IMG/VR virus record: IMGVR_UViG_3300044624_001054 | Span: 1-64,000 of that record | Length of the DNA stretch: 64,000 nt | Strand: one strand, 5' to 3' | Source of the DNA: a virus | Shown here: positions 1 to 64,000 of the stretch, piece after piece | Layout of the letters: each line of letters opens with the position of its first letter | Numbering within the stretch: the first letter of the stretch is position 1 | Program-made: the position numbers and the translations under genes | The notes under the pieces: model-generated | Told to the model about the DNA's origin: nothing | Database searches by the model: none | Seen by the model: the letters and a program-made list of their open reading frames with translations, nothing else

Positions 1-502
1 GGAGGCAAAATTCTAAACTAGATATTCTCGCATCTAATATATTTTCATTGAAGCCTCCAATTTTTTTATAAACATCTTTATTTAAAATAAATGCACCGCC
101 TGGAAAAAAATCATTACTTTGAGATTTTATTGGTTCCTCTAATATTTCATTGTTTATAATAATATTTAATATATTTTCATCTATTTTATCAAGTCTGAAA
201 ATTCTTAAAAATGGTTTAACCACTATATTTTTATTTTTAATAATATCCAATGAACTATTTATTGATTCATTGGGGAGAATGCAATCAGCATTTATTAAAA
301 TAACATCTTCTTCTTCATATTCTGTGAATGCTAAATTTCTTGATTTAGAAAGATTAAATTGATCATCCCCTGAATCTAATAATACAATTTCATAATTAAA
401 CTGTTTGTAATATTTTTCTACAGTATCTTTCATTGCAGATTTAGTATTAGTAGAATCTTCTCTAAAAGGAATAAAAATTTTTTTATTTGTAGATAATGTC
501 AA
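1..502 (-). CDS. Glycosyltransferase (GT-A, GT2/GT7-like), runs off the left window edge
   Basis: Not in the ORF track. Manual translation gives KIFIPFRED...FNLSKSRNLAF...LINADCIL...GGAFILNKDVYKKIGGFNE, typical GT2/GT7 motifs. Probable TTG start near 502. Confidence 0.7.
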   Translation of the reverse strand, partial: MTLSTNKKIFIPFREDSTNTKSAMKDTVEKYYKQFNYEIVLLDSGDDQFNLSKSRNLAFTEYEEEDVILINADCILPNESINSSLDIIKNKNIVVKPFLRIFRLDKIDENILNIIINNEILEEPIKSQSNDFFPGGAFILNKDVYKKIGGFNENILDARISSLEFCL

Positions 503-1637
503 TTTCAGGGACCTTCCACCAGGGTAAACATTTTAATATATCCAAGTCTATACCAGAATATTTTTGAAACGAAATTGTGCTTCTTGGCAGGTAGCCAAAG
601 TATTCTTTTTTCAATATTAAATTTTTTATTATTTCATTTTCATGCAGGACAGCAGGGTTATTTATTTTTAAATTTTTTATATGTTTTATATAAAAAAGAT
701 GCTGGCTTTCCACTGATTCATATGATTCTATATTTTTACTTTCTCTTCCCTGTTCTCCTGAACTTAGATATTTATGGAAGAAAAAAACATTTTTTGTCCA
801 CACAAAATTATAGCCTCTTGCATAAGATAAAGAAGACTGATAAAATTCTTCTAACCAAAAATTTATTCTACCATCTAAATTAATATTAAATTTAGTTACC
901 CAAGGATCTGCTTCCGTAAAAAGAAAGTGAGCGGAAATTTTTTTTGCAGGAAGATATCTACCATCTATTAGGTGATTTAAAATATTATTTTCCACATTAT
1001 TTAAATTAACATCATTTGGTAGTGGAAATATATAGTTATCGTTACTATAATTTAATGCTCGGGGGCCGTTATAATCAAAGAACTGCCACAGTGAAATTTT
1101 ATTATTTTTATTAAAAACAATATCTTTATATTCAAAGATATCTAATTCTTCTACGTTAGAAGAATATGATTCCTTATTAGTTATAACATCTAAATCTTTT
1201 TTATGGTTATATGGCAGCAAGTATGTGGTTAAAATTATTCTTTTACCAAAATATTTTTTTGCATCTTCATATTCATTTATTAATTTTTCATCCCAATCCT
1301 TAACAAAAGAAGTATGAGAATCTAAAGATAAATAGTAGTCTTCATTTGAATAATGTTTTAACGGTTGAAGCCTTCCGTTGCCAACGCCAGGAGAATTTTC
1401 CCAATAAACAATATCAAATTTTATGCTCTTATTAAAATTATTTATTTTTTTTTCTAGACTATAAAAAAAGGGAGCGCCTTCAGAATTTAAATCTTTTTTT
1501 TTCCAAAAAATGGTGGTTCCAACAGTTATTCTTTCTGGATTTTTTGCGGACTCAAAAAGTCTTTCTACTGTTGGAAAATATTCCTTATCGTTCATAGTAG
1601 GTATAGATACAAAAATAGTTTTATTTTTATCAGTCAT
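483..1637 (-). CDS. GT60-like GlcNAc transferase (Skp1 hydroxyproline GlcNAc-transferase family)
   Basis: TIFVSIP..D.E..PTVERLFESAKNPERITVG, GVGNGR, YSNEDYYLSLDSHTSFVKDWD, EEF...LSYARGY...HKY. Confidence 0.75.
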   Translation of the reverse strand: MTDKNKTIFVSIPTMNDKEYFPTVERLFESAKNPERITVGTTIFWKKKDLNSEGAPFFYSLEKKINNFNKSIKFDIVYWENSPGVGNGRLQPLKHYSNEDYYLSLDSHTSFVKDWDEKLINEYEDAKKYFGKRIILTTYLLPYNHKKDLDVITNKESYSSNVEELDIFEYKDIVFNKNNKISLWQFFDYNGPRALNYSNDNYIFPLPNDVNLNNVENNILNHLIDGRYLPAKKISAHFLFTEADPWVTKFNINLDGRINFWLEEFYQSSLSYARGYNFVWTKNVFFFHKYLSSGEQGRESKNIESYESVESQHLFYIKHIKNLKINNPAVLHENEIIKNLILKKEYFGYLPRSTISFQKYSGIDLDILKCLPWWKVPEIDIIYK

Positions 1638-2346
1638 AATTTTTTTTCACCCATATATTTTTCCTATAACCAGAATAAAAATAATCAAATACTTTATTGT
1701 TTGTTCCTCTATGAAGGATTTCGTCCCATTTTTTTATCTCTGATTTCCAATTTTCTCTTTTAAAGAAAATCATTTGATACATAGGAGTTCCTTTTGGAAT
1801 AATCCCCTCAAAATCTTTTTTAACAAAAAATTGTATCTTTCCACCTACGGGCCAACGATCTGTATCAATAATTCCACTTATTGTATAAAATGGCAGATTA
1901 TTTTGATTTAATGGATGTACATATAATGTTGACCATCCTGGTGGAGTTTTTGGCTCCCATTGCGTCCACCAAGCCATCATTTTATCGTGATATCCTTGTT
2001 CTGGAAATATAGGATTTTTTTCATGTCCGTCTACAACTAGTTGCGCTCCTACTGTAGGGTAATGATATTCAACCTTTGAACCAGTCACAGAAATGGCTAA
2101 ATCACACCATGTTTCTTGTATATATCCAGTAGTAAATGAGTCTAACATAGGCATACATTGCTTAATAGTGGTATTGGCTCTTTTTGAATTAATTCTAGGT
2201 TTAGATCCTGTTGAAAATGGAGGAGTTTTTTTATACCAATCAGGAACGTATAGTCGCGCTGGTTTTGGGGGATCTATAAAATGACTAGCATATTCATTTT
2301 GTGGAATCCATTCAACTTTCATTATGAAAAATCCTTTCTCTCCCAA
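1630..2346 (-). CDS. DUF6065-like protein, paralog 1
   Basis: PKPARLYVPDWYK, TIKQCMPMLDSFTTGY, KTPPGWSTLYVHPLN, SGIIDTD, GTPMYQMIFFKRE; motifs shared with the two neighbouring genes. Confidence 0.55.
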   Translation of the reverse strand: MGEKGFFIMKVEWIPQNEYASHFIDPPKPARLYVPDWYKKTPPFSTGSKPRINSKRANTTIKQCMPMLDSFTTGYIQETWCDLAISVTGSKVEYHYPTVGAQLVVDGHEKNPIFPEQGYHDKMMAWWTQWEPKTPPGWSTLYVHPLNQNNLPFYTISGIIDTDRWPVGGKIQFFVKKDFEGIIPKGTPMYQMIFFKRENWKSEIKKWDEILHRGTNNKVFDYFYSGYRKNIWVKKNYD

Positions 2347-3062
2347 ACTTCTTTTTTATATCCTGAAGAAGCGTGTCTTCTAACCTTACTGTTTAATATA
2401 TTATACTCCATTGGGTCCATAAATCTAGAATCTGATTCCCAGTTATCTCTTTTAAAAGGAATTATACTCATCATGGGGGTTCCCATTGGAATTAAACCCT
2501 CAAATCCTTTTTTTAAAAAGAATGGGTGATTTCCAGTTGCATACCATTTATCAGTATCCATAACTCCAGATATTGTATAAAATGGTAGGTCTGGCCTATT
2601 TATTGGATGAGTATAAAACGAACTATATCCATCTGGAGTTTGGGCCTCCCAATGAGTTAACCAAGTAAACTCAAGTTGGTAGTAGTCTTCTGGAATAGGC
2701 ATAGAATGTTTGTTTGGCCCCCCTCTATACCCTATTAAGTCAAACATGCCGTTACAATGTATTTTTATATCGTTGTCGTCAAAGCCCCTCTCAACAACGA
2801 GGTCGCACGGGGTTACAGCCACATAACCAAAAGTTAGACTGTCCAAAAATGGCATACAAAACTTAAAGGTTGAGTTATTGTTTCCATTATGTTCATCAAA
2901 CGTTGGCTTTTTAGTTTTATAATTAGACATATTTTTATACCATTCTGGAAATATTTTTTTAGATGGTACTGGGGCTGTTGTCGATTTAAATGTAAACTCA
3001 TCCTTAGCAACAAAGGTTATATTTTGATTACTAGAAGTTATCCTATTCTTTTTTTTAAACAT
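2322..3062 (-). CDS. DUF6065-like protein, paralog 2
   Basis: PEWYK, TFKFCMPFLDSLTFGY, TPDGYS..THPINR, SGVMDTD, GTPMMSIIPFKRD. Confidence 0.55.
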   Translation of the reverse strand: MFKKKNRITSSNQNITFVAKDEFTFKSTTAPVPSKKIFPEWYKNMSNYKTKKPTFDEHNGNNNSTFKFCMPFLDSLTFGYVAVTPCDLVVERGFDDNDIKIHCNGMFDLIGYRGGPNKHSMPIPEDYYQLEFTWLTHWEAQTPDGYSSFYTHPINRPDLPFYTISGVMDTDKWYATGNHPFFLKKGFEGLIPMGTPMMSIIPFKRDNWESDSRFMDPMEYNILNSKVRRHASSGYKKEVWERKDFS

Positions 3063-3766
3063 TATTTAAAAATCTTCCTATTCCACCATTTTTTCTTATA
3101 CCTATTGATAAAATAACTATCGTGAAAATTGTTTAATGCTAAATATTCTTTTTCATCATGTTCACCAATTTTTGTTTTCCAACTTTCTCTTTTGAATGGA
3201 ATTACCTGAGCGATGGGAGTCCCATGTGGAATTATACCTTCAAAGTCTTTTTTTATAAAAAATGGAAAATTAACTGTTAAAGGAAAAGTATCAGTGTCTA
3301 CTACTCCCTCCATGATTTCAAATGGGAGGTCTCTATGATTTGGAGTAGTAAATAGGACGCTGTATCCTTTAGGAGTTTTTATATGCCAAGGATTTATCCA
3401 TTTTAATATAGATTTATCATAACAATCTTTTATTGGATATAACGGTGCCTGCTCTAGTGCATGACCTTCTACCGCCCTTGGTACATCCCCCCTTTGTACA
3501 CTAAAATGATAACTAACAGAATTATTTTTACGTTCTACATATACATCTGTCCATAATTTTATTATATATCCCTGAGATATTGCATCTAGGACTGGTATAC
3601 ATTTTTTTAAAGTTAGATTCAAATTACCCCCTTCTGCCTCCACTTTCCCGCCAATAAAAGAATCTGTTTTTTTATACCATTCGGGCAAATTATTTATTGA
3701 AGGCGAGGGCATTTCTGCGACATGAGATAATGACGGCTCTGTTAAAGTAAAAGTTATTTCTTTCAT
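3062..3766 (-). CDS. DUF6065-like protein, paralog 3
   Basis: PEWYK, TLKKCIPVLDAISQGY, KTPKGYS, EGVVDTD, GTPIAQVIPFKRE. Confidence 0.55.
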   Translation of the reverse strand: MKEITFTLTEPSLSHVAEMPSPSINNLPEWYKKTDSFIGGKVEAEGGNLNLTLKKCIPVLDAISQGYIIKLWTDVYVERKNNSVSYHFSVQRGDVPRAVEGHALEQAPLYPIKDCYDKSILKWINPWHIKTPKGYSVLFTTPNHRDLPFEIMEGVVDTDTFPLTVNFPFFIKKDFEGIIPHGTPIAQVIPFKRESWKTKIGEHDEKEYLALNNFHDSYFINRYKKKWWNRKIFK

Positions 3767-5034
3767 TTGTCTATCCTATTCCAATGTAGAGAGTTTTCAT
3801 TTAACGAGAAGTTGTACATAGATATACATAAGTTTATTAGACTATCAATACTATTTAAAATTTTAGTTTTTCTTACTTTAAATTTTTTATCTTCCCAGTC
3901 TACAGCAAGAATATAGTTAAAAAAATCTTTTTGCTTGGGTTCCATTAATAAATAAATTTTGTTTGTTTTCTCTATAATATTTTTTCTTAATTTTAACTGT
4001 TTTTCAAGCATGTCTTCGCTGCTATATATTTCAGATATTTTCTTTCTTTTAGGTGATAAAAATTTTTTATCACTATATAAATGATATATAGGTAAATATC
4101 TAAGAGAAAAAACTTGACATTCATTATTTAATAAATTAATAAATGTATGAAAGTCAAAATCTTCTTCATCTATTAGGTAGTCCTCAGTCACATTATTTTT
4201 AAAATATTCTTTGGCGAGACCGAATATAAAATAAGATGATAGTCCGAAAGATCTAGACGCAAACTCATCGTCCACAAACTTCCTTTTATGGAATTTAGGA
4301 AAGCCGTTTTGTAATAAAAATTTCTCGCACTCATCTATCTCTCTAATATCTGATCTTAAACTGTGACTGGTTTCTGAATCTGCGATAACTGATACTATTT
4401 CTTTTTCAGAAATAAAGTCATGGTACCCACAAAATGGAATATGTGCCGAGTCGTGGAGTTCTCTTTGCATGGACATATTTGTCATATGATTTGTAAAATA
4501 TACATAACCAGGGATTACCTCATCATGTGGCAGCCACCCTCTTGGGAATGCTGTGAAAATTAAATTATTTGGAATAATGTATGAAAAAGATTGATGCTGT
4601 TTAATTAAAATATCGTCCCAGAACGGGTCAAATTCCGATGCCGATGAAATAGAAAGGTAATAATCTTCTTTGTTGTAATAAAGATCTGAAGATTTTTTCA
4701 ATTTTCCATAGGTAATATCCTCAGAGTCATTACTGATATATGTAACATTAAGGCTGTTTTTCATATTTTTATGTAAATTTAATAATGTTTCAATCCAGCC
4801 CTCATTATTGTGAACAACTGTTACACCAATAAATATATTTTCTGGTCTCTTGGCATTTAACATCAAAGAGTTGATGGTCCTGATGACATTATCATCACCA
4901 TAGGAAACTATGGATACAAAGATAGATTTTTGTAAACGACTACTTTCATCTAAATCTAGATTAGTTCTTGAATAACTATCAAATCTTTTTTTCTTATTCA
5001 TTAAGATCCTATCGCCCAAGGTGGTCCCATCCAT
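3763..5034 (-). CDS. Second GT60-like protein, with a degenerate metal-binding motif
   Basis: SIFVSIVSYGD...TINSLMLNAKRPENIFIGV and YNKEDYYLSISSASEFDPFWD align with 483-1637, but DSH is replaced by SSA. Confidence 0.65.
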   Translation of the reverse strand: MDGTTLGDRILMNKKKRFDSYSRTNLDLDESSRLQKSIFVSIVSYGDDNVIRTINSLMLNAKRPENIFIGVTVVHNNEGWIETLLNLHKNMKNSLNVTYISNDSEDITYGKLKKSSDLYYNKEDYYLSISSASEFDPFWDDILIKQHQSFSYIIPNNLIFTAFPRGWLPHDEVIPGYVYFTNHMTNMSMQRELHDSAHIPFCGYHDFISEKEIVSVIADSETSHSLRSDIREIDECEKFLLQNGFPKFHKRKFVDDEFASRSFGLSSYFIFGLAKEYFKNNVTEDYLIDEEDFDFHTFINLLNNECQVFSLRYLPIYHLYSDKKFLSPKRKKISEIYSSEDMLEKQLKLRKNIIEKTNKIYLLMEPKQKDFFNYILAVDWEDKKFKVRKTKILNSIDSLINLCISMYNFSLNENSLHWNRIDK

Positions 5035-5642
5035 GTAACTATAGCATATTTTATCCCTTCTAGCACTGGACGAGCGCTATGAGTATAGGCGTAGTTCGAT
5101 GGGAAAAGAATTATTGATGGATTTTCTGGTTTAACTGTAACATTAAAATTAACAAAATGTGTCCCCCCAGAAACATATTCTTTAGGGTTTAATAGAATAA
5201 GGCCAGAGACTGTTCTCCAATCATGACCTGGGCCTTGGTCCGAATGGGCTTTATATTGATTTCCAGGTGAATATTTTAATACCTGGAAACCTTCGTCAAA
5301 ACCTATTTCAACCCCGTATTTCTTTTCATATATCTTCACACACGAATCATAGATTTTAATAATGTATTCGTAGGCTTCGTTAATTTTGCAATCTGGTGTC
5401 TTGCAATCATGTCTACTGAAATTCATTGTTTGATTTGATCGATACATTCCTCCATCTGAGGAATTAATACCAGCCCCAACTCTGGCATTACTGTACTTTG
5501 CAGGACAATTAACATTTTTGTCACAATCTTCAAAAATTTTTATTATTTTTTTTGATGCTTCTTCAGATATTACATTATCAAATATTTCAATGCATCCGGC
5601 CTCTGTATAGGAGTTAAAAATATCTTTATTCATTTTACTCAT
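5001..5642 (-). CDS. Prolyl-4-hydroxylase-like 2OG-Fe(II) oxygenase
   Basis: EGFQVLKYSPGNQYKAHSD (HxD), RTVSGLILLN, GGTHF, LFPSNYAYTHSARPVLEGIKYAIVTW (distal His and 2OG-binding Lys). Confidence 0.85.
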   Translation of the reverse strand: MSKMNKDIFNSYTEAGCIEIFDNVISEEASKKIIKIFEDCDKNVNCPAKYSNARVGAGINSSDGGMYRSNQTMNFSRHDCKTPDCKINEAYEYIIKIYDSCVKIYEKKYGVEIGFDEGFQVLKYSPGNQYKAHSDQGPGHDWRTVSGLILLNPKEYVSGGTHFVNFNVTVKPENPSIILFPSNYAYTHSARPVLEGIKYAIVTWMGPPWAIGS

Positions 5643-6274
5643 CTCAGGTAGGAGAACATGTAGGCACTTTCATTATCTTCTAATAAACTATCTTTTATTA
5701 AGAAATCTTTTCCACCATTAAAAAATGTTCTTAAAAATATTTTTCTACCGTCTATTATATTTGATGTAGAGTTTGAATACAAGAAACTTGCAGGATATAT
5801 TGTAATGCAATTATTTTCATTTTTTTTAGAGGCATCTTTAAAATATAACCATTTTTTATCGCCTCCAGTATAATTATTATTTAATTCAATTTCTGCAACA
5901 AGGCTCCTGCTAAACGGGATAGAATTATTTAAATTGTCTGATTTGCAAGGATTAAATAAATTTTCTTTTTCTCCTGGATTTAATACATTTAATACTATTC
6001 TTTCTTGCCATTGAAGAGTGTGTACAGATTCTTCATATAAATCTACATACTCTGCCAAACACACAAGCAATTCTTTTTGAATATTTTTAATAATATCTGT
6101 TTTATTTTTTTTGTATAAAATATTCCATAAAATATTTTTTACATTTAAAGATTTTAATGAATTATTATATTCTTCACTTTCAAATATTTCATAAAAAACA
6201 TTTATATCTTCATCTGATAAAAAAAATTTATTTTTAAACACTGCTACCCCTGGAGGTAAGTTGTTATCTATCAT
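5639..6274 (-). CDS. Degenerate 2OG-Fe(II) oxygenase-fold protein
   Basis: RSLVAEIELNNNYTGGD...IYPASFLYSNSTSNIIDGRKIFLRTFF follows the P4H scaffold but lacks the HxD...H ligands. Confidence 0.55.
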   Translation of the reverse strand: MIDNNLPPGVAVFKNKFFLSDEDINVFYEIFESEEYNNSLKSLNVKNILWNILYKKNKTDIIKNIQKELLVCLAEYVDLYEESVHTLQWQERIVLNVLNPGEKENLFNPCKSDNLNNSIPFSRSLVAEIELNNNYTGGDKKWLYFKDASKKNENNCITIYPASFLYSNSTSNIIDGRKIFLRTFFNGGKDFLIKDSLLEDNESAYMFSYLR

Positions 6275-6746
6275 TTAATTCCCTAAAAATAATAATATTG
6301 TGATTAGATATATTTACTATATCTGTATTTTTAATTTCTGCCATTAAATTTATTTTGTATTCACCCATTTCTTTAAATTTAAATTTATAATAATAAGAAT
6401 ACTTTCCATCAGGACTAAACTCTACGGACTCTATTTTTACTTTTTTTTCAAAATTATTTAAATCTATTTTATAAACATCAGCGAATACTCTGACATACTC
6501 TTTTTTTTCCGCCCATTCATCCATAAAAATTATCGAAATTTCTGAATTTTCTGGACCGACCTCGTTTTCAATCCACGCTCCGTATGCTTCGGGAACATTT
6601 ATTGTACTAACTTCATTATGATTATATTCAACATCTTTTAATATATCAGATGGTCCGTGGATTATTTGGTCTATATTATTTTGTGCTGCCGTAATAAGAT
6701 GCTCTGAAGCATCTAAATCTTCTGGAATATATAAATAAAGTTTCAT
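6264..6746 (-). CDS. Hypothetical protein
   Basis: 160 aa ORF tightly packed within the operon. Confidence 0.6.
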   Translation of the reverse strand: MKLYLYIPEDLDASEHLITAAQNNIDQIIHGPSDILKDVEYNHNEVSTINVPEAYGAWIENEVGPENSEISIIFMDEWAEKKEYVRVFADVYKIDLNNFEKKVKIESVEFSPDGKYSYYYKFKFKEMGEYKINLMAEIKNTDIVNISNHNIIIFRELNDR

Positions 6747-6749
6747 TTT

Positions 6750-7433
6750 TTATACCACAAACTGTAGGGCTGATCCACTTGTATATCCTAACGTATTAAT
6801 ATTAATTGATGAAGGTTTTATTTTACTAGAACAATATATTGCTACTCCGCCACCCGTTAGATATGCCGTACCATTATTAAATCCATCTGCATAAATAGTT
6901 CCCCTTCCAGAGACTCTTCTTGCTGATACTACCACTACTCCTCCACCAGGATTAGTTGAATCCCCAGCGCCACCATTTAAAGGAAGGGGAGTTTGCTGTA
7001 TAGCATTTAAAATATACCCTTCTACGGCATATTCTGGTCGGTCAAAGTAGTCTGCCCCTCCGAAACTAGCAGATGGGCCAAATGCATTATAACTTGCGCT
7101 ATTTCCACCAAGGCTATTTGAGACTGAAGCCGTAAAACCTCTCCCTAAAGACCCTACAGCATTAGAACCATTTTTAAGCCCTAGACTAGTTGATGAATCT
7201 TGATCTGTAGATCCATTAAAAAGCAAAATATTTCTAACAAATACCCTATATCCAGCAGTATTCACATGGACACCAGAATTAATAGTTAAGTTATAATAAT
7301 ACATATCTCTAGCAAGAGAAAAGTTAACAGATGCAGTAAAATTTCCATCTTTTCCAGAACCATATATTGGGTCGGGAATTAAAGATACAGCATTTGTATT
7401 ATTTGCATCTCCACCTATATTTATAATTGGCAT
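6750..7433 (-). CDS. Gly-rich putative virion protein, short paralog of 7433-9304
   Basis: YGSGKDG..LARDMYYYNLTI..NTAGYRVFV and GGGVVVVSAR..G.GTI.ADG are shared with the adjacent gene. Confidence 0.6.
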   Translation of the reverse strand: MPIINIGGDANNTNAVSLIPDPIYGSGKDGNFTASVNFSLARDMYYYNLTINSGVHVNTAGYRVFVRNILLFNGSTDQDSSTSLGLKNGSNAVGSLGRGFTASVSNSLGGNSASYNAFGPSASFGGADYFDRPEYAVEGYILNAIQQTPLPLNGGAGDSTNPGGGVVVVSARRVSGRGTIYADGFNNGTAYLTGGGVAIYCSSKIKPSSININTLGYTSGSALQFVV

Positions 7434-9304
7434 TATTGGATTCCTTCATTTTTAATTATTATAACAGTTCCAGAACTTGCTCCGTTGCTGCCACCTGAAC
7501 CTGCTGCTGCACGAATATCAATGTTTATTGGAGGATCTTTTTCTGTGATGACTAAAACTACTCCTCCACCACCCGCGTATCCAGCAATCCCAGGGCTACC
7601 AGGGATTCCTCCCTCGGCAACGCCGCCAACCCCTCCTGCTCCTCCTGCTCCTCCTGCGCCTCCAGGCCAGAATTGCTCAGGTTGATTTGCATTTTGCTGG
7701 GCACTAAATTCTAATTGATTGTTAAAAGTTGATGGTTGAAATGCTGATGGATAAGTTTGCACCAAAGGGTACGCTACAAAAGTAAAAGTGCCGTAATTAG
7801 TATATGCTGGGGTGTAGGAGGAGGGTATAAAGGGGTTTACTCTAGTTTCAACGAATGGATTTAAACGGCCTTCAGCAGTTCTAACCTCGTTCTGAGCATT
7901 CTCACGAGCCTCAAGAGTTCTAATCTCATTTGATGTATTTAACCTGGCTTCAACTTGTCTAATCTCAGTAGGTGGACCTAGCCTAGCCTCACGCGTTCTA
8001 ATCTCAGTAGGTGGGCCTAGCCTAATCTCATTTTGGGCGTTGACCCTAATTTCGTTTCCACCAAACTGTCGGGCGGGGTTGCGTGCGAATGGATTAATTC
8101 GAATTTGATTAGCAGCATTCAATCTTGCTTCATTAAGATTTACTCTTCCTTCAACCAATCTTGCTTCATTAAGATTTACTCTTCCTTCGACCAATCTTAT
8201 TTGATTGGTAGCATTAACTCTTCCTTCGACTAATCTAACTTCATTTGCGGTATTCACTCTTGCTTCAACTAATCTTACTTCATTGGCGGACAGTCTTTGC
8301 TCAGTTCCTCCAGATGAAGGTGTAAATACTGCTGGAGAAAAAAATACATTGTAGTTAGTTGTTGGAGTTGCAGGATATGTTGGTACAACATTATAGAATG
8401 TATATCCTGGTGTGAACACTCCAACATAATAATTAAAAGCATATTCAGTTATATATGTGTATGCTGCTTGAAAAAGTCCTGGGGCGGGACTTCCAGGGTT
8501 TCCAGGACTTCCAGGATTTCCTGGAGTTCCAGGATTTCCGGGACTTCCAGGAGAGCCTGGAGAACCCCCTTTTCCGTCAGCGCGAATAATTCCATATCCA
8601 GTAATATTCCTAGCAGATATAATAACTACGCCGCCTCCTGCCCCACCAACACCGCCCAAACCAGCGGCTCCCTGGGTACCACCTATTCCAGCATTTCCTG
8701 GGGAACCAGTGTTTCCTGGATAACCCTTTCCTCCCGCTGCACCGACAATATCAGCGCTTGCTGTATACGATCCTGGGGAGCCTTCACTTCCAGGGCTTCC
8801 AGCGCTTCCTGAGTATTGAAATGAAGCGGTTGATGGTGCTGATCCAGATGGCCCTGTCAATCCTCCTGATCCCCCCATTAAAAATTTAATAGTAGAGTCT
8901 ACACTATTAATTTTATATCCGGCTATAGCCTGTGAAAAATTATAAAATTCTGCTTCTCCAAAAAAATTTTCACCAGGATTTAGTCCGCCGTCCCCACCTA
9001 GGGTATCGGAGGCTTTTATTCCTGGTAAAGCGCCGCCTAAAAGTGTTCCTGCCGATGTTGTATTTGACAATCTTCCTATTACAGATGTTGGATCGGCCAT
9101 ATGTAAGGTATCTTTTACAAAAATTCTATATCCGTTTGTGTCTATTTGAGCATTTGCTAAAATAGTTAAATTATTGTAATACATGTCTCTGGTTAAAGTT
9201 GTATTACTTACAACAGTAACATTGCCGTCTGTTCCAGGGCCATATACCGCAAGACCTCCCCTGGTAGCAATTCTACTAGGAGTAGGTATTTGTTCAAAAG
9301 ACAT
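7433..9304 (-). CDS. Gly-rich/collagen-like fibre protein with an E-x-R repeat insert
   Basis: GSPGSPGSPGNPGTPGNPGSPGNPGSP triplets, GGAGGAGG runs, and a central NEVR/VEGR/TEIR repeat region. Confidence 0.65.
   Translation of the reverse strand: MSFEQIPTPSRIATRGGLAVYGPGTDGNVTVVSNTTLTRDMYYNNLTILANAQIDTNGYRIFVKDTLHMADPTSVIGRLSNTTSAGTLLGGALPGIKASDTLGGDGGLNPGENFFGEAEFYNFSQAIAGYKINSVDSTIKFLMGGSGGLTGPSGSAPSTASFQYSGSAGSPGSEGSPGSYTASADIVGAAGGKGYPGNTGSPGNAGIGGTQGAAGLGGVGGAGGGVVIISARNITGYGIIRADGKGGSPGSPGSPGNPGTPGNPGSPGNPGSPAPGLFQAAYTYITEYAFNYYVGVFTPGYTFYNVVPTYPATPTTNYNVFFSPAVFTPSSGGTEQRLSANEVRLVEARVNTANEVRLVEGRVNATNQIRLVEGRVNLNEARLVEGRVNLNEARLNAANQIRINPFARNPARQFGGNEIRVNAQNEIRLGPPTEIRTREARLGPPTEIRQVEARLNTSNEIRTLEARENAQNEVRTAEGRLNPFVETRVNPFIPSSYTPAYTNYGTFTFVAYPLVQTYPSAFQPSTFNNQLEFSAQQNANQPEQFWPGGAGGAGGAGGVGGVAEGGIPGSPGIAGYAGGGGVVLVITEKDPPINIDIRAAAGSGGSNGASSGTVIIIKNEGIQ
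7959..8192. repeat. Intragenic tandem duplications (39-bp and 36-bp periods)
   Basis: ctaatctcagtaggtggRcctagccta at 7959 and 7998; aatcttgcttcattaagatttactcttccttcRacc at 8121 and 8157. Confidence 0.85.
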
Positions 9305-9639
9305 TATGTTACCTCTACCCCAGAGATGTGTATGTTTATTGCAGAGGCTGTTCCAGAAAGGGCTTGAATTCTCACCCCGTTTGATATAACGCTGCTTAAA
9401 TCAACTACCTGGGTGGTATTTGCAGAAATTGTAATCTCACCAAAAATTTTATTAGTTGATGACAGACTTCCTCCGTCTGGAATAAAATGAATTGTAGCAG
9501 TTGCATCTGATGAAGTGATGTTTGCTAATAAAATTTGTTTAACAATTGATGTTGTTAATGACGGAACAGTATAATAAGTAGAAGCACTAGTACTTAATTG
9601 CCTAGAATCGCAAAATTGTTTTGGTGTATAAATGCTCAT
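9304..9639 (-). CDS. Small putative virion protein
   Basis: YTVPS..TSIVKQILLAN...IHISGVE beta-rich pattern, within the tail-gene cluster. Confidence 0.55.
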   Translation of the reverse strand: MSIYTPKQFCDSRQLSTSASTYYTVPSLTTSIVKQILLANITSSDATATIHFIPDGGSLSSTNKIFGEITISANTTQVVDLSSVISNGVRIQALSGTASAINIHISGVEVT

Positions 9640-9641
9640 TT

Positions 9642-11186
9642 TTATCCTATCCCCATCCATTGTAGCACAAGAACATTGTCAAAATCTTGTTGAGTTGCAT
9701 ATGTTGCAGATGCATTTGCCTGTGTTAAGTATATAGAAGATGCTGTTCCTGCCGCCAAAAAGTAACTTGAATGATATCCATCTAACATGTCAGCATTGAA
9801 GTTAGTTACAGTAGCACTCGATGAAACTTCTAATGCTGCTATCTGTAAAACGCCAAACTCTACAGATGGATCTGTATAATCAATAACGTTATTGACCGCT
9901 AATGGTCCTTTTGAAAGAAGTTTCCATTTATTTTGTGAAGCATCTCTTGCAAAGGATGCGTGATAATGATTTGCAGAAGATGTTGTTTCGTCACCATAAG
10001 ATCCAACAAAACCAATATCTAATCCGTCTGAATTATACTGCTCATGCGCTAATTGAATTAATGAGTCTGTAACAGCAAGAATAGAAGATTCGATAGTTGT
10101 ATAACTTCCAGAAACAACTAATTGATTAACTGTAAGGATGCCATGGAAAGTAAAGTTTCCGTTCTTTTCTTGAACAGCAGAAGATGAGTTGAGGAAGAAA
10201 CTTGCATCATATCCATCTAATTTATCTGCATCGAATGTTCTATATGAAGCACTTATAGGAATATAAGATTGCTCTGCATTAGTAATGCTTAAGTATGTTG
10301 AAGATGCGGTATCTATTCTGAGGTATGTGGCACTTGCTCCAGCGGCATCTTGATAGTATGATCCATGTTGACCATCAAGTAAATCGGCATCTATTCCTGA
10401 TCCCGCTCCGTCAACCTCTGTAATGGCAGTTGCAAGATTTTGATTAAACCATAAACTAGCAGATTGATTGTATGAAATTATATCGTTGTCTGCAGCATTT
10501 ATTATTGAAACATTATGAAGTTCGTCTAACTCATAGCCATTCTGAATATTAACAAAAAGTTGACCGTTGCCAGCATTTGCTCTTTCTACAACACCAATAA
10601 AAACTGTATGATTTGGAGCAGAAGGTTTAACGCTAGTAAATTTACCAGCAGAAGCAGATAGCCATAAAGTATCTCCAGGTGAATATGCACTTAAGTTAAG
10701 TTTATCGACAACGCCAAATACAGTAACATAACCTTGGCCTCCTGTTGTTATTTCCTCTGCCACCACACCTAAAGTTTTAGCAGATGTGGGATCTGCTGTG
10801 TTAATTGCTTTTTTAACAGATGCTCTATCTCCTGACGCTCCAAATAAATAAACAACATCACCTTTAACAAGAGGGGAACCTTGAGCGTTTGTTACATAGG
10901 CATGAACATGCTGACCAATATGAGCGGTAACGTTGCCGCCAGTTAAACCAACTTCTGGAGTTCCAAAAGAAGAATTCCATTGGAATCTACCTACAGCAAG
11001 AGGTACTGTTCCAGAAAGATCAAGATCTACGCCCCCTACTGCAAATGTTCCAGAGGAACTTCTAGAGACTAAGGTATCAGGAATATTTAGAGGAGTTCCA
11101 GATGCTGAACCTCCTCCGCCATTAGATGCAATTCCTGTTATATCTTCCCAGGCAGATCCTGTCCATATTCTGGCTATTTTAGACAT
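9642..11186 (-). CDS. Tail fibre-like protein
   Basis: Repeated DADLLDG/DADKLDG/NADMLDG fibre motifs, NGYELDELHNV, Ser/Gly-rich. Confidence 0.65.
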   Translation of the reverse strand: MSKIARIWTGSAWEDITGIASNGGGGSASGTPLNIPDTLVSRSSSGTFAVGGVDLDLSGTVPLAVGRFQWNSSFGTPEVGLTGGNVTAHIGQHVHAYVTNAQGSPLVKGDVVYLFGASGDRASVKKAINTADPTSAKTLGVVAEEITTGGQGYVTVFGVVDKLNLSAYSPGDTLWLSASAGKFTSVKPSAPNHTVFIGVVERANAGNGQLFVNIQNGYELDELHNVSIINAADNDIISYNQSASLWFNQNLATAITEVDGAGSGIDADLLDGQHGSYYQDAAGASATYLRIDTASSTYLSITNAEQSYIPISASYRTFDADKLDGYDASFFLNSSSAVQEKNGNFTFHGILTVNQLVVSGSYTTIESSILAVTDSLIQLAHEQYNSDGLDIGFVGSYGDETTSSANHYHASFARDASQNKWKLLSKGPLAVNNVIDYTDPSVEFGVLQIAALEVSSSATVTNFNADMLDGYHSSYFLAAGTASSIYLTQANASATYATQQDFDNVLVLQWMGIG

Positions 11187-11815
11187 TATGCGGCCTCATA
11201 ACTTCCTGAAATAGTTATATTATCTGCTGTACCCCAAATAAATGGTCCACCATTACCAACACTTGCCCAAGTAGTTACTGAAGGATTTGTTCCAGGAATA
11301 ATAACAGCAAATGATGTTGTAGAACCAGTATAATTTCCATTTCCAATTCCACCATACCAGGCAATTCCATCATCTAAAATGGTTGCTGAAAATGTAAAAT
11401 TTGAATCATAGGCAGTTACTGGTAGACTGAAGTTCCAATGCCCAGTTCCTGCACTAGTCGTTGATCCAAAGACAAACTTCAGTCTAAAAAATACTGTTTC
11501 TCCTAATTGCTTATATCTACCAGTAAGAGTTCCATTTCCTAAAGAAAAACCTCCTCCATCGGCAGTTATAGTTGGTGTATAACTTGCCCAAGCAGTACTA
11601 GAAAAATCTGTCTTGGTTGCATATGTTGATGATGCAGAACTTATAGTTAAATAACTATTTAAATCTACAGGAGAAACTGCAGAAGCGCTAGGGTCAACCC
11701 ATATCTGACCAATAAAGGGATTCGATGGGGATGAGGAGGCATAATTGACAAGGTTAGTAGAGTCGCCAACAATAAGGCCGTTCTTTACCTTAAAATCTTT
11801 ATCAATACTGGCCAA
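11186..11815 (-). CDS. Tail fibre-associated protein
   Basis: N-terminal KDFKVKNGL; C-terminal W.SYTPT...GRY...G..V...FSLP...ISGSYE domain. Confidence 0.6.
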   Translation of the reverse strand: MASIDKDFKVKNGLIVGDSTNLVNYASSSPSNPFIGQIWVDPSASAVSPVDLNSYLTISSASSTYATKTDFSSTAWASYTPTITADGGGFSLGNGTLTGRYKQLGETVFFRLKFVFGSTTSAGTGHWNFSLPVTAYDSNFTFSATILDDGIAWYGGIGNGNYTGSTTSFAVIIPGTNPSVTTWASVGNGGPFIWGTADNITISGSYEAA

Positions 11816-11842
11816 GGTTCCCTGTCCCCCTAGTCTTTAAAT

Positions 11843-13537
11843 TTATGCTTCTAGGCTTGTTCTGATTGCCTTAATTATTACGTTAGTAGATGCAGCATCT
11901 GGAGATGAAGCGGTAACTGAAAGTGTACCACCAGATTCTGTTGCAGTAAACTCAACGTTGGCTGCACCAGCAGAACTATCTACTACAGCATATTCAGACA
12001 CATAAGCATTGGTTCCGTCCCACATAACAAGAATCTTTGTGGAGGTCATCTTAGTGCTTTGCTTGGCCTGAATAACATATTCAGCAGTTGTAAATGTTGA
12101 TACTGCAAATGAGTCTATGGTAGTAGCAGTATTGTTCGCTGTGACCGTAACACTTGAACTTGTTAACGCTGCATTTGCTAGCGCTACGCCAGCAAATGTT
12201 GGTGTTGAGGTAGTTGCAATATCCTGTGGAAGGCTTAAGGTAACAGATGCTGATTGACCGCTACCAGAAACAACAACTTGATTTGCCGTTCCGTAAATTC
12301 CTGCAACATAATCACCAGTTGTGTCTGTTCCGAGAGCAACAGAATCTGCAGCGATAGTAAGCGAAATGCTTGCGCTGCCAAGATTATTAACAGTTCCAGA
12401 TCCAGTAACATCACCTGTGAATGTGAGGGAGAAGTCTTTTTCTACTGTGACAGAAATTGATGCGGAACCAAGATCTGTAAGTGTACCAGAGCCTGAAACA
12501 TCACCAATTAATGTAACTGTGGGATCTGGTTTGCTAAGAACATCTGCCCACTCAATGTTGGCATCGACGGTAGCCTTAGTCCCAGTAAAGACTTCTGAAG
12601 AGTTTGTAGCATCTGTTAAGAATGCAAATTTTCCTGTGCTATCATCGTAACCAAAGAAGCCAAGTTTAGCAGATGTTCCATTGTGGTATCTAAATTCAAT
12701 ACCGCGATCCTTATTGTCATCTACGCTGGGAGCGGTGTCTCCGCCTAATGTAAAGATTGGGTCATCAATGGTGACGACGGTGCTATTAATGGTAACTACT
12801 GAACCTGTTACAACAAGATTTTCTCCTACTGTAAGTGACCCGCCGACGTTAACATTATTTGGAAGACCAATTTGAATTGCACCTGTTGATGCAGAAACTT
12901 CAATTTCGTTTGCTGTACCAATAACTGACTGAACTCCGCCGCCAGATAGAACTTGCGCTAAGGTGTAGCCACCTAGGTATTCAACATTCAGGTTGTTTAC
13001 TTGAACAGATGAAGATACTGTAAATGGTGCGCTAGCAGTAGTGGTAGAAGTAATAGTATTAAAAGATACGTTTGATGAGGTGCTAACATCTTGACCAATA
13101 GAAATTGTTGGACTTGTTGATTCACCAGCAGATGCACTTACGGTAACACCAGTTCCTGCAACAAGGTTGGCAACATAATCACCAGTAGTTTCTACCCCAA
13201 GAGTCACGCTGTCTGCATTAACTATCGTGTTAAAAAGAGTAATTGACGCACTTGATAGATTAGTTAAAGTTGCTACCCCAGAACCAGAAACTGATCCGTC
13301 TAAATAAATACCAATCGTGGGATCTGGAATATTCGTCGCATTAGTAAAATCAAGGTAGTGCGATCCGTGTTGACCGTCAAGAAGGTCAGCATTCAGGTTA
13401 GATACGTTTACTGATGATGTAACAGTTAATGGGGGTAAAGAAGAAGTAGTTGATACTAATTGAACACCCTGAACGTTATCGCCAGCAATAACGCCGTTCC
13501 TTACAACAAAGTCTTTATTTACAGTAGCCATGGGCAC
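11843..13537 (-). CDS. Long tail fibre-like protein
   Basis: KDFVVRNG start, LNADLLDGQHGS, repeated LTGDVSGSGT..LGSASI and TTGDYVA. Confidence 0.65.
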   Translation of the reverse strand: MPMATVNKDFVVRNGVIAGDNVQGVQLVSTTSSLPPLTVTSSVNVSNLNADLLDGQHGSHYLDFTNATNIPDPTIGIYLDGSVSGSGVATLTNLSSASITLFNTIVNADSVTLGVETTGDYVANLVAGTGVTVSASAGESTSPTISIGQDVSTSSNVSFNTITSTTTASAPFTVSSSVQVNNLNVEYLGGYTLAQVLSGGGVQSVIGTANEIEVSASTGAIQIGLPNNVNVGGSLTVGENLVVTGSVVTINSTVVTIDDPIFTLGGDTAPSVDDNKDRGIEFRYHNGTSAKLGFFGYDDSTGKFAFLTDATNSSEVFTGTKATVDANIEWADVLSKPDPTVTLIGDVSGSGTLTDLGSASISVTVEKDFSLTFTGDVTGSGTVNNLGSASISLTIAADSVALGTDTTGDYVAGIYGTANQVVVSGSGQSASVTLSLPQDIATTSTPTFAGVALANAALTSSSVTVTANNTATTIDSFAVSTFTTAEYVIQAKQSTKMTSTKILVMWDGTNAYVSEYAVVDSSAGAANVEFTATESGGTLSVTASSPDAASTNVIIKAIRTSLEA

Positions 13538-13574
13538 CTCACGAAAAAATTTATATTTCTATTAGATTATATCA

Positions 13575-14051
13575 CTATATGTTTATCATAATTTTGTAAA
13601 TCTTGACGGTGAGAGGGCTAACATCTCCGTTTGGCACCACTATTCTAAGGACAGCATTTGAGTCAATAATATCGGCGGATAGGGTGTAATTTATACCTCC
13701 GCCTAAATCTATTTTTCCATACTCACATATACCTGCATCTGTACCATTATGTACGACTACAGCCTTTACAGTAGTATATTTTGTACCCTGCACAAGTTGT
13801 ACATTATATTCCGCGCTTCTATAAGAAGATACTGGGAATGAATCGATGGTGGTGATGAGGTTAGTGGTTATATTAATAGTGGATGATTTACTTTGGGCGT
13901 GAGCATAAAGGAGCGCCTGAAATGTGGGGGAACTGCTGGTAGTGACTGATTGATCCAAATAGCCATCGTGGGTATTTAAAGTATTTCTTAAATTATTATG
14001 ATCTTGTAAGTGACCGGAATCACCATGGGATCTAATTGGAGGGATAGTCAT
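13575..14051 (-). CDS. Putative virion protein
   Basis: IDSF..SSYRSAEY.VQ..QG domain similar to the C-terminus of 11843-13537; GDSGH..DHN N-terminus shared with 14567-15151. Confidence 0.55.
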   Translation of the reverse strand: MTIPPIRSHGDSGHLQDHNNLRNTLNTHDGYLDQSVTTSSSPTFQALLYAHAQSKSSTINITTNLITTIDSFPVSSYRSAEYNVQLVQGTKYTTVKAVVVHNGTDAGICEYGKIDLGGGINYTLSADIIDSNAVLRIVVPNGDVSPLTVKIYKIMINI

Positions 14052-14087
14052 ATATTAATTATACCTAAGATTTAAGATAATTAAATG

Positions 14088-14597
14088 CTATCGGCCACCC
14101 CCTATCATAGCATTAACGTCTATGATAAAGGTATCTATAAAAATTGTATTAAGAGTGCTTCCATCTGCAGGAGATTCTATGGAAAATGTATAGTCTCCGT
14201 CTATGGTGGCACTAAAAGTTGGAGTACTTGTAGACCAACTTGTATTTGCTGAATATGAAGAAATGGTAGAATTATTAACCTTTAATGTCCAGGTTTGAGA
14301 GTTATTGTTAGCAGTTTTAAATTTTATAAGCACCAGATAATTAGAGGCAAATAAAGGTATTGTAACAAATGCTTTCTTAGGGTCTCCACCAGAAGATTGT
14401 CCATTATTATTTATGACAAGCGCGTTACTATCTGAAAATTCTCCTGGGCTTAAAGATAGATATGTATTTGTCCCAGATGCTGTCCATGCACCGATTGAAT
14501 TATAAAAATATTCTGCATATGATCTGTAATATTTAATTTGACTGCTTGAAGTACCCACCCATAAACTCATAGTTTTAATCCGCCGATTAATAACCAT
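14088..14597 (-). CDS. Putative virion/carbohydrate-binding-like protein
   Basis: Ser/Thr-rich beta-type ORF in the tail cluster. Confidence 0.45.
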   Translation of the reverse strand: MVINRRIKTMSLWVGTSSSQIKYYRSYAEYFYNSIGAWTASGTNTYLSLSPGEFSDSNALVINNNGQSSGGDPKKAFVTIPLFASNYLVLIKFKTANNNSQTWTLKVNNSTISSYSANTSWSTSTPTFSATIDGDYTFSIESPADGSTLNTIFIDTFIIDVNAMIGGGR

Positions 14598-15151
14598 GTG
14601 TTAGTATCTCTTTTTATTAAAGATGCTGCCGCCCATTGTGCATTTATTTTACGTTTGTTAGTATCTGAATTAAGAGTAACTCCAGATACTGGAGCAATAC
14701 TTGTTTCACCAGCCCCAGTTTGTATGATATCAATTTTAGTTCCTATTGGAAATGCTACGGAGGCATTTACTGGAACCGATACTGTATTAGCAGAAGAATT
14801 ATTCATTTCAATTAATTTATTAGAGTCTGATAACACTAAGGTATATGAACTTGCTGTTTGAGCATTAGTTGATATTAATTTTGTCAAATAAGTTGCAGAA
14901 GCAGTATCAGTTCTTAGATAGTTAATAGATGCAGATACTGGAAGAAAATTAGATGATGCAGAGGTAGGGAGAAACTCAGAGGATGCACTTACTGGTAGAA
15001 AATTGCTACTTGATGACATTGGAAGATAGTTCGATGAGGCTGATGCTGGCAGATATGTATTTTTAATAATATTTATTTCATCTACAATAGCATTATGGTC
15101 TTCTGTATGACCTGAGTCACCAACTGCTTTATTATTTGATGGTAATGCCAT
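14567..15151 (-). CDS. Putative virion protein with 9-aa tandem repeats
   Basis: [YF]LPxSASSN repeats; C-terminal YTLVLSD...FPIGTKI...WLLIGGL tail-fibre domain. Confidence 0.6.
   Translation of the reverse strand: MALPSNNKAVGDSGHTEDHNAIVDEINIIKNTYLPASASSNYLPMSSSSNFLPVSASSEFLPTSASSNFLPVSASINYLRTDTASATYLTKLISTNAQTASSYTLVLSDSNKLIEMNNSSANTVSVPVNASVAFPIGTKIDIIQTGAGETSIAPVSGVTLNSDTNKRKINAQWAAASLIKRDTNTWLLIGGLKL
14893..15055. repeat. 27-bp tandem coding repeat (about 6 copies)
   Basis: Encodes YLPASASSN YLPMSSSSN FLPVSASSE FLPTSASSN FLPVSASIN YLRTDTASA; boundaries approximate. Confidence 0.75.
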
Positions 15152-15207
15152 GATCCCCGTCCAAAGAATTTATTAAAATTATAGCATGATTAGGAGATAT
15201 TTTAGTC

Positions 15208-18200
15208 TTATGAATCATAATATTCACCATATTGTGATGTATATAAATCATCTAGGGGTGTTATAACTGAGATAGTGGGCAATAGGTTAAATGATTGGTC
15301 CAGCCAATTTTCTATAGTAGTCCTAGTCTGAGAGTCATGGTCATCTTCAAATAGGAGGATGGAGCATATGTCTCCCGATAAATATGATGCTACTTCTCCA
15401 GGAATAATACCTTTACCTATATTTAAATTAGTTAAATTATTAAATCCAACATACTGGCTATCTTCTGATTGTCCGTTCAGATAAAATCTTGCACTACCAG
15501 AATTAACAATTACGGAATAGATGTTAAATTCTTTATTTATTGCACTCATTTGAGCAGCGCTACCAGAGTTAAAGTAATAGGACCCATCCTTAGAATACAA
15601 TAATGCAGAAGAAGAATTTCCTAAAATTACTGATTTATTGAAAGTTCTTCCAACAACATATAATGTATAAGGTTGGCTTATAGAGGCAGATGACTGTAAA
15701 AATGTTTTATACCCGTCAAATTTTACAACTGGGTTATCTCTTAGGGTCAAAGGTTGGACCCATTGATACTGAGAACTTGATGCGGTTACTGGATATAAAC
15801 CTAAGTTATCCCAATAAACACTATCGCTTGCATCATAGGAGCCGTTATAAAACAATATTCTTGCAGATACTGTGGATGCGGTGGTAGTAAATACTGCTGA
15901 CAATGAATAAACGCTGGCAGAATTATTTGCAGCAATAGAAGATGCCGATAAAGTTTCAGTAACTCCGTCTGTTGTATATACGACTATTTTTCTTGCATTC
16001 TGATGTAGGGAAGATGCCGTTTGAGGCTTAAACATTTTTATGCTTCCGACCACAGAATATGATTGTGAGGGGAATACAGTAATAGAAGCAGTATTAAAAC
16101 TTACATCAATATACGAGTTTGTTGAACTGCCGTTTGGAATTACCTGCACTCCTCTAGTTCCAGAAATAGCACCCTCAATGTTTGTTGATATCGTTGAATT
16201 GGTTGGAATAATAAATGAGGTGTCATCGCCCTCCCCGCCATCCAACTGGTTCATTCTTAACAAATTCAATGATTGTGTTCTAAAAACTGGTGCTACTGAG
16301 GATGTTGTCTGAATAGCGTTATTATTGTTATTTGATAAATCTTTCCAAGAAGTTAATCTTGTGTCGTCATTAGGATTAATTTTATTCAATCCATTTACAA
16401 ATCTAGAGTCTAGCCATAATTTAAGGCCATTTATTGTCAAAGGGTTGAGTGGCTTTGGCAAAATATTTTCAGTAAAATCTGCGTAGGTTCTTGTTATTTT
16501 AATCCCAGAATCTTCTGTGATAAAAATGCTTGGGGTATATCTTATTTCTGGAAGATACACCGATGATGCTGAAGGATATAAAGTATAACTAGGCCCAGCG
16601 TCATCTTTTAAAACTACAGAGTTATTTGTAGTTTTAAATGTCTGCATCTTAAAGTATTTTACTCTTGGTGGGTAGTAAAGTGAATCGTCGGAATATATCT
16701 CAAAGTCTATCTTTAAATATTTGTCAGACAGGTCAACGTTATTAAGAAAGTTCAGGTAGTTGTTTTCAGACAACATAATTTGTGGATTAATGACGCTGCC
16801 GCTATATGATATTAGCGTAGCGTAAAAGTTTACGAATGATGAAGATTCTGTAAACGGATAACCTATTCCAATGTAGTTTGCACCAATTCTTTGATTGGTA
16901 TCACTTATGTATTCTGAAAAATTTATAGCATGTAAGTTAAAACTTCCATGACCATATGTTTTAACCTTAAATCTATTTAGACTGGAATCATAGTTAAACT
17001 CATACCTTGGTTTATCATAGTTTTCTATATAGGAGTAATTTGATGACGCTGAAAAGTCTGTTTGTGCAACTAAAAATCTTTGTACTGATCCTAAATACTG
17101 CTCTACCCCGTAAACATTGTTATTAAAACTAGTCTCATCATAATTTAAAGAACTACCAATTCTTAGTAATGTCTCATACGTCCAGGGTAGATATGGAAGA
17201 AGTGGGTCTAGGCCAGTTGAACTAGCAGAGGTATAGTTAAATGATGCTGTTTGTATAGCACTACCTGACTGAGCAAAGTATAAACTAGTGGCTCCGTCAA
17301 ACTTCATACCTACATAGAAACTCAAACTAGCGGATACGTTTGATATATTGAATGCTACAGATGATGAATTAATTGCCAATACTTTTACCTGATACGTTCC
17401 GTTATTATTGTATAGATCAAATTTTAGAACTTCTTCATTAGCAATGCGACCTATTGATATTAATCTTTGAGATAAATATTTTGCTGGAAGTTCTCCGTCT
17501 AATTTAAATTTAACAAAAAATGGATATTGCCCAGAATCTAATTTAGAAAATAGTTTATTGATTTCTATATAGGAAGCCTCAGTATTGGCAACACTTGAAC
17601 TAAACTTATATTTATTAGAAGATGTATCAATATTGTTATCAAATGAGTATGTATGCGGACCTGTAAATTTTACTGGACCTAATCCAAACTCATCATTATT
17701 TAAATCTACTAATTCTGTAATCTTCCACTCATCTGGGTAGTCCCAATTAATATCACTCAGTCTTTCTGTATATATTGTTGTAAAGTTGTAAAGACTGCCA
17801 CCGCGAGAATAAAAAGTTTTTTCTGGAACACTCTTTCCAAGGCCATAAACATAATGTCTCTTAGCAACATTAGTATTTAATATGTTTGGGTAGAATGTAG
17901 GAGCATCTATATTCCATGAACCATTTGGTGGTCCATAAAAATCTATATAGTTGTTGTTTGCATGAGATGCGTCCTTCTCTAGCCTTATACTTTCACCGTC
18001 TTTGCTAGAGTATGAAACTCCGTCTAGAACCATTACTAGCCCAGATCTATTTCTAGATAGTACTATGTGATGAGGTTCTTTAACATTTACAAAGTCTACG
18101 GACAATTCATTATAACTAGCACTTGTCCCGTATCTAAATATTAAATAATTATTTTTAATGAATAGACCAATATTTTCATACCCACGTTTTTTAAAAATAG

Positions 18201-18522
18201 TATATTCTTCTGTAGGTAATGAATTAGTTTGAAACCATAAAGATATAGTAGAGTCTCTGTTGTCATAATACTCAGAGAACCTATCCATGGCAGGAATAGA
18301 TAAGCCTACTGCGGAACTAGTAAACTCTAGTAAGGTCCCACCACCAAAAACCATAGGGTTCTTTACTAGATTAGTAGCGGCTATATTAATTGATGCGCTG
18401 TATGCATTCTCATCATTTGTGAAAAAATTGATTGGCTTTGATACAGAAGATGATTCGGTTATATCATCCAGGGGCCATACAATTTCGGCTGAGTCGCGCA
18501 AAATAAGTTGGCTATAGGACAC
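15208..18522 (-). CDS. Large minor tail protein with LamG/ConA-like domains
   Basis: N-terminal WPLDD...TISLWF...HHIV; LKLWLDS...SWKDLSNNNNNA; C-terminal FYLNG...LNIG...GDI. Confidence 0.65.
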   Translation of the reverse strand: MSYSQLILRDSAEIVWPLDDITESSSVSKPINFFTNDENAYSASINIAATNLVKNPMVFGGGTLLEFTSSAVGLSIPAMDRFSEYYDNRDSTISLWFQTNSLPTEEYTIFKKRGYENIGLFIKNNYLIFRYGTSASYNELSVDFVNVKEPHHIVLSRNRSGLVMVLDGVSYSSKDGESIRLEKDASHANNNYIDFYGPPNGSWNIDAPTFYPNILNTNVAKRHYVYGLGKSVPEKTFYSRGGSLYNFTTIYTERLSDINWDYPDEWKITELVDLNNDEFGLGPVKFTGPHTYSFDNNIDTSSNKYKFSSSVANTEASYIEINKLFSKLDSGQYPFFVKFKLDGELPAKYLSQRLISIGRIANEEVLKFDLYNNNGTYQVKVLAINSSSVAFNISNVSASLSFYVGMKFDGATSLYFAQSGSAIQTASFNYTSASSTGLDPLLPYLPWTYETLLRIGSSLNYDETSFNNNVYGVEQYLGSVQRFLVAQTDFSASSNYSYIENYDKPRYEFNYDSSLNRFKVKTYGHGSFNLHAINFSEYISDTNQRIGANYIGIGYPFTESSSFVNFYATLISYSGSVINPQIMLSENNYLNFLNNVDLSDKYLKIDFEIYSDDSLYYPPRVKYFKMQTFKTTNNSVVLKDDAGPSYTLYPSASSVYLPEIRYTPSIFITEDSGIKITRTYADFTENILPKPLNPLTINGLKLWLDSRFVNGLNKINPNDDTRLTSWKDLSNNNNNAIQTTSSVAPVFRTQSLNLLRMNQLDGGEGDDTSFIIPTNSTISTNIEGAISGTRGVQVIPNGSSTNSYIDVSFNTASITVFPSQSYSVVGSIKMFKPQTASSLHQNARKIVVYTTDGVTETLSASSIAANNSASVYSLSAVFTTTASTVSARILFYNGSYDASDSVYWDNLGLYPVTASSSQYQWVQPLTLRDNPVVKFDGYKTFLQSSASISQPYTLYVVGRTFNKSVILGNSSSALLYSKDGSYYFNSGSAAQMSAINKEFNIYSVIVNSGSARFYLNGQSEDSQYVGFNNLTNLNIGKGIIPGEVASYLSGDICSILLFEDDHDSQTRTTIENWLDQSFNLLPTISVITPLDDLYTSQYGEYYDS

Positions 18523-18532
18523 CTATCCTCCA

Positions 18533-20467
18533 TTATGCCGAAGTGATATCAACCGTTTCGCAGTAACCTGCTGCACATGCGAGATCCTGGCTGCCCGTTG
18601 TACCATCTGAAGATTCATAGTAGGTAAGCCAGGTCCAATCGATATCTTTCGGAGTTTTTTCTAATAATTCATTATACTCCGATTCGGTTATGTCCTGATA
18701 GGGGGCTTGTTGATATGTGTGGTCGGAATGAGGCAAGAATGACACTCCAGATAATTCATCCATATGATCATACACCCAAGCACCTACTGCCATCCATTCA
18801 TGTTCCTTTACAGAGACAGTAATAGAAGGCTTATGCTCAGACCAATGACGCTGATATATTAACCATAACTCAAGATGTTCAATTGCGGACAGATCTGTTC
18901 TAGTTAGGGCACCTTTAGGTGCTTTAATAGGAAATGTAAAAACAGTTGTATCTGATGGCTTCATTACGTCTGGTTCTGCTAATATTCCAAAGTCTTTAAG
19001 CATTGTAGTGATAGGATCTTTGTTATCACCACGAATGGTACGGGCATAGAATTCATTGTGCCAGGGATGCATTCCAGATGATACGCCGACTAACTGAGAT
19101 ACTGTTCCAGAAGGCTTTACACAGGTGATAGCAGCAGCAGGATTAATGCCAAGGTCGGCGGCATATACAGCATTTATTTCTACTGCCTTTTCCCTCATAG
19201 CGTCTAGCCACTCAATTAGTTTGTCGTGTCCTTTACTTCCACTAAGAACTTTATGGCCTAATTGTCCAGTTAGTGAAACTCCTAGAAGTCTTTCATCCTC
19301 ACAATTTTTTTGCCATTGCTTACGAAGATACTTGAATCTAGTAAATGTTGACTGGAATGTTCCAAGAATAGTGGCAACCTCAACCTTTTCTAAAAGATCT
19401 TCTAAGGTATCGCTTTCTCTAACAACAATTTCAGTAAGGTTGCAGAACTCAAACGGCTTCAGGATGATCTCTGAGCATGGATTAGTGCCAAACTCTGCTG
19501 TTGCATCTCTCCGCCCATTCTTTGATGCCACCTTGCGAGCGGCATCTCTAGAAAAGATACCTCTTTCACCACTCTTAGAATCATACAGAGACTTCCACTC
19601 AGCCATGAATACTTCCATGCTTGGCTTTGTCTCATAGACGGCTGAATTATTTGCAAGGGCTCTTTGTCCGTTATATTCCCACCAAGATCCTGATTTTGCT
19701 GCCGCCATATTTCTATCCTCAAGATCTGATAGAGAAATCATTGCAGATCTACGAACCCCTCCTACTACAACAACTTCAGCGATTTTGCACATAATGTCGT
19801 GGGCCTCTAATGGAGTAAGTTTTCTACCAGAGGCAGTTTTGATAGTTTCTACAGTAAATTTAAACAATCTATCTAATGGCTCTGGACCCGATGCCCTGCC
19901 ACCAAATGTTTTTAGTCTTGCTCCTGCAGGTCTAACATTTGACATATCCCATGAAGGAACTTGGCCCTGATATAAAAGAGCGATAAGTTCTCTTAGAGCC
20001 TTTGCCCAACCAGCCTTAGAATCATCTACAACAATAACAGTTGATGAATCTTCAAAATGCTCATTGACTACTGGAAGTTGATTTACATACTTTGACTCTA
20101 CTGAATATCCAACACCTGTGCCACACATAAGGATATACATGGCCTCATCAAATGACCTTAGGGAATCTACGGGAAGATAGGAGCAGTTATATAGACAGGT
20201 ATTGTCTCTTTCTAGCGCTGGGCCTGCAGTCATTAGGCCGCGCATAGATGGCATAACCTTAGTCTCTAGAATAAAGTTTTGTATTCTATCTTTAAGTTCT
20301 TTGCTAACCTTGTAGTTGTTGTGTTTATCTAGTGACTCGCATACATATTCTACAAATCTGCTAACAGTTTCGTGCCAATCCTCTCTACGGTTTTCTTCTT
20401 CTATCCATCTTGCATAACGTGTCTTATGGATAACTTGCTGGTAGGCGGTTGGTAGTGAAACTGTCAT
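18533..20467 (-). CDS. nrdJ: Class II (B12-dependent) ribonucleotide reductase
   Basis: YNCS, GTGVG, GGVRRSAMISL, TNPCSEI, TCVKPSGTVSQL, C-terminal CAAGYC. Confidence 0.93.
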   Translation of the reverse strand: MTVSLPTAYQQVIHKTRYARWIEEENRREDWHETVSRFVEYVCESLDKHNNYKVSKELKDRIQNFILETKVMPSMRGLMTAGPALERDNTCLYNCSYLPVDSLRSFDEAMYILMCGTGVGYSVESKYVNQLPVVNEHFEDSSTVIVVDDSKAGWAKALRELIALLYQGQVPSWDMSNVRPAGARLKTFGGRASGPEPLDRLFKFTVETIKTASGRKLTPLEAHDIMCKIAEVVVVGGVRRSAMISLSDLEDRNMAAAKSGSWWEYNGQRALANNSAVYETKPSMEVFMAEWKSLYDSKSGERGIFSRDAARKVASKNGRRDATAEFGTNPCSEIILKPFEFCNLTEIVVRESDTLEDLLEKVEVATILGTFQSTFTRFKYLRKQWQKNCEDERLLGVSLTGQLGHKVLSGSKGHDKLIEWLDAMREKAVEINAVYAADLGINPAAAITCVKPSGTVSQLVGVSSGMHPWHNEFYARTIRGDNKDPITTMLKDFGILAEPDVMKPSDTTVFTFPIKAPKGALTRTDLSAIEHLELWLIYQRHWSEHKPSITVSVKEHEWMAVGAWVYDHMDELSGVSFLPHSDHTYQQAPYQDITESEYNELLEKTPKDIDWTWLTYYESSDGTTGSQDLACAAGYCETVDITSA

Positions 20468-20496
20468 TTTTACTCCTATTAAAATATAAAATATAG

Positions 20497-20512
20497 CCAC
20501 CATACATAGTAT
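20497..20512. promoter_or_regulatory. Possible NrdR box upstream of nrdJ
   Basis: CCACCATACATAGTAT resembles the acaCwAtATaTwGtgt consensus; single copy only. Confidence 0.3.
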
Positions 20513-20582
20513 GGCGACCTTTACAATTCTACTACTTATGGAGTTTAAAGTATAAGATTTTTTGATGTGATATCATATCGGA

Positions 20583-20795
20583 ATGATCACAATTAAAGAA
20601 CTTCATGCGTATAAAAAATTATCTGAAATGGGTCTTGTACCATCTTTAGTTTGCCCAATAGATGTTTTACACAATGAAATTTTTCCATGGACTGATGAAG
20701 AAGATAAAGTATGTTTATGGTGTATTTATTGTAATTCTAAAGTTTATCTAGGATCTGAAAGAGAAGATTATATTAGGTCGTTACTTGGTCAGTAA
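20583..20795 (+). CDS. Small Zn-binding hypothetical protein, probably leaderless
   Basis: CPxD..H and CxxC motifs; TGATATCAT 6 nt before the ATG. Confidence 0.55.
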   Translation: MITIKELHAYKKLSEMGLVPSLVCPIDVLHNEIFPWTDEEDKVCLWCIYCNSKVYLGSEREDYIRSLLGQ

Positions 20796-21114
20796 CGAAA
20801 ATATTACCTGCCATTAAAGTAGTTACTACACCAGTTACCGTTTGAAACTGAACATCATAAACCCAGTTTTTCTTTGCATCAAGTAGTGAAGATTCAGATG
20901 ACGGTAGTGTAAAAAGAACTCTTCCCGCAGAGGCAGATGTAATGCTAGCACTAAAGTCGGCTGTTGTTATAGCCGCACCTTTTTCTTTTATGGCTCCTGT
21001 AAAAATAGATTCTGAAGGTATTGCGTAAGCGCTACCTGAGGCATTAAGAGTTAAACTAAACTGTAAAGTGTCACCCTTATATAACTGAAAAGAATTGTAT
21101 GCAGGCATTGTCAT
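20773..21114 (-). CDS. Putative virion protein (BppU-N-like Ig domain)
   Basis: LYKGDT...G.V.FTL...WVYDVQ...TLMAGNIFV. Confidence 0.55.
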   Translation of the reverse strand: MTMPAYNSFQLYKGDTLQFSLTLNASGSAYAIPSESIFTGAIKEKGAAITTADFSASITSASAGRVLFTLPSSESSLLDAKKNWVYDVQFQTVTGVVTTLMAGNIFVTDQVTT

Positions 21115-21488
21115 CTTTGTGCTACCACCTTATATCCAGTAAGATTTATTAGAGCCTTAATATTAACATAGTTTGTACTTTCGTTTACAACATCTGCGAT
21201 GACAAGGCTATTCTGTTGATCAAAAACATTAACAATTACATTTTGATAATTTAAGTTATGATAAAAGAAATGATTGAAGTAATTATTTGATGAGGTAGTA
21301 AGAGTTAATGTTCCAGAGGCGGTAAGAGTAACAGCATCCGTCAATGCGTTTACTGACGTTACGGCTGCGCCAGTCACTATCGCAGAACTTAAATTAAGTT
21401 GAATGGTATCTACCGTTGATTGGTAGTCAATATTAATATTGTCTACTGCATCGGAGTACGTTATAGAAATGTTATCAATATCAGGCAT
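21111..21488 (-). CDS. Hypothetical structural-like protein
   Basis: VTSVN..T.AVTL, HNLN...V.V.D. Confidence 0.5.
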   Translation of the reverse strand: MPDIDNISITYSDAVDNINIDYQSTVDTIQLNLSSAIVTGAAVTSVNALTDAVTLTASGTLTLTTSSNNYFNHFFYHNLNYQNVIVNVFDQQNSLVIADVVNESTNYVNIKALINLTGYKVVAQR

Positions 21489-21844
21489 TAGTTACTCCTA
21501 GATTCAAGTTTTTCTACCCTTTTTTCAATCCTGTTAATTGCATCTCTGAGAGAAGTTCCAGAGTTTGGCTTAAGTTCTTTATCTATATTATCTAAATTAA
21601 ACTCTACTGTTTTAAACTTAGAGTCTACTTTTTCTAGACAAGATTCTATTCTACCTAGACGTTCTGAAAATCCTGGCCTAGCAGGGAATCCTGGTCTCTC
21701 TTCTTCACCAAAATAATCATCAAAGAAGTGGACTATTCTTTTTATAAACTTACTACTTTTAACTGTAGCAACAATGATTATAGTTGCGGCGGTGATAAGT
21801 GCAGCAATTGCTATTATGTTTTCTGTTATTAGCCAGTTTGTCAT
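21488..21844 (-). CDS. Membrane protein with coiled coil (lysis-cassette associated)
   Basis: N-terminal transmembrane helix; ELKPNSGTSLRDAINRIE motif seen near actinophage lysins. Confidence 0.6.
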   Translation of the reverse strand: MTNWLITENIIAIAALITAATIIIVATVKSSKFIKRIVHFFDDYFGEEERPGFPARPGFSERLGRIESCLEKVDSKFKTVEFNLDNIDKELKPNSGTSLRDAINRIEKRVEKLESRSN

Positions 21845-21868
21845 ATTCAGTTGTCACCTACTATTAAA

Positions 21869-22840
21869 TTATGGTTTATCCTTTCCAAATAACTTAATCC
21901 AGGTGGTCTTGTTAGGAAGACCGTCACGACGATCTTCTTTGATTCCGATTGACTCTTGGTATAACTTAAGAGCGGCTGTTGGGAATGATTGCTTTCCTAC
22001 AGCGAGCGGCTTTTGCTTACGGAATCCAAGATCATATAGGCGGCAGGCTACTCGCCATGAAGCCTTATTCTTTAGTTTTTCTGTAGCAGCCTTTGTTGCA
22101 ATAGAGCGGGAAGGAATAGTGCCGTCCCAAGTGGAAGCCTTTAGTCTATACTTTCTTGCCTCGTTACGCCAGAATTCCTGGTCATACCATTGGCGCAAAG
22201 TATCATTCTTGCGATAACGATATGGGCCATAGTTCTTTTCACCAAGGTATGGACCTGAGTCAGTCCAGTCTCCGTGTGTGATAATACGAGATCCATCTTC
22301 AGGCCACTCACAAAGATCCCAAAGAGCAGCAAGAGTTCTACCGACTTGCTCTACCTGATAAGCGTTAATAGTATTTGATTGACCTGGGTCATCTATTTCA
22401 ATGCCCCATGCACGCCAATGTAGAACATTTCCTGTACCTACACCTACTGCGCTCCAAGGTCCACCGTCGCCGCTGTGGTATGTCCCTCCAGCGCTAAGAT
22501 ACCAGTTACTACCTCTATCTTTTCCGACTAGTTGGTTCGCAACCATCATGGGGGCAAAAGCATTTACAGCCCAGTAAAGTGATGGCGCACCGTTTCCGTT
22601 TACAGCAGATTGAGTTGAAGTGTGATGGACTACACAGGCTTGCAAGCCATTACTCCATGATTGCCCTTTCTTATCCCAATCTTTATAGAATTGAGCATCA
22701 ACACCGTGATCGATGAGGGCTTGACGAATTTGGGTGGGAGTAGGATTAACCATTGGGGTCCTCATTCTTATCAGACGCTGGGAAGGGGAGTTCATCTTGT
22801 TCTGGAGCCCATCCAGCAGGAACTGGCTGGTTTGTATCAA
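21869..22840 (-). CDS. Endolysin, N-acetylmuramoyl-L-alanine amidase with C-terminal cell-wall-binding domain
   Basis: VVHHT, HSG.G, GIEI, IITHGDW, KND; C-terminal ALKLYQ...DG.P...TW. True start probably downstream of 22840. Confidence 0.8.
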   Translation of the reverse strand: MIQTSQFLLDGLQNKMNSPSQRLIRMRTPMVNPTPTQIRQALIDHGVDAQFYKDWDKKGQSWSNGLQACVVHHTSTQSAVNGNGAPSLYWAVNAFAPMMVANQLVGKDRGSNWYLSAGGTYHSGDGGPWSAVGVGTGNVLHWRAWGIEIDDPGQSNTINAYQVEQVGRTLAALWDLCEWPEDGSRIITHGDWTDSGPYLGEKNYGPYRYRKNDTLRQWYDQEFWRNEARKYRLKASTWDGTIPSRSIATKAATEKLKNKASWRVACRLYDLGFRKQKPLAVGKQSFPTAALKLYQESIGIKEDRRDGLPNKTTWIKLFGKDKP

Positions 22841-22869
22841 TATCGGCTAGATCAAGATCACCGTTAACT

Positions 22870-23094
22870 TCAGGCATCCTTCTTTGCTCCTATTCCATAG
22901 CGTGTATCTCTTGGATTAAGGTAATTGAAAGCAGCAACGGCAACGGCAGCAATAGCAGCACCAGCAATACCCTTCCAGCCTTCTAGGGTAACATCAAAGA
23001 CGTTCACTCCAAGACCGATAAATGCGGCTAAGGCTGAAGAAATGAAAATAGTTAATAACGTTTTGGTAACTTGTAATGCTTCCTCTTTACTCAT
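22870..23094 (-). CDS. Holin
   Basis: Two transmembrane helices and YLNPRDTRYG tail, next to the endolysin. Confidence 0.7.
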   Translation of the reverse strand: MSKEEALQVTKTLLTIFISSALAAFIGLGVNVFDVTLEGWKGIAGAAIAAVAVAAFNYLNPRDTRYGIGAKKDA

Positions 23095-23262
23095 TCTGCT
23101 ACAATCCTTTCATATATAAAGATGTTAAAGATATTGAATATGTTAAATTTCTAACATTTAAATATAAGTATACTTTCTTCTATATTATTAAAAACACACA
23201 GCACGAATCAGAACCGGAACAAAAACAATACTACAATATAACTACAACTCCTAAGGAGAAAA

Positions 23263-23505
23263 ATGAATACCATGACACAAGAATCAGCATCTGCAACAGT
23301 GGACCAAAATGTCTTAACAAGGCAAGATCGCTGTGACACAGGTAACTGTCCTGCACAAGCATGGGTATTGGTAAAATTTCTTTCGGGAGAATTGTTGTTT
23401 TGTTCCCACCACTTTGATAAATTTGAAGCCGCACTAATTAAGGATGCCTATGAAGTCATTGACGAAAGGCATCGAATAAATGCAAAGTCTGAATCTTCTG
23501 CATAA
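23263..23505 (+). CDS. Small actinobacterial-type Zn-binding protein
   Basis: LT..DRCD...C.AQA.V...GELLFC.HH; RBS AAGGAG. Confidence 0.65.
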   Translation: MNTMTQESASATVDQNVLTRQDRCDTGNCPAQAWVLVKFLSGELLFCSHHFDKFEAALIKDAYEVIDERHRINAKSESSA

Positions 23506-23517
23506 TTAAATAGTCTC

Positions 23518-23591
23518 GCGGCGGTGGCCAAGTTGGTTAAGGCGTCACTCTTATAAGGTGAAGATCGTGGGTTCAAGTCCCACCCGCCGTA
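23518..23591 (+). tRNA. tRNA-Ile(UAU)
   Basis: Acceptor GCGGCGG/CCGCCGT, anticodon loop CTTATAA, T-loop TTCAAGT. Confidence 0.85.
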
Positions 23592-23596
23592 CTCAA

Positions 23597-23669
23597 GTGC
23601 CTGTGGCGCAACGGATAGCGCAAATGGTTTCTACCCATTAGGTTGGGGGTTCGAATCCCTCCAGGCACA
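23597..23669 (+). tRNA. tRNA-Arg(UCU)
   Basis: Acceptor GTGCCTG/CAGGCAC, loop TTTCTAC, T-loop TTCGAAT. Confidence 0.9.
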
Positions 23670-23673
23670 CTTA

Positions 23674-23760
23674 GGAAGTATGGCAGAGTGGTTATTGCAA
23701 CGGTTTGCTAAACCGTGATCGGGTAATACTGATCCATAGGTTCGAATCCTATTACTTCCG
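23674..23760 (+). tRNA. tRNA-Ser(GCU)
   Basis: Acceptor GGAAGTA/TACTTCC, loop TTGCTAA, long variable arm. Confidence 0.9.
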
Positions 23761-23832
23761 CTCTATGCACAAAGTCGAAATCGAAAGCCGAAATGAGAAT
23801 GCACTATACTGTCCCTGACGATTGGATCTTCT

Positions 23833-24522
23833 TTGAATATCGATGTTCTAGATAAAGGTTATGTTAGATTAATTAATACTCTTGGTACTGATGTAGATGT
23901 TGTAAATTCTGCAAGAGTCTCTTTTGATAAATCTGTTTCTTCACTCTCTCGCCTTGACTTTAATCTTATTGACTATTTGATTAAGAATAAGCATGATTCT
24001 GTTTTGAGACATTGTGCTATGACCTTTGAAGTTTATGCCCCACTTTTCGTCGCACGGCAATGGTGGAAGCACCATGTATCTGCGACAAGTGTGGATGACC
24101 AAAACGGCTGGAACGAATCCTCTCGTCGTTACGTTACCGAAGAACCAGAGTTCTACATTCCTGGCTCCTGGAGGGCCACAGCGGAGAATAAAAAACAAGG
24201 CAGCAGCGGAGAGGTAGACCCACTTATTTCGGCTAAGTACAATAAACTTTTAGGTTATTTTGCAGAGACAGGAATCCATGCATATGATTCTGCTATGAAG
24301 GATGGAGTGGCGGTAGAACAAGCAAGACTATTTCTTCCTGCTTATGCTATGTATGTAAGATGGAGATGGACGGCTTCTCTCAATGCACTCCTCCATTTTG
24401 TATCTTTACGCCTTGATAGTCACGCACAATGGGAAATGCAACAATACGCTACCGCTATCGCGGCAGCGGTGAAGGAGAAGTTTCCATCAACGTATGCTAG
24501 TTGGGAAAAACATCGTGTCTGA
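23833..24522 (+). CDS. thyX: Flavin-dependent thymidylate synthase
   Basis: VNSARVSF, APLFVARQW..H, NESSRRY, EQAR..LP, LR...HAQWE. Confidence 0.92.
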   Translation: MNIDVLDKGYVRLINTLGTDVDVVNSARVSFDKSVSSLSRLDFNLIDYLIKNKHDSVLRHCAMTFEVYAPLFVARQWWKHHVSATSVDDQNGWNESSRRYVTEEPEFYIPGSWRATAENKKQGSSGEVDPLISAKYNKLLGYFAETGIHAYDSAMKDGVAVEQARLFLPAYAMYVRWRWTASLNALLHFVSLRLDSHAQWEMQQYATAIAAAVKEKFPSTYASWEKHRV

Positions 24523-24736
24523 CGAGCAGGGTCGTGATCAAATGAACGATATCAATGATAATTTCGGAGCAGTAACGTATATTATGCTTGGACGTATATA
24601 CGATATGCTAGTATTGATAGCAGATGCAGTAGGCAAGGGAGAGGATGCCTTGCAATTGATCAATTTGCATTCGCAAGGTCAACTAATGGCTCCCCCGCCG
24701 TCTTTAATGTTAGAAGATGAGAATGACAAGGAATGA
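24494..24736 (+). CDS. Hypothetical protein
   Basis: ORF overlapping the thyX end; start uncertain. Confidence 0.5.
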   Translation: MLVGKNIVSDEQGRDQMNDINDNFGAVTYIMLGRIYDMLVLIADAVGKGEDALQLINLHSQGQLMAPPPSLMLEDENDKE

Positions 24737-25079
24737 AAAACGTAATATTCAAAGAGCAGCCAAATGGCGTCGCTCTGGACGAATAAAGGTATCAAGAGGA
24801 TGTGAGAGTGGCAGTTGTCCACTTCCGTCCGATTTTTTATTTGAACCTGTAGATTTAGACTTTGATCATATTGATGCTAATTTAAAGAAAGCCAATGTGT
24901 CCGATTTAATCCGTTCCGACTATGCATGGCCTACCATTCAATATGAAATTGACAAATGTCGTGTTATTTGCAAATTATGTCATGCACGACATTCCCGTGA
25001 TACCCGCGCTTCTTATAATCAGCATAGGACCCCCGTTTATGATGAGCCTACTAGCATTTTACATTTCCTAGGCATATAG
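24717..25079 (+). CDS. HNH endonuclease
   Basis: C...C, LDFDH, EIDKC.V.C..CH..H. Confidence 0.75.
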   Translation: MRMTRNEKRNIQRAAKWRRSGRIKVSRGCESGSCPLPSDFLFEPVDLDFDHIDANLKKANVSDLIRSDYAWPTIQYEIDKCRVICKLCHARHSRDTRASYNQHRTPVYDEPTSILHFLGI

Positions 25080-25308
25080 GCACGATCTTGCCTATTACTG
25101 CATTATAGTGCAGTATATTCTTATTTTTAATGCATTCTAGTGCAGTATAGGAATGATCGTTCCTATTAGACCATTTGCCGAACTTCTACCATACCGTTCG
25201 TCGTTATCAAATTGTTACCTTTTAATTTCATGAAAATGTTAATAAAATTTTATTATGTATAATGCACGAATTTAAGTGACTCCTTTCAGAGTCACTAGTG
25301 CGCCCATA

Positions 25309-25482
25309 CTAGACGCAGTAGTCACAGAAGACGGCGATATTGGTCGCCCACTCCAGCGTGTCGTCCATCGTGCAGACGAAACGGTCACACTCGCAAGTGC
25401 CTGCGAGAGTCAAGATCTCGTCATCCTTGCGAATGCCGATCATGTCAAGTACCTGGGTCATGTTCACCTCCTTAATGCTCAT
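25309..25482 (-). CDS. Small Cys-rich early protein
   Basis: Not in the ORF track. (MSIKEVN)MTQVLDMIGIRKDDEILTLAGTCECDRFVC...FCDYCV; RBS AAGGAGGTGA before ATG 25461, in-frame leaderless ATG at 25482. Confidence 0.65.
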   Translation of the reverse strand: MSIKEVNMTQVLDMIGIRKDDEILTLAGTCECDRFVCTMDDTLEWATNIAVFCDYCV

Positions 25483-25488
25483 AGGTAG

Positions 25489-25510
25489 AACCTACCATGA
25501 CCGTCCGACA
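25489..25510 (-). promoter_or_regulatory. PafBC/RecA-NDp-type promoter, leftward
   Basis: TGTCGG ACGGTCATGG TAGGTT on the minus strand, ATG 6 nt downstream. Confidence 0.7.
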
Positions 25511-25832
25511 TTCTGGGGCATAATGCGATATTCTTTGGTAACGATTAGGTTACAGCATAATGCGATTCTCTAGGCGCAAGATTCTGCTAGCATAATGCGG
25601 ATTCTAGACTTGACTTTCCTCCAGAAGGCGTGCCGGGCCGCGAATCGGACATATCGGATGATAACATTTACGTTACGATCTAAAAAACTCACGGCGTGTC
25701 GCTTGACATACAATTCGGACATAACGATCACTAAAACTTTTTTTAAATTGTTTTTAACCATGTCCGTTTTACCCTAGTTTGTATACCCCCTAGGGTAGGG
25801 TGAATGTCAGACCCCTATGATTGAATAGTTCC

Positions 25833-26003
25833 ATGAGCAAGCGAGAGGAGGTGACAGGGATGAGGTTCACTAAGGCTACCGTTCGCACTATCGTCAAGAA
25901 TGCGCGTTGCAATGATTGTGGTGAGAAGCACTACGATTCTATGGCTATCGTCAATGACGAGATCATGTGCGCTAATTGCCATAACGCTAAGGCGTTCGCC
26001 TAA
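25833..26003 (+). CDS. Small Zn-finger early protein
   Basis: CNDCG...CANCH, downstream of promoter 25805. Confidence 0.6.
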   Translation: MSKREEVTGMRFTKATVRTIVKNARCNDCGEKHYDSMAIVNDEIMCANCHNAKAFA

Positions 26004-26108
26004 CAACTAAATATTCCTAGGCAAATAAACCGCTTCGGGCGGGTGAGCCCTAGGCCAGACTGTCAGACCCCCCTGCTAGGGTAGGGGGTAGAAAGAAAGG
26101 GGTAGCAC

Positions 26109-26291
26109 ATGGCTACTAATGGATACCGCGCCGTGCGGATCGACGGCTTCGGATACGCTCCGATTGCATACACCCGTTGGACTACCCGCGAGGAGGCTAT
26201 GGCATACGCTCGCTATGCACAGCGTACTCGCGTGGGCGAGTGGGCCATACAGTCCAAGCGCAAGGTCATCCATAGGGTGGTGGGAGCATGA
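26109..26291 (+). CDS. Small early protein
   Basis: RBS AAAGGGG, downstream of promoter 26061. Confidence 0.6.
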   Translation: MATNGYRAVRIDGFGYAPIAYTRWTTREEAMAYARYAQRTRVGEWAIQSKRKVIHRVVGA

Positions 26292-26409
26292 TCGGCTTCG
26301 CACGCATTGACTACGCCGCTGCAGCACAGCAGCGTGAAGATTGGAAGGCGTGGCTGCAGGCTAAGGCTGCAGAGCGTAGACTGTCAGACCCTAGTGCTAA
26401 GGTGGAAGC

Positions 26410-26505
26410 ATGAGAACATTCGCGCAGCACGCGCTATCATTCGTCATCATCGGCGGTATCCTTATCGCCATGGCAATCGCTGGTGGAATAGAGGGAGCAT
26501 TCTAA
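26410..26505 (+). CDS. Leaderless 31-aa membrane peptide
   Basis: MRTFAQHALSFVIIGGILIAMAIAGGIEGAF, ATG 6 nt after the -10. Confidence 0.55.
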   Translation: MRTFAQHALSFVIIGGILIAMAIAGGIEGAF

Positions 26506-26780
26506 TGATTACCCGTGTAGAGTCCTACGGAACTAGCAACCTCATCAATGCTAAGGCTGCCCTCGCGCATCCCATGGCAGATGAGGTGTCTATCGCTCTA
26601 GGTGATGGAGCATACGCACGTTTTCCGCATACCGTCGAACTTGCATTCTTCAAGAATGGCGAGTGGGTTACTGAGCCTCTGCCAGAGTTGGCAGACTACT
26701 ACTCGCATGAAGTGTACCCCTACGTTTCCCTCATCGACTTCGCAATGTTCATGGAGAACTTCGGAACGGGGGAGGAGTGA
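26505..26780 (+). CDS. Hypothetical early protein
   Basis: TAATG overlap start with GAGGGAG RBS; MITRVESYG... Confidence 0.6.
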   Translation: MITRVESYGTSNLINAKAALAHPMADEVSIALGDGAYARFPHTVELAFFKNGEWVTEPLPELADYYSHEVYPYVSLIDFAMFMENFGTGEE

Positions 26781-26835
26781 TCATCATCATGGGAATCGTG
26801 TCTGCATTCCTTCTACTTGGAGTAGCCATAGGTCT

Positions 26836-26864
26836 AAAAAACCCTTGAAAATAAAGGGTTTTTT
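26836..26864. terminator. Bidirectional intrinsic terminator-like hairpin
   Basis: AAAAAACCCTT...AAGGGTTTTTT. Confidence 0.6.
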
Positions 26865-27090
26865 CGCACTTGACAAATTGCCAAGTGCGGGCCGGGTCCG
26901 CAATTTGGACATATCACCTAGGTTACGATTACGTTACGATGATCACGAATCACGGCATGTCGATTTGACAGACATATTGGACATATCACCGTTACCAACC
27001 TGTTATGAAAGTTGTCCGATTTGTATAGGTTTTGGATTAGGTAAATGTCAGTCCCCCATGATAGGTTGTACCTAGATAGAAAGGAACGAA

Positions 27091-27279
27091 ATGAACAACA
27101 CTCTCCATTCCCACCTCGTCTGTTGCTTCTGCGACAACGAGATCGGCTTCGATACCCGCGTGTGCGGAACGTGTCATGACTATAAGGGCATCATGACCGT
27201 GGAAGCCTTTGAGGACTACCTCAAGGTCGCCTATGATTGCGATTGCTTGTCAGACCTAGATGATAAGGTGTCAGCATGA
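27091..27279 (+). CDS. Small Cys-rich early protein
   Basis: CCFCD...CGTC; RBS AAAGGA. Confidence 0.6.
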   Translation: MNNTLHSHLVCCFCDNEIGFDTRVCGTCHDYKGIMTVEAFEDYLKVAYDCDCLSDLDDKVSA

Positions 27280-27554
27280 TTGATTCAGTAGCACGCATCG
27301 TTAGCACTCCCCTTCGTGAGTGCCCCCCGCTCTTTGAGTACGTTCTCAATGAGGGACCTGTCATGCAACTCGCTTGGCTTTCAGTAGAGCCAGAGGATGA
27401 TGATTGGTTTACCGTCACGTTTGTCGCCAATGGCGCGACGATCAAGTCACGCGGTGACGCGGAAACTCTTTGGCTTAGGCCAGAGGATAAGGATGATCCT
27501 GTGATTCAGGCGGAACTGATTACAGGTCTGGCTTCGATGGGGTTGGAGTTCTAA
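27276..27554 (+). CDS. Hypothetical early protein, leaderless
   Basis: ATG 6 nt after the -10 of promoter 27248. Confidence 0.6.
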   Translation: MIDSVARIVSTPLRECPPLFEYVLNEGPVMQLAWLSVEPEDDDWFTVTFVANGATIKSRGDAETLWLRPEDKDDPVIQAELITGLASMGLEF

Positions 27555-27757
27555 TGCCTAACGTAAAAGTCATTGACCGCCGTCCATTCGATATCAATAT
27601 GACCATGCAATGGAATGACATTCAGGAATTGCTCACACGCGCAGATCGTATGTGGGCATGTGCAGATAATCCAGCAGACTTTCAGGTGCTGGAACACATA
27701 GAGCAAACGCTGCAAGGTCTCGCAGATTCTATTCGAAAAAGACTTGACAAATCCTGA
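27554..27757 (+). CDS. Hypothetical early protein
   Basis: Overlapping start with GGAG RBS. Confidence 0.55.
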   Translation: MPNVKVIDRRPFDINMTMQWNDIQELLTRADRMWACADNPADFQVLEHIEQTLQGLADSIRKRLDKS

Positions 27758-27810
27758 AAGACGGGCCGGGCCGCGTTGTAAAAATGTTATATAAATAATT
27801 ACGTTACGAC

Positions 27811-27839
27811 TTGACAAGTCACGGGAATTTTGATAGGTT
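27811..27839 (+). promoter_or_regulatory. SigA-type promoter
   Basis: TTGACA-17-TAGGTT. Similar promoters at 29654 (TTGACA-18-TAGGAT), 30856 (TTGACC-17-TACTTT) and 35325 (TTGACC-17-TATACT). Confidence 0.65.
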
Positions 27840-27861
27840 CGACCTGTCGAAAGGAGGCAGC

Positions 27862-27987
27862 ATGGGTTCTGTCATTATTCCCGTCGCGTGCGACTGGCAC
27901 GCAGTCTACTCCATCCATGAGGATGGCGTATGGTATGGCCTCTACTGCGAGGAGTGTGATGAAACCTACCCGCCTGTGGCGGAGTAG
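27862..27987 (+). CDS. Small early protein (41 aa)
   Basis: RBS AAGGAGG; MGSVIIPVACDWH...YCEECD. Confidence 0.6.
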   Translation: MGSVIIPVACDWHAVYSIHEDGVWYGLYCEECDETYPPVAE

Positions 27988-28047
27988 GCCCGGCTCGCTG
28001 TCAGACCCCCGTGATAGGCTTACGATACGTTCTACGAAAGGATCGAA

Positions 28048-28179
28048 ATGGCTCGCTGTGAAGACTACCCGTGCTGTGGCCACACCGATGGCCTTGGCTG
28101 CAACTATGTCCCCGATATGGACTTCTACTATGAGCAGGCCCGTCGCCGTCTTGATGACGACTACTATGACTACTACTGA
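28048..28179 (+). CDS. Small Cys-rich early protein (43 aa)
   Basis: RBS AAAGGA; MARCEDYPCCGH... Confidence 0.6.
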   Translation: MARCEDYPCCGHTDGLGCNYVPDMDFYYEQARRRLDDDYYDYY

Positions 28180-28246
28180 AAGGCCCCGGCCCAGACTGTC
28201 AGACCCCTATGCTAGTCTTACGACACACCTACGAAAGGACACGAAA

Positions 28247-28369
28247 ATGGGCGAGGATATCATGTGCGATCTGTGGTTTGAGTCGCAGTACGAGGTTCCT
28301 GAGTTTGATCCGTGGGAGGCGGAGGCAGAGGTCATCATGGCCCAATGGGATGAGCCTGACTTCTTCTGA
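28247..28369 (+). CDS. Small acidic early protein
   Basis: RBS AAAGGA; MGEDIMCDLWFESQYEVPEFDPWEAEAE... Confidence 0.55.
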   Translation: MGEDIMCDLWFESQYEVPEFDPWEAEAEVIMAQWDEPDFF

Positions 28370-28485
28370 AGTCAGCCCCGGCCCGAAAATTCTCACATTG
28401 TCAAGTCTTACGATGTGACTTAAGACACACACGAAAACGGTCACGGGAATGCCTGACTGTCAGACCCCTATGGTAAGGTGAAGTC

Positions 28486-28733
28486 ATGAACCTAGAAGAA
28501 CTATACGAGAACTTCCTCCGTTTGGAGGCCACCCTAGACCTTGACCCCAACCCTTGGGTGTCAGACCCCCATGATAAGGTAGGTGCATGATGACAACGGT
28601 TGAGTTTGAGAAGGCATGGCTTGACGTTTACTACATGTTGGAGGACAACGCCTTCGACTATGCGCGGTGCATGTATCTGGACGACGGCACTCTGATTGTT
28701 GATGGGGTGCGCTATGAGGAGGTGCCTTTCTAA
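28486..28733 (+). CDS. Two consecutive leaderless small ORFs (28486-28590 and 28587-28733)
   Basis: Each ATG lies 6 nt after a TGTCAG-N10-TAAGGT promoter. Confidence 0.55.
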
Positions 28734-29105
28734 TGCAGAATATCTACAAGGTGTACTACCTTGGGCAGTACATGTGTTCATTCTTTGAGCGTGATGCTGC
28801 GCTCAACTGGATTGTCGATCTCGTTGCTGAAGGCGAGGGGGATTTCGGTGACTACGAGATTCTAGATGGGAGTGACTTCCTATGAGTTACCACCCCATCA
28901 CTCACGATGAATTCGATCAGATATTGCGCGAGTCGGAGATTCGTTGTCGGACCCTCATGATAGGATCTTTCCATGTTGAGAAGCAGGAAGCAGGCAGGAA
29001 AGCACAAGACTAATTGCTACTTTGGCTGCTGCCGTAGCATGACCAAGAAGCAGGAACGTCGCTACATCAAGCGGCGGGAAACTAACGAGTGGAAGAAGGA
29101 TCAGA

Positions 29106-29321
29106 ATGTGGCAGGATAAGGCAGCGTGCGCTGGAATGGATTCTAGCGTGTTCCTTTCGGGAGTGACCTCCCGCGTAAACATTGCTAAGGCGGTATGTGC
29201 ATCATGCCCCGTCATCCAAGAGTGCCTAGCGTTTGCACTTGCTAACGAGGACTATGAGCCCCATGTCTATGGTGGCATGACAGGTGAAGAGCGTAAGCGC
29301 ATTGCATTGGCGGTGGCATGA
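29106..29321 (+). CDS. WhiB-family transcription factor
   Basis: WQDKAAC...AKAVCASCPVIQECL.FAL...VYGGMT.EER. Confidence 0.88.
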   Translation: MWQDKAACAGMDSSVFLSGVTSRVNIAKAVCASCPVIQECLAFALANEDYEPHVYGGMTGEERKRIALAVA

Positions 29322-29689
29322 TGGTAAAGGTAGAGATGACACGCGGTGACTGGGATGCAGTCCTAACATGCCTGCGAGAATTGATGGATCAGGGTTGGAT
29401 CGTGAAGGGTCTCTATAATGAGATCATTGACCAAGTAGATGAACAGGAGTACTGATATGAGTTACCTTGATTACCTTCCCGCCGATGGCGATTTCACAGA
29501 GGATGAACTGTGGGAGGCTATCGCAGAAGATTTGGGAATCGATCCATCAGAGATCATGGATGGGGATTTGGTGGATTTTATCTAATACCACCCCGCGAAA
29601 GCGGCCCCGGCCCGTTTTCCAAGAATACTCATAGGTTTACGACCTCTTACGATTTGACACGGGGGTCACGGTCATGGTAGGATCACTCT

Positions 29690-29836
29690 ATGAGTAATCG
29701 TGTGAGCCCCCGCCGTAGTGCGGAGCATAATCGTATCGTTGTTGAGCGTCGTCGCTCTAATGCCGCGCAGCCTCATAAGAATAAGGCTAAGTATTCGCGC
29801 AAGGCCAAGCATCGTAACCGTTTCGTTACCGACTGA
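29690..29836 (+). CDS. Small basic leaderless protein
   Basis: MSNRVSPRR...RRSNAAQPHKNKAKYSRKAKHR, ATG 6 nt after TAGGAT. Confidence 0.6.
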   Translation: MSNRVSPRRSAEHNRIVVERRRSNAAQPHKNKAKYSRKAKHRNRFVTD

Positions 29837-29885
29837 TCCCCATATTCCCCCTTTCATTGTCAGACCCTAGTGCTAGGATCATTCC

Positions 29886-30443
29886 ATGATTACAGTTACC
29901 GCCCCTGAGGGCACACTCGCATACGCTACCTACGCCGCTCGCTTTGAGAGCCTTATCATGACCGCTACCCTCTCGCAGACTGAGGCTGCTAGCGTCTGGT
30001 ACCATGACGCCGCTGCCGTTGCCTCTGAGGTTGCTCGCAACCTTGGCACCTCACTTGAGGTTGGCGCGTCTATCGTTGCAGCATTCTCCCCGCGTGAGCG
30101 CTGGTCCACTAACGTCGCTAAGGCTATCGCGTACTCGCTTGGCTCGCGTCCCGCTGGCCTTGGCAATAACCTTCGCATGGCAGACGCCGCAGTCGCGGCA
30201 GGCTTTGACGCTCTCAAGGGTGCAAAGACTAACGCATTCGCTCGCGCTATCGCAGGCGACACTAACGCAGTTGTCATTGACGTTTGGATGATGCGTGCGG
30301 CAGGCATGGAAACCGACTCACCTAACAAGTCTCAATATGCGCTACTGTCTGAGGCTGTCGTGGGAGTCGCGCAGCAGTTTGGCATCACGCCGCGCACCGC
30401 GCAGGCTCTCATCTGGATCATCGTGCGAGGGGGTGCAGCATGA
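29886..30443 (+). CDS. Conserved phage early protein (DUF7178-like, HhH-like)
   Basis: WY..A, AAFSPRERW..N, GAKT.AF, VVIDVWM.RA, QALIW. Confidence 0.6.
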   Translation: MITVTAPEGTLAYATYAARFESLIMTATLSQTEAASVWYHDAAAVASEVARNLGTSLEVGASIVAAFSPRERWSTNVAKAIAYSLGSRPAGLGNNLRMADAAVAAGFDALKGAKTNAFARAIAGDTNAVVIDVWMMRAAGMETDSPNKSQYALLSEAVVGVAQQFGITPRTAQALIWIIVRGGAA

Positions 30444-30914
30444 ATAAGCCTAAGCCATATGTTCGTCTAGTTACTGACTCAGGTAGTGGGGAGTCGCAAC
30501 TGACTAGAATGTTCGACAACGCAGAGGAAGCCCTGTCGTATCTTAGCGGATACATCGGAACGTATCCCATCACTATCCTAGAGTTTGACCTAGATTGGAG
30601 TTGGAAGTGAACGACATAACGCTAGATAATTTTCGGGAGATGCTGCGCGATTTTGTGGGAGTGTGATATGGAGATTTTTCTCGTCGCTATCGGATTCTTC
30701 CTCGCCCTAGGAGTAATAATCGGACTCATGGACAAATAGGCTTGACAGCCCCGCTTCGGCGGGGCCGGGCCGCTTTGTACACATATGTCCATATATTTAC
30801 GATTACGATTAAGAAATCACAGGAATATTTCACAGTAATTTTTAAGAATGTCCCCTTGACCATCACGGCAATATCGTGTACTTTAGAGTCATAACTGAAG
30901 AGGGGAGGAAATAG

Positions 30915-31124
30915 ATGGGTGAATACCTAGTTGCTGATAAGTTATATGGGTTCTCTATAGAGCCTAATGATATTCTCCGCACCGCCGACGGAAATGAGAT
31001 AGTCGTTTCCTTTGTAGATTCGGTGGAAGGAGGGTATGATATTCACTATAAAGACCTTGACGGAGAGGAAGATATCTACCACCTCCCCGAAGATGACATG
31101 ATCGACCTACTCATTCTAGAATAA
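30915..31124 (+). CDS. Hypothetical early protein
   Basis: RBS GGAGG. Confidence 0.6.
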   Translation: MGEYLVADKLYGFSIEPNDILRTADGNEIVVSFVDSVEGGYDIHYKDLDGEEDIYHLPEDDMIDLLILE

Positions 31125-31134
31125 GGAGAAACAA

Positions 31135-31290
31135 ATGGCTAAGAAGAAGGCAAACAAGTTCTCATATCTTGAGACTTGGAACACTCGCTACGGGGTTCAG
31201 ACTCGTATTGTTACCCGTGTTGATGGCAAGTTCGTTGATTCAACCCCCGCACTTGAGACACTCCGCAAGGGCGTCCCTGCTGGTCGCTGA
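31135..31290 (+). CDS. Small basic protein (51 aa)
   Basis: RBS AAGGAG; MAKKKANKFSYLETWNTRYG... Confidence 0.6.
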   Translation: MAKKKANKFSYLETWNTRYGVQTRIVTRVDGKFVDSTPALETLRKGVPAGR

Positions 31291-31298
31291 CCAGTTGG

Positions 31299-31330
31299 GC
31301 GAACCTGGACATGTTCGCTAAAACTGTCCA
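31299..31330 (+). ncRNA. Conserved H-type pseudoknot, copy 1
   Basis: GCGAAC CTGGACAT GTTCGC TAAAAC TGTCCA. Confidence 0.65.
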
Positions 31331-31413
31331 ACATTCATGGTTGAGATCCTAGTAAATTATGGGATAGGTTATGTAGAGGATCTGCGCTGACACTCCCCAT
31401 ATACCATGGATAA

Positions 31414-31494
31414 GCCCGAGTGGTGGAATTGGCAGACACGCACGACTCAAAATCGTGTTCCATTGGAGTGTGGGTTCAAGTCCCACCTTGGGCA
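31414..31494 (+). tRNA. tRNA-Leu(CAA)
   Basis: Acceptor GCCCGAG/CTTGGGC, loop CTCAAAA, variable arm. Confidence 0.9.
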
Positions 31495-31660
31495 CTAGGT
31501 GGGGGCATGTGACCCGCTATCACACCTTGTTTGGCGAACGGAAGGTGGGATTCCTTCCTAAGATAGCATCGACTCGCTCCCCCACCAACCTTCTAAAAGT
31601 CTTGACTACTGTCAGACCCACATGATAGAGTTCTACTACCTACTAGAGAAAGAGACTGTT

Positions 31661-32050
31661 ATGGGAGACCGCGCTAACTTTGGAATCCGTCAGAATGACG
31701 GCAACATCATCTTCATCTACGGACATTGGGCAGGAGCAGGGATGCTTGCTAAGTTTGCTAATGCTCTTGACCATGTTCAGAATGTTGGTCGTATTGACGA
31801 CCAGGCTTATGCAAATCGCATCATCATCTCGCAGTTGGTTGGCGAGTCTTGGTCTGGCGATCTTGGCTGGGGTGTTACTGTGAACTACCTTGCAGACAAC
31901 GAGCATAAGGTTCCTGTCTATGACTTTGCACTCCGCGAGGTAACTCTCTATGACTATGATTGGAAGTCAGGCGTGCTGACTGATATGATTGTCACGTTCT
32001 CGCTGAACGAGTTCATCCGTAAGTACGCTAAGACCTTGGTGGAGGTGTAA
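31661..32050 (+). CDS. Conserved phage early protein
   Basis: MGDRAN...IYGHWAG, downstream of promoter 31610. Confidence 0.65.
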   Translation: MGDRANFGIRQNDGNIIFIYGHWAGAGMLAKFANALDHVQNVGRIDDQAYANRIIISQLVGESWSGDLGWGVTVNYLADNEHKVPVYDFALREVTLYDYDWKSGVLTDMIVTFSLNEFIRKYAKTLVEV

Positions 32051-32051
32051 C

Positions 32052-32495
32052 ATGATTGACCCTAGCATGACTGACATTCATCCTTACCCGCCAACTATGC
32101 AGGAGTTGGAGTTGCGGGTCATCGAACTGAATACAGAGATCAACCGTCTGACTTCAGAGGTAGAGGCTATACAGAGTGACCGTGACTACTGGAGGGGCCA
32201 GACGAACTATCGTCAGGCCCAGATTGACGGTCTTGAGTCATATCTCAAGGAGAACTTTGACTACATTGATGAGAATGTGACGCAGGAACTTGTTGATATC
32301 TTCTCTCTTACTATCACCAGGGACTATGATGTGACAATCACCGTCACATTCTCTGGTGTTGTTACTGCTCCTCTCAATTTCGATATGGATAGCCTTGAGG
32401 ATTCTCTGAATGCTAGTCTTGAGGCATCCTACTACGGAGATGTAGAGGCAGACTTCTCAGAGGATCATATGGAGATTGACTGGACAGAGAGTTAG
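32052..32495 (+). CDS. Acidic coiled-coil protein
   Basis: RBS GGAGGT; heptad N-terminus. Confidence 0.65.
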   Translation: MIDPSMTDIHPYPPTMQELELRVIELNTEINRLTSEVEAIQSDRDYWRGQTNYRQAQIDGLESYLKENFDYIDENVTQELVDIFSLTITRDYDVTITVTFSGVVTAPLNFDMDSLEDSLNASLEASYYGDVEADFSEDHMEIDWTES

Positions 32496-32527
32496 GCAGC
32501 GGTGGTATCCTAACTACGCCTCCGCCC

Positions 32528-32564
32528 TGCAGACCTGAGCATGTCTTGCATAATAAACTGCTCA
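32528..32564 (+). ncRNA. Conserved H-type pseudoknot, copy 2
   Basis: TGCAGAC CTGAGCAT GTCTTGCA TAATAAAC TGCTCA, 2 nt before tRNA-Glu. Confidence 0.65.
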
Positions 32565-32566
32565 CG

Positions 32567-32639
32567 GCTCCCATCGTCTAGAGGCCAAGGACGCCGCCCT
32601 TTCAAGGCGGTAGCACGGGTTCGAATCCCGTTGGGAGTA
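32567..32639 (+). tRNA. tRNA-Glu(UUC)
   Basis: Acceptor GCTCCCA/TGGGAGT, loop CTTTCAA. Confidence 0.92.
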
Positions 32640-32711
32640 CAACCCCTGGAGAGAATGTGCGGAATCCGCCACCAACCCCACCATTCCGCTTCCCTCTCCA
32701 GGGGCCTAGTC

Positions 32712-32754
32712 GGGCGGGGGGAAGTTGACGGTCTCCTTCCCCCTGCCTTGTTTT
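32712..32754 (+). terminator. Intrinsic terminator
   Basis: GGGCGGGGGGAAG...CTTCCCCCTGCCT followed by TGTTTT. Confidence 0.6.
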
Positions 32755-32923
32755 ATCGGCCCGGCCCGAAAAATTTAATCTGTCAAGCATTTACGATCTC
32801 TCTTTTACGATCACGGGAATTTGTTACCAGAAATTTATCTAAATAATCTGCTAGATATTCTTGAGACTGTCAGACCTAGGGTGTATAGTTCTTCTATAAG
32901 TTCAATCAACTAAGGAGATACAT

Positions 32924-33919
32924 ATGGCACACGCAGTAGAGGTTGGCGCTAACGGAGAGCAGGCTTTTGCTTCCTTCCGCGAACCCGCTTGGCATGGTCT
33001 TGGTACCGTGTTCTTTGAGGAGAAGTCCACCCGCGAGATGCTGGATGCGGCTTACCTTTCTAACTGGGACGTTCGCCTTGAGGCCGTTCCTTACCCTTCC
33101 GACTACAATGTGATCACGCCTTCCTACATGGTACTGCGTGATAACCCCTTTGACCAGGGAACTGACGTTCTCGCTACCGTTGGCGAGCGTTACCACGTTC
33201 TTCAGAACGAGGATCTTTTCGACTTTGGTGATGCGCTGCTTGACGGTGGTCGCTGGGAGACCGCTGGCTCTATTCGCCAGGGTCGCGTTGTGTTCGGCTC
33301 GCTTGCGCTTGAGCGTGAGACTGTCCTTGATCCCAACGGCGTTTCGGATGTTGTGAAGTCCTACCTTCTCGTCCACACCTCGCATGACGGTTCTACCGCT
33401 GTGCAGGCTTCCATCACTCCCGTCCGCGTTGTGTGCCAGAACACTCTGAACATGGCTCTTCAGGGTGTGAAGCAGTCCTTCAAGATTCGTCACACGCAGA
33501 CTGTCGGTGGCAAGGTTATGGCTGCACGCGAGGCTCTTGCTCTCGCAAACACCTACCTGGATGAGTTCGACAAGGAGGCCAAGGCTCTCATCGCCAAGGA
33601 TATCACCAAGGCCAAGTTCGATGCCATCGTGCAGGCTGTCTACCCTCGCCCTGAGGCTGATGCCAAGGGTGCTGTCAAGAAGTGGGAGAACAAGGTCGAT
33701 CTCATTGAGGAGATTTGGACCTCTGACACCAACAACATGATCGCTACCACCGCGTGGGGTGCGTTCAATGCAATGACGGAGCGCCTTGACTGGTTCCGCA
33801 AGGGTCGTGGCGAGCGGGGTGCTGAGAATGTTCTCGCTGCTGCTAGTGGTTTCGATCCTGTCACCAATGCGGAGAAGGGTCGCATCCTGAAGGCTGTCAA
33901 GGAGATCGCTTTCGCGTAA
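32924..33919 (+). CDS. DUF932-family protein (LGT_TIGR03299-like)
   Basis: REPAWHGLG, VGERYHVLQN, WETAGS, SHDGS, TPVRVVCQNTL, IRHT, TAWGAFNA.TE; strong GC-host-type codon bias. Confidence 0.85.
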   Translation: MAHAVEVGANGEQAFASFREPAWHGLGTVFFEEKSTREMLDAAYLSNWDVRLEAVPYPSDYNVITPSYMVLRDNPFDQGTDVLATVGERYHVLQNEDLFDFGDALLDGGRWETAGSIRQGRVVFGSLALERETVLDPNGVSDVVKSYLLVHTSHDGSTAVQASITPVRVVCQNTLNMALQGVKQSFKIRHTQTVGGKVMAAREALALANTYLDEFDKEAKALIAKDITKAKFDAIVQAVYPRPEADAKGAVKKWENKVDLIEEIWTSDTNNMIATTAWGAFNAMTERLDWFRKGRGERGAENVLAAASGFDPVTNAEKGRILKAVKEIAFA

Positions 33920-33923
33920 TCAA

Positions 33924-33952
33924 ACATCCTGGGCATGATGTAAAACTGCCTG
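33924..33952 (+). ncRNA. Conserved H-type pseudoknot, copy 3
   Basis: ACATC CTGGGCAT GATGT AAAAC TGCCTG, 3 nt before tRNA-Trp. Confidence 0.65.
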
Positions 33953-33955
33953 CAC

Positions 33956-34023
33956 GCCACCCGCGCTGGGCGCAGACGAGATTCCAACCCTTGTCGTGCA
34001 GAGTTCGATTCTTTGGGGTGGTG
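33956..34023 (+). tRNA. Non-canonical tRNA-Trp(CCA) with reduced D-arm
   Basis: Acceptor GCCACCC/GGGTGGT, D-arm GCGC-TGG-GCGC, loop TTCCAAC, T-arm CAGAG-TTCGATT-CTTTG. Confidence 0.65.
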
Positions 34024-34027
34024 CTTG

Positions 34028-34100
34028 GCACTTGTAGAGTAGCGGTTATCTCGCCACCCTGTCACGGTGGAGATCGTGGGTTCGAATCCCATCAGGTGCG
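34028..34100 (+). tRNA. tRNA-Asp(GUC)
   Basis: Acceptor GCACTTG/CAGGTGC, loop CTGTCAC. Confidence 0.92.
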
Positions 34101-34245
34101 CTTGACAAATCTAAGAATTTGGGGCCGGGCCGTCCAAGAATATTCTAAGACTCTTTTACGATCTTCTTACGAAAGTCACAGGAATTTTCGCTGGAATATG
34201 TCAGACCCACATGCTACGCTTTATGTATTCGACAGAAGGAGCATT

Positions 34246-36411
34246 ATGAACATCTACGGCATAACAGAAGAAGATATGGCCTCTCCGACCTTTCCCAACG
34301 AGAATGATATTCTTGCATCTATCGTCAAGAACATGAAGGATATTCTAGATGGTGAGTGTGAGCGACCTGATATTGCTGCCCTTGCCGTGTCGATAGACTT
34401 CTTTGTCTTAGATCACTACATGCGTAATGGACGCATCCCTACTGCTTGGAGGAACTAATGGCAACCATCACATTCTCAGTAGAACTTATCTACGAGGGAA
34501 CTGGTCACTTCATGGATTTTGAATATGACTATGAGACTTGGGATGATATGGCCACCGAGGAAGCGGAAGCATTGGCTGACGATCTTGCTAGTGGTCGTAA
34601 CCCTGAGTTGTTCAATGAGATCATGGCTAACATTTCTATTGTCCCCACCGTTGAGAATGTGGTGGCTGATGAATCTGAATGATGTTGAGACTGGTTGCTA
34701 CATTGACGGTAGTCATCGTGATTCCATCGAATTCTCTTTGCTAGTTATCGAAATGGCTCATGACTATGGATTTGAGTTGGATTGGGACCAGTTTGTCAAG
34801 GATGCCGCCAACATGCGCGATCCTGGTTACATGATGGAAGAGGACGAACTGAACGAGGTTCTAGATGCTATTGAATGGACGTATGAGGATGCGCTAGACT
34901 ATCTCAACATCAACACCCGCGAGCCTTTGATGTGGGTGGTAAGAGACCAGAGTTTGTTTCTTATGACATATGATGAGGCTGATGACTAAACACCATAGTT
35001 ATATACTTTAGCAGGTATATCTATGCTAATTCACACAACTATGTATCTGGAGGAATGATGCTAGCCAGTAATATGCTTACCAAAGATCAGATGCTAGAGC
35101 AGTATGAGGTTCTAGGATTTGCTTATGGCATGTGTGTAGTCAAGCGCATGTCTGATGGTGTGAAGGGGACATTGGATTTTGGAGATCATCCTATCCTCCG
35201 TCCCGAGGATTCTTCCAACCCGCTTGGCTATACTCGTTACTACTACAACTTTGTGGAGGCGTGATGAGTAACATTGTATGTTACTTCAATCCAGAATTCG
35301 CTGGTAAGTTTATTGCCAACTGGCTTGACCCCGCCATGTTTGACGACTATACTCTAGATATTGTTGATGATTGCCTAGTGCTTAGGGAGAAGTGATGGAT
35401 GTTTCGGTAGAGGTTCAGAATGTTAGTTTCATTATTGACGCAGAGGATGAGAGCGAGGCTATCGCTAGGGTAGAGGAGTTTCTCCAGGAGTACGCCTGGG
35501 ACTGGACCCAGCCCTACGCGGGATAACTGATGAAACACACATTCATTGTAACGGTAGAGTGCGAAGAAGCAGCAGACGCTTTGCTTGTAATGGGCGAGCG
35601 TTTGGACTATGATGAGGACTATGGATTCCCCTACTCAGTAGATTGGAAGTGGAAGTGAAACAATATCGTATTGTCCTGCCCCTGGAAGTATGGGGAGAGT
35701 TTGAGGATGACGAGGATCATGAGTTTATCAAGGAAGTCCTAGGAGATAAGTTGGACGGACTCTTGATTTCTACCGACTACCTGTGGGATTATTGGAAAGA
35801 CGCCAAAGTCGAACCTATGGAGGGCTAATGACTAATATCACCATGCACCTTACTGCTAACTTTTACCCGCCCATTCCCGCTGACATTCAGATGCGCGTGC
35901 AGGAGATTTTCGATGAGTTGCAGCGCGACTCCGATCCATATATTCTAGGCTGGGCAGACGTTCCCGAGAATTGGGACTATGACGTATCTGATGAGTCTGT
36001 GTTTGATCGCACCTATGAGTTGCCGAATGGCGCGGTAGTGACAGGACGTAGCCTACTTGATGATCTGCGCCTGTGGGATGCCCTGTGGTGGGACTGTGAT
36101 GAGCCTATGGACACTCTCGCAGACTACGAGCGTGAGCAGAAAGAATATGCAGGCCAACTATCATTTTGGACGGTGGAGTAATGAAGGTTAGATTTCTAGA
36201 GATTGACTGTGGACCAGGCGGTACAGTATGGGAGTTGCACGCTAACACCCATGAGCATCTTAGGACATATGACAGCGAGGCGGCTATGCTGAATGATGCT
36301 GCCCTACTTAGAATGGTCAATGTAGATTATAGATTCTACACTCAGGCTGAATATAACCTAGAGGTACAAGTAGAGATCATGACAGAGAATGGGGCATGGA
36401 ATGAACGATAG
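34246..36411 (+). other. Operon of about 10 small, mostly acidic, hypothetical early genes
   Basis: Overlapping ORFs with GGAG RBSs, e.g. 34246-34458, 34458-34682, ~34669-34989, 35055-35264, 35643-35828, 35828-36181, 36181-36411. Confidence 0.6.
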
Positions 36412-36655
36412 AGAGTATCTAAGAAGTTTGGGATTTGAGGTAGGTGATCGTGGTCGGTACTCTAAGGAGATGAAGGCTGCCCTTGCTACCCGCGACGGAG
36501 TAGATCCTGATGCCCCCGCTTCTGAGTATGGTGCTAATGATAGGTTCGCGGACGGTCGGTATCGTGTAGAGCGATCCAATGGTCTTCCAAGGACACCAGA
36601 CGTTCCAGGTATTGACTTTGGCCCTGGACTTGCGGTATCATCGACACGGAGGTAA
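36401..36655 (+). CDS. Lsr2-like DNA-binding-domain protein
   Basis: REYLRSLGFEVGDRGRYSKEMKAAL matches the Lsr2 C-terminal domain with its RGR AT-hook. Confidence 0.7.
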   Translation: MNDREYLRSLGFEVGDRGRYSKEMKAALATRDGVDPDAPASEYGANDRFADGRYRVERSNGLPRTPDVPGIDFGPGLAVSSTRR

Positions 36656-36658
36656 AAC

Positions 36659-36937
36659 ATGGAGGATAAGGTATCCAAACAGATATTGTCAGGCTTTGCA
36701 GATAGTAGGCTCAATCCCTCACATCTTGCATGGCTTGTCAAGTTGCATACAACGCCACAGATCGACAATATGCTAAAGGAGTTCTTCTATTATTACACCG
36801 TGTTCCGCAATCAGGATACAGAAGAAAACGATGCACGATGGATGGGAGAGAAGTTGATGAATGACCTACGAAATCCAGACTATGATGGTCTAAGCAATCC
36901 TCCTCCCCCTGGTACACGCATAGTGTTTGCAGATTAG
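36659..36937 (+). CDS. Hypothetical early protein
   Basis: RBS GGAGGT. Confidence 0.6.
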   Translation: MEDKVSKQILSGFADSRLNPSHLAWLVKLHTTPQIDNMLKEFFYYYTVFRNQDTEENDARWMGEKLMNDLRNPDYDGLSNPPPPGTRIVFAD

Positions 36938-36941
36938 ACAT

Positions 36942-36970
36942 ACTTCCTGGGCATGAAGTTAAACTGCCCC
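36942..36970 (+). ncRNA. Conserved H-type pseudoknot, copy 4
   Basis: ACTTC CTGGGCAT GAAGT TAAAC TGCCCC, 2 nt before tRNA-Tyr. Confidence 0.65.
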
Positions 36971-36972
36971 TA

Positions 36973-37052
36973 GCCTCGCAGCCCCCAAGGTGGGGGAGCG
37001 GTCTGTAAAACCGTCGCCATTGGCACGCTTGGTTCGATTCCAAGGCGGGGCA
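36973..37052 (+). tRNA. tRNA-Tyr(GUA)
   Basis: Acceptor GCCTCGC/GCGGGGC, loop CTGTAAA, variable arm. Confidence 0.85.
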
Positions 37053-37080
37053 CTTGACAAATCGATTCGGGCGTGCCGGG

Positions 37081-37555
37081 CTATCCACAAGTTATCCACA
37101 ATACCTTTACGAACCTATTACGAACGATCACGGAAAAATCACAGGAATTTTTAAGACATTAAATTTTATTAATGTCACACACATATGATAGGATGGCACA
37201 TGGAAATTTTATTATGTATTATCATAGGGCTATTATGGCTAGGATTATTCACTCCACCGCCCCGCGATTAGCGGCGGCGGTGTGTCATTTATATCCCCTA
37301 TATAACTATGTAAACAATAGGGTAAATACCTATCATTTCTGATAATATATCTTCAACTTTTGATAACTTTTATGTCAAAAGTATTACGATCCGACCATAA
37401 AAAATCACTGGAATTTTTGGCATATTCGCCTATATTTATCTAATTAGACATTACGAACGCGCCTAAAAAATCACTGGAATATTTACCTTAAAATATTCTC
37501 ATATACACGAAGTTATCCACAGGTTATCCACCATTACGATCCCGCCTGTGGATAT
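37081..37555. promoter_or_regulatory. DnaA-box cluster
   Basis: TTATCCACA at 37092 and 37513; one-mismatch boxes at 37081 (CTATCCACA), 37524 (TTATCCACC) and 37547 (TGTGGATAT). Confidence 0.6.
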
Positions 37556-39191
37556 CTCTCCATATAACAGTAAGATAACATTCAATTCTATAAATGCGTA
37601 CGTTTTACATAACATCAATGTCTTTTGGTAGAAAGTGGATCAAGGTGGGACCTTGTGGGGACCACCTTTGACGCTATATCAGGCATGTAGGGGAATGTTT
37701 TTTATAGGTAAATATACGGGATAGCCCATATGTTTATTCCTATGTCTTATTACTAGTGTTGTTATTATATAGGTAAGGGGGAAGACTCCCACTACTACCG
37801 CCGCCAAAATTATTGGCTCATGCCTTCCCATATTTAGTCTTGCAAGGATCGCACCATTTGGTGGATACGAACTTCTTGTCTACACTCCATTTAATCATGC
37901 AGGAATACTCAGCATGTTTGGTAGCAGTACAGGTACTAGTCATGCAAAATCCTTAGTCTAAGATATTATCCATGTCTTCACAGATTTGTTCGAAATCATT
38001 CATGATGCTTCCAATCGTTCATGCTACTTCATTCTTAGTAGTTTCATCAAATGGTTCGTCATCGAACTCTATGTCAAAGTCTATGAGAGCATCAGCAATA
38101 TAATCAAGAAACTCTTCTACTCTATTTCTCAGATAGTCCATCATTGTTCTTCCTCCCAAGACAAATATAGCATATTTCCCCATCCCAAGGAGGGCCATCC
38201 TCAAAGCAGTTATGTTCTTCCATTACATTACAATATCATGGCGATGTGCTTCTAGCCACCGCTCCACTTTCCTATTCAGTCCCCACCACGACAGGGCATA
38301 GATTCGCTTCATGGGGTGTCCGCAGACCCAATCCCAATCGGGATAAATTTCTGCGTATTTCACTCCCATAAAGATCGAATGATTTACCCTGTTATATATT
38401 ACCTTGTACATATCTTCCCTGTTCATCATTACCCCCAATAACATATTGTGCGGGTGTTTCTACTTTCGGCTTTCGATTTTTACTTTCCGCGATACTTGCT
38501 GCGAAGTGGTGGCTTTAGTCCAGCCTTTACACATTGTGCGTAGGCTTGCCCATACTTCTTCTCAGAGCCCTCGCCAGCCTTGCCGCCCGTCTGCTTCTTT
38601 ACGTCTTTGCTTGCAATCTCTAGATCCCTTAGAAGATCCTCGTTGTTCATTAGTTTACCTTTCTAGATAAGTGGTCATATTTCTCTGCCGCCGCTATTGC
38701 AACCCTTGCCAGATCATACCAAGTTTTAGCATTTGTTTTATATGCATTCATCAATACACTTGCTATGTATTCTACCTTGTCTATAGGCTCCTGTAAAGAA
38801 ATGTCAGCCTCTTCATGGATGCTCATAACAACTTCTCCTTCAATTCTGCTATGAGTCCTTGTATGGTGTCACATGACTCATGCCGCCACCAAAGATCGCA
38901 ATAATCATTATGTGTAGTTTGACACATAAGGCTACGCAAATCTATGATTAATCTATTATACACCTCACGTTCAACAGATGAAGTGTCTAATTCCTCGGAG
39001 CATTGCCAGCATCTAACGCTCATATTTTTTATTTAAGTATTCATTGTAAGCGTTGATTGCTATTCCTGCATCAAGCATGGCGATCTCAGCCCAGTTCTTA
39101 CCATCGTCTGAGTTAATCCAGTCTGAATCATTATATCTTTTGGGGAACCATGACTTCATCAAGGCCTCCGCCACATGAGTTAAACCTGGCA

Positions 39192-39767
39192 TTAGATTTC
39201 CTTTAGTCCCTTTAAAGGTTTGCCTGCCTTAATATTAGCCATGTTAGAAAGAGTATTGGTAACAACTTCTAGCGTGGTAAGAACATTAATGTACATATCT
39301 TCTGGGTGCCAAGGGGTATCTGTGCCGCCGCCATAAGTATCGTCAAACGCTACACGAAGAATCTCAAAGAATTCTTCTGCAGTAACATAGTATGCCGTCC
39401 AGGGATAATTACTAAAAGAAACGCTGGACTCAGCCGTCTTGTTATTTTTCTGAATCTGAATATTATAATCATCAAACTTGTTTGTTGTAGTAGTTGATGA
39501 AGTAGTGTAGGTAACAGTAGGGTTCATGTCCATATCCTTTCGTAATGAATTCCAAATTAATGTAAGATCATCCGCCGAACACCAAAGTTCTTTAGACCCA
39601 CCGCTCCAAAGCGGCGTATTAAATTTTACTAGATAATCTCTGGAAGTACTTTTATTATCTCTTCCAGGAACAAATTTGATAACTGTCCCCCTATGATTTG
39701 TTTCAAGGGAGGGATTTTTAAAGTTTACAATATCTCCAGGCTTTGGGATATATTTATATTCAGTCAC
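39192..39767 (-). CDS. Hypothetical protein
   Basis: 191 aa ORF overlapping the upstream gene; possibly two domains. Confidence 0.55.
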   Translation of the reverse strand: MTEYKYIPKPGDIVNFKNPSLETNHRGTVIKFVPGRDNKSTSRDYLVKFNTPLWSGGSKELWCSADDLTLIWNSLRKDMDMNPTVTYTTSSTTTTNKFDDYNIQIQKNNKTAESSVSFSNYPWTAYYVTAEEFFEILRVAFDDTYGGGTDTPWHPEDMYINVLTTLEVVTNTLSNMANIKAGKPLKGLKEI

Positions 39768-40246
39768 TTAAACTCCTTGTGTGTAGGCCAGTAGTAAGTG
39801 CATTTTCCTGGACAGCATACATACTCCTGGTAGATTTCATATTCTGCGCGATACTGTGGGTATAGGTCTGGGGCTTTTTCATATAGCCGACCTCGGTGGG
39901 TAGTAAGGACATGATGAAATGTATTGTTATCAAGCATCCATGAAGGTGCGCTAGTATCCGACCATACATTGCCATCGGCCATCCTTTGAATTTCATACCA
40001 GTTTTTTTCCCACTTATAATCTCGCCGCTGCATCTCCCTACGGATAGCATTTAGATAATAGTACAGAGTAATAGAGTGATTGTCAAACATTCTGACTGCT
40101 GGATGATTGCGCCAAGCGTTAGACTTAGACTCGCCAACTAAGATAGTCATAATCTGACGGCCTTCAAGGAGTTGTTTGACTAGACGTTTGGTATCTAGTT
40201 GTTGGGCAGTATAATCAAAGTCTGATTCTGGTAGAAATACCTGCAT
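39764..40246 (-). CDS. Pyrimidine-dimer DNA glycosylase-like protein (MSMEG_6728-like)
   Basis: MQVFLP...LDTKRL.KQ..E..QI...W.NHPAVRM...PSW...H..RL..K.P..Y...YYWP. Confidence 0.75.
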   Translation of the reverse strand: MQVFLPESDFDYTAQQLDTKRLVKQLLEGRQIMTILVGESKSNAWRNHPAVRMFDNHSITLYYYLNAIRREMQRRDYKWEKNWYEIQRMADGNVWSDTSAPSWMLDNNTFHHVLTTHRGRLYEKAPDLYPQYRAEYEIYQEYVCCPGKCTYYWPTHKEFK

Positions 40247-40421
40247 ATCATGAATTACTTTCTCTAGTTGCTGCTGCAAGGGCTAATGTAGCAAACACCT
40301 GTGCGGCTGCATACATTCCAATTTCGGCAAAGTGCATAGCCTTCTTCTCGTACTCAGTACTGCGAGTCATTATACTTATCCTGAAACTTCATCTCAAAGT
40401 AGTCATCGATTCCGTCCATTA

Positions 40422-40877
40422 TTACTCCCATCCTGGAACTACTGTGGTTGGAATATTATTTTCTTGCCATAGTTTGATAATGCTGGGGTTGTCATCCCAC
40501 GCATGAATTATATCGTAGGCGTTACGGAGCGTGTCAAGCATATCTTTCTTGACCTCATAGTCTTTGCGATTGTCCTCGTCCCCGCGCATCATTAGCATAT
40601 CGCTAGGAACCTCATGCATTGCCAGCCACCAAGCAGTATGATTCCGCCACATATGCTTACGGGCTGTAACAACTAGTACCTCATGTCCTAGCATATGTGC
40701 CATCTGAGCAGCATTTACCACATGATCATGTGCAGGAACGTTTACAGACTCAGCATGGAACTTATTAAAGTGTTTGATGACTCTACGTTTTGTATTATCG
40801 TATTTAGTTAGATGATGACGAATGGATGACACATCTGCTAGGGTGCCATCCATATCAAATATGACTGCCGTTCTCAC
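40422..40877 (-). CDS. HAD phosphatase (PNK 3'-phosphatase-like)
   Basis: FDMDGTL, VTAR, LMMR..D.RKD.EVK, WDDNP. Confidence 0.8.
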   Translation of the reverse strand: MRTAVIFDMDGTLADVSSIRHHLTKYDNTKRRVIKHFNKFHAESVNVPAHDHVVNAAQMAHMLGHEVLVVTARKHMWRNHTAWWLAMHEVPSDMLMMRGDEDNRKDYEVKKDMLDTLRNAYDIIHAWDDNPSIIKLWQENNIPTTVVPGWE

Positions 40878-41065
40878 AGCATCTCCTCATAGTCTGGGTG
40901 GTCTAGCGGTGTTGGGGCAGTAACGAGAGTACCACATTGGGCACATTCTGCGCTAGTTAGATAGCCACAAATATTATAATCTTCATCAAACGTAACACAT
41001 ACTTTTAGCAGCCAACTTCCACAATTAGGGCATTCTGGACTAGGCAAACCTCGTGCATCAAGCAT
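40874..41065 (-). CDS. Small Zn-ribbon protein
   Basis: CPNCGS...CAQCGT..TAPTP. Confidence 0.6.
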   Translation of the reverse strand: MLDARGLPSPECPNCGSWLLKVCVTFDEDYNICGYLTSAECAQCGTLVTAPTPLDHPDYEEML

Positions 41066-41307
41066 CGATCACTTCTTTCGTATAGAAATTATACGGCGGA
41101 CATTACTAGGAGATTTATCCTCATCATCCCACAGCCATTCCCATGGGTTGATTTCATCACCATTATTCCAATCGAACATGGGGAGATAGGACTTCATAGA
41201 TACCTCCAATTAGCGAGATCTTTTATTATTTACTTGCCTTTTTTGTTTCATTAGACGTTCAATTTCTTCGTCTAGATCTTCTTCTTCATCGTAATCGTAA
41301 GTTGTGT

Positions 41308-42318
41308 TCATAATTGTAGCCACTCTGGATTATCCAGAGTCCATTTTACCGTTCTCTCTAAAGATTCTTCAAGTGATAGGGGTGCCTTCCACCCTGTACC
41401 AGCAATTTTAGCACCGTCCAAAGCATAACGCAAGTCATGTCCTGGACGAGATGAGTGGAAATCTACTAGTTCATAGTTTAATTCATTTCCAACAAAACTA
41501 GCAACCATTTGAGCCATCTCTAAATTATCCATCTCTCTCTCGCCAACAACATGGAATTTTTGAGGGGCCTGAGACTCTCCATAGACTGGCGTAGGCTGGT
41601 TCAGGGCATGGAGTAGGGCATCTGCCTGGTTCCTAGCATGAAGATAATATCTACTGCCAATCTGTCCAGTTGGAGAAGCATGGATAGCCATTTTATCTCC
41701 AGCCAAAACCTTCTTAATGGTCATAGGGATGAACTTCTCTGGGTCCTGCATCTCACCAATGATGTTCATGGTGTTGGTGATAATTAGAGGTACACCATAT
41801 GTCCTCCAATATGAATAGGCAATTGACTCTTGGGCAGCCTTAGATGCAGAGTATGGATTGCTTGGGAAGTACTGATCCATCCATTCACGGTGGGCATGGC
41901 CTACAGGAGCAGGGCCATAGACTTCATCAGTAGACACATGCAAAAACTTCTCAATGTCTGAGAATCTTGCCCACTCTAGCATATTACAAACTAGAGATAC
42001 ATTATTCTCAATGAAAGGGACTGGCTCTGTAATAGACCTATCAACATGCGAGTCGCTAGCAACGTTAAGAACATAGTCAATCTTGCCAATCTCATGAGAT
42101 AGGACAGGAGAGATAGGGGCAGTAAGGTCATGCTTAAGAACCTTTACCCTCTTAAAGTCATCATCGTATCCTGCCACCGCCAGACGAATTCTGTCTGTTA
42201 TTCCACGGTGTCGAAAAGATACCAAACAAACTACATTCCAGTCTGTGTTGGCAAGAATGTGACGCAATACATGGCTGCCAACAAATCCGCTAGCACCAGT
42301 TAGAAGTACAGTAGTCAT
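41308..42318 (-). CDS. rmlB: dTDP-glucose 4,6-dehydratase-like enzyme
   Basis: TGASGFVGS, SHVDRSI, STDEVYG, PSNPYSASKA, RPGHDLRYAL. Confidence 0.85.
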   Translation of the reverse strand: MTTVLLTGASGFVGSHVLRHILANTDWNVVCLVSFRHRGITDRIRLAVAGYDDDFKRVKVLKHDLTAPISPVLSHEIGKIDYVLNVASDSHVDRSITEPVPFIENNVSLVCNMLEWARFSDIEKFLHVSTDEVYGPAPVGHAHREWMDQYFPSNPYSASKAAQESIAYSYWRTYGVPLIITNTMNIIGEMQDPEKFIPMTIKKVLAGDKMAIHASPTGQIGSRYYLHARNQADALLHALNQPTPVYGESQAPQKFHVVGEREMDNLEMAQMVASFVGNELNYELVDFHSSRPGHDLRYALDGAKIAGTGWKAPLSLEESLERTVKWTLDNPEWLQL

Positions 42319-42372
42319 TAATTTCCAATCGTTTTCATTATTATGACATTATTCATAGCCATATGTCAATAC

Positions 42373-43239
42373 TTATATCCAGCCTTTAATGGCTCTTTTA
42401 ATTCCGTCTTCAAGGGAGATCTGAGGAGTATATACCTTAAGCATATTTGTGTTATCTGAAACTCTATACATAACTCCTACTGGTTCTGCTGGTAAGTGGC
42501 GAAAGGTTGGCTCATAGCCGACTATTTTTGCTACTAGTTCAGCAAATTCATTAAATGAAACTGCCTCAGAGTTGCCAAGATTTAGGGGCTGTAAGTAATC
42601 TTGAGTGATAGCGGCATCTACAGCCTTTACGATATCTATGATATGAATGAAATCACGAACTTGTGTTCCATCTCCCCAGATATCAAATGGATCTGCTCTG
42701 TCCACACCTCGCTTGATATAGGATGGAAAGGGGTAGGAAAGATCTTGATCTGTGCCGTATCCAGAGAAAGGTCTAAATACATGAACCTTAATCCCTTCTG
42801 CTTGAGCAAACTGAGCAAGATATTCTCCCGTTAATTTTGCCCAACCATAAGTAAGGTCTGGGTTAGATACGTTTGTTAGATCTATATCTGATTCTTTTAG
42901 TTTAATATTAGACCCAGAAGTCTGCAATTTAATTGGATAGGCAGCGGAACTAGAGAAGTATACAACTCTTCCTGGGCGAGTAAGAAGCACCCATTGGAAG
43001 AAATCACTATCTATTGCTAGATCTGTTGCAACACTAAGAGGATTGCCTTCAATAGTTTTCCTGCCGCCTACTATCGCGGCTAAATGAATTACAAGATCAT
43101 AATACTCTCTGTTTACTTTAAAGAAATCTCTACAGTCATTACCACTTTTGATATCAATAATTGTTAGATCATGATCTTTATAGTGCATCTGGAAATATTT
43201 TCCAACAAACCCCTCACCACCAGTAATTAGTATCTTCAC
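42373..43239 (-). CDS. NAD-dependent nucleotide-sugar epimerase/dehydratase
   Basis: TGGEGFVG, HLAAIVGG, YGWAKL, WGDGTQVRDFIH. Confidence 0.85.
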   Translation of the reverse strand: MKILITGGEGFVGKYFQMHYKDHDLTIIDIKSGNDCRDFFKVNREYYDLVIHLAAIVGGRKTIEGNPLSVATDLAIDSDFFQWVLLTRPGRVVYFSSSAAYPIKLQTSGSNIKLKESDIDLTNVSNPDLTYGWAKLTGEYLAQFAQAEGIKVHVFRPFSGYGTDQDLSYPFPSYIKRGVDRADPFDIWGDGTQVRDFIHIIDIVKAVDAAITQDYLQPLNLGNSEAVSFNEFAELVAKIVGYEPTFRHLPAEPVGVMYRVSDNTNMLKVYTPQISLEDGIKRAIKGWI

Positions 43240-43895
43240 ATATCTACCTTAAACTTATTTAATTCATCTGCAATGTTGTACATAAGATACTGCTCCCAAG
43301 CAATTTTGTCATTATCATTCATGGCAGCGCTGTTAACTTCTTTATAAAGTTCATCTGCATTAGATTTACCTACAGAATAATGCATATGTTCTATGGTTAC
43401 GTCTGAGTAATACTGTAGTGTATTAAGTCTACGACCTAACTCCATCCAGAAATTATCTAAATAAAGATGTTTCATCTTTGGCGGAGCCATGTAGCCTAGA
43501 GTTCTAATAATATTAGAGTCCAGCATAGCGGCTGTAGCAAGACGCTCTCCCTGAATTAAATCATTTCCATAAGAAACAGTATTCTTCTTAGCATGACGCA
43601 TGAAGATTTTGTCCCAGCCTGAAGTTCTAATTCTATGATCATCGCCCATGAATGTAATGTAGTCGTACTGATCGGAGTACTTATTGGCAACCAAATTTAG
43701 CGTTCCATTCATTCCTTTTCTATCATTTACTTCCCAGATTACATCGTCATACCGCTCTGAATAATTTTGTGCATCATCAGAATCGATGGCAAAACATAGG
43801 GTGGTTTGATCTGAAGTATTCTGGACAAAGGAATCATAGAATTCCGCTGCATTATGTGGTCGCGATCTTGTTGGAACTATTAACAGGTTTTTCAT
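43236..43895 (-). CDS. Glycosyltransferase family 2
   Basis: IVPTRSRP, FMGDDH, HLYLDN, EHMH. Confidence 0.75.
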   Translation of the reverse strand: MKNLLIVPTRSRPHNAAEFYDSFVQNTSDQTTLCFAIDSDDAQNYSERYDDVIWEVNDRKGMNGTLNLVANKYSDQYDYITFMGDDHRIRTSGWDKIFMRHAKKNTVSYGNDLIQGERLATAAMLDSNIIRTLGYMAPPKMKHLYLDNFWMELGRRLNTLQYYSDVTIEHMHYSVGKSNADELYKEVNSAAMNDNDKIAWEQYLMYNIADELNKFKVDM

Positions 43896-44680
43896 TAATA
43901 TCCTAACTTCTTCTTTTCATTTTCAGTAGACGACCAAGTATGAGTATTCTTATAGAAATCATACTCTTCTTCCGTCATCGGTTGCTTTTCCCACCAACCC
44001 ATGTGGCGACAGGTAAATCTCCCAGCAATTCTAATTGCACTTGTATTACATGTCATTCTACCAGGGACATGATCTATTTCTTCAAGGAATTTATCTCTAT
44101 TATAGAGAGAAAATGTCGTATCAATCGGGGCGGCGTACAAATCGTCTACCTCTGGTAACTGATCAACCTTTCTAGACCAGTAACTTCTTTCCCATAGATC
44201 CACTTGATTGGGATTAAAAAATCTTTCTCTTTCTTCTGGTGTGTCAATGTCTATTGCGAGGCCAACCTTTGACACGCCGTACATATCAACGATCCTTCTC
44301 ATTTTATCAATTGCATTATGAGGCATTTGCTCGTTGAATAATAAATCTGGATCTGTCACGATGAAATACTTGGGCATCCGTGAACAGATATCTTTATTTT
44401 CTGTGTAGTATCTTGGGCCATGGTTTTCTGACCAACGAACTACATGATATTTTTGTGATAGTTTTTCTAATAAATCTATCATTGGCGGGTAAGATGAATT
44501 ATTATCGCATATGATAATATTCGTCCACCCACGACTCTCTAGTTGATCAATCATAGACTTAAGATACGTTGGTGCATTGAACGTTGGGATAATAATAGGT
44601 ACATCATCTGGAATAAGTGTTGATGAATCATTATCTTTCTGGTATTCCAGCGCAACCCTAATATCTTCATACATCGGCAT
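43895..44680 (-). CDS. Glycosyltransferase family 2-like
   Basis: IIPTFN, IICDNNSSYPP, VTDPDL, APIDTTF. Confidence 0.7.
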   Translation of the reverse strand: MPMYEDIRVALEYQKDNDSSTLIPDDVPIIIPTFNAPTYLKSMIDQLESRGWTNIIICDNNSSYPPMIDLLEKLSQKYHVVRWSENHGPRYYTENKDICSRMPKYFIVTDPDLLFNEQMPHNAIDKMRRIVDMYGVSKVGLAIDIDTPEERERFFNPNQVDLWERSYWSRKVDQLPEVDDLYAAPIDTTFSLYNRDKFLEEIDHVPGRMTCNTSAIRIAGRFTCRHMGWWEKQPMTEEEYDFYKNTHTWSSTENEKKKLGY

Positions 44681-45336
44681 TATCTATTTTCTCCTAAAAC
44701 CTCTGGTATGTGGACGTATCCGTACTTTGAAATTATTTCTTCAAATAGAAAGCCGTCAGCAGAATGATCATACCTGTGCCAGCCGCCAATAGACTCCCAC
44801 GCTTTTTTACTAACAACACATTGTAAAAGATCAATCTTACCCATAACGGGAGGTATACCAGAAAAGTAATTTATGCCAAACTTCTCATGCTTACACGCAA
44901 AAACTACAACGTCTGCCTTTGTTTTATCTATTTTGTCGGATATCTTCTGCAACGCTTCTGGATATAATATATTATCTATATTAAAGTGTAGGATATATTC
45001 TCCAGCAGCCTGCTTGATTCCAAGATCTCTGGAGTGATGGCCCCATCCATATCCAGCATAAAACTGGTCTAAGCCATAGATTCCATAATGCTTTTCTGTG
45101 TTTATAAATCCAGTATTTTCTGGTACATCATCTAACTCATTATCATACGAGCCTTCTCTAGGTCCGTCATGAATAATTAATAGTTCAAAGTCTTTAAAAG
45201 TCTGATTGTTTAATGACTCTATGCCTTCACGCATTCTATCTCTTGGCACATGATTCTCAGCGTCAGTCGCAACTATTGTAAATCTTGTCATCTTATTCCT
45301 TAAAGTACCAGTCGTCCCATGCAGATAGTTCTTCAA
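44680..45336 (-). CDS. Glycosyltransferase family 2
   Basis: SLNNQTFKDFELLIIHDG, R.LGI..A.GEYI..FNIDN. Confidence 0.75.
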   Translation of the reverse strand: MKNYLHGTTGTLRNKMTRFTIVATDAENHVPRDRMREGIESLNNQTFKDFELLIIHDGPREGSYDNELDDVPENTGFINTEKHYGIYGLDQFYAGYGWGHHSRDLGIKQAAGEYILHFNIDNILYPEALQKISDKIDKTKADVVVFACKHEKFGINYFSGIPPVMGKIDLLQCVVSKKAWESIGGWHRYDHSADGFLFEEIISKYGYVHIPEVLGENR

Positions 45337-45937
45337 GTATTCTAGTATACCCTTTAGATACCATCAGATCATATATTTTTTCTCTGCTGTCTGTGTAATT
45401 ATGCTCTATTGTGAATAGTTTAATGTCTTTATTGAATGAGAATGCTGAGAGGATATCAAATTCTGACCCCTCTGTATCTATAGATACATATTCTATAGTG
45501 CTAGGAGCATTGTGAAATTCTAATAAATCATCAAGGGACACCGTTTCTACCTCAAACTGTGTGCCCCGTTTTCTATTACTAGCCCACCTATCTGATTCCG
45601 TATAATCGGTAATGGTTGATAGTTCAGACATTTCATCAACAGATGTAAATGAAATAAGTTCTCCAGTTTTGGTATACACACAGCGATGATCTACTATGCA
45701 TTCTCTACTCTTTAGTGACTCATGAAAGATAGGATTTGGTTCTACTAAAATGCCCTTCCATCCATGATCTTTTTCTAAAAGATATGTATTAGAAATGTTT
45801 TCTGCGTCGGCGGCACCAAACTCAACAAAGAATCCGTTGTCTCCAAAAATACTGGCGACAAGAACATCCTGACCTAGTTGAGACTTGCGTTCTTTAGATT
45901 TTAGTTGATCTGAGATAAACTCTAGATTGATATTCAA
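45293..45937 (-). CDS. FkbM-family methyltransferase
   Basis: SQLGQD, FVEFGAAD, SNTY.LE, LVEPNP, SIDTEGSE. Confidence 0.85.
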   Translation of the reverse strand: MNINLEFISDQLKSKERKSQLGQDVLVASIFGDNGFFVEFGAADAENISNTYLLEKDHGWKGILVEPNPIFHESLKSRECIVDHRCVYTKTGELISFTSVDEMSELSTITDYTESDRWASNRKRGTQFEVETVSLDDLLEFHNAPSTIEYVSIDTEGSEFDILSAFSFNKDIKLFTIEHNYTDSREKIYDLMVSKGYTRILEELSAWDDWYFKE

Positions 45938-46551
45938 CTTCCTACCTTATCATTAATTATGCAATCCATGCAGTAGAATCCTGCATAATCATTATATGCT
46001 ATATCTGTAAGAAGATGAGATAATTCATTAAATTGGGCTACTTCATTGACACAATTTATATTAGAGCAGTAGTATTCTTGAGGTTGCTTTATATCTTCAA
46101 TACGCTTTTTCTTAAAAGATAAAGGAAAAGACTTAATCAGATTCATAGTCTATCCCCATCTCTCTAACATCGGTGAGATCATCATTCTCAATGATCTCCT
46201 CATAGTTTATCCCGTCCTTATAGTACTTAACAAGACAGAAATTTGCATAGTATTTAATGACCTTGCCCCAACATTTTTCAGACTCTATCCATACCAGACT
46301 CATCTTACCGTCCTTGGCGGATCTCCTGGCACTCCTTGAAAATCGCAAGCATATCCAAATTTCTCTACCAATCCCTTTAGTTTATAAAGATATTCCATAA
46401 CAGTCATTTGTTTTTCTTTAGATAAAGACATTACCTCATTTTCATAAACCCTGAGCGCAATAAATTTTGGCATCTCAACAAGGTCCACGACTATATTATA
46501 CGGAGGCTTATGCTCTTTCAATATCTTATAAACTAATGGATCATAGATCAA
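45934..46551 (-). other. Small hypothetical genes
   Basis: ORFs 45934-46146, ~46133-46293 and 46300-46551. Confidence 0.5.
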
Positions 46552-46849
46552 TGTCTTCTCCTTCAGAGACTAGTTCTAGAACTCTAGCCCAGATTTCCTG
46601 GGTTTTATGAGAATTTCTTACATTGTCTAGTTTACCATCATTTAGAAAAACGCCACCCCATACACCAAAAGATTCTGTTTTCACGCCATAATCAAAACAT
46701 TCTTTAATTACTGGGCACGACAGGCATTGTCTATCTATATCTCTTGCGATATCCTGATCTAATTCATATTTGTCAAAATAGAGTTCTGTGTCAGTTCCAG
46801 CGCATAGCGCTTCACTTAGCCACATATTTAGAGGGAACTTTCCATCCAT
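46541..46849 (-). CDS. WhiB-family transcription factor
   Basis: W...ALC...C.SCPVIKEC...GVWGG. Confidence 0.85.
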   Translation of the reverse strand: MDGKFPLNMWLSEALCAGTDTELYFDKYELDQDIARDIDRQCLSCPVIKECFDYGVKTESFGVWGGVFLNDGKLDNVRNSHKTQEIWARVLELVSEGEDIDL

Positions 46850-47030
46850 TACTGCCTGGGTAATACTTGTTTGTTACCCCCCACTTTCCATACCGAAACA
46901 TACCGTTCTTCTTGTAGAATCCATCCTTAAGAGGCTTCCAATCTACAATAGTCCAACCATCCCAAAATAGATTAGTATTAGAATCTACAATAGCATGGGC
47001 AGCGTTGTAATCGATAAATACCTGGCTCAT
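46812..47030 (-). CDS. Hypothetical protein
   Basis: 72 aa ORF, LFWDGW. Confidence 0.55.
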   Translation of the reverse strand: MSQVFIDYNAAHAIVDSNTNLFWDGWTIVDWKPLKDGFYKKNGMFRYGKWGVTNKYYPGSNGWKVPSKYVAK

Positions 47031-47414
47031 TATTCCTCACTTGTTGTATAGACGATTTTCTTTATTCCATTTTTTCTTATTGCTTCATAACATCTCTTGC
47101 AGGGTCGGCTATCTCTAGCCTCTCCTCGCCTATTTACTCTAGCAACATAAATAGTTGCCCCGCTTACATCCTTAGCCTTCTTTATTGCATCCACTTCTGC
47201 ATGTACTGAGCAATGATCTTTGATATGCTCACTAGATACAATTCGTGGATGACTTCTATCCTTATTCATTCCTGTGGAAATAACTCTTCCACCCTTTACA
47301 ATTACAGATCCGTGCTTCATGCGACAGTCTGACTGGGATGCCAGGTAGGACGCAACTGAAAGATATGCTTGGTCGCGCTTAGATACGGCGACCTGCTCCT
47401 TTGATAATTCTCAT
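47030..47414 (-). CDS. CMP/dCMP-type Zn deaminase with a frameshifted 5' end
   Basis: KHGSVIV, HAEVDAI, SRPCKRC; the N-terminal helix lies upstream of ATG 47320 with no in-frame start. Confidence 0.7.
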
Positions 47415-47422
47415 GGTATCTC

Positions 47423-47791
47423 CTATACCTTGTATATGCTTACGGGAATATTTTTATTCTCTGCTTCAGAGATGACAACATCAAAAATCTCTGACCTATC
47501 ATTCTTCGTTGATAGATATACTACACTATTAAGGTCGTAGTTGTCAAAGTTTTCTGCAACATCATTTTTAAGTACACGATAGAATCGTGACTTAATTCCC
47601 TTCTGCCGGAAAAATCCTTCAGTTTTGTTTACAAATTCGGCAGCGAACTGATTAATTTTGTACGGTCCTGCAGTATAAATATCAATTCTATTGTCATCAC
47701 TAGAGACATTGTTGTCAATAGCCACGACAACTGCACGGGTAAAAGTATCGTAGTCTGAGAACTTATTGTTCCCATAAACAAGAATTTTCAT
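47423..47791 (-). CDS. Hypothetical protein (SLOG-like start)
   Basis: MKILVYG...FSDY..F. Confidence 0.5.
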   Translation of the reverse strand: MKILVYGNNKFSDYDTFTRAVVVAIDNNVSSDDNRIDIYTAGPYKINQFAAEFVNKTEGFFRQKGIKSRFYRVLKNDVAENFDNYDLNSVVYLSTKNDRSEIFDVVISEAENKNIPVSIYKV

Positions 47792-47800
47792 TATTATTCC

Positions 47801-48298
47801 TTAGTATAGGTCTCTAAATTCGCCTTGTATAAGCCAAGTGTTTGTAAAAATTTTATTTAAAATTATTGCGTCCCACCTAGATGTTAAGTATACATCAGAG
47901 GGTGTCTCAATTTCAATATTTTCAGAGCCTGCCACGATATTAACATCTCCTTCTCCTCCACGAACAATGGTAATCCTAGACCCATTGTGTATATTTGGAT
48001 CAGAAGAGTTATCTGGGATGATGACGTTGCAATATGATGCGGAAAAAATATAAAGTATGTTTTCTGAATACCCTTGGTTTAATGTAAAGTTTAACGATGC
48101 TGTTGAAGGACTTCCTATTACAAATGTTTCTGGGGCTATAAGTATTTTTAAGTTATCATAGTTTACTACATCTGTCCAAGATCCATCAACCACCATTCTA
48201 TAGGTTAGATTTATATCATTATAATATAATGCACCATCTTCTGCCTCTACTGGATCTTCAGATAGGGTTACTGGTTTTATTAATGAATAAAAGTCCAT
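47801..48298 (-). CDS. Putative virion protein
   Basis: C-terminal GSRITIV..G.G.V.I...W....L.K..TNTWL..G domain paralogous to 14567-15151. Confidence 0.55.
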   Translation of the reverse strand: MDFYSLIKPVTLSEDPVEAEDGALYYNDINLTYRMVVDGSWTDVVNYDNLKILIAPETFVIGSPSTASLNFTLNQGYSENILYIFSASYCNVIIPDNSSDPNIHNGSRITIVRGGEGDVNIVAGSENIEIETPSDVYLTSRWDAIILNKIFTNTWLIQGEFRDLY

Positions 48299-48804
48299 TA
48301 CAATTTACCTTCATTAACATTAACAAATCTACCGCCCCAGATACTCTTATTTACATTAACGTATCCAGGGGGAATTGCTGCTAAACGACATTTGCCCATC
48401 TCTTGTATTTCATAAGAAAGAATCTTACACCCCAAGCCACCGTCTTCTTTCTCAAAATGTAAAGAACAGTTGCCACACATTACACCAATAGATGCTTCTT
48501 CATTTTGAGCAGCAGTTTCATAGCCGATCCAAATGCCTGTTTCTTCTGCATTTAGGGGGCCGTAGTTATATGCTATAGATACTAGGGAGTCGTGGAATTG
48601 TTTCTCTGCGTCGGACAATTGTTCGTACAAATTATGCTCTGCCTTAGAAATATCTTTCTTAGATCTTGCTTCAGCGGCATAGAGGGCACGCTGTTGCTCT
48701 ATAGCCTCACGACGGGTTCCATGAGTTCCACGAACGGTTCCATCTGGACTTATTACGGAATACCCAGATTTTCCACGATAGTTTTGTCTAATATCATACG
48801 GCAT
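48298..48804 (-). CDS. Hypothetical protein with Cys-rich C-terminal domain
   Basis: GTHGTRREA..Q.RALYA; CGNC...C...GKCR. Confidence 0.55.
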   Translation of the reverse strand: MPYDIRQNYRGKSGYSVISPDGTVRGTHGTRREAIEQQRALYAAEARSKKDISKAEHNLYEQLSDAEKQFHDSLVSIAYNYGPLNAEETGIWIGYETAAQNEEASIGVMCGNCSLHFEKEDGGLGCKILSYEIQEMGKCRLAAIPPGYVNVNKSIWGGRFVNVNEGKL

Positions 48805-48835
48805 AGTTCAGCCTCCCAAGCATTTTATAAATCTA

Positions 48836-49993
48836 TTATACCTTAAGCAAAGGAATTTTTTCTTTCTTGGATTCCTTAGCCTTTATGTCAATGAGTTCGA
48901 TAGCCTCTGACCATTTATATTTAACTGTAAATATATTATATTTCTCTGCTACAGTTTTATAATTTTTCTCCCGCTCAAATTCCCTGACTTCTGGGTCTAG
49001 CAATTGTTTAAGATTCTTTAGCCACTCTTTATTATTTTTAGCGACTCTTCCTGCCCCAGCATCTGCCAGGTCACGATATTCCTGTGTGTTGGAGGCTACA
49101 AATGGCACCCCCGAAAGGGCATACTCAAGCCCCTTGAGATTACTCTTAGCCTCATTAAATGGGCTAGGTTGTAGAGGAACAATTCCAATATCCATAGGCA
49201 TAAATAGATTGCCATAGTACTCTGGCCTAGCACCAGTATAGCCAGTAATTTTATCTGGATCTATATTTAATGCTTCTGCCGCCCACTTTGGTCTATCTAA
49301 CATGATTCCAGAATGATGAAATCTTAAATCATTCTGCTCAATAACAGTTTTTAGTGGAGCAGAGACTTCAACAAGGTCATTTACTCGCCACATCATTATG
49401 CCTACCCAGCCAACAGTAGGTTTATTTCCAGATAAATCAATGCGGTACATAAACGATCTTGGGTCTAATGAATTAGGAACAATATAAACATTATCGTTAT
49501 ACTGAAGCATTCTTTTTTCTAAGAATTTGGTGCTTGCAATAATTCCATCAGCGGCGGAGTAGGTAGCAATTAGATGCGCCCTATTATTATCTGGAAACTT
49601 CTCTGGATCTGTAGTGATAAAGGCTAGGTTATCTTCTGGAAGTTGCTCAAAATGATCATCAGTATCGACAATTACTGTTTGCCCTAATTTTCTGGCTTCT
49701 CTAATATACTTTGGCGCATCCTTGTGCATAAAAAGTTTGAGAATAACTACGTCTAACTTATCAAAGCACCAGTCATAATTTTTAATTACACCAATTCTTC
49801 CAGCCTTTAATCTTTCATAGGGCTTAACTGCAACAAAACCTTCCCCATCCTTCCACCCAATTTCACCAACCATAGTTTCATGACCGATTTGATTAAGATT
49901 ATGTGCGGGAAGCATCATGCGTATGTTAGTACAGCCACCAGGCTGACCTTCTATATGGTCCCCCCAGTCGGTGGACAAAAAACCTATTCTCAT
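48836..49993 (-). CDS. GT-B glycosyltransferase (GT4-like)
   Basis: DTDD, ADGIIAST..L, VGW.G, DIGIVPL..SPFNEAKSNLKGLEY...GVP.VAS. Confidence 0.8.
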   Translation of the reverse strand: MRIGFLSTDWGDHIEGQPGGCTNIRMMLPAHNLNQIGHETMVGEIGWKDGEGFVAVKPYERLKAGRIGVIKNYDWCFDKLDVVILKLFMHKDAPKYIREARKLGQTVIVDTDDHFEQLPEDNLAFITTDPEKFPDNNRAHLIATYSAADGIIASTKFLEKRMLQYNDNVYIVPNSLDPRSFMYRIDLSGNKPTVGWVGIMMWRVNDLVEVSAPLKTVIEQNDLRFHHSGIMLDRPKWAAEALNIDPDKITGYTGARPEYYGNLFMPMDIGIVPLQPSPFNEAKSNLKGLEYALSGVPFVASNTQEYRDLADAGAGRVAKNNKEWLKNLKQLLDPEVREFEREKNYKTVAEKYNIFTVKYKWSEAIELIDIKAKESKKEKIPLLKV

Positions 49994-50001
49994 TGATTTC
50001 C

Positions 50002-50343
50002 TTAAGATCTGTCTTGAACGACTATAAAAGAAAGAGAGATGGATGATCCATTAGTAATGCTTGAGGTCACATCTCTAAAATATATTGTAGCAGTTTGGCA
50101 GTTGGCTGCAACAGAATAACTATAAGAAAGTTTTGCTCTGGATGATTCGGCAGAATCCAACTGGCCTATAGTAATATAAGTTTTTGCAGCAGCGCCACTA
50201 TGCATAGTAGAAGGTAGGTTGATGGTAGCACTACCTAAATAACTTGTTATATTAGTAGAAGTAACAGAACCAAAATGTAACTCTCTTGGTGATAACGAGG
50301 CCACATTATTTGATAAATTAATTGTTACGCTTGCACTATACAT
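50002..50343 (-). CDS. Ser/Thr-rich putative virion protein
   Basis: Composition resembles the tail proteins. Confidence 0.45.
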   Translation of the reverse strand: MYSASVTINLSNNVASLSPRELHFGSVTSTNITSYLGSATINLPSTMHSGAAAKTYITIGQLDSAESSRAKLSYSYSVAANCQTATIYFRDVTSSITNGSSISLSFIVVQDRS

Positions 50344-50349
50344 ATTTTT

Positions 50350-50742
50350 TTAATCAGAGAGTTTCGACTCTACCGATATATCTCCTTTTGCAAAAGTGAA
50401 TCGATCATTCCTACCATTATGAACTAATGAAAATTCATACACGGCGCTCGCGGTAGAAAGTAATTCTGTGCTTAGTAAATTACTAATGGTTACTTCTGTA
50501 ATTCCATTGGCTGTTTGTGCTGGGCTAACTACTGTTTCGTTAGTTGTCGGTGAAATAGATATTCCTGTAGGAGTAACATCTACAAGAGATGAGTTCTGTT
50601 TATTATAAATTTTAAATTGCCAACTTCCAGTAGTAGAATACACAGCATTATCTGGATTTAGTATTTTGAATGATATCTTAGATGTGTCCCCAGCATACAG
50701 CAATAAATCAATTACTTCTGGTCCAAACTCTATGTTTCCCAT
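50350..50742 (-). CDS. Putative virion protein (Ig-like), leaderless
   Basis: LYAGDT...YEF...TFAKGDI, similar to 20773-21114; TGATATAAT 6 nt before the ATG. Confidence 0.5.
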   Translation of the reverse strand: MGNIEFGPEVIDLLLYAGDTSKISFKILNPDNAVYSTTGSWQFKIYNKQNSSLVDVTPTGISISPTTNETVVSPAQTANGITEVTISNLLSTELLSTASAVYEFSLVHNGRNDRFTFAKGDISVESKLSD

Positions 50743-50776
50743 ATAAAAATTATATCATCATTAATCTATTTAATAT

Positions 50777-50827
50777 GGTATGGCGGGGGAGTTGCCGCAC
50801 ATTTTATTGTGTTTCCCCCGCCATACC
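50777..50827. terminator. 14-bp stem hairpin
   Basis: GGTATGGCGGGGGA...TCCCCCGCCATACC, just after the stop of 50837-51481. Confidence 0.55.
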
Positions 50828-50836
50828 GTGATAAAA

Positions 50837-51481
50837 CTATATTTTTTCAGGTGTGCATTTCTTAGGGAATAGTGACCATCCAGTATTGAACGGTGCAATC
50901 ACCCATGAATATGTCAATGAAGATCCCCAGAGGGAATAATACATTCCTGCATCAACATACCATGAGTCCTTCTTATGAGAATATCCATACCCCCAGTTAT
51001 GCATTAAGCCATGATCAAAGAAGTGTTTCTTTACAATTACGGCTTGTTGATATCTATCTAACATTGCAGACCTGGACCACCAAGATTTTCCAGACCAAGC
51101 GCTGGTCTGTATCTGGGCCCACCCTAGGGCACCTGAATACCAAGGTGAACTTTCATCTAGGCTCTGATGCTTAGACTCACGGTAGGTAATAGCCCACATT
51201 CCTCTAAGCATTCCAGGCTTTGTAAATCCTGCCTTAAAAAGAATTTTTGATGGCTTGTCATTACACTTTTCTGGTAACGTCCAAACCTTTTCTTTTTGCG
51301 CTGTTCTTTCTAGTGTATCAGCGGTGGCAGGATTACCTGCACTTTCCGCCAAGGGCGCAGACTTAGCATACGCCATGCTTGGTGCAGCAATAAAAGTAAT
51401 TGCCAAAACTGCGGCGGCAATCCAATCTACTGCCAAACCAATTTGGTTTTTTGTCGTCATGTTGACCTCCTTGGGCGGCAA
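50837..51481 (-). CDS. Secreted lysozyme-like/lytic transglycosylase protein
   Basis: Signal peptide (AYA/K), AITYRES catalytic Glu motif, G.AQI. Confidence 0.55.
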   Translation of the reverse strand: MPPKEVNMTTKNQIGLAVDWIAAAVLAITFIAAPSMAYAKSAPLAESAGNPATADTLERTAQKEKVWTLPEKCNDKPSKILFKAGFTKPGMLRGMWAITYRESKHQSLDESSPWYSGALGWAQIQTSAWSGKSWWSRSAMLDRYQQAVIVKKHFFDHGLMHNWGYGYSHKKDSWYVDAGMYYSLWGSSLTYSWVIAPFNTGWSLFPKKCTPEKI

Positions 51482-51519
51482 CAGTATTCTACTCTACAGT
51501 AGAAATTTATATAAGTCAA

Positions 51520-51867
51520 TTAATTATAGTAATCTGCATGACCACTATCAATCATTAATTTGTTTATACTAGATATTTGATCGGCAATAAATATTTCTCC
51601 CAGAACCCGACCATATTTATCGTCTTTATCTAATTGTGTTTTTATGGTTACAGTAGATCCTGCTGGCAGAGTTTTTGTTAAAAATTCTGCCGATCTTTTA
51701 CCTGGCTCAGTATATTTTTCTGGAGCATCAATAAGGGAAAGTCTCACCCTTTTAGTAATTTTTATATGAAATCCCAGGTCGATTATTAAATCGACTGTAT
51801 CGCCATCCACAACCCTGGAAACTTCTGCACTATATGTATACATTTTTATCCCATTTAACAATTTCAA
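51520..51867 (-). CDS. Thermonuclease (SNase-like)
   Basis: RVVDGDT, RL..IDAPE, DKYGRVL. Confidence 0.85.
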   Translation of the reverse strand: MKLLNGIKMYTYSAEVSRVVDGDTVDLIIDLGFHIKITKRVRLSLIDAPEKYTEPGKRSAEFLTKTLPAGSTVTIKTQLDKDDKYGRVLGEIFIADQISSINKLMIDSGHADYYN

Positions 51868-51951
51868 TCATATTATTGTAGATATTAATATGAGGTTTCA
51901 TCGTATATTTATTATCTGATTTAATCAAACAATAAAATGTAAAGTATGACA

Positions 51952-52350
51952 TTAAAACGTTGGGCCACACAGATAGTTTTTAGCACCAACAATTAGGGCT
52001 GCGCCAAACTTAGCACCATTATCGTTACCCATATTGTTATTTACTAATGCCTCTGCAAGAATATATGTAATTTCATCTTCAGACAGCCCTTCTGAAAGTC
52101 CAGCGCAGATGGTATTTCCAAGAGAAATAATGTCTGACTCATTGGCAATCTGTCCATACGTCCCGCCGTTTTCTTTAACAAATTGCACAAACTTTTGTGT
52201 GCTTGTTGTGACACCATCATCAACACTTGGTGCTGGAAGGGGCGCTGGCACTTGCTCAGTAATAGTAACGGTTGGTACTGGCTCTGTCTGTGATGTACAT
52301 CCAACTAGTGCCACCGCAGAAATAGCGGCTGCAACAAAAATCTTCTTCAT
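51952..52350 (-). CDS. Lipoprotein (DUF732-like)
   Basis: Lipobox LVGC, Pro-rich linker, G..IC..L..G...A..YLC. Confidence 0.7.
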   Translation of the reverse strand: MKKIFVAAAISAVALVGCTSQTEPVPTVTITEQVPAPLPAPSVDDGVTTSTQKFVQFVKENGGTYGQIANESDIISLGNTICAGLSEGLSEDEITYILAEALVNNNMGNDNGAKFGAALIVGAKNYLCGPTF

Positions 52351-52838
52351 ATTAATCCTTTTCTATAAATGACTTGCCCACGATACTAAGCATATAGTAA
52401 TCGTGGGCGGTGTGTCAATAATTATGACTGGCGAGAAAAGATAGCATCAATTTCTGCTACATGGGACGGGCCAAATCGTGCAGCCTCATGCCTTGCTCTT
52501 TCCCATTCACTCTGAAGTTTATAGTTGCTTGTGGCATCTGTCTTAAACATTCCAGAGAAAAGTATTCCAAGTGCTTTCATTATATCCTCCTTGTGGGTTG
52601 ATACTTTAATCTTATCAGGGTAACTCTAAGGGGTCAAGTTTAGAAGGCTTTTTGTGACCAGCCTCACTCATCATGGTCCCACCGAATAATCATCATTGCA
52701 TATTTCAGCCCCTGTCTAAACCATTCTGATTGTTGAGAATATTCTTCCATGTATGGGGCTTCAATACATTCTTCTATCTGTTCTGAAAATCTGTCCCGCC
52801 AATATTTTTGGCATTCATTATCACTATGCATTTCCATG

Positions 52839-52910
52839 CTGGCCTGGTAGGATTCGAACCTACAACCCATCGGTTAACAGCCGATTGCGCTGCCATTGCG
52901 CCACAGACCA
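52839..52910 (-). tRNA. tRNA-Asn(GUU)
   Basis: Acceptor TGGTCTG/CAGGCCA, loop CTGTTAA. Confidence 0.9.
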
Positions 52911-52922
52911 CTACTTAAAACG

Positions 52923-52993
52923 CTGGAGAATCAGGGGTCGAACCTAAACTAAATGTTCCAAAGACATTTGTGCTGCCATTACACCATTCTCCA
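52923..52993 (-). tRNA. tRNA-Gln(UUG)
   Basis: Acceptor TGGAGAA/TTCTCCA, loop CTTTGGA. Confidence 0.85.
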
Positions 52994-53101
52994 TAACCGA
53001 TGTGCCAGCGGGTAACTACACCATCCCAAGGTTTTCTGCACGTTTGACTAACTTCATGCTGGTATCAACCGCGTAACTCGGCATTGCTGGCACATCGGGG
53101 C

Positions 53102-53476
53102 CTATTCTGTTATATCGAAAGCGGAGCCTTTCCACATTTTATTGGATGACTCTCTTCTCCTCATAATAGCATTCCTCTTCGATTCTGCCCAGGATCTTCC
53201 TGAGTCTCCTCCCCAAAGAAGCCATGCGATAAGACCATTAGATGGATACCCCTCCTCACCTTGACTCCACCCCTTGCCTTTTTTATCAACGGCGTGGCGG
53301 CTAAAGAATGAATGCATCCTTAATACTGTAGACTCACTTAGATTCTTTTTATTAGCAATGTCTCTTGCGCGTGCAATTCCTACTGAGGTTCCCCCACGAT
53401 TAAATTCGTCGCGCAAGGCTAGGCCACGACGGGCATTAGATGCCATGGAATCTGTTGGAACATATGATTCAGCCAT
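53102..53476 (-). CDS. Conserved phage protein
   Basis: GGT.VG.ARA...RM.SFFSRH...IAWLLWGGD.G.SWA. Confidence 0.65.
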   Translation of the reverse strand: MAESYVPTDSMASNARRGLALRDEFNRGGTSVGIARARDIANKKNLSESTVLRMHSFFSRHAVDKKGKGWSQGEEGYPSNGLIAWLLWGGDSGRSWAESKRNAIMRRRESSNKMWKGSAFDITE

Positions 53477-53604
53477 CGTATTTCTCCCATCTCCAAAAAC
53501 TTATATAGTATGCATGAAAATGTGTATCACAAGCATGAGTCTTGGTTTCATTTCTTTCTCCAACCCATGCCGCTGGTTGTTCACAAAATCTGCATTCCAT
53601 AATA

Positions 53605-54165
53605 TTATAGCATTCCAAGTTTGGTCGCATAATCATACATCATAATTCCGCTAGCGACACTAACGTTAAGACTCCTGACGCTACCAAGTTGTGGAATCAT
53701 TACAATATCATCAGCCATGCCAAGCCCCATTGGACTTACCCCTCGCGCCTCTTCACCAAAAATCATAAATGTATTGGGACTCCATTCATATTGAGTGACA
53801 GGAATAGCACCAGGAACATTATCTACTGCTACCCACCGCATATCCCTAATATGAGGCTCATTAAGATAAATATGGTCTAGTGACGGTGCATATTTGAGAT
53901 GAATATAATTTTGTGTTCCTACCGCGCCACGGCGGTCCCATCTTTTGTTACCAATGATCCAGGATTCTTTTGCTAGAAACGCATTAGAGTTTCTAATTCC
54001 AGACGCTTTATTAAAGTCTCCAGAAATATTCTCAAACCCTACAACGAATGGAAGACGCTTAGTATCAAGGTCCGCCTTTATCTGATCATTCTCCCACTCT
54101 TTATAATAGTCAATCACGTTCCTTGTATCCTGGGTCAGGGAATCCACCGTTCCACTCTCCTCCAT
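53605..54165 (-). CDS. SpoU/TrmH-family RNA methyltransferase
   Basis: N...IRNSNAF, FGEEARG, IPQLGSVRSLNVSVASGI. Confidence 0.85.
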   Translation of the reverse strand: MEESGTVDSLTQDTRNVIDYYKEWENDQIKADLDTKRLPFVVGFENISGDFNKASGIRNSNAFLAKESWIIGNKRWDRRGAVGTQNYIHLKYAPSLDHIYLNEPHIRDMRWVAVDNVPGAIPVTQYEWSPNTFMIFGEEARGVSPMGLGMADDIVMIPQLGSVRSLNVSVASGIMMYDYATKLGML

Positions 54166-54490
54166 TGTACGCTCCTGTGCTATAGATTAAATACATCATT
54201 GATTTTTCATCTTCATTAAGTTCATCTGCCTGCACCCAGTCTTCAGATTTATTAGTAAGATAGATGAAGGCATTGCCGTCCTCGTCCATTTTTAAATCTA
54301 TGAATCCTTTGAACCATAGGGAGTTCAATATGTCTGAATCCATCTGTCGCATCCACTCTACAAGTTCTTGTTGTTCTTTGTAAAATAGTTCAGTAACTTT
54401 ATATACTGGATCTCCAACAGGATTATATCCTACCACCTCAATGTACCCTCGTTCAAGCATTATCTCTATTAACTCTTCATTCATATCCAT
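54110..54490 (-). CDS. Hypothetical protein
   Basis: 126 aa ORF following terL. Confidence 0.55.
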   Translation of the reverse strand: MDMNEELIEIMLERGYIEVVGYNPVGDPVYKVTELFYKEQQELVEWMRQMDSDILNSLWFKGFIDLKMDEDGNAFIYLTNKSEDWVQADELNEDEKSMMYLIYSTGAYNGGEWNGGFPDPGYKERD

Positions 54491-54491
54491 G

Positions 54492-56270
54492 TTAAACCAT
54501 CCCTATAGATTGGATATAGTCATCTATATTGTTTTGTCCGCCTGATGGAGGCTGAATGATATTTCTTTTTGCCTCTTGCTCTCTCTGATCTCTGATAAAT
54601 TGTTTATATGTGTGGACTTCTATCTCAACCTCGCCAGATTCTTTTCTGGTGTTAGATATAGAATTATAAATAGATCCACATACAGCATCAGATAGGTCTT
54701 TACTTCCCTTTCTAGGATGGTCAACTTTATCACGAATGATTCTTAACTGCAATAGTTCGTCAGTAAGAAGTTTAATGCTTGGGCCAATGATTCTTTCTTC
54801 TCCCACCAACATAGCCATATCATCATAGTGTTTTTTTGCTACAGATAATGTCTCTGTCTCTATACCAATCATTCTAAGTTCTGTCATAATATCGTGAGAG
54901 TTCCATCTATCAAAGGTTACCTTTTTAATATTAAAGCCGCGAGACCTAAGATCAATGATGAATTGCTTTACTTCAGAGAAGTCTACAGATTTATCTGATG
55001 TGGGTGTCCACCATCTAACACAATCTACAACAACTATTGGGCTTACAACATTATGATTCATAAAACTTTTAAGATGAACCCATCTATCAACGTGGGCCAT
55101 AGCGACGGCGCAATGATCGTGTTTCTGGGCTAGGTCAACATGTATGTAGTATTCTTTTTCATCCTGTGGAATGAACCAATCCTTAAACCTACCGTCATCG
55201 TCTACGCCATTCATTGGCTGATTAAAGCAGGCGAGAATCTTCTCTTTTGATTTAAAGAATGCATCGACTGCATCGGGAGGCATACACGCAAATCTTCCAA
55301 GTGCATCTGTTGGGTTATTGTAAAAAGCAATCTTAAAGTCATTGATTGATCTAGTTGGATTTACTTCCCAGGTTGGTCGCTTTAAGGCAAATACTTTAGG
55401 GTATTTATAAGCATTTATTTGATCTTCTTCCCACTCAATCGTGAACTCATTTTCTTTTACACCATCTAGTTCATCATCTAATTTGAAAGTATGAGATCTA
55501 ATAACTACATCTTTATCGGCAATAACAGCGTTGTATCTTTGCTGAATAAAATCATCACGATACCTAGGGAATGAAAGAAGAACAACCTTCCCAACATCTG
55601 GGAATCGTGAATCTACGGAGGCTCTATACATATCATAGATCGCCTGACCAGTCTTTGCCTGCTCGTTACCACTTGTTGAGACTGTGCTAAAACCAGAGAT
55701 CTCGTCCAGGATCACGCAGATAACATTGTAGCCCTCCCAGGACTCTCGCTCCGAATGTCCTGAGTGACATGTAATAGATTTATCAAATGATACACTCTGA
55801 GCGGTAATGTTGTACTTTCCAACAAACCAAGGAGAGTCTTCAATCCTTTTACGGAAACCTTTGAAGAATACGTTCTTTGCCTGTTCAGAGTTAATAGCGA
55901 TATTAATAATATCAATCGAGTCACCAGGGGGCTTACCAAAATATTTAGCAGGGTCTTTTAAGCACAGCAATAAATATACAAGGTAGGTCACAGAGATAGT
56001 GGAAATATAATCTTTTCCACTTCCCTTTCCAAGTTGAAGAATAACTTCATTACAGGTTTGACGGCTTCTTTTTACGCCCTCCTCTTCCCCATATAGTTTT
56101 ACCAATGTATCTTTTTTATACACTTGAGTCATGGCTTTGATTGCTTGATATTGAAATGCTGAAAGCGGGGGGAGGTGGAGGTAGTCTTCATTTGTAACAA
56201 ACTCTTCAATGTTTACTGGATGCTCATCAAATTCATCCTCTTCTAGAGCAGAGATAAAATCATCAAACAC
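54492..56270 (-). CDS. terL: Terminase large subunit
   Basis: Walker A GKGSGKD, Walker B VILDE, nuclease HVDLA..D, FDRWNS, DHP..GSKDLSDA. Confidence 0.9.
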   Translation of the reverse strand: MFDDFISALEEDEFDEHPVNIEEFVTNEDYLHLPPLSAFQYQAIKAMTQVYKKDTLVKLYGEEEGVKRSRQTCNEVILQLGKGSGKDYISTISVTYLVYLLLCLKDPAKYFGKPPGDSIDIINIAINSEQAKNVFFKGFRKRIEDSPWFVGKYNITAQSVSFDKSITCHSGHSERESWEGYNVICVILDEISGFSTVSTSGNEQAKTGQAIYDMYRASVDSRFPDVGKVVLLSFPRYRDDFIQQRYNAVIADKDVVIRSHTFKLDDELDGVKENEFTIEWEEDQINAYKYPKVFALKRPTWEVNPTRSINDFKIAFYNNPTDALGRFACMPPDAVDAFFKSKEKILACFNQPMNGVDDDGRFKDWFIPQDEKEYYIHVDLAQKHDHCAVAMAHVDRWVHLKSFMNHNVVSPIVVVDCVRWWTPTSDKSVDFSEVKQFIIDLRSRGFNIKKVTFDRWNSHDIMTELRMIGIETETLSVAKKHYDDMAMLVGEERIIGPSIKLLTDELLQLRIIRDKVDHPRKGSKDLSDAVCGSIYNSISNTRKESGEVEIEVHTYKQFIRDQREQEAKRNIIQPPSGGQNNIDDYIQSIGMV

Positions 56271-56788
56271 TAGAAGCCCTCTGCCTTACCTGTAACTTCT
56301 TCTAGTCTTTTAAAGACTTCTCTCTTACAATGCTCACAGTCTGCAACGACTTCCTTTAAAATCCTAACTAAGATCTCTTGCTTCCGCTCGGTCTCAATGA
56401 TCTGTTGAGCAATTTCGCTGTCCTCAATAAGGCCAGCCTTCTGAAGCATATCTATTTGTTTTTGCTGGATATCTGCAACAATTTTAATGCCAGCAGTTTT
56501 TTTACCAAGATCCCCGATTGTCCCCGCCTGACTAATAACATCCCAGCCCTCTTCAATAAGCATGGAGTAATGTCTATCTGCGCCAGATAATGCCTCTCTT
56601 GCACGCATCTGAATCTGTCTATCGCTTTGAATAACAGAACGCCACTCGTCAAGATACTCTTGAACCTCTGCTCTTTTAAAGCCAGTAAGTTTAGCGATAG
56701 ATGCTGGATTAGTAGTTCCTTTTAAGAATACATCTACAACCTTATTTATTTTTTCCCACCGTTCGGCAAGAACTATATCAGTTGACAT
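56270..56788 (-). CDS. Probable terminase small subunit
   Basis: HTH N-terminus, directly upstream of terL. Confidence 0.5.
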   Translation of the reverse strand: MSTDIVLAERWEKINKVVDVFLKGTTNPASIAKLTGFKRAEVQEYLDEWRSVIQSDRQIQMRAREALSGADRHYSMLIEEGWDVISQAGTIGDLGKKTAGIKIVADIQQKQIDMLQKAGLIEDSEIAQQIIETERKQEILVRILKEVVADCEHCKREVFKRLEEVTGKAEGF

Positions 56789-57131
56789 TCATCTTCTTCC
56801 TAATACTCTTCTTTGCGTGGACCACTCCTTTAAGTTTTTCCACATAGAATGATCTATATTCCCCAGTAGTAGGAGAATAGCAATCTATCCAAGTAACATC
56901 TTTTTTAACATTGTGAGCGAGTCTAATAAATCTAAAAGATCCACGAACATCCTTAAATTTTAAGGAATCACCAGGCTTAATAACTGTTTTACCAAATTTA
57001 AGTTCATAGAACACAGATATGTCTGGATTTACTTTATATGTTGGCAACTCTTCTGAATCACCGACTCTTTTTTTAGACATGACTCTCCTTGTTAGGTGGC
57101 GAATCCACTTCCGCCACGGGTGGGAGCCCAA
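56778..57131 (-). CDS. Hypothetical protein
   Basis: IKPGD...RG.FRF...WID...RSFY. Confidence 0.5.
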   Translation of the reverse strand: MGSHPWRKWIRHLTRRVMSKKRVGDSEELPTYKVNPDISVFYELKFGKTVIKPGDSLKFKDVRGSFRFIRLAHNVKKDVTWIDCYSPTTGEYRSFYVEKLKGVVHAKKSIRKKMNVN

Positions 57132-57277
57132 ACCATTCCTGGGGAATCAATGTTTCTGACTAGCCTCAGTCCGCAGTCGGGGCATATAGCATTGTCTCTT
57201 TCTTCCATCTTCATTAACATCTCATGTGACTTATCACAATCAATGCATGTAAATGTGTAAAGCGGCATTACTTCCAT
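57092..57277 (-). CDS. FmdB-like zinc ribbon protein
   Basis: MPLYTFTC..C...CP.CG. Confidence 0.75.
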   Translation of the reverse strand: MEVMPLYTFTCIDCDKSHEMLMKMEERDNAICPDCGLRLVRNIDSPGMVWAPTRGGSGFAT

Positions 57278-57612
57278 GTCTCCTTAAGTGCAATACTCAA
57301 TAATACCAGATAACCCATCAGGTCGTCAAGGTCGTTCTCCTTAAAGGTATCATCCCCATTCATAAATCTAGATAGTTTATCATCTATACGAACCTTTATC
57401 TGTTCAGTTGTGTCTGATCGTGAAAATATTCTTACTGGGTTAAGCGCTGAGTTACCGTACGATCTATTCTTTTCTATAAGTAAAGAGGTTACTCTAGTAC
57501 ATTCATCTTGAATTGCCATCTCAACGGTGTTACGAGGAATTAATTGCACACCTTCTTTTATATCATCCATAATTTTCTCAGCATACATGCGCTGTAGGTC
57601 TTGTTCAATCAT
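57268..57612 (-). CDS. Nucleotide-modification-associated domain 1 (DUF1599-like)
   Basis: EKNRSYGNS, VRIDDKLSR, DLMGYLVL. Confidence 0.7.
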   Translation of the reverse strand: MIEQDLQRMYAEKIMDDIKEGVQLIPRNTVEMAIQDECTRVTSLLIEKNRSYGNSALNPVRIFSRSDTTEQIKVRIDDKLSRFMNGDDTFKENDLDDLMGYLVLLSIALKETWK

Positions 57613-57776
57613 TTTTTACCAAACTTTCTTAGGTCACGGATGAGATTATATTTTACTAAGTATCGATAGATAGTCTGATGACTTACCCCGCATTCTTTAG
57701 CAATCTCTTCTAAAGATTTTTTATCTACAAGATATCTTTTTGTAAGGAATGCTTTGTTTTCATATAATTTAGCCAT
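57609..57776 (-). CDS. Small HTH protein
   Basis: Manual translation: MAKLYENKAFLTKRYLVDKKSLEEIAKECGVSHQTIYRYL. Confidence 0.7.
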   Translation of the reverse strand: MAKLYENKAFLTKRYLVDKKSLEEIAKECGVSHQTIYRYLVKYNLIRDLRKFGKK

Positions 57777-58335
57777 AATTTACCAGATTCTTGTGAGCAT
57801 AATAGGCTAGTCCAAAGGCATCTCCAACATCATTATCTTCTAGATTTATGTTAAACATATTATTGAAATGATCTAAAGTTTTTTGTTTTCTTGTAGTCCT
57901 TGCATAATTTCTATACCAATTGTCTGATTTGCCTGGATTGTCTAGTCTTATCTGAGCCTTCTGAGCCTTTGTTAAATTATTATTGTTAATGTATGACTGC
58001 CATTGTATTGGAGGGACAGTAATAATTCTTTTAGAATCTAGTGCCAGTTCTGAAATCAGAACTCCCACTATCATAGCCATGTGTATCGCTACTGCTTGAG
58101 ACTTTACCATAATGGCTGATTCTATACAAATATAATCGGGCTTTATCTCTTCTTTGATAAACGGCATCTTATCCCTACAGTCAATTACCTTATCGTAGAT
58201 ATTGTTGCCATGAAAATCTATCTTACCCCATTTAATTGGCTTTCCATCAAACAGGCAGAAGGCAAAGGAGTTTGTTGATGAATCTACTCCAAGTACTGTG
58301 CTAGCGTTTTGTTTTATAAGTTTTTTTAGCGACAT
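57769..58335 (-). CDS. RuvC-like Holliday junction resolvase
   Basis: VLGVDSS, CIES, NDVGDAFGLA. Confidence 0.75.
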   Translation of the reverse strand: MSLKKLIKQNASTVLGVDSSTNSFAFCLFDGKPIKWGKIDFHGNNIYDKVIDCRDKMPFIKEEIKPDYICIESAIMVKSQAVAIHMAMIVGVLISELALDSKRIITVPPIQWQSYINNNNLTKAQKAQIRLDNPGKSDNWYRNYARTTRKQKTLDHFNNMFNINLEDNDVGDAFGLAYYAHKNLVNYG

Positions 58336-58597
58336 TGTTTATTACCTCTAATATATTTCCACGGCTGTTTTTATTATCCTGATCTACGCAAATAAAGCAT
58401 TTATTATTTTCATTGTATCTGCTTAGTAATTGACCGCAGCCACAGTATCTTTTTTCTCCATTGAGTCTTTTTTTATTTTCATAATACTTACTCATTATCT
58501 TTTTATTTGTTGCTAGTCTACAACAAGCAGGATTACAATACTTTTGGTTCTTTTTATTTGACTCAAAGGGTGTACCGCAGTTAGCACAATTTTTCAC
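58301..58597 (-). CDS. Cys-rich Zn-finger protein
   Basis: CANC...KYC...C; C.CG...C..C. Confidence 0.6.
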   Translation of the reverse strand: MKNCANCGTPFESNKKNQKYCNPACCRLATNKKIMSKYYENKKRLNGEKRYCGCGQLLSRYNENNKCFICVDQDNKNSRGNILEVINNVAKKTYKTKR

Positions 58598-59370
58598 TCT
58601 ACCCCAACCTTAAGGTTAGTTATTTTTAATGTACCTGCATCTTTTTCTAAACAAGTTTCCGATACTGGGCAGCCTTTACATGTCCAGGTAGATTTAGTGT
58701 AACCCCTTTTAGGAATTACATCATCTTTATATGATCGGTATACTTCCTGCATCCAGCCAAAAACATAGTCTATATAGTCTTTATTCTTTTCATTCATTTT
58801 GATGGGAATCGCAAGTAACTCATTGTCATTTTTATTTTCATAAAGAATGAAACCTTCTTCCGCCCCCTCAATCTTCATATAAATTAGTAATTGAAGAAAA
58901 TGACTTGAAGAAGGTACTCCCTCGCCCTTTCTTTGAATGAAATATTGGTCTTTAATTGTTTTGATTTCTCCAATGATTTCTTCATCATTTATCTCCAATA
59001 CTACGTCAGCAAATCCTCTGACGGGAGGGTCTTCACTTTTAATCTCCCGCTCTTTTTGTTTTAATAAACCCGTGCTTTCTATAAGTTTTTCAATTCTTTC
59101 ATGAGCATCTGTACCAGATCTCATAGATGCAATGTTGGCGGCGGGGATATTCTCAGTAAATTCTGCACCGTTAAAGGCTATATACCAATATCTTGCACAA
59201 GTTCCATGACCATATCCAATAGTGCTAGGAGCAAAAGTTTTCTTTTGTTTAAACTCTTTTACCGTATTGGTCTTTTGATATGCAGAGTTTAGCATTTTAA
59301 CAAATTTTTTAGCATCCAGCCTAGTTTCTTTTGGCTGGCTAAGTAATGAAGATATTAGATTTTTAGCCAT
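58594..59370 (-). CDS. Cas4-like PD-(D/E)xK exonuclease
   Basis: CAR, G...H, G.AD, EIKT, QL..Y, C..CP...C. Confidence 0.8.
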   Translation of the reverse strand: MAKNLISSLLSQPKETRLDAKKFVKMLNSAYQKTNTVKEFKQKKTFAPSTIGYGHGTCARYWYIAFNGAEFTENIPAANIASMRSGTDAHERIEKLIESTGLLKQKEREIKSEDPPVRGFADVVLEINDEEIIGEIKTIKDQYFIQRKGEGVPSSSHFLQLLIYMKIEGAEEGFILYENKNDNELLAIPIKMNEKNKDYIDYVFGWMQEVYRSYKDDVIPKRGYTKSTWTCKGCPVSETCLEKDAGTLKITNLKVGVE

Positions 59371-59372
59371 AA

Positions 59373-59705
59373 TTAACCTAGATTATACCTTACTGTATAT
59401 TTGAGCGAGTCTACTAATTTATCTAGAGCCTCTTTAGTTGAATAATATATATTCTTTTTAATATTGTTTGGAGAACCTGTAGGACCCTTTGCTGCCGTTG
59501 AATACCATGCTGCTAGAATTCCAAACTTAGCAGACAAAGCCTGCAGTTTTGCGATTAAAGTAAGTGCCTGAACAGGAGGAATATCTGGCTTTGAAATAAT
59601 TTTTACAATGGCAGCCATCGCCTCATCTAGTCCGTCATCGCCTACAAAATCATGAATGTCAGCGAACTCTGATACCTGATTGATTAAATCAATTGTGTTT
59701 TCCAT
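59373..59705 (-). CDS. Hypothetical protein
   Basis: Helical ORF in the recombination cluster. Confidence 0.55.
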   Translation of the reverse strand: MENTIDLINQVSEFADIHDFVGDDGLDEAMAAIVKIISKPDIPPVQALTLIAKLQALSAKFGILAAWYSTAAKGPTGSPNNIKKNIYYSTKEALDKLVDSLKYTVRYNLG

Positions 59706-59997
59706 CTAATTCCTCCAATAACTCTTCAAGTACTTCCCACTCAATAACGGCAAGTCTAGTTTTTCTACCGCCACTTCCTATTACAGCCATAAGTAAAGGA
59801 TTTTTTTTATTATCTGTTCTCAGGCAATCTGTAACTATCTTTGCCCACATATCTTCACTTAAAGATAGAGACTTCCCATATTCTTTTACATCTACTACAA
59901 ATCTAGGCAGATTTCCATCGGCCTTTTGATATTGCCCCCGACCGCTATTTTTATGAGACTTAGCACCCATTCTTCTAAGTTCTGATCGCTCACTCAT
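59689..59997 (-). CDS. Holliday-junction-resolvase-like nuclease
   Basis: E...NSGRG..K.D...VDVKE. Confidence 0.6.
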   Translation of the reverse strand: MSERSELRRMGAKSHKNSGRGQYQKADGNLPRFVVDVKEYGKSLSLSEDMWAKIVTDCLRTDNKKNPLLMAVIGSGGRKTRLAVIEWEVLEELLEELDGKHN

Positions 59998-60187
59998 AAA
60001 CTAATCTAGCGCTTCCATCATGACCATTGGGGCAGGTCCAATAAACTTTCTTATTTGATGAATCATACATACCTGTGGTCGCCACTTCAAAGCAGCCTTG
60101 CTCTGGGCAAGAGAATGACCCACCTATTTCTTTAAACTTTGCATTAGATTTACTTGGAGCAGTAATAAAAGCCTTAGGGTCAATCAT
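59990..60187 (-). CDS. Small Zn-binding protein
   Basis: C...C...WTC..GH. Confidence 0.5.
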   Translation of the reverse strand: MIDPKAFITAPSKSNAKFKEIGGSFSCPEQGCFEVATTGMYDSSNKKVYWTCPNGHDGSARLVYE

Positions 60188-61191
60188 ATTTTTTCATAAA
60201 CCAATCTAGTTAATTCTTCCTGCATGTCAAGATCCTCTCTGGCTCTTGCAATAACATTAGCACGGCCTTGGATTCTTTCACCTAAAACAGTATACCAGGC
60301 ACCACCGCGCTCAATAATTCCAAGCATTTCAGCGGTGTCTACTAGGTCAGCGACACTGTCTACACCTACATGATTCCCTTGGAAGTAAAAATCATACGAT
60401 CCTGTAATAAACTGTGGGCCAGTCTTGTTATAGTCAATGGTCCAATTAACTGGTCTTCCAACCTTCTGCTCAATTAACTTATCACCGACAGAAATTTTAT
60501 CCTTGATTGATGAGGCTTCTGCTTCACTAGACCACAATTTAATGATAGTACTAGAGAAAAACTTTACAGCCATTCCTCCAGTAGGAATATGGCTAGCGTG
60601 CATTGATCCAAATTGATTTCTTTGCTGAGAGATAAGTATCAGCAGGGTCTTATCGTTTACATAATTTAACATCTTTACAGCATGGGTCATATCTTTTGCT
60701 TCCGCACCAATTTGTTTAGTATCTTGCAGTTGTTTAAGTTCTGACCCATCTTTTTCAAAGTAGATCGCTGGTAGTAGTGCAGAAATAGAATCTACAACTA
60801 GAAGATCTACTCCTGACTGAATAAGTTGAGTGCCAATATCAACCATTTCATTAATTGTTTTAGCGGGGGAGTAGATCAAGGATCGTGAGTCTACACCTAA
60901 CTTTTCTGCCCATTCTGGAGAGTAGGACTGCTCTGAGTCTATCCAAGCACATAGTTTACCCTCTTTCTGTGCTTGTGCAATAATTTGTAGGCAAAATGAT
61001 GACTTACCAGCCGACTTATTGCCCCAGATAAGTACCTGTCTGCCATAAGCAAGGCCTCCTTTTAACGCTGTGTTCAAGGATAGGCTTGGTGTTTTCTGCT
61101 TATGTATTTCTACGTCAGCGGCGCTTCCTACCATCTTTCTTATTTTTGGGTCTAGCCTGGATAGAACTTCCTCCATCATCATGTCGCTCAT
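60184..61191 (-). CDS. recA: RecA-like recombinase
   Basis: GNKSAGKS, WIDSE, VVDS, ISQQR, TGG.A.KF, GAWY. Confidence 0.9.
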   Translation of the reverse strand: MSDMMMEEVLSRLDPKIRKMVGSAADVEIHKQKTPSLSLNTALKGGLAYGRQVLIWGNKSAGKSSFCLQIIAQAQKEGKLCAWIDSEQSYSPEWAEKLGVDSRSLIYSPAKTINEMVDIGTQLIQSGVDLLVVDSISALLPAIYFEKDGSELKQLQDTKQIGAEAKDMTHAVKMLNYVNDKTLLILISQQRNQFGSMHASHIPTGGMAVKFFSSTIIKLWSSEAEASSIKDKISVGDKLIEQKVGRPVNWTIDYNKTGPQFITGSYDFYFQGNHVGVDSVADLVDTAEMLGIIERGGAWYTVLGERIQGRANVIARAREDLDMQEELTRLVYEKI

Positions 61192-61349
61192 TAAAATGAT
61201 TCTCCAATACTTCCGCTAATTCTTTTACGCTCTCATGTCTGGAACGTTTTAATGTGTCTATAATTTGTATTATTGCATCTTCATCATGCCCACGAATTAC
61301 CATAAGTTTTTCTCCGTCTGAGCCATGAAGAAAGTAAGCCTTCATTATA

Positions 61350-61688
61350 TCATCCACGAACGCCATGCAGCCTTGGGCGATCTTGATTAACAATGGATTT
61401 TTTCATAAGAACTTCATCTAGAGATGGCAGTTCCCCCGAATAAAGTTTAATACCTTTATATAAATCTAAGGTTCTAATAATAAGATCTGCAATTTCTTCC
61501 ACCACCGCTTGATCACCCTTGTCTTTCCTCAGGGCTTCTAGGATTTCTGTAGCCTCTGAATGGATCATAGCGATCTGCTTTGAGTAAAAGATAAAAAAGT
61601 CTTGCTCTTGCATTCTAGATAGTGGTTCCCAGAATCCTTTTTGCTCTGCGGTATGGTGAAGTCTATCTGCCAATGTATCTAAATTCAT
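61350..61688 (-). CDS. MazG-like nucleotide pyrophosphohydrolase
   Basis: IHSEATE.LEA.RK...EEIAD..IR.LDL. Confidence 0.75.
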   Translation of the reverse strand: MNLDTLADRLHHTAEQKGFWEPLSRMQEQDFFIFYSKQIAMIHSEATEILEALRKDKGDQAVVEEIADLIIRTLDLYKGIKLYSGELPSLDEVLMKKSIVNQDRPRLHGVRG

Positions 61689-64000
61689 CTTATAAAACCT
61701 TTTAATGTAGTAGCGCCAGCGGCAGTTTCTCCAAATATTGGGCGGCAATTAGTTCCTGGCTTCATCTTTGCAATTGCCTCTGCATACATAGTGGGAAAAA
61801 TTACTATGGATATGAGATCTTTATCTTCGTTGGCGAGAACAGCATTAGCCATCTTGTCGCCCTTCTTAGTCTTTCTAGGTTCCATATCTACAACAAAATA
61901 TTCTTCTGGACCTAGAACCATAGTCTTTGCCTTTAGAAATTGTACAAAAGAATTGTTAGAAGAGTCAAGAGAATCTGGGGTAAGGTAAGAAAGAATCCTG
62001 TTATCAGATATTAGAAAGATGTACATCTTACCAGGCTCAATTACTGTGTCCTGATTATGGAAAACTCCAACGCTTCCCGTCTTATCTACAATTTCTACCC
62101 TGCTCCAGCCATCGCCTCGCTTAATAGATTTCACCATACCCATAACAATAAAGGCTCCGCTTTCATCATATTCTTCTAAAGGTCTAAAGTATGACTCTAC
62201 CCAGCGAGGAATATTAGTAACAAACTCTGGAATATTAAGGTACTCGTACAGATATTCTCGCTCGTTACCCGACCTGGGATTGTCATCAAATGCCGCAGCA
62301 CCGATTCTATTAAGCCCTTCAATCGCCCTGCTATTTACGCCAGATCCCTTTTTACTTGTGAATTCTGTGAATTCTTTATAGGAACTGAATGGCCTTTTAG
62401 CAATAATCTTCTTAGAGATTCCCTCAGACAGGTACTTAATGTTGCCTAGGCCAAATCGAATGGCGTCACCCTCTAGAGTGAAGTCTTCTCCAGACTCATT
62501 GATGTGAGGTAGACGAATCTTAATATTCATTCTCTTAGCCTCAATTAGATAGTCTGTCCTTTTGTCTTTATCTAATTCATTCTTTAGTAGCGAGAACATG
62601 AACTCAGTTGGATAGTACCTCTTTAGCCAAGCCGTCCAATAAGATAGCGTAGAATAGGCAACAGCGTGACTCTTATTAAAGGAGTATCCAGCATGGGCCT
62701 CAAACATATGCCAGAGTTTTTCCGCTGACTCCTTAGAGATGTGCTTAGAAGCGCCAGAAATAAACTTATCCTTGAACTGGTCGAATTCTTTTGCATCCTT
62801 CTTCTTTCCAATGATCTTACGAACTTTATCTGCTTCTGTCATTGTCATTCCACCAAGATAGACGCAGGCCTGCATAACTTGCTCTTGGTACAGAATACAT
62901 CCATAGGTATCCTCAGTAAACTCTTTAAGAATAGGATGTAGATAGGACACCGCCTGACGCCCCTTCTTTCTCTTAATATAATCAGCACCAATAGTATTCA
63001 TAGCACCAGGACGAACCAGCGCATTAGAAGCGGCTAGTTCATTTAGATTACTAACACCCATTTTAATTATAAGGTTTGTGTATGGAGTTGCTTCTGCTTG
63101 GAACACACCCTTAGTAAACCCTGCGCTTAAGTCAGCGTATACCTCTGGATCATCCATAGGAATCTTATTAAGATCAATTTCTATCCCCTTGCGATCCTTG
63201 ATACTATTAATGGTATCTTTTACTACCGTCAAGGTTTTAAGTCCTAGAGCATCGATCTTGATTAGACCAATTTCAGCAGCCTGATCCATATCCACGGCGA
63301 CCACAGGAATTCTATTATCGCTATGGGCATCTTTTCTAGTTTCAATAGGGGCATACGATGAGATATCTGTCTTAGATGTAACGATTCCAGCAGCGTGCAA
63401 ACCAGTACCACGAATTCTGCCACGGAGTTTGTCGGCATACTTTACTACCTCTGGGTACCTCTCTCTGAAATCTTTGGCCCCTGGCGTACGGATAAATTCT
63501 TCCCATGTCTCAATACCCTTCAATGCTTTATTTACCTCTGAGAGTGGGATGTTAAAGGCTCTAGCAACGTCCCTAACAACACCCTTATCTCTAAAAGTAT
63601 TAAACGTTGCGATAGAAGCAACATGCTTATACTCTTCAATTAGATACTCTTTTACTTCTCCACGACGGCGATCTTCATAGTCTGTATCGATATCGGGGAA
63701 ATCATTTCTGTCTGGGTTAATGAATCGGAAGAACAATAGATTATGTTCAATAGGGTCCACCTCTGTAATACCTAAAGCATAACAAATTAAACTTCCTGCT
63801 GCCGACCCACGCCCAGGACCAACCAAAATACCTTGTGTCTTAGCCCAATTAATCATGTTTGCAACGACTATAAAGTAAGAGGCAAAGTTCTTCTGCTTAA
63901 TAATCTCTAACTCTTCTTTGGCACGATCTAAGTATTCTAATTCAATAAGTTCACGACTTCTAAGACCATCCATAACACGCTGCCTTAATTCTGCGTCGGG
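61685..64000 (-). CDS. dnaE: DNA polymerase III alpha subunit, 5' end beyond the window
   Basis: GPGRGSAAGSL, FPDIDTD, HAAG, KIDALGL, YQEQ, YSFNKSHA. Confidence 0.95.
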   Translation of the reverse strand, partial: PDAELRQRVMDGLRSRELIELEYLDRAKEELEIIKQKNFASYFIVVANMINWAKTQGILVGPGRGSAAGSLICYALGITEVDPIEHNLLFFRFINPDRNDFPDIDTDYEDRRRGEVKEYLIEEYKHVASIATFNTFRDKGVVRDVARAFNIPLSEVNKALKGIETWEEFIRTPGAKDFRERYPEVVKYADKLRGRIRGTGLHAAGIVTSKTDISSYAPIETRKDAHSDNRIPVVAVDMDQAAEIGLIKIDALGLKTLTVVKDTINSIKDRKGIEIDLNKIPMDDPEVYADLSAGFTKGVFQAEATPYTNLIIKMGVSNLNELAASNALVRPGAMNTIGADYIKRKKGRQAVSYLHPILKEFTEDTYGCILYQEQVMQACVYLGGMTMTEADKVRKIIGKKKDAKEFDQFKDKFISGASKHISKESAEKLWHMFEAHAGYSFNKSHAVAYSTLSYWTAWLKRYYPTEFMFSLLKNELDKDKRTDYLIEAKRMNIKIRLPHINESGEDFTLEGDAIRFGLGNIKYLSEGISKKIIAKRPFSSYKEFTEFTSKKGSGVNSRAIEGLNRIGAAAFDDNPRSGNEREYLYEYLNIPEFVTNIPRWVESYFRPLEEYDESGAFIVMGMVKSIKRGDGWSRVEIVDKTGSVGVFHNQDTVIEPGKMYIFLISDNRILSYLTPDSLDSSNNSFVQFLKAKTMVLGPEEYFVVDMEPRKTKKGDKMANAVLANEDKDLISIVIFPTMYAEAIAKMKPGTNCRPIFGETAAGATTLKGFIR

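Follow-up and report, generated by a model that had tools for sequence, protein, structure and literature searches.

PafBC-Dependent Promoters and Related Phage Systems

PafBC is a heterodimeric activator of the WYL type which is switched on by single-stranded DNA and is inactive without it. It is placed between sigma region 4 and the -26 element of the promoter, where it replaces recognition of a -35, a mode of activation known as 'sigma adaptation'. The genes recA, chiZ-like, and imuA'-like are its classical targets. To our knowledge, binding by PafBC has been demonstrated in mycobacteria only, and PafBC and sigma adaptation are known solely from the chromosome, as part of a stress response that was investigated in mycobacteria. 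PafBC acts via the RecA-NDp motif (PMC6789036), and its published consensus is tGTCgg(N10)tA(N3)T (PMC8635444). Promoters which depend on it are described from Mycobacterium, Streptomyces, and other Actinobacteria (PMC8635444, PMC6789036, PMC11804915). No paper describing such PafBC-type promoters in a phage was found in the literature.

In the middle promoters of phage T4, which form a temporal class, an activator box likewise replaces the -35 upstream of a normal -10: a MotA box at -30 is combined with a sigma-70 -10, and MotA and AsiA act by 'sigma appropriation'. Activator and co-activator are both products of T4 itself, whereas no phage-encoded factor was found in the phage described here, and its box corresponds to the site of a host activator. 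The stoperators of cluster A mycobacteriophages are likewise numerous short asymmetric sites which are all oriented with transcription. However, stoperators are spread genome-wide, have no fixed distance to a -10, and are bound by the repressor of a temperate phage, whereas the present sites lie in one 12-kb block with rigid spacing, and a search for tyrosine integrases found none in this phage or its complete relatives. An operator or stoperator array of a temperate phage was rejected on the grounds of this confinement and the lack of a tyrosine integrase.

The Streptomyces cluster BE phages (Stanwilliamsviridae, e.g., NootNoot) carry direct terminal repeats of ~11 kb (PMC5764925). Their DnaE and DUF932 proteins are 57-60% and 56% identical, respectively, to those of the phage under study. 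As in cluster BE, ThyX adjoins a series of small genes which lie on one strand and have individual (here predicted) promoters, and DUF932 falls inside the terminal repeat, which is a probable one in the present phage. The difference lies in the promoters, which in cluster BE consist of a TTGnnn -35 and TGTCCY-N10-TAGACT rather than TGTCRG. Cultured relatives have no TGTCRG arrays; Wakanda has a single match, and NootNoot combines a -35 with a related box, TGTCCY.

A Putative Promoter Array in a Lake Actinophage

The phage is known from an uncultured lake record of 106.6 kb (~107 kb), and its predicted host is actinobacterial. The window analyzed here comprises 64,000 nucleotides (positions 1 to 64,000 of IMG/VR record IMGVR_UViG_3300044624_001054). 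The phage is probably lytic, given that a search for tyrosine integrases was negative and that it is related to the lytic cluster BE phages. Within the window lies an island with a GC content of 49.8%, against 38.6% elsewhere in the record. It holds ~40 small ORFs, most without a match to a known family, as well as WhiB, DUF932, DUF7178, and four tRNAs. The island resembles the terminal-repeat small-gene array of the cluster BE phages and is probably a collapsed direct terminal repeat; as such, it would be the first phage DNA to reach the cell. Its genes are probably early.

The preliminary description of this DNA had reported 14 exact and two one-mismatch copies of TGTCRG-N10-TANNNT, and a recount by scans of the window and the whole record gave the same figures. 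Shuffled sequences contained 0.96 exact copies on average and at most 4, and none of 100 shuffles reached 14. The copies had also been said to occur only in the early island. This holds for the whole 106,615-base record, where the same 14 exact copies (~1 expected by chance) are confined to 25489-34220, none is found elsewhere, and a backwards control pattern occurs twice. Genome-wide there are 52 one-mismatch matches, and only those at 25805 (-10 TTGAAT) and 37173 (TGTCAC) have the extended consensus. These two were grouped with the 14 exact copies as one repeat family of 16 (Table 1).

Table 1. Promoter copies and associated features of the island.
Feature	Position	Strand	Details
Island	25039..37464	+	central part of the single plus-strand block in the record (~23.1-38.7 kb)
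Copy 1, exact, TGTCGG	25489..25510	-	leaderless ATG 25482; 57-aa ORF 25309-25482
Copy 2, one mismatch (-10 = TTGAAT)	25805..25826	+	leaderless ATG 25833
Copy 3	26061..26082	+	26-nt leader including ribosome-binding site; ATG 26109
Copy 4	26382..26403	+	leaderless ATG 26410; 31-aa membrane peptide
Copy 5, TGTCAGTCCC	27046..27067	+	leader; ATG 27091
Copy 6	27248..27269	+	leaderless ATG 27276; within preceding ORF
Copy 7	27999..28020	+	leader; ATG 28048
Copy 8	28197..28218	+	leader; ATG 28247
Copy 9	28458..28479	+	leaderless ATG 28486
Copy 10	28559..28580	+	leaderless ATG 28587; within preceding ORF
Copy 11, TGTCGG	28945..28966	+	leaderless ATG 28973; operon including WhiB gene 29106-29321
Copy 12	29858..29879	+	leaderless ATG 29886; DUF7178 protein 29886-30443
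Copy 13	31610..31631	+	extra -35 TTGACT, 18-nt spacing; leader; ATG 31661
Copy 14	32868..32889	+	extra -35 TTGAGA, 17-nt spacing; leader; ATG 32924; DUF932 protein 32924-33919
Copy 15	34199..34220	+	leader; ATG 34246
Copy 16, one mismatch (TGTCAC)	37173..37194	+	right edge of island
Ordinary SigA-type promoter, TTGACA-17-TAGGTT, TGa in front	27811..27839	+	gene 27862-27987; read from sequence
Ordinary SigA-type promoter, TTGACA-18-(TG)n-TAGGAT	29654..29683	+	leaderless ATG 29690; 48-aa basic peptide

In all 16 copies the box is separated from the TAnnnT -10 by exactly 10 nt. Fifteen lie on the plus strand and one (25489) on the minus strand, and each points the same way as the next ORF (16/16). 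The TG at -15/-14 before TAnnnT, the class feature of extended -10 SigA promoters, is present in 15 of the 16. The seventh base 3' of the -10, the expected start base, is A in 14/16, and bases 7-10 of the copies are mostly ACCC. Half of the copies (8/16) are followed by a leaderless ATG exactly 6 nt 3' of the -10, and a canonical -35 is absent from 14/16, the exceptions being 31610 and 32868. In orientation, in the eight leaderless starts, and in the two -35 elements, the features read by the preliminary description were all recovered. The observation of a TGTCRG-N10-TANNNT array is confirmed. Contigs from relatives join position 27271 to 28482, directly 3' of two promoter copies. The RNA-library contigs that match this DNA stem from relatives, and transcription starts are not visible in contigs of this kind.

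A box-independent search used the anchor TGnTAnnnT-N6-ATG followed by an open frame, which leaves out the TGTCRG box. In this genome the box stood at the exact offset in 7/13 cases, and wherever an anchor case had a box it was at the exact 10-nt offset (7/7). The rest of the phage genome has -10-only promoters without TGTCRG, so that promoters with the box appear to form a regulatory class of their own.

The motif had previously been assigned to the RecA-NDp/PafBC type, and both consensus and spacing do match the published PafBC consensus (PMC8635444). Like RecA-NDp promoters, the phage copies combine a TGTCRG box, exactly 10 nt, and a TAnnnT -10, usually without a -35; the predicted start is 6-7 nt 3' of the -10, and leaderless genes are frequent. 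Unlike them, they are phage-borne rather than chromosomal, are packed into a dense array (16 within 12 kb), and precede ORFans instead of repair genes. They also differ from the mycobacterial consensus in their strong preference for ACCC 3' of the box.

The Same Architecture in Other Phages

Further searches revealed the same architecture, arrayed on one strand, in over 200 IMG/VR phage contigs of lake type and low GC. Two forms were found, TGTCAG-ACCC and TGTCRG-TGG, sometimes both in one phage; the latter, carried by related phages, is the canonical RecA-NDp form. The canonical TGTCGGTGG form, used as the scan pattern, likewise returned low-GC contigs, in which the median number of copies per locus was 7. 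Five other phage records were found to contain 9-26 copies each on one strand of a single region of ~6-12 kb, with 0-2 matches to the control pattern, and ACCC, AGGG, and canonical TGG forms co-occur inside single phages among them.

When 682 sites taken from 119 other phage loci were combined into a logo, it showed a conserved A 7 nt 3' of the -10, followed by a leaderless ATG or by a ribosome-binding site ~10-20 nt downstream. As judged from these positions, this is promoter geometry. TG at -15/-14 is found in 75-81%, and conservation is limited to functional positions. When the box-independent anchor was applied to the other phage loci, TGTCRG stood at the exact offset in 49/50 cases with the hexamer within 30 nt.

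The Candidate Host

The epimerase of the phage is 67% identical to one from a freshwater Actinomycetota MAG. On this one gene, two WhiB genes, and the lake habitat, the host is most likely a member of a family of small-genome freshwater Actinomycetota with pafB-pafC. The preliminary description had named the presence of pafBC in the predicted host as a point to check, and the candidate lineage does carry pafB-pafC, with the same architecture at damage genes. In the MAG with the epimerase match the pair adjoins tatC, and over their full length its two proteins match PafB and PafC in the RNAP-PafBC structure 7P5X (E 3e-34 and 3e-32). WYL-domain genes were present in 61/61 sampled genomes of the family, mostly as a pafBC-like tandem pair, and most genomes have a third WYL gene encoding a ~730-aa protein.

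The same box and spacing occur in this family at recA and, beside LexA boxes, at a LysM chiZ-like gene. DUF6504 (imuA'-like) loci have an exact site in 18/30 cases and a one-mismatch site in 7/30, and the majority of these sites precede a LexA box by 2 nt. The box also precedes leaderless genes, and G/C-rich triplets including CCC occur 3' of it. The host sites inspected (recA and the DUF6504 loci) have no extended -10 TGn, which the phage copies add.

Which Factor May Read the Box

The island promoters are built like host PafBC promoters, which suggests that the phage probably borrows the DNA-damage switch of its host. In the proposed mechanism, an extended -10 (TGnTAnnnT, -15 to -7) joined to TGTCRG at -28 to -23, mostly without a -35, would be read by host SigA RNA polymerase, and host PafBC at the box would activate or boost the island genes. 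The terminal repeat would enter the cell first, and the trigger would be single-stranded DNA that arises when the ends are processed or during first replication. We put the probability at about 0.55 that the 16 elements are real promoters for host SigA RNA polymerase which host PafBC activates or boosts. From the sequence we infer promoter activity, PafBC binding and dependence, the host, the early timing, and the trigger. Host PafBC is the most likely activator because the phage encodes no such factor: the earlier statement that the window holds no WYL analogue extends to the whole record and to two 100%-complete relatives, and a search of this phage for sigma-70 region 2 was also negative. 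A phage WYL protein or phage sigma factor as reader of the box was rejected on these results. To this extent the earlier interpretation, a host damage sensor serving as early activator, appears partly supported; all of its parts that are accessible to sequence analysis agreed with it.

Several observations temper this reading. PafBC may modulate the promoters and not be required, because an extended -10 can by itself make a -35 unnecessary; its near-universal presence could render the promoters partly activator-independent. The need of PafBC for single-stranded DNA also fits awkwardly with a role at the first genes of all. Moreover, since cultured relatives have no TGTCRG arrays, there is room for a lineage-inherited promoter design read by something else. 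One such reader would be a phage adaptor without a recognisable domain, made from the few ordinary promoters or carried in the virion, which redirects host polymerase via TGTCRG in the manner of MotA/AsiA at T4 middle promoters, so that the likeness to PafBC would be mimicry or convergence. Most island ORFs match no known family, the island's ordinary -35/-10 promoters could fire first, and the different box of the cultured relatives, TGTCCY, at the same distance to the -10 hints at a design of the phage lineage. We nevertheless consider an adaptor unlikely. No gene is common to all motif-bearing loci, the most widespread, DUF932, being found in 46/119; 27 loci have no ORF in common with this phage, and 12 of them still hold at least 4 copies. 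In relatives, the small gene that would be the best adaptor candidate has PafBC-type promoters of its own, host damage genes show the identical box and spacing, and the searches for WYL genes (phage and relatives) and for sigma-70 region 2 (phage) were negative.

Extended -10 promoters function without a -35, and with TGn in 15/16 copies the island promoters might be constitutive SigA promoters in which TGTCRG is the operator of a shut-off repressor, or a PafBC sink blunting the host damage response. The box overlaps the spacer, a frequent place of repressor binding, and dense arrays could titrate a low-copy factor. This has about the same low probability as an adaptor, since rigid spacing to the -10 (49/50) is typical of a polymerase-contacting element and not of an operator, and host sites of the same geometry are activator sites in studied species. 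The -10-only promoters elsewhere in the genome also count against it, suggesting that the box makes a contribution particular to the island. Somewhat less probable again is that a different host factor reads the box, either an alternative sigma factor or another WYL regulator, such as the ~730-aa protein that most members of the candidate family encode. Demonstration of PafBC binding in mycobacteria only leaves room for it, but the host sites lie at classical PafBC/RecA-NDp targets (recA, chiZ-like, and imuA'-like genes) and the -10 box is of the SigA type. Least probable is that the copies have no promoter function and are a dispersed repeat mediating cassette exchange. The junction of 27271 to 28482 in contigs of relatives, directly 3' of two copies, would fit such exchange; however, the geometry to start codons is fixed, the A at the start position is conserved, orientation always matches the gene, and only functional positions are conserved across the 682 sites.

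Implications for Phage and Host Biology

Newly seen here are the extended -10 in 15/16 copies, the start-base A in 14/16, the arrays in more than 200 contigs, and the pafBC-like pair of the candidate host. WYL regulators have otherwise been tied increasingly to anti-phage defence. If phages have indeed taken over the PafBC promoter as a whole, this would be the first example of a WYL-type sensor of single-stranded DNA that serves a virus as transcription activator. In uncultured lake viromes, early genes and actinobacterial hosts could then be recognised by a simple sequence signature, and DNA damage, for example by UV in surface water, would be coupled to phage gene expression in some of the most abundant freshwater bacteria. 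More tentatively, a large and abundant group of lytic lake actinophages may have no early activator of its own, with host PafBC as the obligate switch for the terminal-repeat genes and the entry and processing of the linear DNA end as the trigger. This we regard as possible, with the odds somewhat against it; if true, the alarm of the host would become the ignition key of the phage.

A probable promoter class confined to the island

The preliminary description had reported 14 exact copies of TGTCRG-N10-TANNNT, in which the TGTCRG box would serve as a -26 element. The same number was counted in the window, whereas shuffled sequences averaged 0.96 and never exceeded 4. A scan of the full 106,615-base record (88% complete by CheckV) found no further exact copy, so the motif is restricted to the island, a block of small genes; the backwards control pattern matched twice in the full record. 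The two one-mismatch copies described earlier are the only ones among 52 such matches genome-wide that fit the extended consensus. Each of the 16 copies faces the next ORF; only one is on the minus strand, the other 15 being on the plus strand. All eight proposed leaderless ATGs were confirmed at a distance of exactly 6 nt from the -10 box. The remaining eight copies have leaders of ~19-34 nt, in most of which a ribosome-binding site of the GAAAGGA type is present.

The 16-copy consensus is TGTCAG-ACCC-nn-a-TG-n-TAgGnT. It contains an extended -10 (TG at -15/-14 in 15 of 16 copies), and the predicted +1 is A in 14 of 16. A -35 element is additionally present at two copies, as had been noted. 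At least two ordinary SigA promoters also lie inside the island. The remainder of the phage genome uses -10-only promoters without the box, which therefore defines a separate promoter class. A second conserved motif was sought for minus-strand genes and rejected, as enrichment was limited to generic TATAAT-like -10 words.

Positions of features in the phage record
Feature	Position	Strand	Description
Plus-strand block	~23.1-38.7 kb	+	Only such block; the island is its core
Island	25039-37464		49.8% GC vs 38.6% for the remaining phage
Island contig ends	~25.03 and ~37.46 kb		One independent lake metagenome
Promoter copy	25489	-	Divergent from 25805
Direct repeats	25519-25605		Three copies of GCATAATGCG(a/g)(t)ATTCT, between the divergent promoters
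Promoter copy	25805	+	One mismatch
Intergenic-cassette repeat families	near 26866, 27740, 34098, 37050 and neighbours
Joined points in relatives	27271 and 28482		Each directly behind a promoter copy
Basic peptide	29690-29836		48 aa, very basic, weak DUF7230 match
Promoter copy	37173		One mismatch
Epimerase	41308-42318	-	67% identical to a gene of a 1.2-Mb freshwater Actinomycetota MAG

The same class in other phages

Further scanning of IMG/VR with the ACCC form (named after the bases directly behind the box) matched at least 119 stretches. Most of the 119 loci listed combine a GC content of 36-40% with 3-26 copies of the relaxed motif, biased to one strand. A logo built from 682 unique sites has information only at the box, the C-rich triplet behind it, the TG at -15/-14, the -10, the A and a downstream signal. 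The A lies 7 nt behind the -10; after it comes an ATG (57 sites, offset 6) or else a ribosome-binding site rich in purines. When sites were instead anchored independently of the box, on TGnTAnnnT-N6-ATG plus an open frame, 49 of 50 cases with TGTCRG nearby had it at precisely the expected offset.

Whole-record scans of five other phages found 26, 19, 11, 23, and 9 copies, while the control gave 0-2. Two to four stray matches apart, each array is confined to one ~6-12 kb region on one strand, and the ACCC, AGGG, and canonical RecA-NDp TGTC(A/G)G-TGG forms co-occur within single phages. Among the matches listed from an IMG/VR scan with TGTCGGTGG, the median copy number per locus was 7 in low-GC contigs; no arrays were found outside low-GC contigs in the scanned sample, where contigs of at least 55% GC had single chance-like copies. 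No gene common to all 119 loci listed was found. Moreover, 27 of the 119 have no ORF in common with this phage, and 12 of those 27 still carry at least 4 copies. Judged from these sequences, the motif represents a promoter class that is widespread among phages.

Genome layout and the nature of the island

Nearly all genes are on the minus strand. The record includes two WhiB genes, a DnaE-type polymerase, a class II ribonucleotide reductase, and ThyX, with nine tRNAs within the window. DnaE is 57-60% identical, and the DUF932 protein 56% identical, to proteins of Streptomyces cluster BE phages. These phages carry two DUF932 copies per genome, at 1.2-2.6 kb and hence inside their direct terminal repeat of ~11 kb (PMC5764925). 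As in the present phage, their DUF932 genes lie amid a small one-strand gene array beside ThyX.

In one independent lake metagenome, exact-match contigs over the island have a depth of 13-16.5, compared with 6-8 in flanking contigs, a weak hint since these contig depths come from one run. Given the approximately doubled depth, the contig breaks at the island edges, and synteny with the cluster BE terminal-repeat array, the island is probably a collapsed direct terminal repeat. At least 0.9 of its sampled words occur in each of eight lake-water runs, two of which may be where this DNA came from, and it is therefore not an assembly chimera. No near-identical cultured phage turned up when the island was compared by megablast with 50,697 phage records, and the Vibrio-phage matches that were all a 40-nt promoter query returned were rejected as chance. 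RNA runs (two freshwater metatranscriptomes and one wastewater) yielded only contigs of relatives, 90-99% alike, which cannot show transcription starts.

Several further repeats were observed. The three direct repeats between the divergent promoters resemble operators or iterons. Among the repeat families of the intergenic cassettes, CTTGACAAAT..GGGCCGGG occurs in 4 copies, two directly behind tRNAs, and TCACRGGAATTTT in 6 copies; TTACGTTACGA is also found there. In contigs of relatives from two RNA-library runs, positions 27271 and 28482 of the island are joined, and promoter copies seem to be junctions for gene-cassette swapping.

PafBC-type sites in the candidate host

The link to a host, made through the phage epimerase and the MAG, is thin. 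The preliminary description had proposed checking the host for pafBC, and in the MAG two WYL genes do lie side by side, with tatC after them. One of the pair encodes HTH_PafC, WYL, and WCX domains, and both proteins, along their entire length, match the PafB/PafC chains of 7P5X, the mycobacterial RNAP-PafBC structure. WYL genes, mostly as a tandem pair, were found in 61 of 61 sampled genomes (1.0-2.2 Mb) of the candidate host family.

The box with its spacing occurs upstream of host-family recA, behind a LexA box, as an exact TGTCAGCGG...TACCGT in one genome and with one mismatch in three. It is also found at a LysM chiZ-like gene flanked by LexA boxes. Among 30 imuA'-like DUF6504 loci, an exact site is present at 18 and a one-mismatch site at 7. 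Most of these sites lie 2 nt ahead of a LexA box, and a -35-like TTGnCn often precedes them. TTGnCn, the box with its TAnnnT -10, and the LexA box are stacked within ~55 nt, which looks like dual LexA and PafBC control. Further sites precede leaderless genes for DUF3263, Dam methylase, and a Rce1-like protease. The G/C-rich triplets behind the box (CCC, GGG, TGG, AGG) span the same range in host and phages, whereas the TGn extended -10 of the phage copies is lacking at the host sites. Overall enrichment of the relaxed motif is absent from the candidate host genome (7 vs 10 control matches), the signal being found only at specific genes or with an NCC extension (37 vs 12). Another sequence conserved in the host family, TGTCAGACC..TAATAT, is not an obvious promoter; in four genomes it directly adjoins a ~78-nt tRNA-like element that has a GTTCGAGTCC loop and ends that pair, and that was negative in ARAGORN and Rfam.

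Which factor reads the box

PafBC, the heterodimeric WYL-domain activator of actinobacterial hosts, acts through exactly this type of RecA-NDp motif (PMC6789036; PMC8635444) and is switched on by single-stranded DNA (PMC11804915). The best-supported mechanism, with a probability of roughly 55%, is that the copies are SigA promoters in which a PafBC-type -26 element would replace the missing -35, and that host PafBC would activate or boost the terminal-repeat genes when single-stranded DNA appears. Owing to the extended -10, PafBC may be dispensable; a rival suggestion, that the box is an operator or sink on constitutive promoters, is improbable. Still less likely is a different host factor as its reader, and it is very doubtful that the copies are a non-promoter repeat.

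A phage adaptor that is not recognisable as such could also read the box, which is about as improbable as the operator. In its favor, the terminal-repeat small-gene array of the cultured Streptomyces phage NootNoot (1-14000) carries 6-7 copies of TTGnnn -35 plus TGTCCY-N10-TAGACT on the gene strand, and Wakanda, another cultured relative, has a single TGTCRG-type match. TGTC is equally distant from the -10 in NootNoot and the present phage, but the last two bases of the box differ. This use of TGTCCY and a -35 rather than TGTCRG by cultured relatives means that a factor passed down in the phage lineage may be involved. The window had been described as free of WYL genes, and a search of the full record likewise found no WYL domain; none was found in two relatives that carry the same arrays and are 100% complete. 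Sigma-70 region 2 was not found in this phage record, nor a tyrosine integrase in this phage or complete relatives. Searching 20 ORFs, 19 of them within or next to the island and one the second WhiB, against Pfam and PHROGs gave only DUF7178, DUF932, ThyX, WhiB, and weak zinc-finger-like matches, and no DNA-binding candidate emerged among them; island ORFs other than WhiB, DUF932, and DUF7178 are ORFans. The basic peptide has homologues in at least 21 motif-bearing phage loci, with TGTCGT as the promoter box in three relatives. It was rejected as a constant immediate-early factor because homologues lie under PafBC-type promoters in relatives.

No description of phage transcription linked to RecA-NDp/PafBC promoters was found in the literature searched (PafBC, WYL, and freshwater actinophage promoters), where the nearest item is reportedly a 2025 study on pafBC and mycobacteriophage resistance. 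The promoter class itself is already known; what is new, as read from the arrays, is that phages use it on a mass scale and in fusion with an extended -10.

What the first reader, a model, noticed from the sequence alone, without database searches (positions are those of the whole stretch)
31299..36970. Four covarying RNA pseudoknots between a stop codon and a tRNA: possible RNase P-made, structure-protected mRNA 3' ends
Seen in sequence: copies at 31299, 32528, 33924 and 36942 share stem1-CUGRRCAU-stem1'-AAAC-UGYYYN. Stem 1 differs in every copy yet stays paired (GCGAAC/GTTCGC, AGAC/GTCT, ACATC/GATGT, ACTTC/GAAGT). Stem 2 covaries (TGGACA/TGTCCA, TGAGCA/TGCTCA, GGGCA/TGCCY). All follow a stop codon closely. 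Three end 2-3 nt before a tRNA 5' end (Glu, Trp, Tyr); the fourth precedes another structured RNA and then tRNA-Leu. Established: RNase P cuts at tRNA 5' ends, leaving the upstream mRNA without a terminator hairpin. Inference: the pseudoknot, perhaps with an A-minor triplex from AAAC, shields the released early mRNA from 3' exonucleases, similar in logic to the MALAT1 triple helix and mascRNA. A processing signal or small ligand/protein-binding RNA is also possible.
Basis: partly seen in the sequence, partly recalled or inferred. Interest (0 to 1): 0.8.

Follow-up and report, generated by a model that had tools for sequence, protein, structure and literature searches.

The report
Phage RNA pseudoknot capping message ends
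The four repeats are real copies of a tiny knotted RNA fold, widespread in phages and absent from Rfam, that sits after the last gene of a transcription unit and, in this phage, right before a tRNA; it most likely shields the end of the message left when the tRNA is cut away, but this is untested.

Summary
Four, and only four, copies of a 29-34 nt H-type pseudoknot lie at 31299, 32531, 33924 and 36942, all on the + strand. Both stems are supported by compensatory changes, within the window and in several hundred homologues.

In this phage each knot ends one transcription unit. Three knots lie 2-3 nt before a tRNA. The fourth abuts tRNA-Leu in four relatives but is separated from it here by an 83-nt structured insert.

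The tRNA link does not hold for the whole family. Only 11-20% of homologues touch a tRNA. When they do, the spacer is almost always 2-7 nt.

The general rule is a position a few nt after an efficient stop codon, always in the sense direction. T-rich tails and promoter-like motifs are enriched just downstream.

My best reading (0.45) is a non-terminating cap for the 3' end of the upstream message, with RNase P making that end here.

The main rival (0.25) is a coremin-like barrier to 5'-to-3' decay or to ribosomes that protects downstream RNA.

I found no Rfam family and no paper describing it. This scan has already reported the same motif many times on other DNA.

The parts
31299..31330 (+). 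Pseudoknot copy 1. S1 is 31299-31304 with 31313-31318; L1 is C31305; S2 is 31306-31311 with 31325-31330; L3 is TAAAAC.
   Evidence: (30.4 bits). It lies 8 nt after the TGA at 31288-31290 of a 51-aa ORF.
31331..31413 (+). 83-nt structured insert between copy 1 and tRNA-Leu. It has an outer stem, CATGG with CCATG, and a crossing inner pair of helices.
   Evidence: It is present only in the window, L005 and L007. Two helices show compensatory changes. It is absent in L006, L010, L012 and L022, where the knot abuts tRNA-Leu. No Rfam hit. The nested fold z-score is only -1.6.
31414..31495 (+). tRNA-Leu(CAA)
32531..32564 (+). Pseudoknot copy 2. S1 is 32531-32534 with 32543-32546, extendable to 32529 with a bulged U. 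S2 is 32536-32541 with 32559-32564. L3 is long, 12 nt.
   Evidence: (28.0 bits). It lies 35 nt after the TAG at 32493-32495 of a 147-aa ORF.
32567..32640 (+). tRNA-Glu(TTC), 2 nt after copy 2
33924..33952 (+). Pseudoknot copy 3. S1 is 33924-33928 with 33937-33941. S2 is 33930-33935 with 33947-33952 and includes two G-U pairs.
   Evidence: (45.2 bits). It lies 4 nt after the TAA at 33917-33919 of the 331-aa ORF.
33956..34024 (+). Atypical tRNA-Trp(CCA), 69 nt with a reduced D arm, 3 nt after copy 3
   Evidence: ARAGORN calls it only at -ps80. It is not called at default settings or by Rfam. Relatives L010 and L012 have a tRNA-Trp called at default settings at the same place.
34028..34101 (+). 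tRNA-Asp(GTC)
   Evidence: In 39 relatives the knot abuts tRNA-Asp directly.
36942..36969 (+). Pseudoknot copy 4. S1 is 36942-36946 with 36955-36959. S2 is 36949-36953 with 36965-36969, 5 bp.
   Evidence: (45.2 bits). It lies 4 nt after the TAG at 36935-36937, at the end of a run of about 12 tightly packed small ORFs (34247-36937) that has no internal knot.
36973..37053 (+). tRNA-Tyr(GTA), 3 nt after copy 4
31608..31638 (+). Promoter-like repeat D1, copy 1 of 4. The others start at 32866, 34197 and 37171. It marks the start of the next unit.
   Evidence: repeat family D1. One search gives sigma-70-like hexamers at 31602 and 32861.

Best explanation
The element is a compact H-type RNA pseudoknot. 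Stem 1 has 4-6 bp, loop 1 is one C, stem 2 has 5-6 bp, there is one unpaired junction base, and loop 3 is A-rich and ends in AAAC.

It is transcribed as the last part of a message and acts as a non-terminating cap for that message's 3' end. In this phage each early unit reads promoter, ORFs, knot, tRNA(s), next promoter.

Proposed mechanism:
1. RNA polymerase reads through the knot into the tRNA.
2. RNase P cuts at the tRNA 5' end.
3. The upstream mRNA is left ending in the knot plus a 2-3 nt tail.
4. That tail is too short for PNPase, RNase II or RNase R to grip.

Elsewhere in the family the same knot would be exposed in other ways: termination at a U-rich tract, or exonucleases trimming back from a distal end.

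Shown: the fold, its strand, its position after stop codons, one knot per unit here, and the tight spacing to tRNAs.

Inferred: RNase P cleavage there (from established knowledge of tRNA maturation), the loop-3 triplex, and resistance to exonucleases.
For: Fold:
- Stem-1 pairs take four Watson-Crick types with no unpaired cells.
- Stem-2 pairs switch between AU and GC (77 against 30, none unpaired).
- The covariation score is 0.447 against 0.152 in shuffles, and at most 0.087 when partners are slid.
- An unbiased regex gives GG/CC, AG/CT, GA/TC, GC/GC and AT/AT, with 3 mismatched cases in 202.

Sense orientation only:
- 250 knots on the gene strand and 0 on the other.
- 150 of 150 model hits are on the + strand.

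It belongs to the upstream cistron:
- 94 of 113 knots have an ORF stop within 60 nt, with a mode of 4-7 nt.
- The distance to the next start codon is broad, 10-150 nt.
- Promoter-like motifs occur in the next 60 nt in 27 of 116 cases, against 6 upstream and 9 in controls.
- T-rich tails occur in 14-28%, against about 6% that I estimated from base composition.
- In relative L013 the knot is followed by a promoter and no tRNA.

One knot per unit in the window:
- The window holds four knots, four tRNA units and four promoter-like repeats.
- There is no knot inside the 12-ORF unit.

tRNA coupling:
- 49 of 81 first-in-cluster tRNAs in relatives have a knot within 10 nt upstream.
- Almost no knot has its next tRNA between about 20 and 70 nt downstream.
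- The spacer mode is 3 nt, range 2-11, with one outlier at 18.

Upstream genes:
- They use efficient stops: TAA is 82% and 59% against 55% and 44% background, and tandem stops are common.
- They include Hsp20, major head protein, SSB and ribonucleotide reductase.
Against: - No RNA-end data were available, so the 3' end is inferred.
- In Staphylococcus phietaviruses, Lactobacillus phiEF-1.1 and Geobacillus D6E the knot follows low-copy portal or minor-head genes and precedes the high-copy scaffold and capsid genes. In two of these it lies just after a terminator-like hairpin with a T run. That placement fits protection of downstream RNA better.
- A plain hairpin would also block 3' exonucleases, so this model does not explain the strongly conserved junction sequence (C, CA-N-G, AAAC-UG).
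- The core resembles coremin, which blocks 5'-to-3' enzymes.
- With a 4-7 nt spacer, a terminating ribosome must open stem 1.
Confidence: 0.45

Rival explanations
1. The knot is a coremin-like roadblock against 5'-to-3' decay. It stops a 5'-to-3' exoribonuclease such as RNase J, and so protects the RNA downstream of it: tRNA precursors here, scaffold and capsid messages in Firmicute phages.
For: - The core matches the coremin motif GUCCGAAGACGUUAAACUAC. Both have a hairpin whose loop starts with C, loop-to-spacer pairing, and the string AAAC-U after the hairpin. The D6E copy reads GTC-CTGAGTAA-GAC-GTTAAAC-TGCTC.
- The knot sits upstream of scaffold and capsid genes in Staphylococcus, Lactobacillus and Geobacillus phages.
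- The clear hits in cultured phages have Firmicute, actinobacterial, cyanobacterial, alphaproteobacterial or crAss-like hosts. Enterobacterial hits were partial matches inside genes. One BLAST query found nothing in 5,426 E. coli genomes.
Against: - The hp2 hairpin that coremin needs for Xrn1 resistance is not enriched downstream: mean z is -0.40 against -0.43 in controls.
- About a quarter of knots in unrelated viral contigs are followed within 60 nt by a promoter-like motif, so they would lie outside the downstream transcript.
- Spacing is tight to the upstream stop, not to the downstream start.
- A tRNA needs no 5' protection, because RNase P removes the leader.
- The class comparison was underpowered: Gammaproteobacteria 2 of 401 against Clostridia 4 of 400.
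Confidence: 0.25
2. The knot is a ribosome barrier or insulator. Placed at the mRNA entry channel when the stop codon is in the A site, it halts ribosomes that miss the stop or scan on after termination. This keeps them out of tRNA precursors and neighbouring units.
For: - The 4-7 nt spacing from stop to knot equals the spacer of frameshift-stimulating pseudoknots (the geometry is from established -1 frameshifting knowledge).
- Few knots lie closer than 4 nt to the stop.
- Coremin blocks scanning ribosomes and stimulates frameshifting.
Against: - The spacing is not strict. It is 35 nt in copy 2, and about half of homologues lie more than 9 nt from the stop or have no nearby ORF.
- Upstream stops are already the most efficient kind, TAA and tandem stops.
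- No slippery heptamer precedes the window copies (read).
- Read-through would add only a few codons.
Confidence: 0.1
3. The knot is a binding site for a small ligand or a protein, so it works as a riboswitch-like or operator RNA. The conserved junction nucleotides would form the binding pocket.
For: - The junction sequence is invariant (C in loop 1, CA-N-G, AAAC-UG) while the middle of both stems varies freely.
- Its size and A-rich tail recall preQ1-I aptamers (own knowledge).
Against: - No expression platform is evident. The knot does not overlap ribosome-binding sites, and canonical terminators are not enriched on either side.
- Neighbouring genes have no common function.
- Rfam riboswitch models give no hit, even in a 131-nt search.
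- Stem 2 uses six of the eight loop bases, which leaves little room for a pocket.
Confidence: 0.08
4. The knot itself ends or pauses transcription, acting as a pseudoknotted terminator.
For: - T-rich tails directly after the knot occur in 14-28% of homologues, against about 6% that I estimated from base composition.
- Staphylococcus and Lactobacillus phage copies are followed by TTTTT or TTTTCTT.
- Promoters often follow.
Against: - The four window copies, and every tRNA-linked copy, are followed within 2-7 nt by a tRNA that must be co-transcribed, and they have no U tract.
- Most homologues lack a T-rich tail.
Confidence: 0.07

Closest known systems
Coremin motif (xrRNA-C) and its Watson-Crick variant (xrRNA-WCC) of beny-, cucumo- and other eukaryotic RNA viruses (PMC10520033, PMC10321173)
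   Same: - Both have a short hairpin whose loop begins with C (Y), followed by a spacer containing AAAC-U that pairs back to the loop.
- Both have an H-type topology with a one-nucleotide loop 1.
- Both are under 35 nt.
- Both are often found in 3' UTRs or intergenic regions.
   Different: - The hosts here are DNA phages and prophages.
- The loop has 8 nt and forms 5-6 canonical stem-2 pairs. Coremin has 3 pairs, or non-canonical contacts.
- There is no conserved second hairpin, hp2.
- The knot is anchored after stop codons and before tRNAs.
- Resistance to any nuclease is untested.
Luteovirus-type -1 frameshift pseudoknots (BWYV, PLRV)
   Same: Both are compact H-type knots. Each has a C at the start of loop 1, an unpaired junction base and an A-rich loop 3 placed to lie in the minor groove of stem 1 (comparison drawn in PMC10321173).
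   Different: - No slippery heptamer lies upstream and there is no extended -1 frame.
- The knot follows a stop codon.
- Stem 2 is twice as long.
MALAT1/MEN-beta triple helix with mascRNA (own knowledge)
   Same: The logic is the same. RNase P cutting at the 5' end of a tRNA-shaped RNA creates the 3' end of the upstream transcript, and a compact tertiary structure right at that end replaces a terminator or poly(A) tail.
   Different: - Here the downstream RNAs are real tRNAs.
- The cap is a pseudoknot, not a U-A-U triple helix formed with an A-rich tract.
- Only 11-20% of family members adjoin a tRNA.
Upstream pseudoknot domain plus tRNA-like structure of tobamo- and tymovirus 3' UTRs (own knowledge)
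   Same: The order is the same: stop codon, then pseudoknot(s), then a tRNA-shaped RNA.
   Different: - Those are the termini of RNA virus genomes, and the tRNA-like part stays attached.
- There is no sequence similarity.
Bacterial 3' stabilisers: terminator hairpins, REP elements, and RNase III-processed hairpins of T7 early mRNAs (own knowledge)
   Same: The proposed job is the same: a structure at or near the 3' end of a cistron that stops 3'-to-5' exonucleases and sets segmental stability within an operon.
   Different: - Those are simple hairpins without a conserved sequence.
- This element is a sequence-conserved pseudoknot that polymerase must read through.

Membership tests
Coremin xrRNA-C / xrRNA-WCC | hp1 of about 4 bp with loop consensus YGAD or YGNNAD | tested here: inconclusive
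   The phage loop has 8 nt, C-U-G-N-N-Y-A-H. Y, G and A fall in the same order, but with two extra bases that extend stem 2 (consensus). The paper reports one resistant octaloop that does not fit a simple extension of the consensus.
Coremin xrRNA-C / xrRNA-WCC | Conserved spacer GUUAAACUAC after hp1, pairing to the loop | tested here: inconclusive
   AAAC-U-G is invariant in 103 of 103 and 150 of 150 aligned copies. GUUAAAC occurs in many copies. The last bases differ, GYY instead of AC, and they form Watson-Crick pairs.
Coremin xrRNA-C / xrRNA-WCC | Second hairpin (hp2) directly downstream, required for Xrn1 resistance | tested here: not met
   The 36 nt downstream fold no better than control windows: z is -0.40 against -0.43. 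Only where a tRNA follows does a helix sit there.
Coremin xrRNA-C / xrRNA-WCC | Stalls a 5'-to-3' exoribonuclease | not testable with these tools
   This needs an enzyme assay.
-1 frameshift stimulatory pseudoknot | Slippery X XXY YYZ heptamer 5-9 nt upstream and an open -1 frame | tested here: not met
   The four window copies are preceded by stop codons with no slippery heptamer. Upstream stops are mostly TAA or tandem.
preQ1-I riboswitch (RF00522) and other Rfam families | Match to the family covariance model | tested here: not met
   No match at gathering score, none at E<=10 over 6 kb, and none at E<=10 over 131 nt.
preQ1-I riboswitch (RF00522) and other Rfam families | 5'-UTR position with control over a ribosome-binding site or terminator of functionally related genes | tested here: not met
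   The knot sits after stop codons of unrelated genes. It lies 10 nt or more upstream of most downstream start codons.
MALAT1-type ENE triple helix with RNase P-released tRNA-like RNA | tRNA-shaped RNA immediately downstream whose 5' cleavage makes the upstream 3' end | tested here: inconclusive
   tRNAs start 2-3 nt after three window copies and 2-11 nt after 58 homologues. Cleavage itself is inferred, and most homologues have no tRNA.
MALAT1-type ENE triple helix with RNase P-released tRNA-like RNA | U-rich internal loops clamping a downstream A-rich tract into a U-A-U triple helix | tested here: not met
   There are no U-rich loops. The only A-rich part is the 4-6 nt loop 3.
Intrinsic terminator | G+C-rich hairpin followed at once by a U tract | tested here: not met
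   The terminator scan finds none at the four knots, and tRNAs follow within 2-3 nt. A minority of homologues do have T-rich tails.

The most novel reading that the evidence does not exclude
Phages use a sequence-conserved, coremin-like pseudoknot as a portable 'end of message' module. Where it is fused to a tRNA gene, RNase P cleavage creates a knot-capped mRNA 3' end. That would be a prokaryotic counterpart of the MALAT1-mascRNA mechanism. It would also mean that one small RNA fold serves as a nuclease or ribosome barrier in DNA phages, in giant viruses (per earlier notes of this scan, not checked here) and in plant RNA viruses.
Probability: 0.3. Interest if true: 0.85.

Novelty: new variant of a known kind. 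Interest (0 to 1): 0.7.

Why it matters
If the reading holds, this is one of the most widespread unannotated cis-acting RNA elements of phages.

- Copies occur in well-studied Staphylococcus aureus, Lactobacillus and Corynebacterium phages.

It would give a concrete rule for how phages set the stability of single messages inside long read-through transcripts. It would also explain why many phage tRNA genes sit exactly where they do.

The element could be a 30-nt part for stabilising RNAs in bacteria. The likeness to plant-virus coremin raises a question that can be tested at the bench: is one minimal fold a general mechanical barrier to RNA-processing enzymes across domains of life?

For annotation, a covariance model of this motif would mark the ends of transcription units in uncultured phage genomes.

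Tried and rejected
Searches that found nothing:
- Rfam at three sensitivities gave no hit.
- Searching papers for the motif strings and for topic words found no description of the phage element.
- A megablast of the region against cultured phages gave no match.
- BLAST of one knot against E. coli genomes gave no match, but a single stem-1 variant is weak evidence.

Analyses that were not informative:
- Nested folding of single copies recovers only stem 2, with z-scores from -0.2 to -1.6, because such programs cannot model knots.
- A test for enrichment at convergent gene junctions used a crude ORF caller that was too noisy, with 24% 'convergent' background. I discarded it.
- Comparing classes with and without RNase J gave Gammaproteobacteria 2 of 401 and Clostridia 4 of 400, excluding the seed genome. 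The test is underpowered and I stopped there.

Readings rejected:
- A coremin-style hp2 hairpin downstream is not enriched.
- Stop-codon read-through and frameshifting: the stops are efficient and there are no slippery sites.
- Canonical terminators beside the knot are not enriched.

Rejected on anatomy alone, from my own knowledge:
- Pistol and HDV-like ribozymes: the P2/P3 or P3/P4 parts are missing.
- Integron attC sites, IS200/IS605 ends and DGR hairpins: wrong size, no repeats, unrelated upstream genes.
- ToxI-like antitoxin repeats: the copies are not tandem.

Other checks:
- The other two tRNA clusters of the window (23518 on the + strand, 52993 on the - strand) have no knot upstream.
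- The archaeal hits in the genome scan are partly chance matches, with stem 1 of only 1 bp. The plausible ones come from metagenome bins, so presence in archaea is not established.

Full report
**What is in the window.**
The window is the first 64 kb of a 106.6-kb IMG/VR virus record. The record has 39.8% G+C, with a roughly 50% G+C island at 26-37 kb.

The combined motif CTGRRCAT, a gap, then AAACTGYY occurs four times, all on the + strand, and nowhere else in the record. A covariance model built from unrelated homologues scores the four copies at 45.2, 45.2, 30.4 and 28.0 bits. The next match scores 11.8 bits and on reading is not a knot.

The anatomy is that of an H-type pseudoknot:
- stem 1 of 4-6 bp, closed by an invariant C-G pair;
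- loop 1 of one C;
- stem 2 of 5-6 bp (UGRRCA with UGYYYN);
- one unpaired junction base;
- loop 3 ending in AAAC.

- Copy 2 lies 35 nt, not a few nt, from its stop codon.
- The 'tRNA-Trp' is atypical and is detected only at a relaxed ARAGORN threshold.
- The 8-mer alone is not enriched.

**Is the fold real?**
Yes. An exact 18-base pattern found more than 119 viral contigs, and 98 of the 121 matches have the same 23-nt length. In an alignment of 103 copies, stem-1 pairs take all four Watson-Crick types with no unpaired cells.

That pattern fixed stem 2, so I tested stem 2 separately. A regex that left its middle free, run over 2 Mb of fetched loci, gave:
- GG/CC 125
- AG/CT 65
- GA/TC 5
- GC/GC 2
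- AT/AT 2
- non-complementary 3

On 150 model hits from relatives, 113 of them distinct, one stem-2 pair is AU in 77 and GC in 30, with none unpaired. The covariation score is 0.447, against 0.152 in shuffles and at most 0.087 when partners are slid. The usual caution about related sequences applies. Even so, the slid controls and the transversion pairs make chance unlikely.

**Context in this phage.**
Each knot follows the last ORF of a unit, with a tRNA next:
- PK1 follows a 51-aa ORF (next tRNA is tRNA-Leu);
- PK2 follows a 147-aa ORF (tRNA-Glu, 2 nt away);
- PK3 follows the 331-aa ORF (the atypical tRNA-Trp, 3 nt away, then tRNA-Asp);
- PK4 follows a run of about 12 packed small ORFs (tRNA-Tyr, 3 nt away).

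A promoter-like repeat occurs four times, once after each tRNA unit. So there is one knot per unit, and none inside the 12-ORF unit.

PK1 is 83 nt from tRNA-Leu. In relatives L006, L010, L012 and L022 the same knot lies 3-4 nt from tRNA-Leu. The 83 nt are an insert found only in the window, L005 and L007. Two of its helices show compensatory changes. In L013 the knot is followed directly by a promoter, with no tRNA.

**Context in the family.**
In 80 loci of relatives there are 250 knots on the gene strand and none on the other strand.
- 49 knots are followed by a tRNA within 10 nt.
- 49 of 81 first-in-cluster tRNAs have a knot just upstream.

In unrelated viral contigs, 13 of 113 knots touch a tRNA and none has a tRNA 10-200 nt away. 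The spacer from the last stem-2 pair to tRNA position +1 has a mode of 3 nt.

The more general rule concerns the upstream ORF. In 94 of 113 cases an ORF stops within 60 nt upstream, most often 4-7 nt before stem 1. These stops are enriched for TAA and for tandem stops. The upstream genes are diverse: Hsp20 in 16 cases, major head protein in 4, plus SSB, helicases, ribonucleotide reductase and many unknowns.

Downstream, T-rich tails and promoter-like motifs are enriched. Canonical terminators are not, and hairpins are not.

The motif also occurs in genome assemblies of many bacterial phyla; I did not check whether those copies lie in prophages. Among cultured phages it occurs in Staphylococcus, Lactobacillus, Geobacillus, Corynebacterium, Moorella, Nostoc, Synechococcus and roseobacter phages, a crAss-like phage and a microvirus. 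In the Firmicute siphoviruses it lies between the portal or minor-head gene and the scaffold and capsid genes.

**How it most likely works.**
The knot belongs to the upstream cistron. The evidence is its tight spacing to the stop, its strict sense orientation, one knot per unit here, and promoters or T-rich tracts after it.

In this phage it must be read through by polymerase, because a tRNA follows within 2-3 nt. RNase P cleavage at the tRNA 5' end is established biology. It would leave the mRNA ending in the knot plus a 2-3 nt tail.

I therefore favour a non-terminating 3'-end cap, with confidence 0.45. RNase P would be the end-maker here. U-tract termination or trimming back from a distal end would serve elsewhere.

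The exonuclease resistance and the loop-3 triplex are inferences.

**The main rival.**
The lead to coremin came from earlier notes of this scan. I checked it against the papers.

Coremin is GUCCGAAGACGUUAAACUAC. Its hairpin loop starts with Y and pairs with the spacer. It stalls Xrn1 and ribosomes from the 5' side. The phage consensus shares the C-first loop and the AAAC-U string, and many copies share GUC...GAC-GUUAAAC.

The hp2 hairpin that coremin requires is not a family feature here. Stem 2 is much longer. So I do not file the knot as a coremin member.

The likeness, together with the placement before scaffold and capsid genes in hosts that carry RNase J, keeps a 5'-to-3' barrier model alive at 0.25. 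Ribosome-barrier, ligand- or protein-binding and terminator models get 0.10, 0.08 and 0.07.

**Novelty.**
I found no Rfam family and no paper describing this element in phages.

This scan has reported the same motif more than twenty times on other DNA, so this window is not its first sighting.

What this window adds:
- a clear one-knot-per-unit architecture;
- the tRNA spacing statistics;
- the natural 'experiments' among relatives, namely the knot with a tRNA, with an insert, or with a promoter only;
- the Staphylococcus phage carriers, which make bench tests easy.

Noticed in passing
window 31331-31413: An 83-nt insert sits exactly between pseudoknot 1 and tRNA-Leu. It has an outer stem and two crossing inner helices, and two of the helices show compensatory changes against L005 and L007. 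It is found only in these three close relatives and has no Rfam match. Its closing stem ends 5 nt before the tRNA.
   Followed up: partly
window 33956-34024: An atypical 69-nt tRNA-Trp(CCA) has a 3-bp D stem, a very small D loop and an A-C mismatch in the anticodon stem. ARAGORN at default settings and Rfam both miss it. Relatives L010 and L012 have a tRNA-Trp that is called at default settings at the same place.
   Followed up: partly
window 31608-31638, 32866-32896, 34197-34227, 37171-37201: A promoter-like repeat occurs four times, TGTCAGACC, 7-8 nt, then TAnnnT, once after each tRNA unit. Another first-reader note on this genome reads these as PafBC/RecA-NDp-type promoters. If so, the host would be an actinobacterium. 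I did not test this.
   Followed up: no
window 32784-32812, 34135-34163, 34079-34111, 37031-37063, 34172-34188, 37135-37151: Operator-like repeats lie between the tRNAs and the next promoter. TTTACGAT is repeated. CTTGACAAATC follows directly after tRNA-Asp and tRNA-Tyr. TCACAGGAATTTT occurs twice. Together they look like a shared regulatory cassette.
   Followed up: no
window 26000-37000: This region has about 50% G+C, against 27-43% in the rest of the window. The knot-and-tRNA units lie in this island.
   Followed up: no
window 23478-23517: Before the Ile-Arg-Ser tRNA cluster, a plain hairpin (ATGCA...TGCAT) sits between a stop codon and the first tRNA, 12 nt upstream of it. It occupies the same position as the knots but is a simple stem-loop.
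   Followed up: no
L330 1801-1834 (Staphylococcus phage B166) and L331 (phage 96): The S. aureus phage variant reads CGAC-CTTAGCAT-GTCG-TTAAAC-TGCT. Only 4 stem-2 pairs are possible, and a U-rich run follows directly. The B166 record annotates this spot as a BPROM-predicted promoter.
   Followed up: partly
L205 1950-2040 and L206 1960-2040: In Lactobacillus phage phiEF-1.1 and Geobacillus phage D6E the knot lies 8-25 nt after a terminator-like hairpin with a T run, and 30-70 nt before the scaffold gene.
   Followed up: partly
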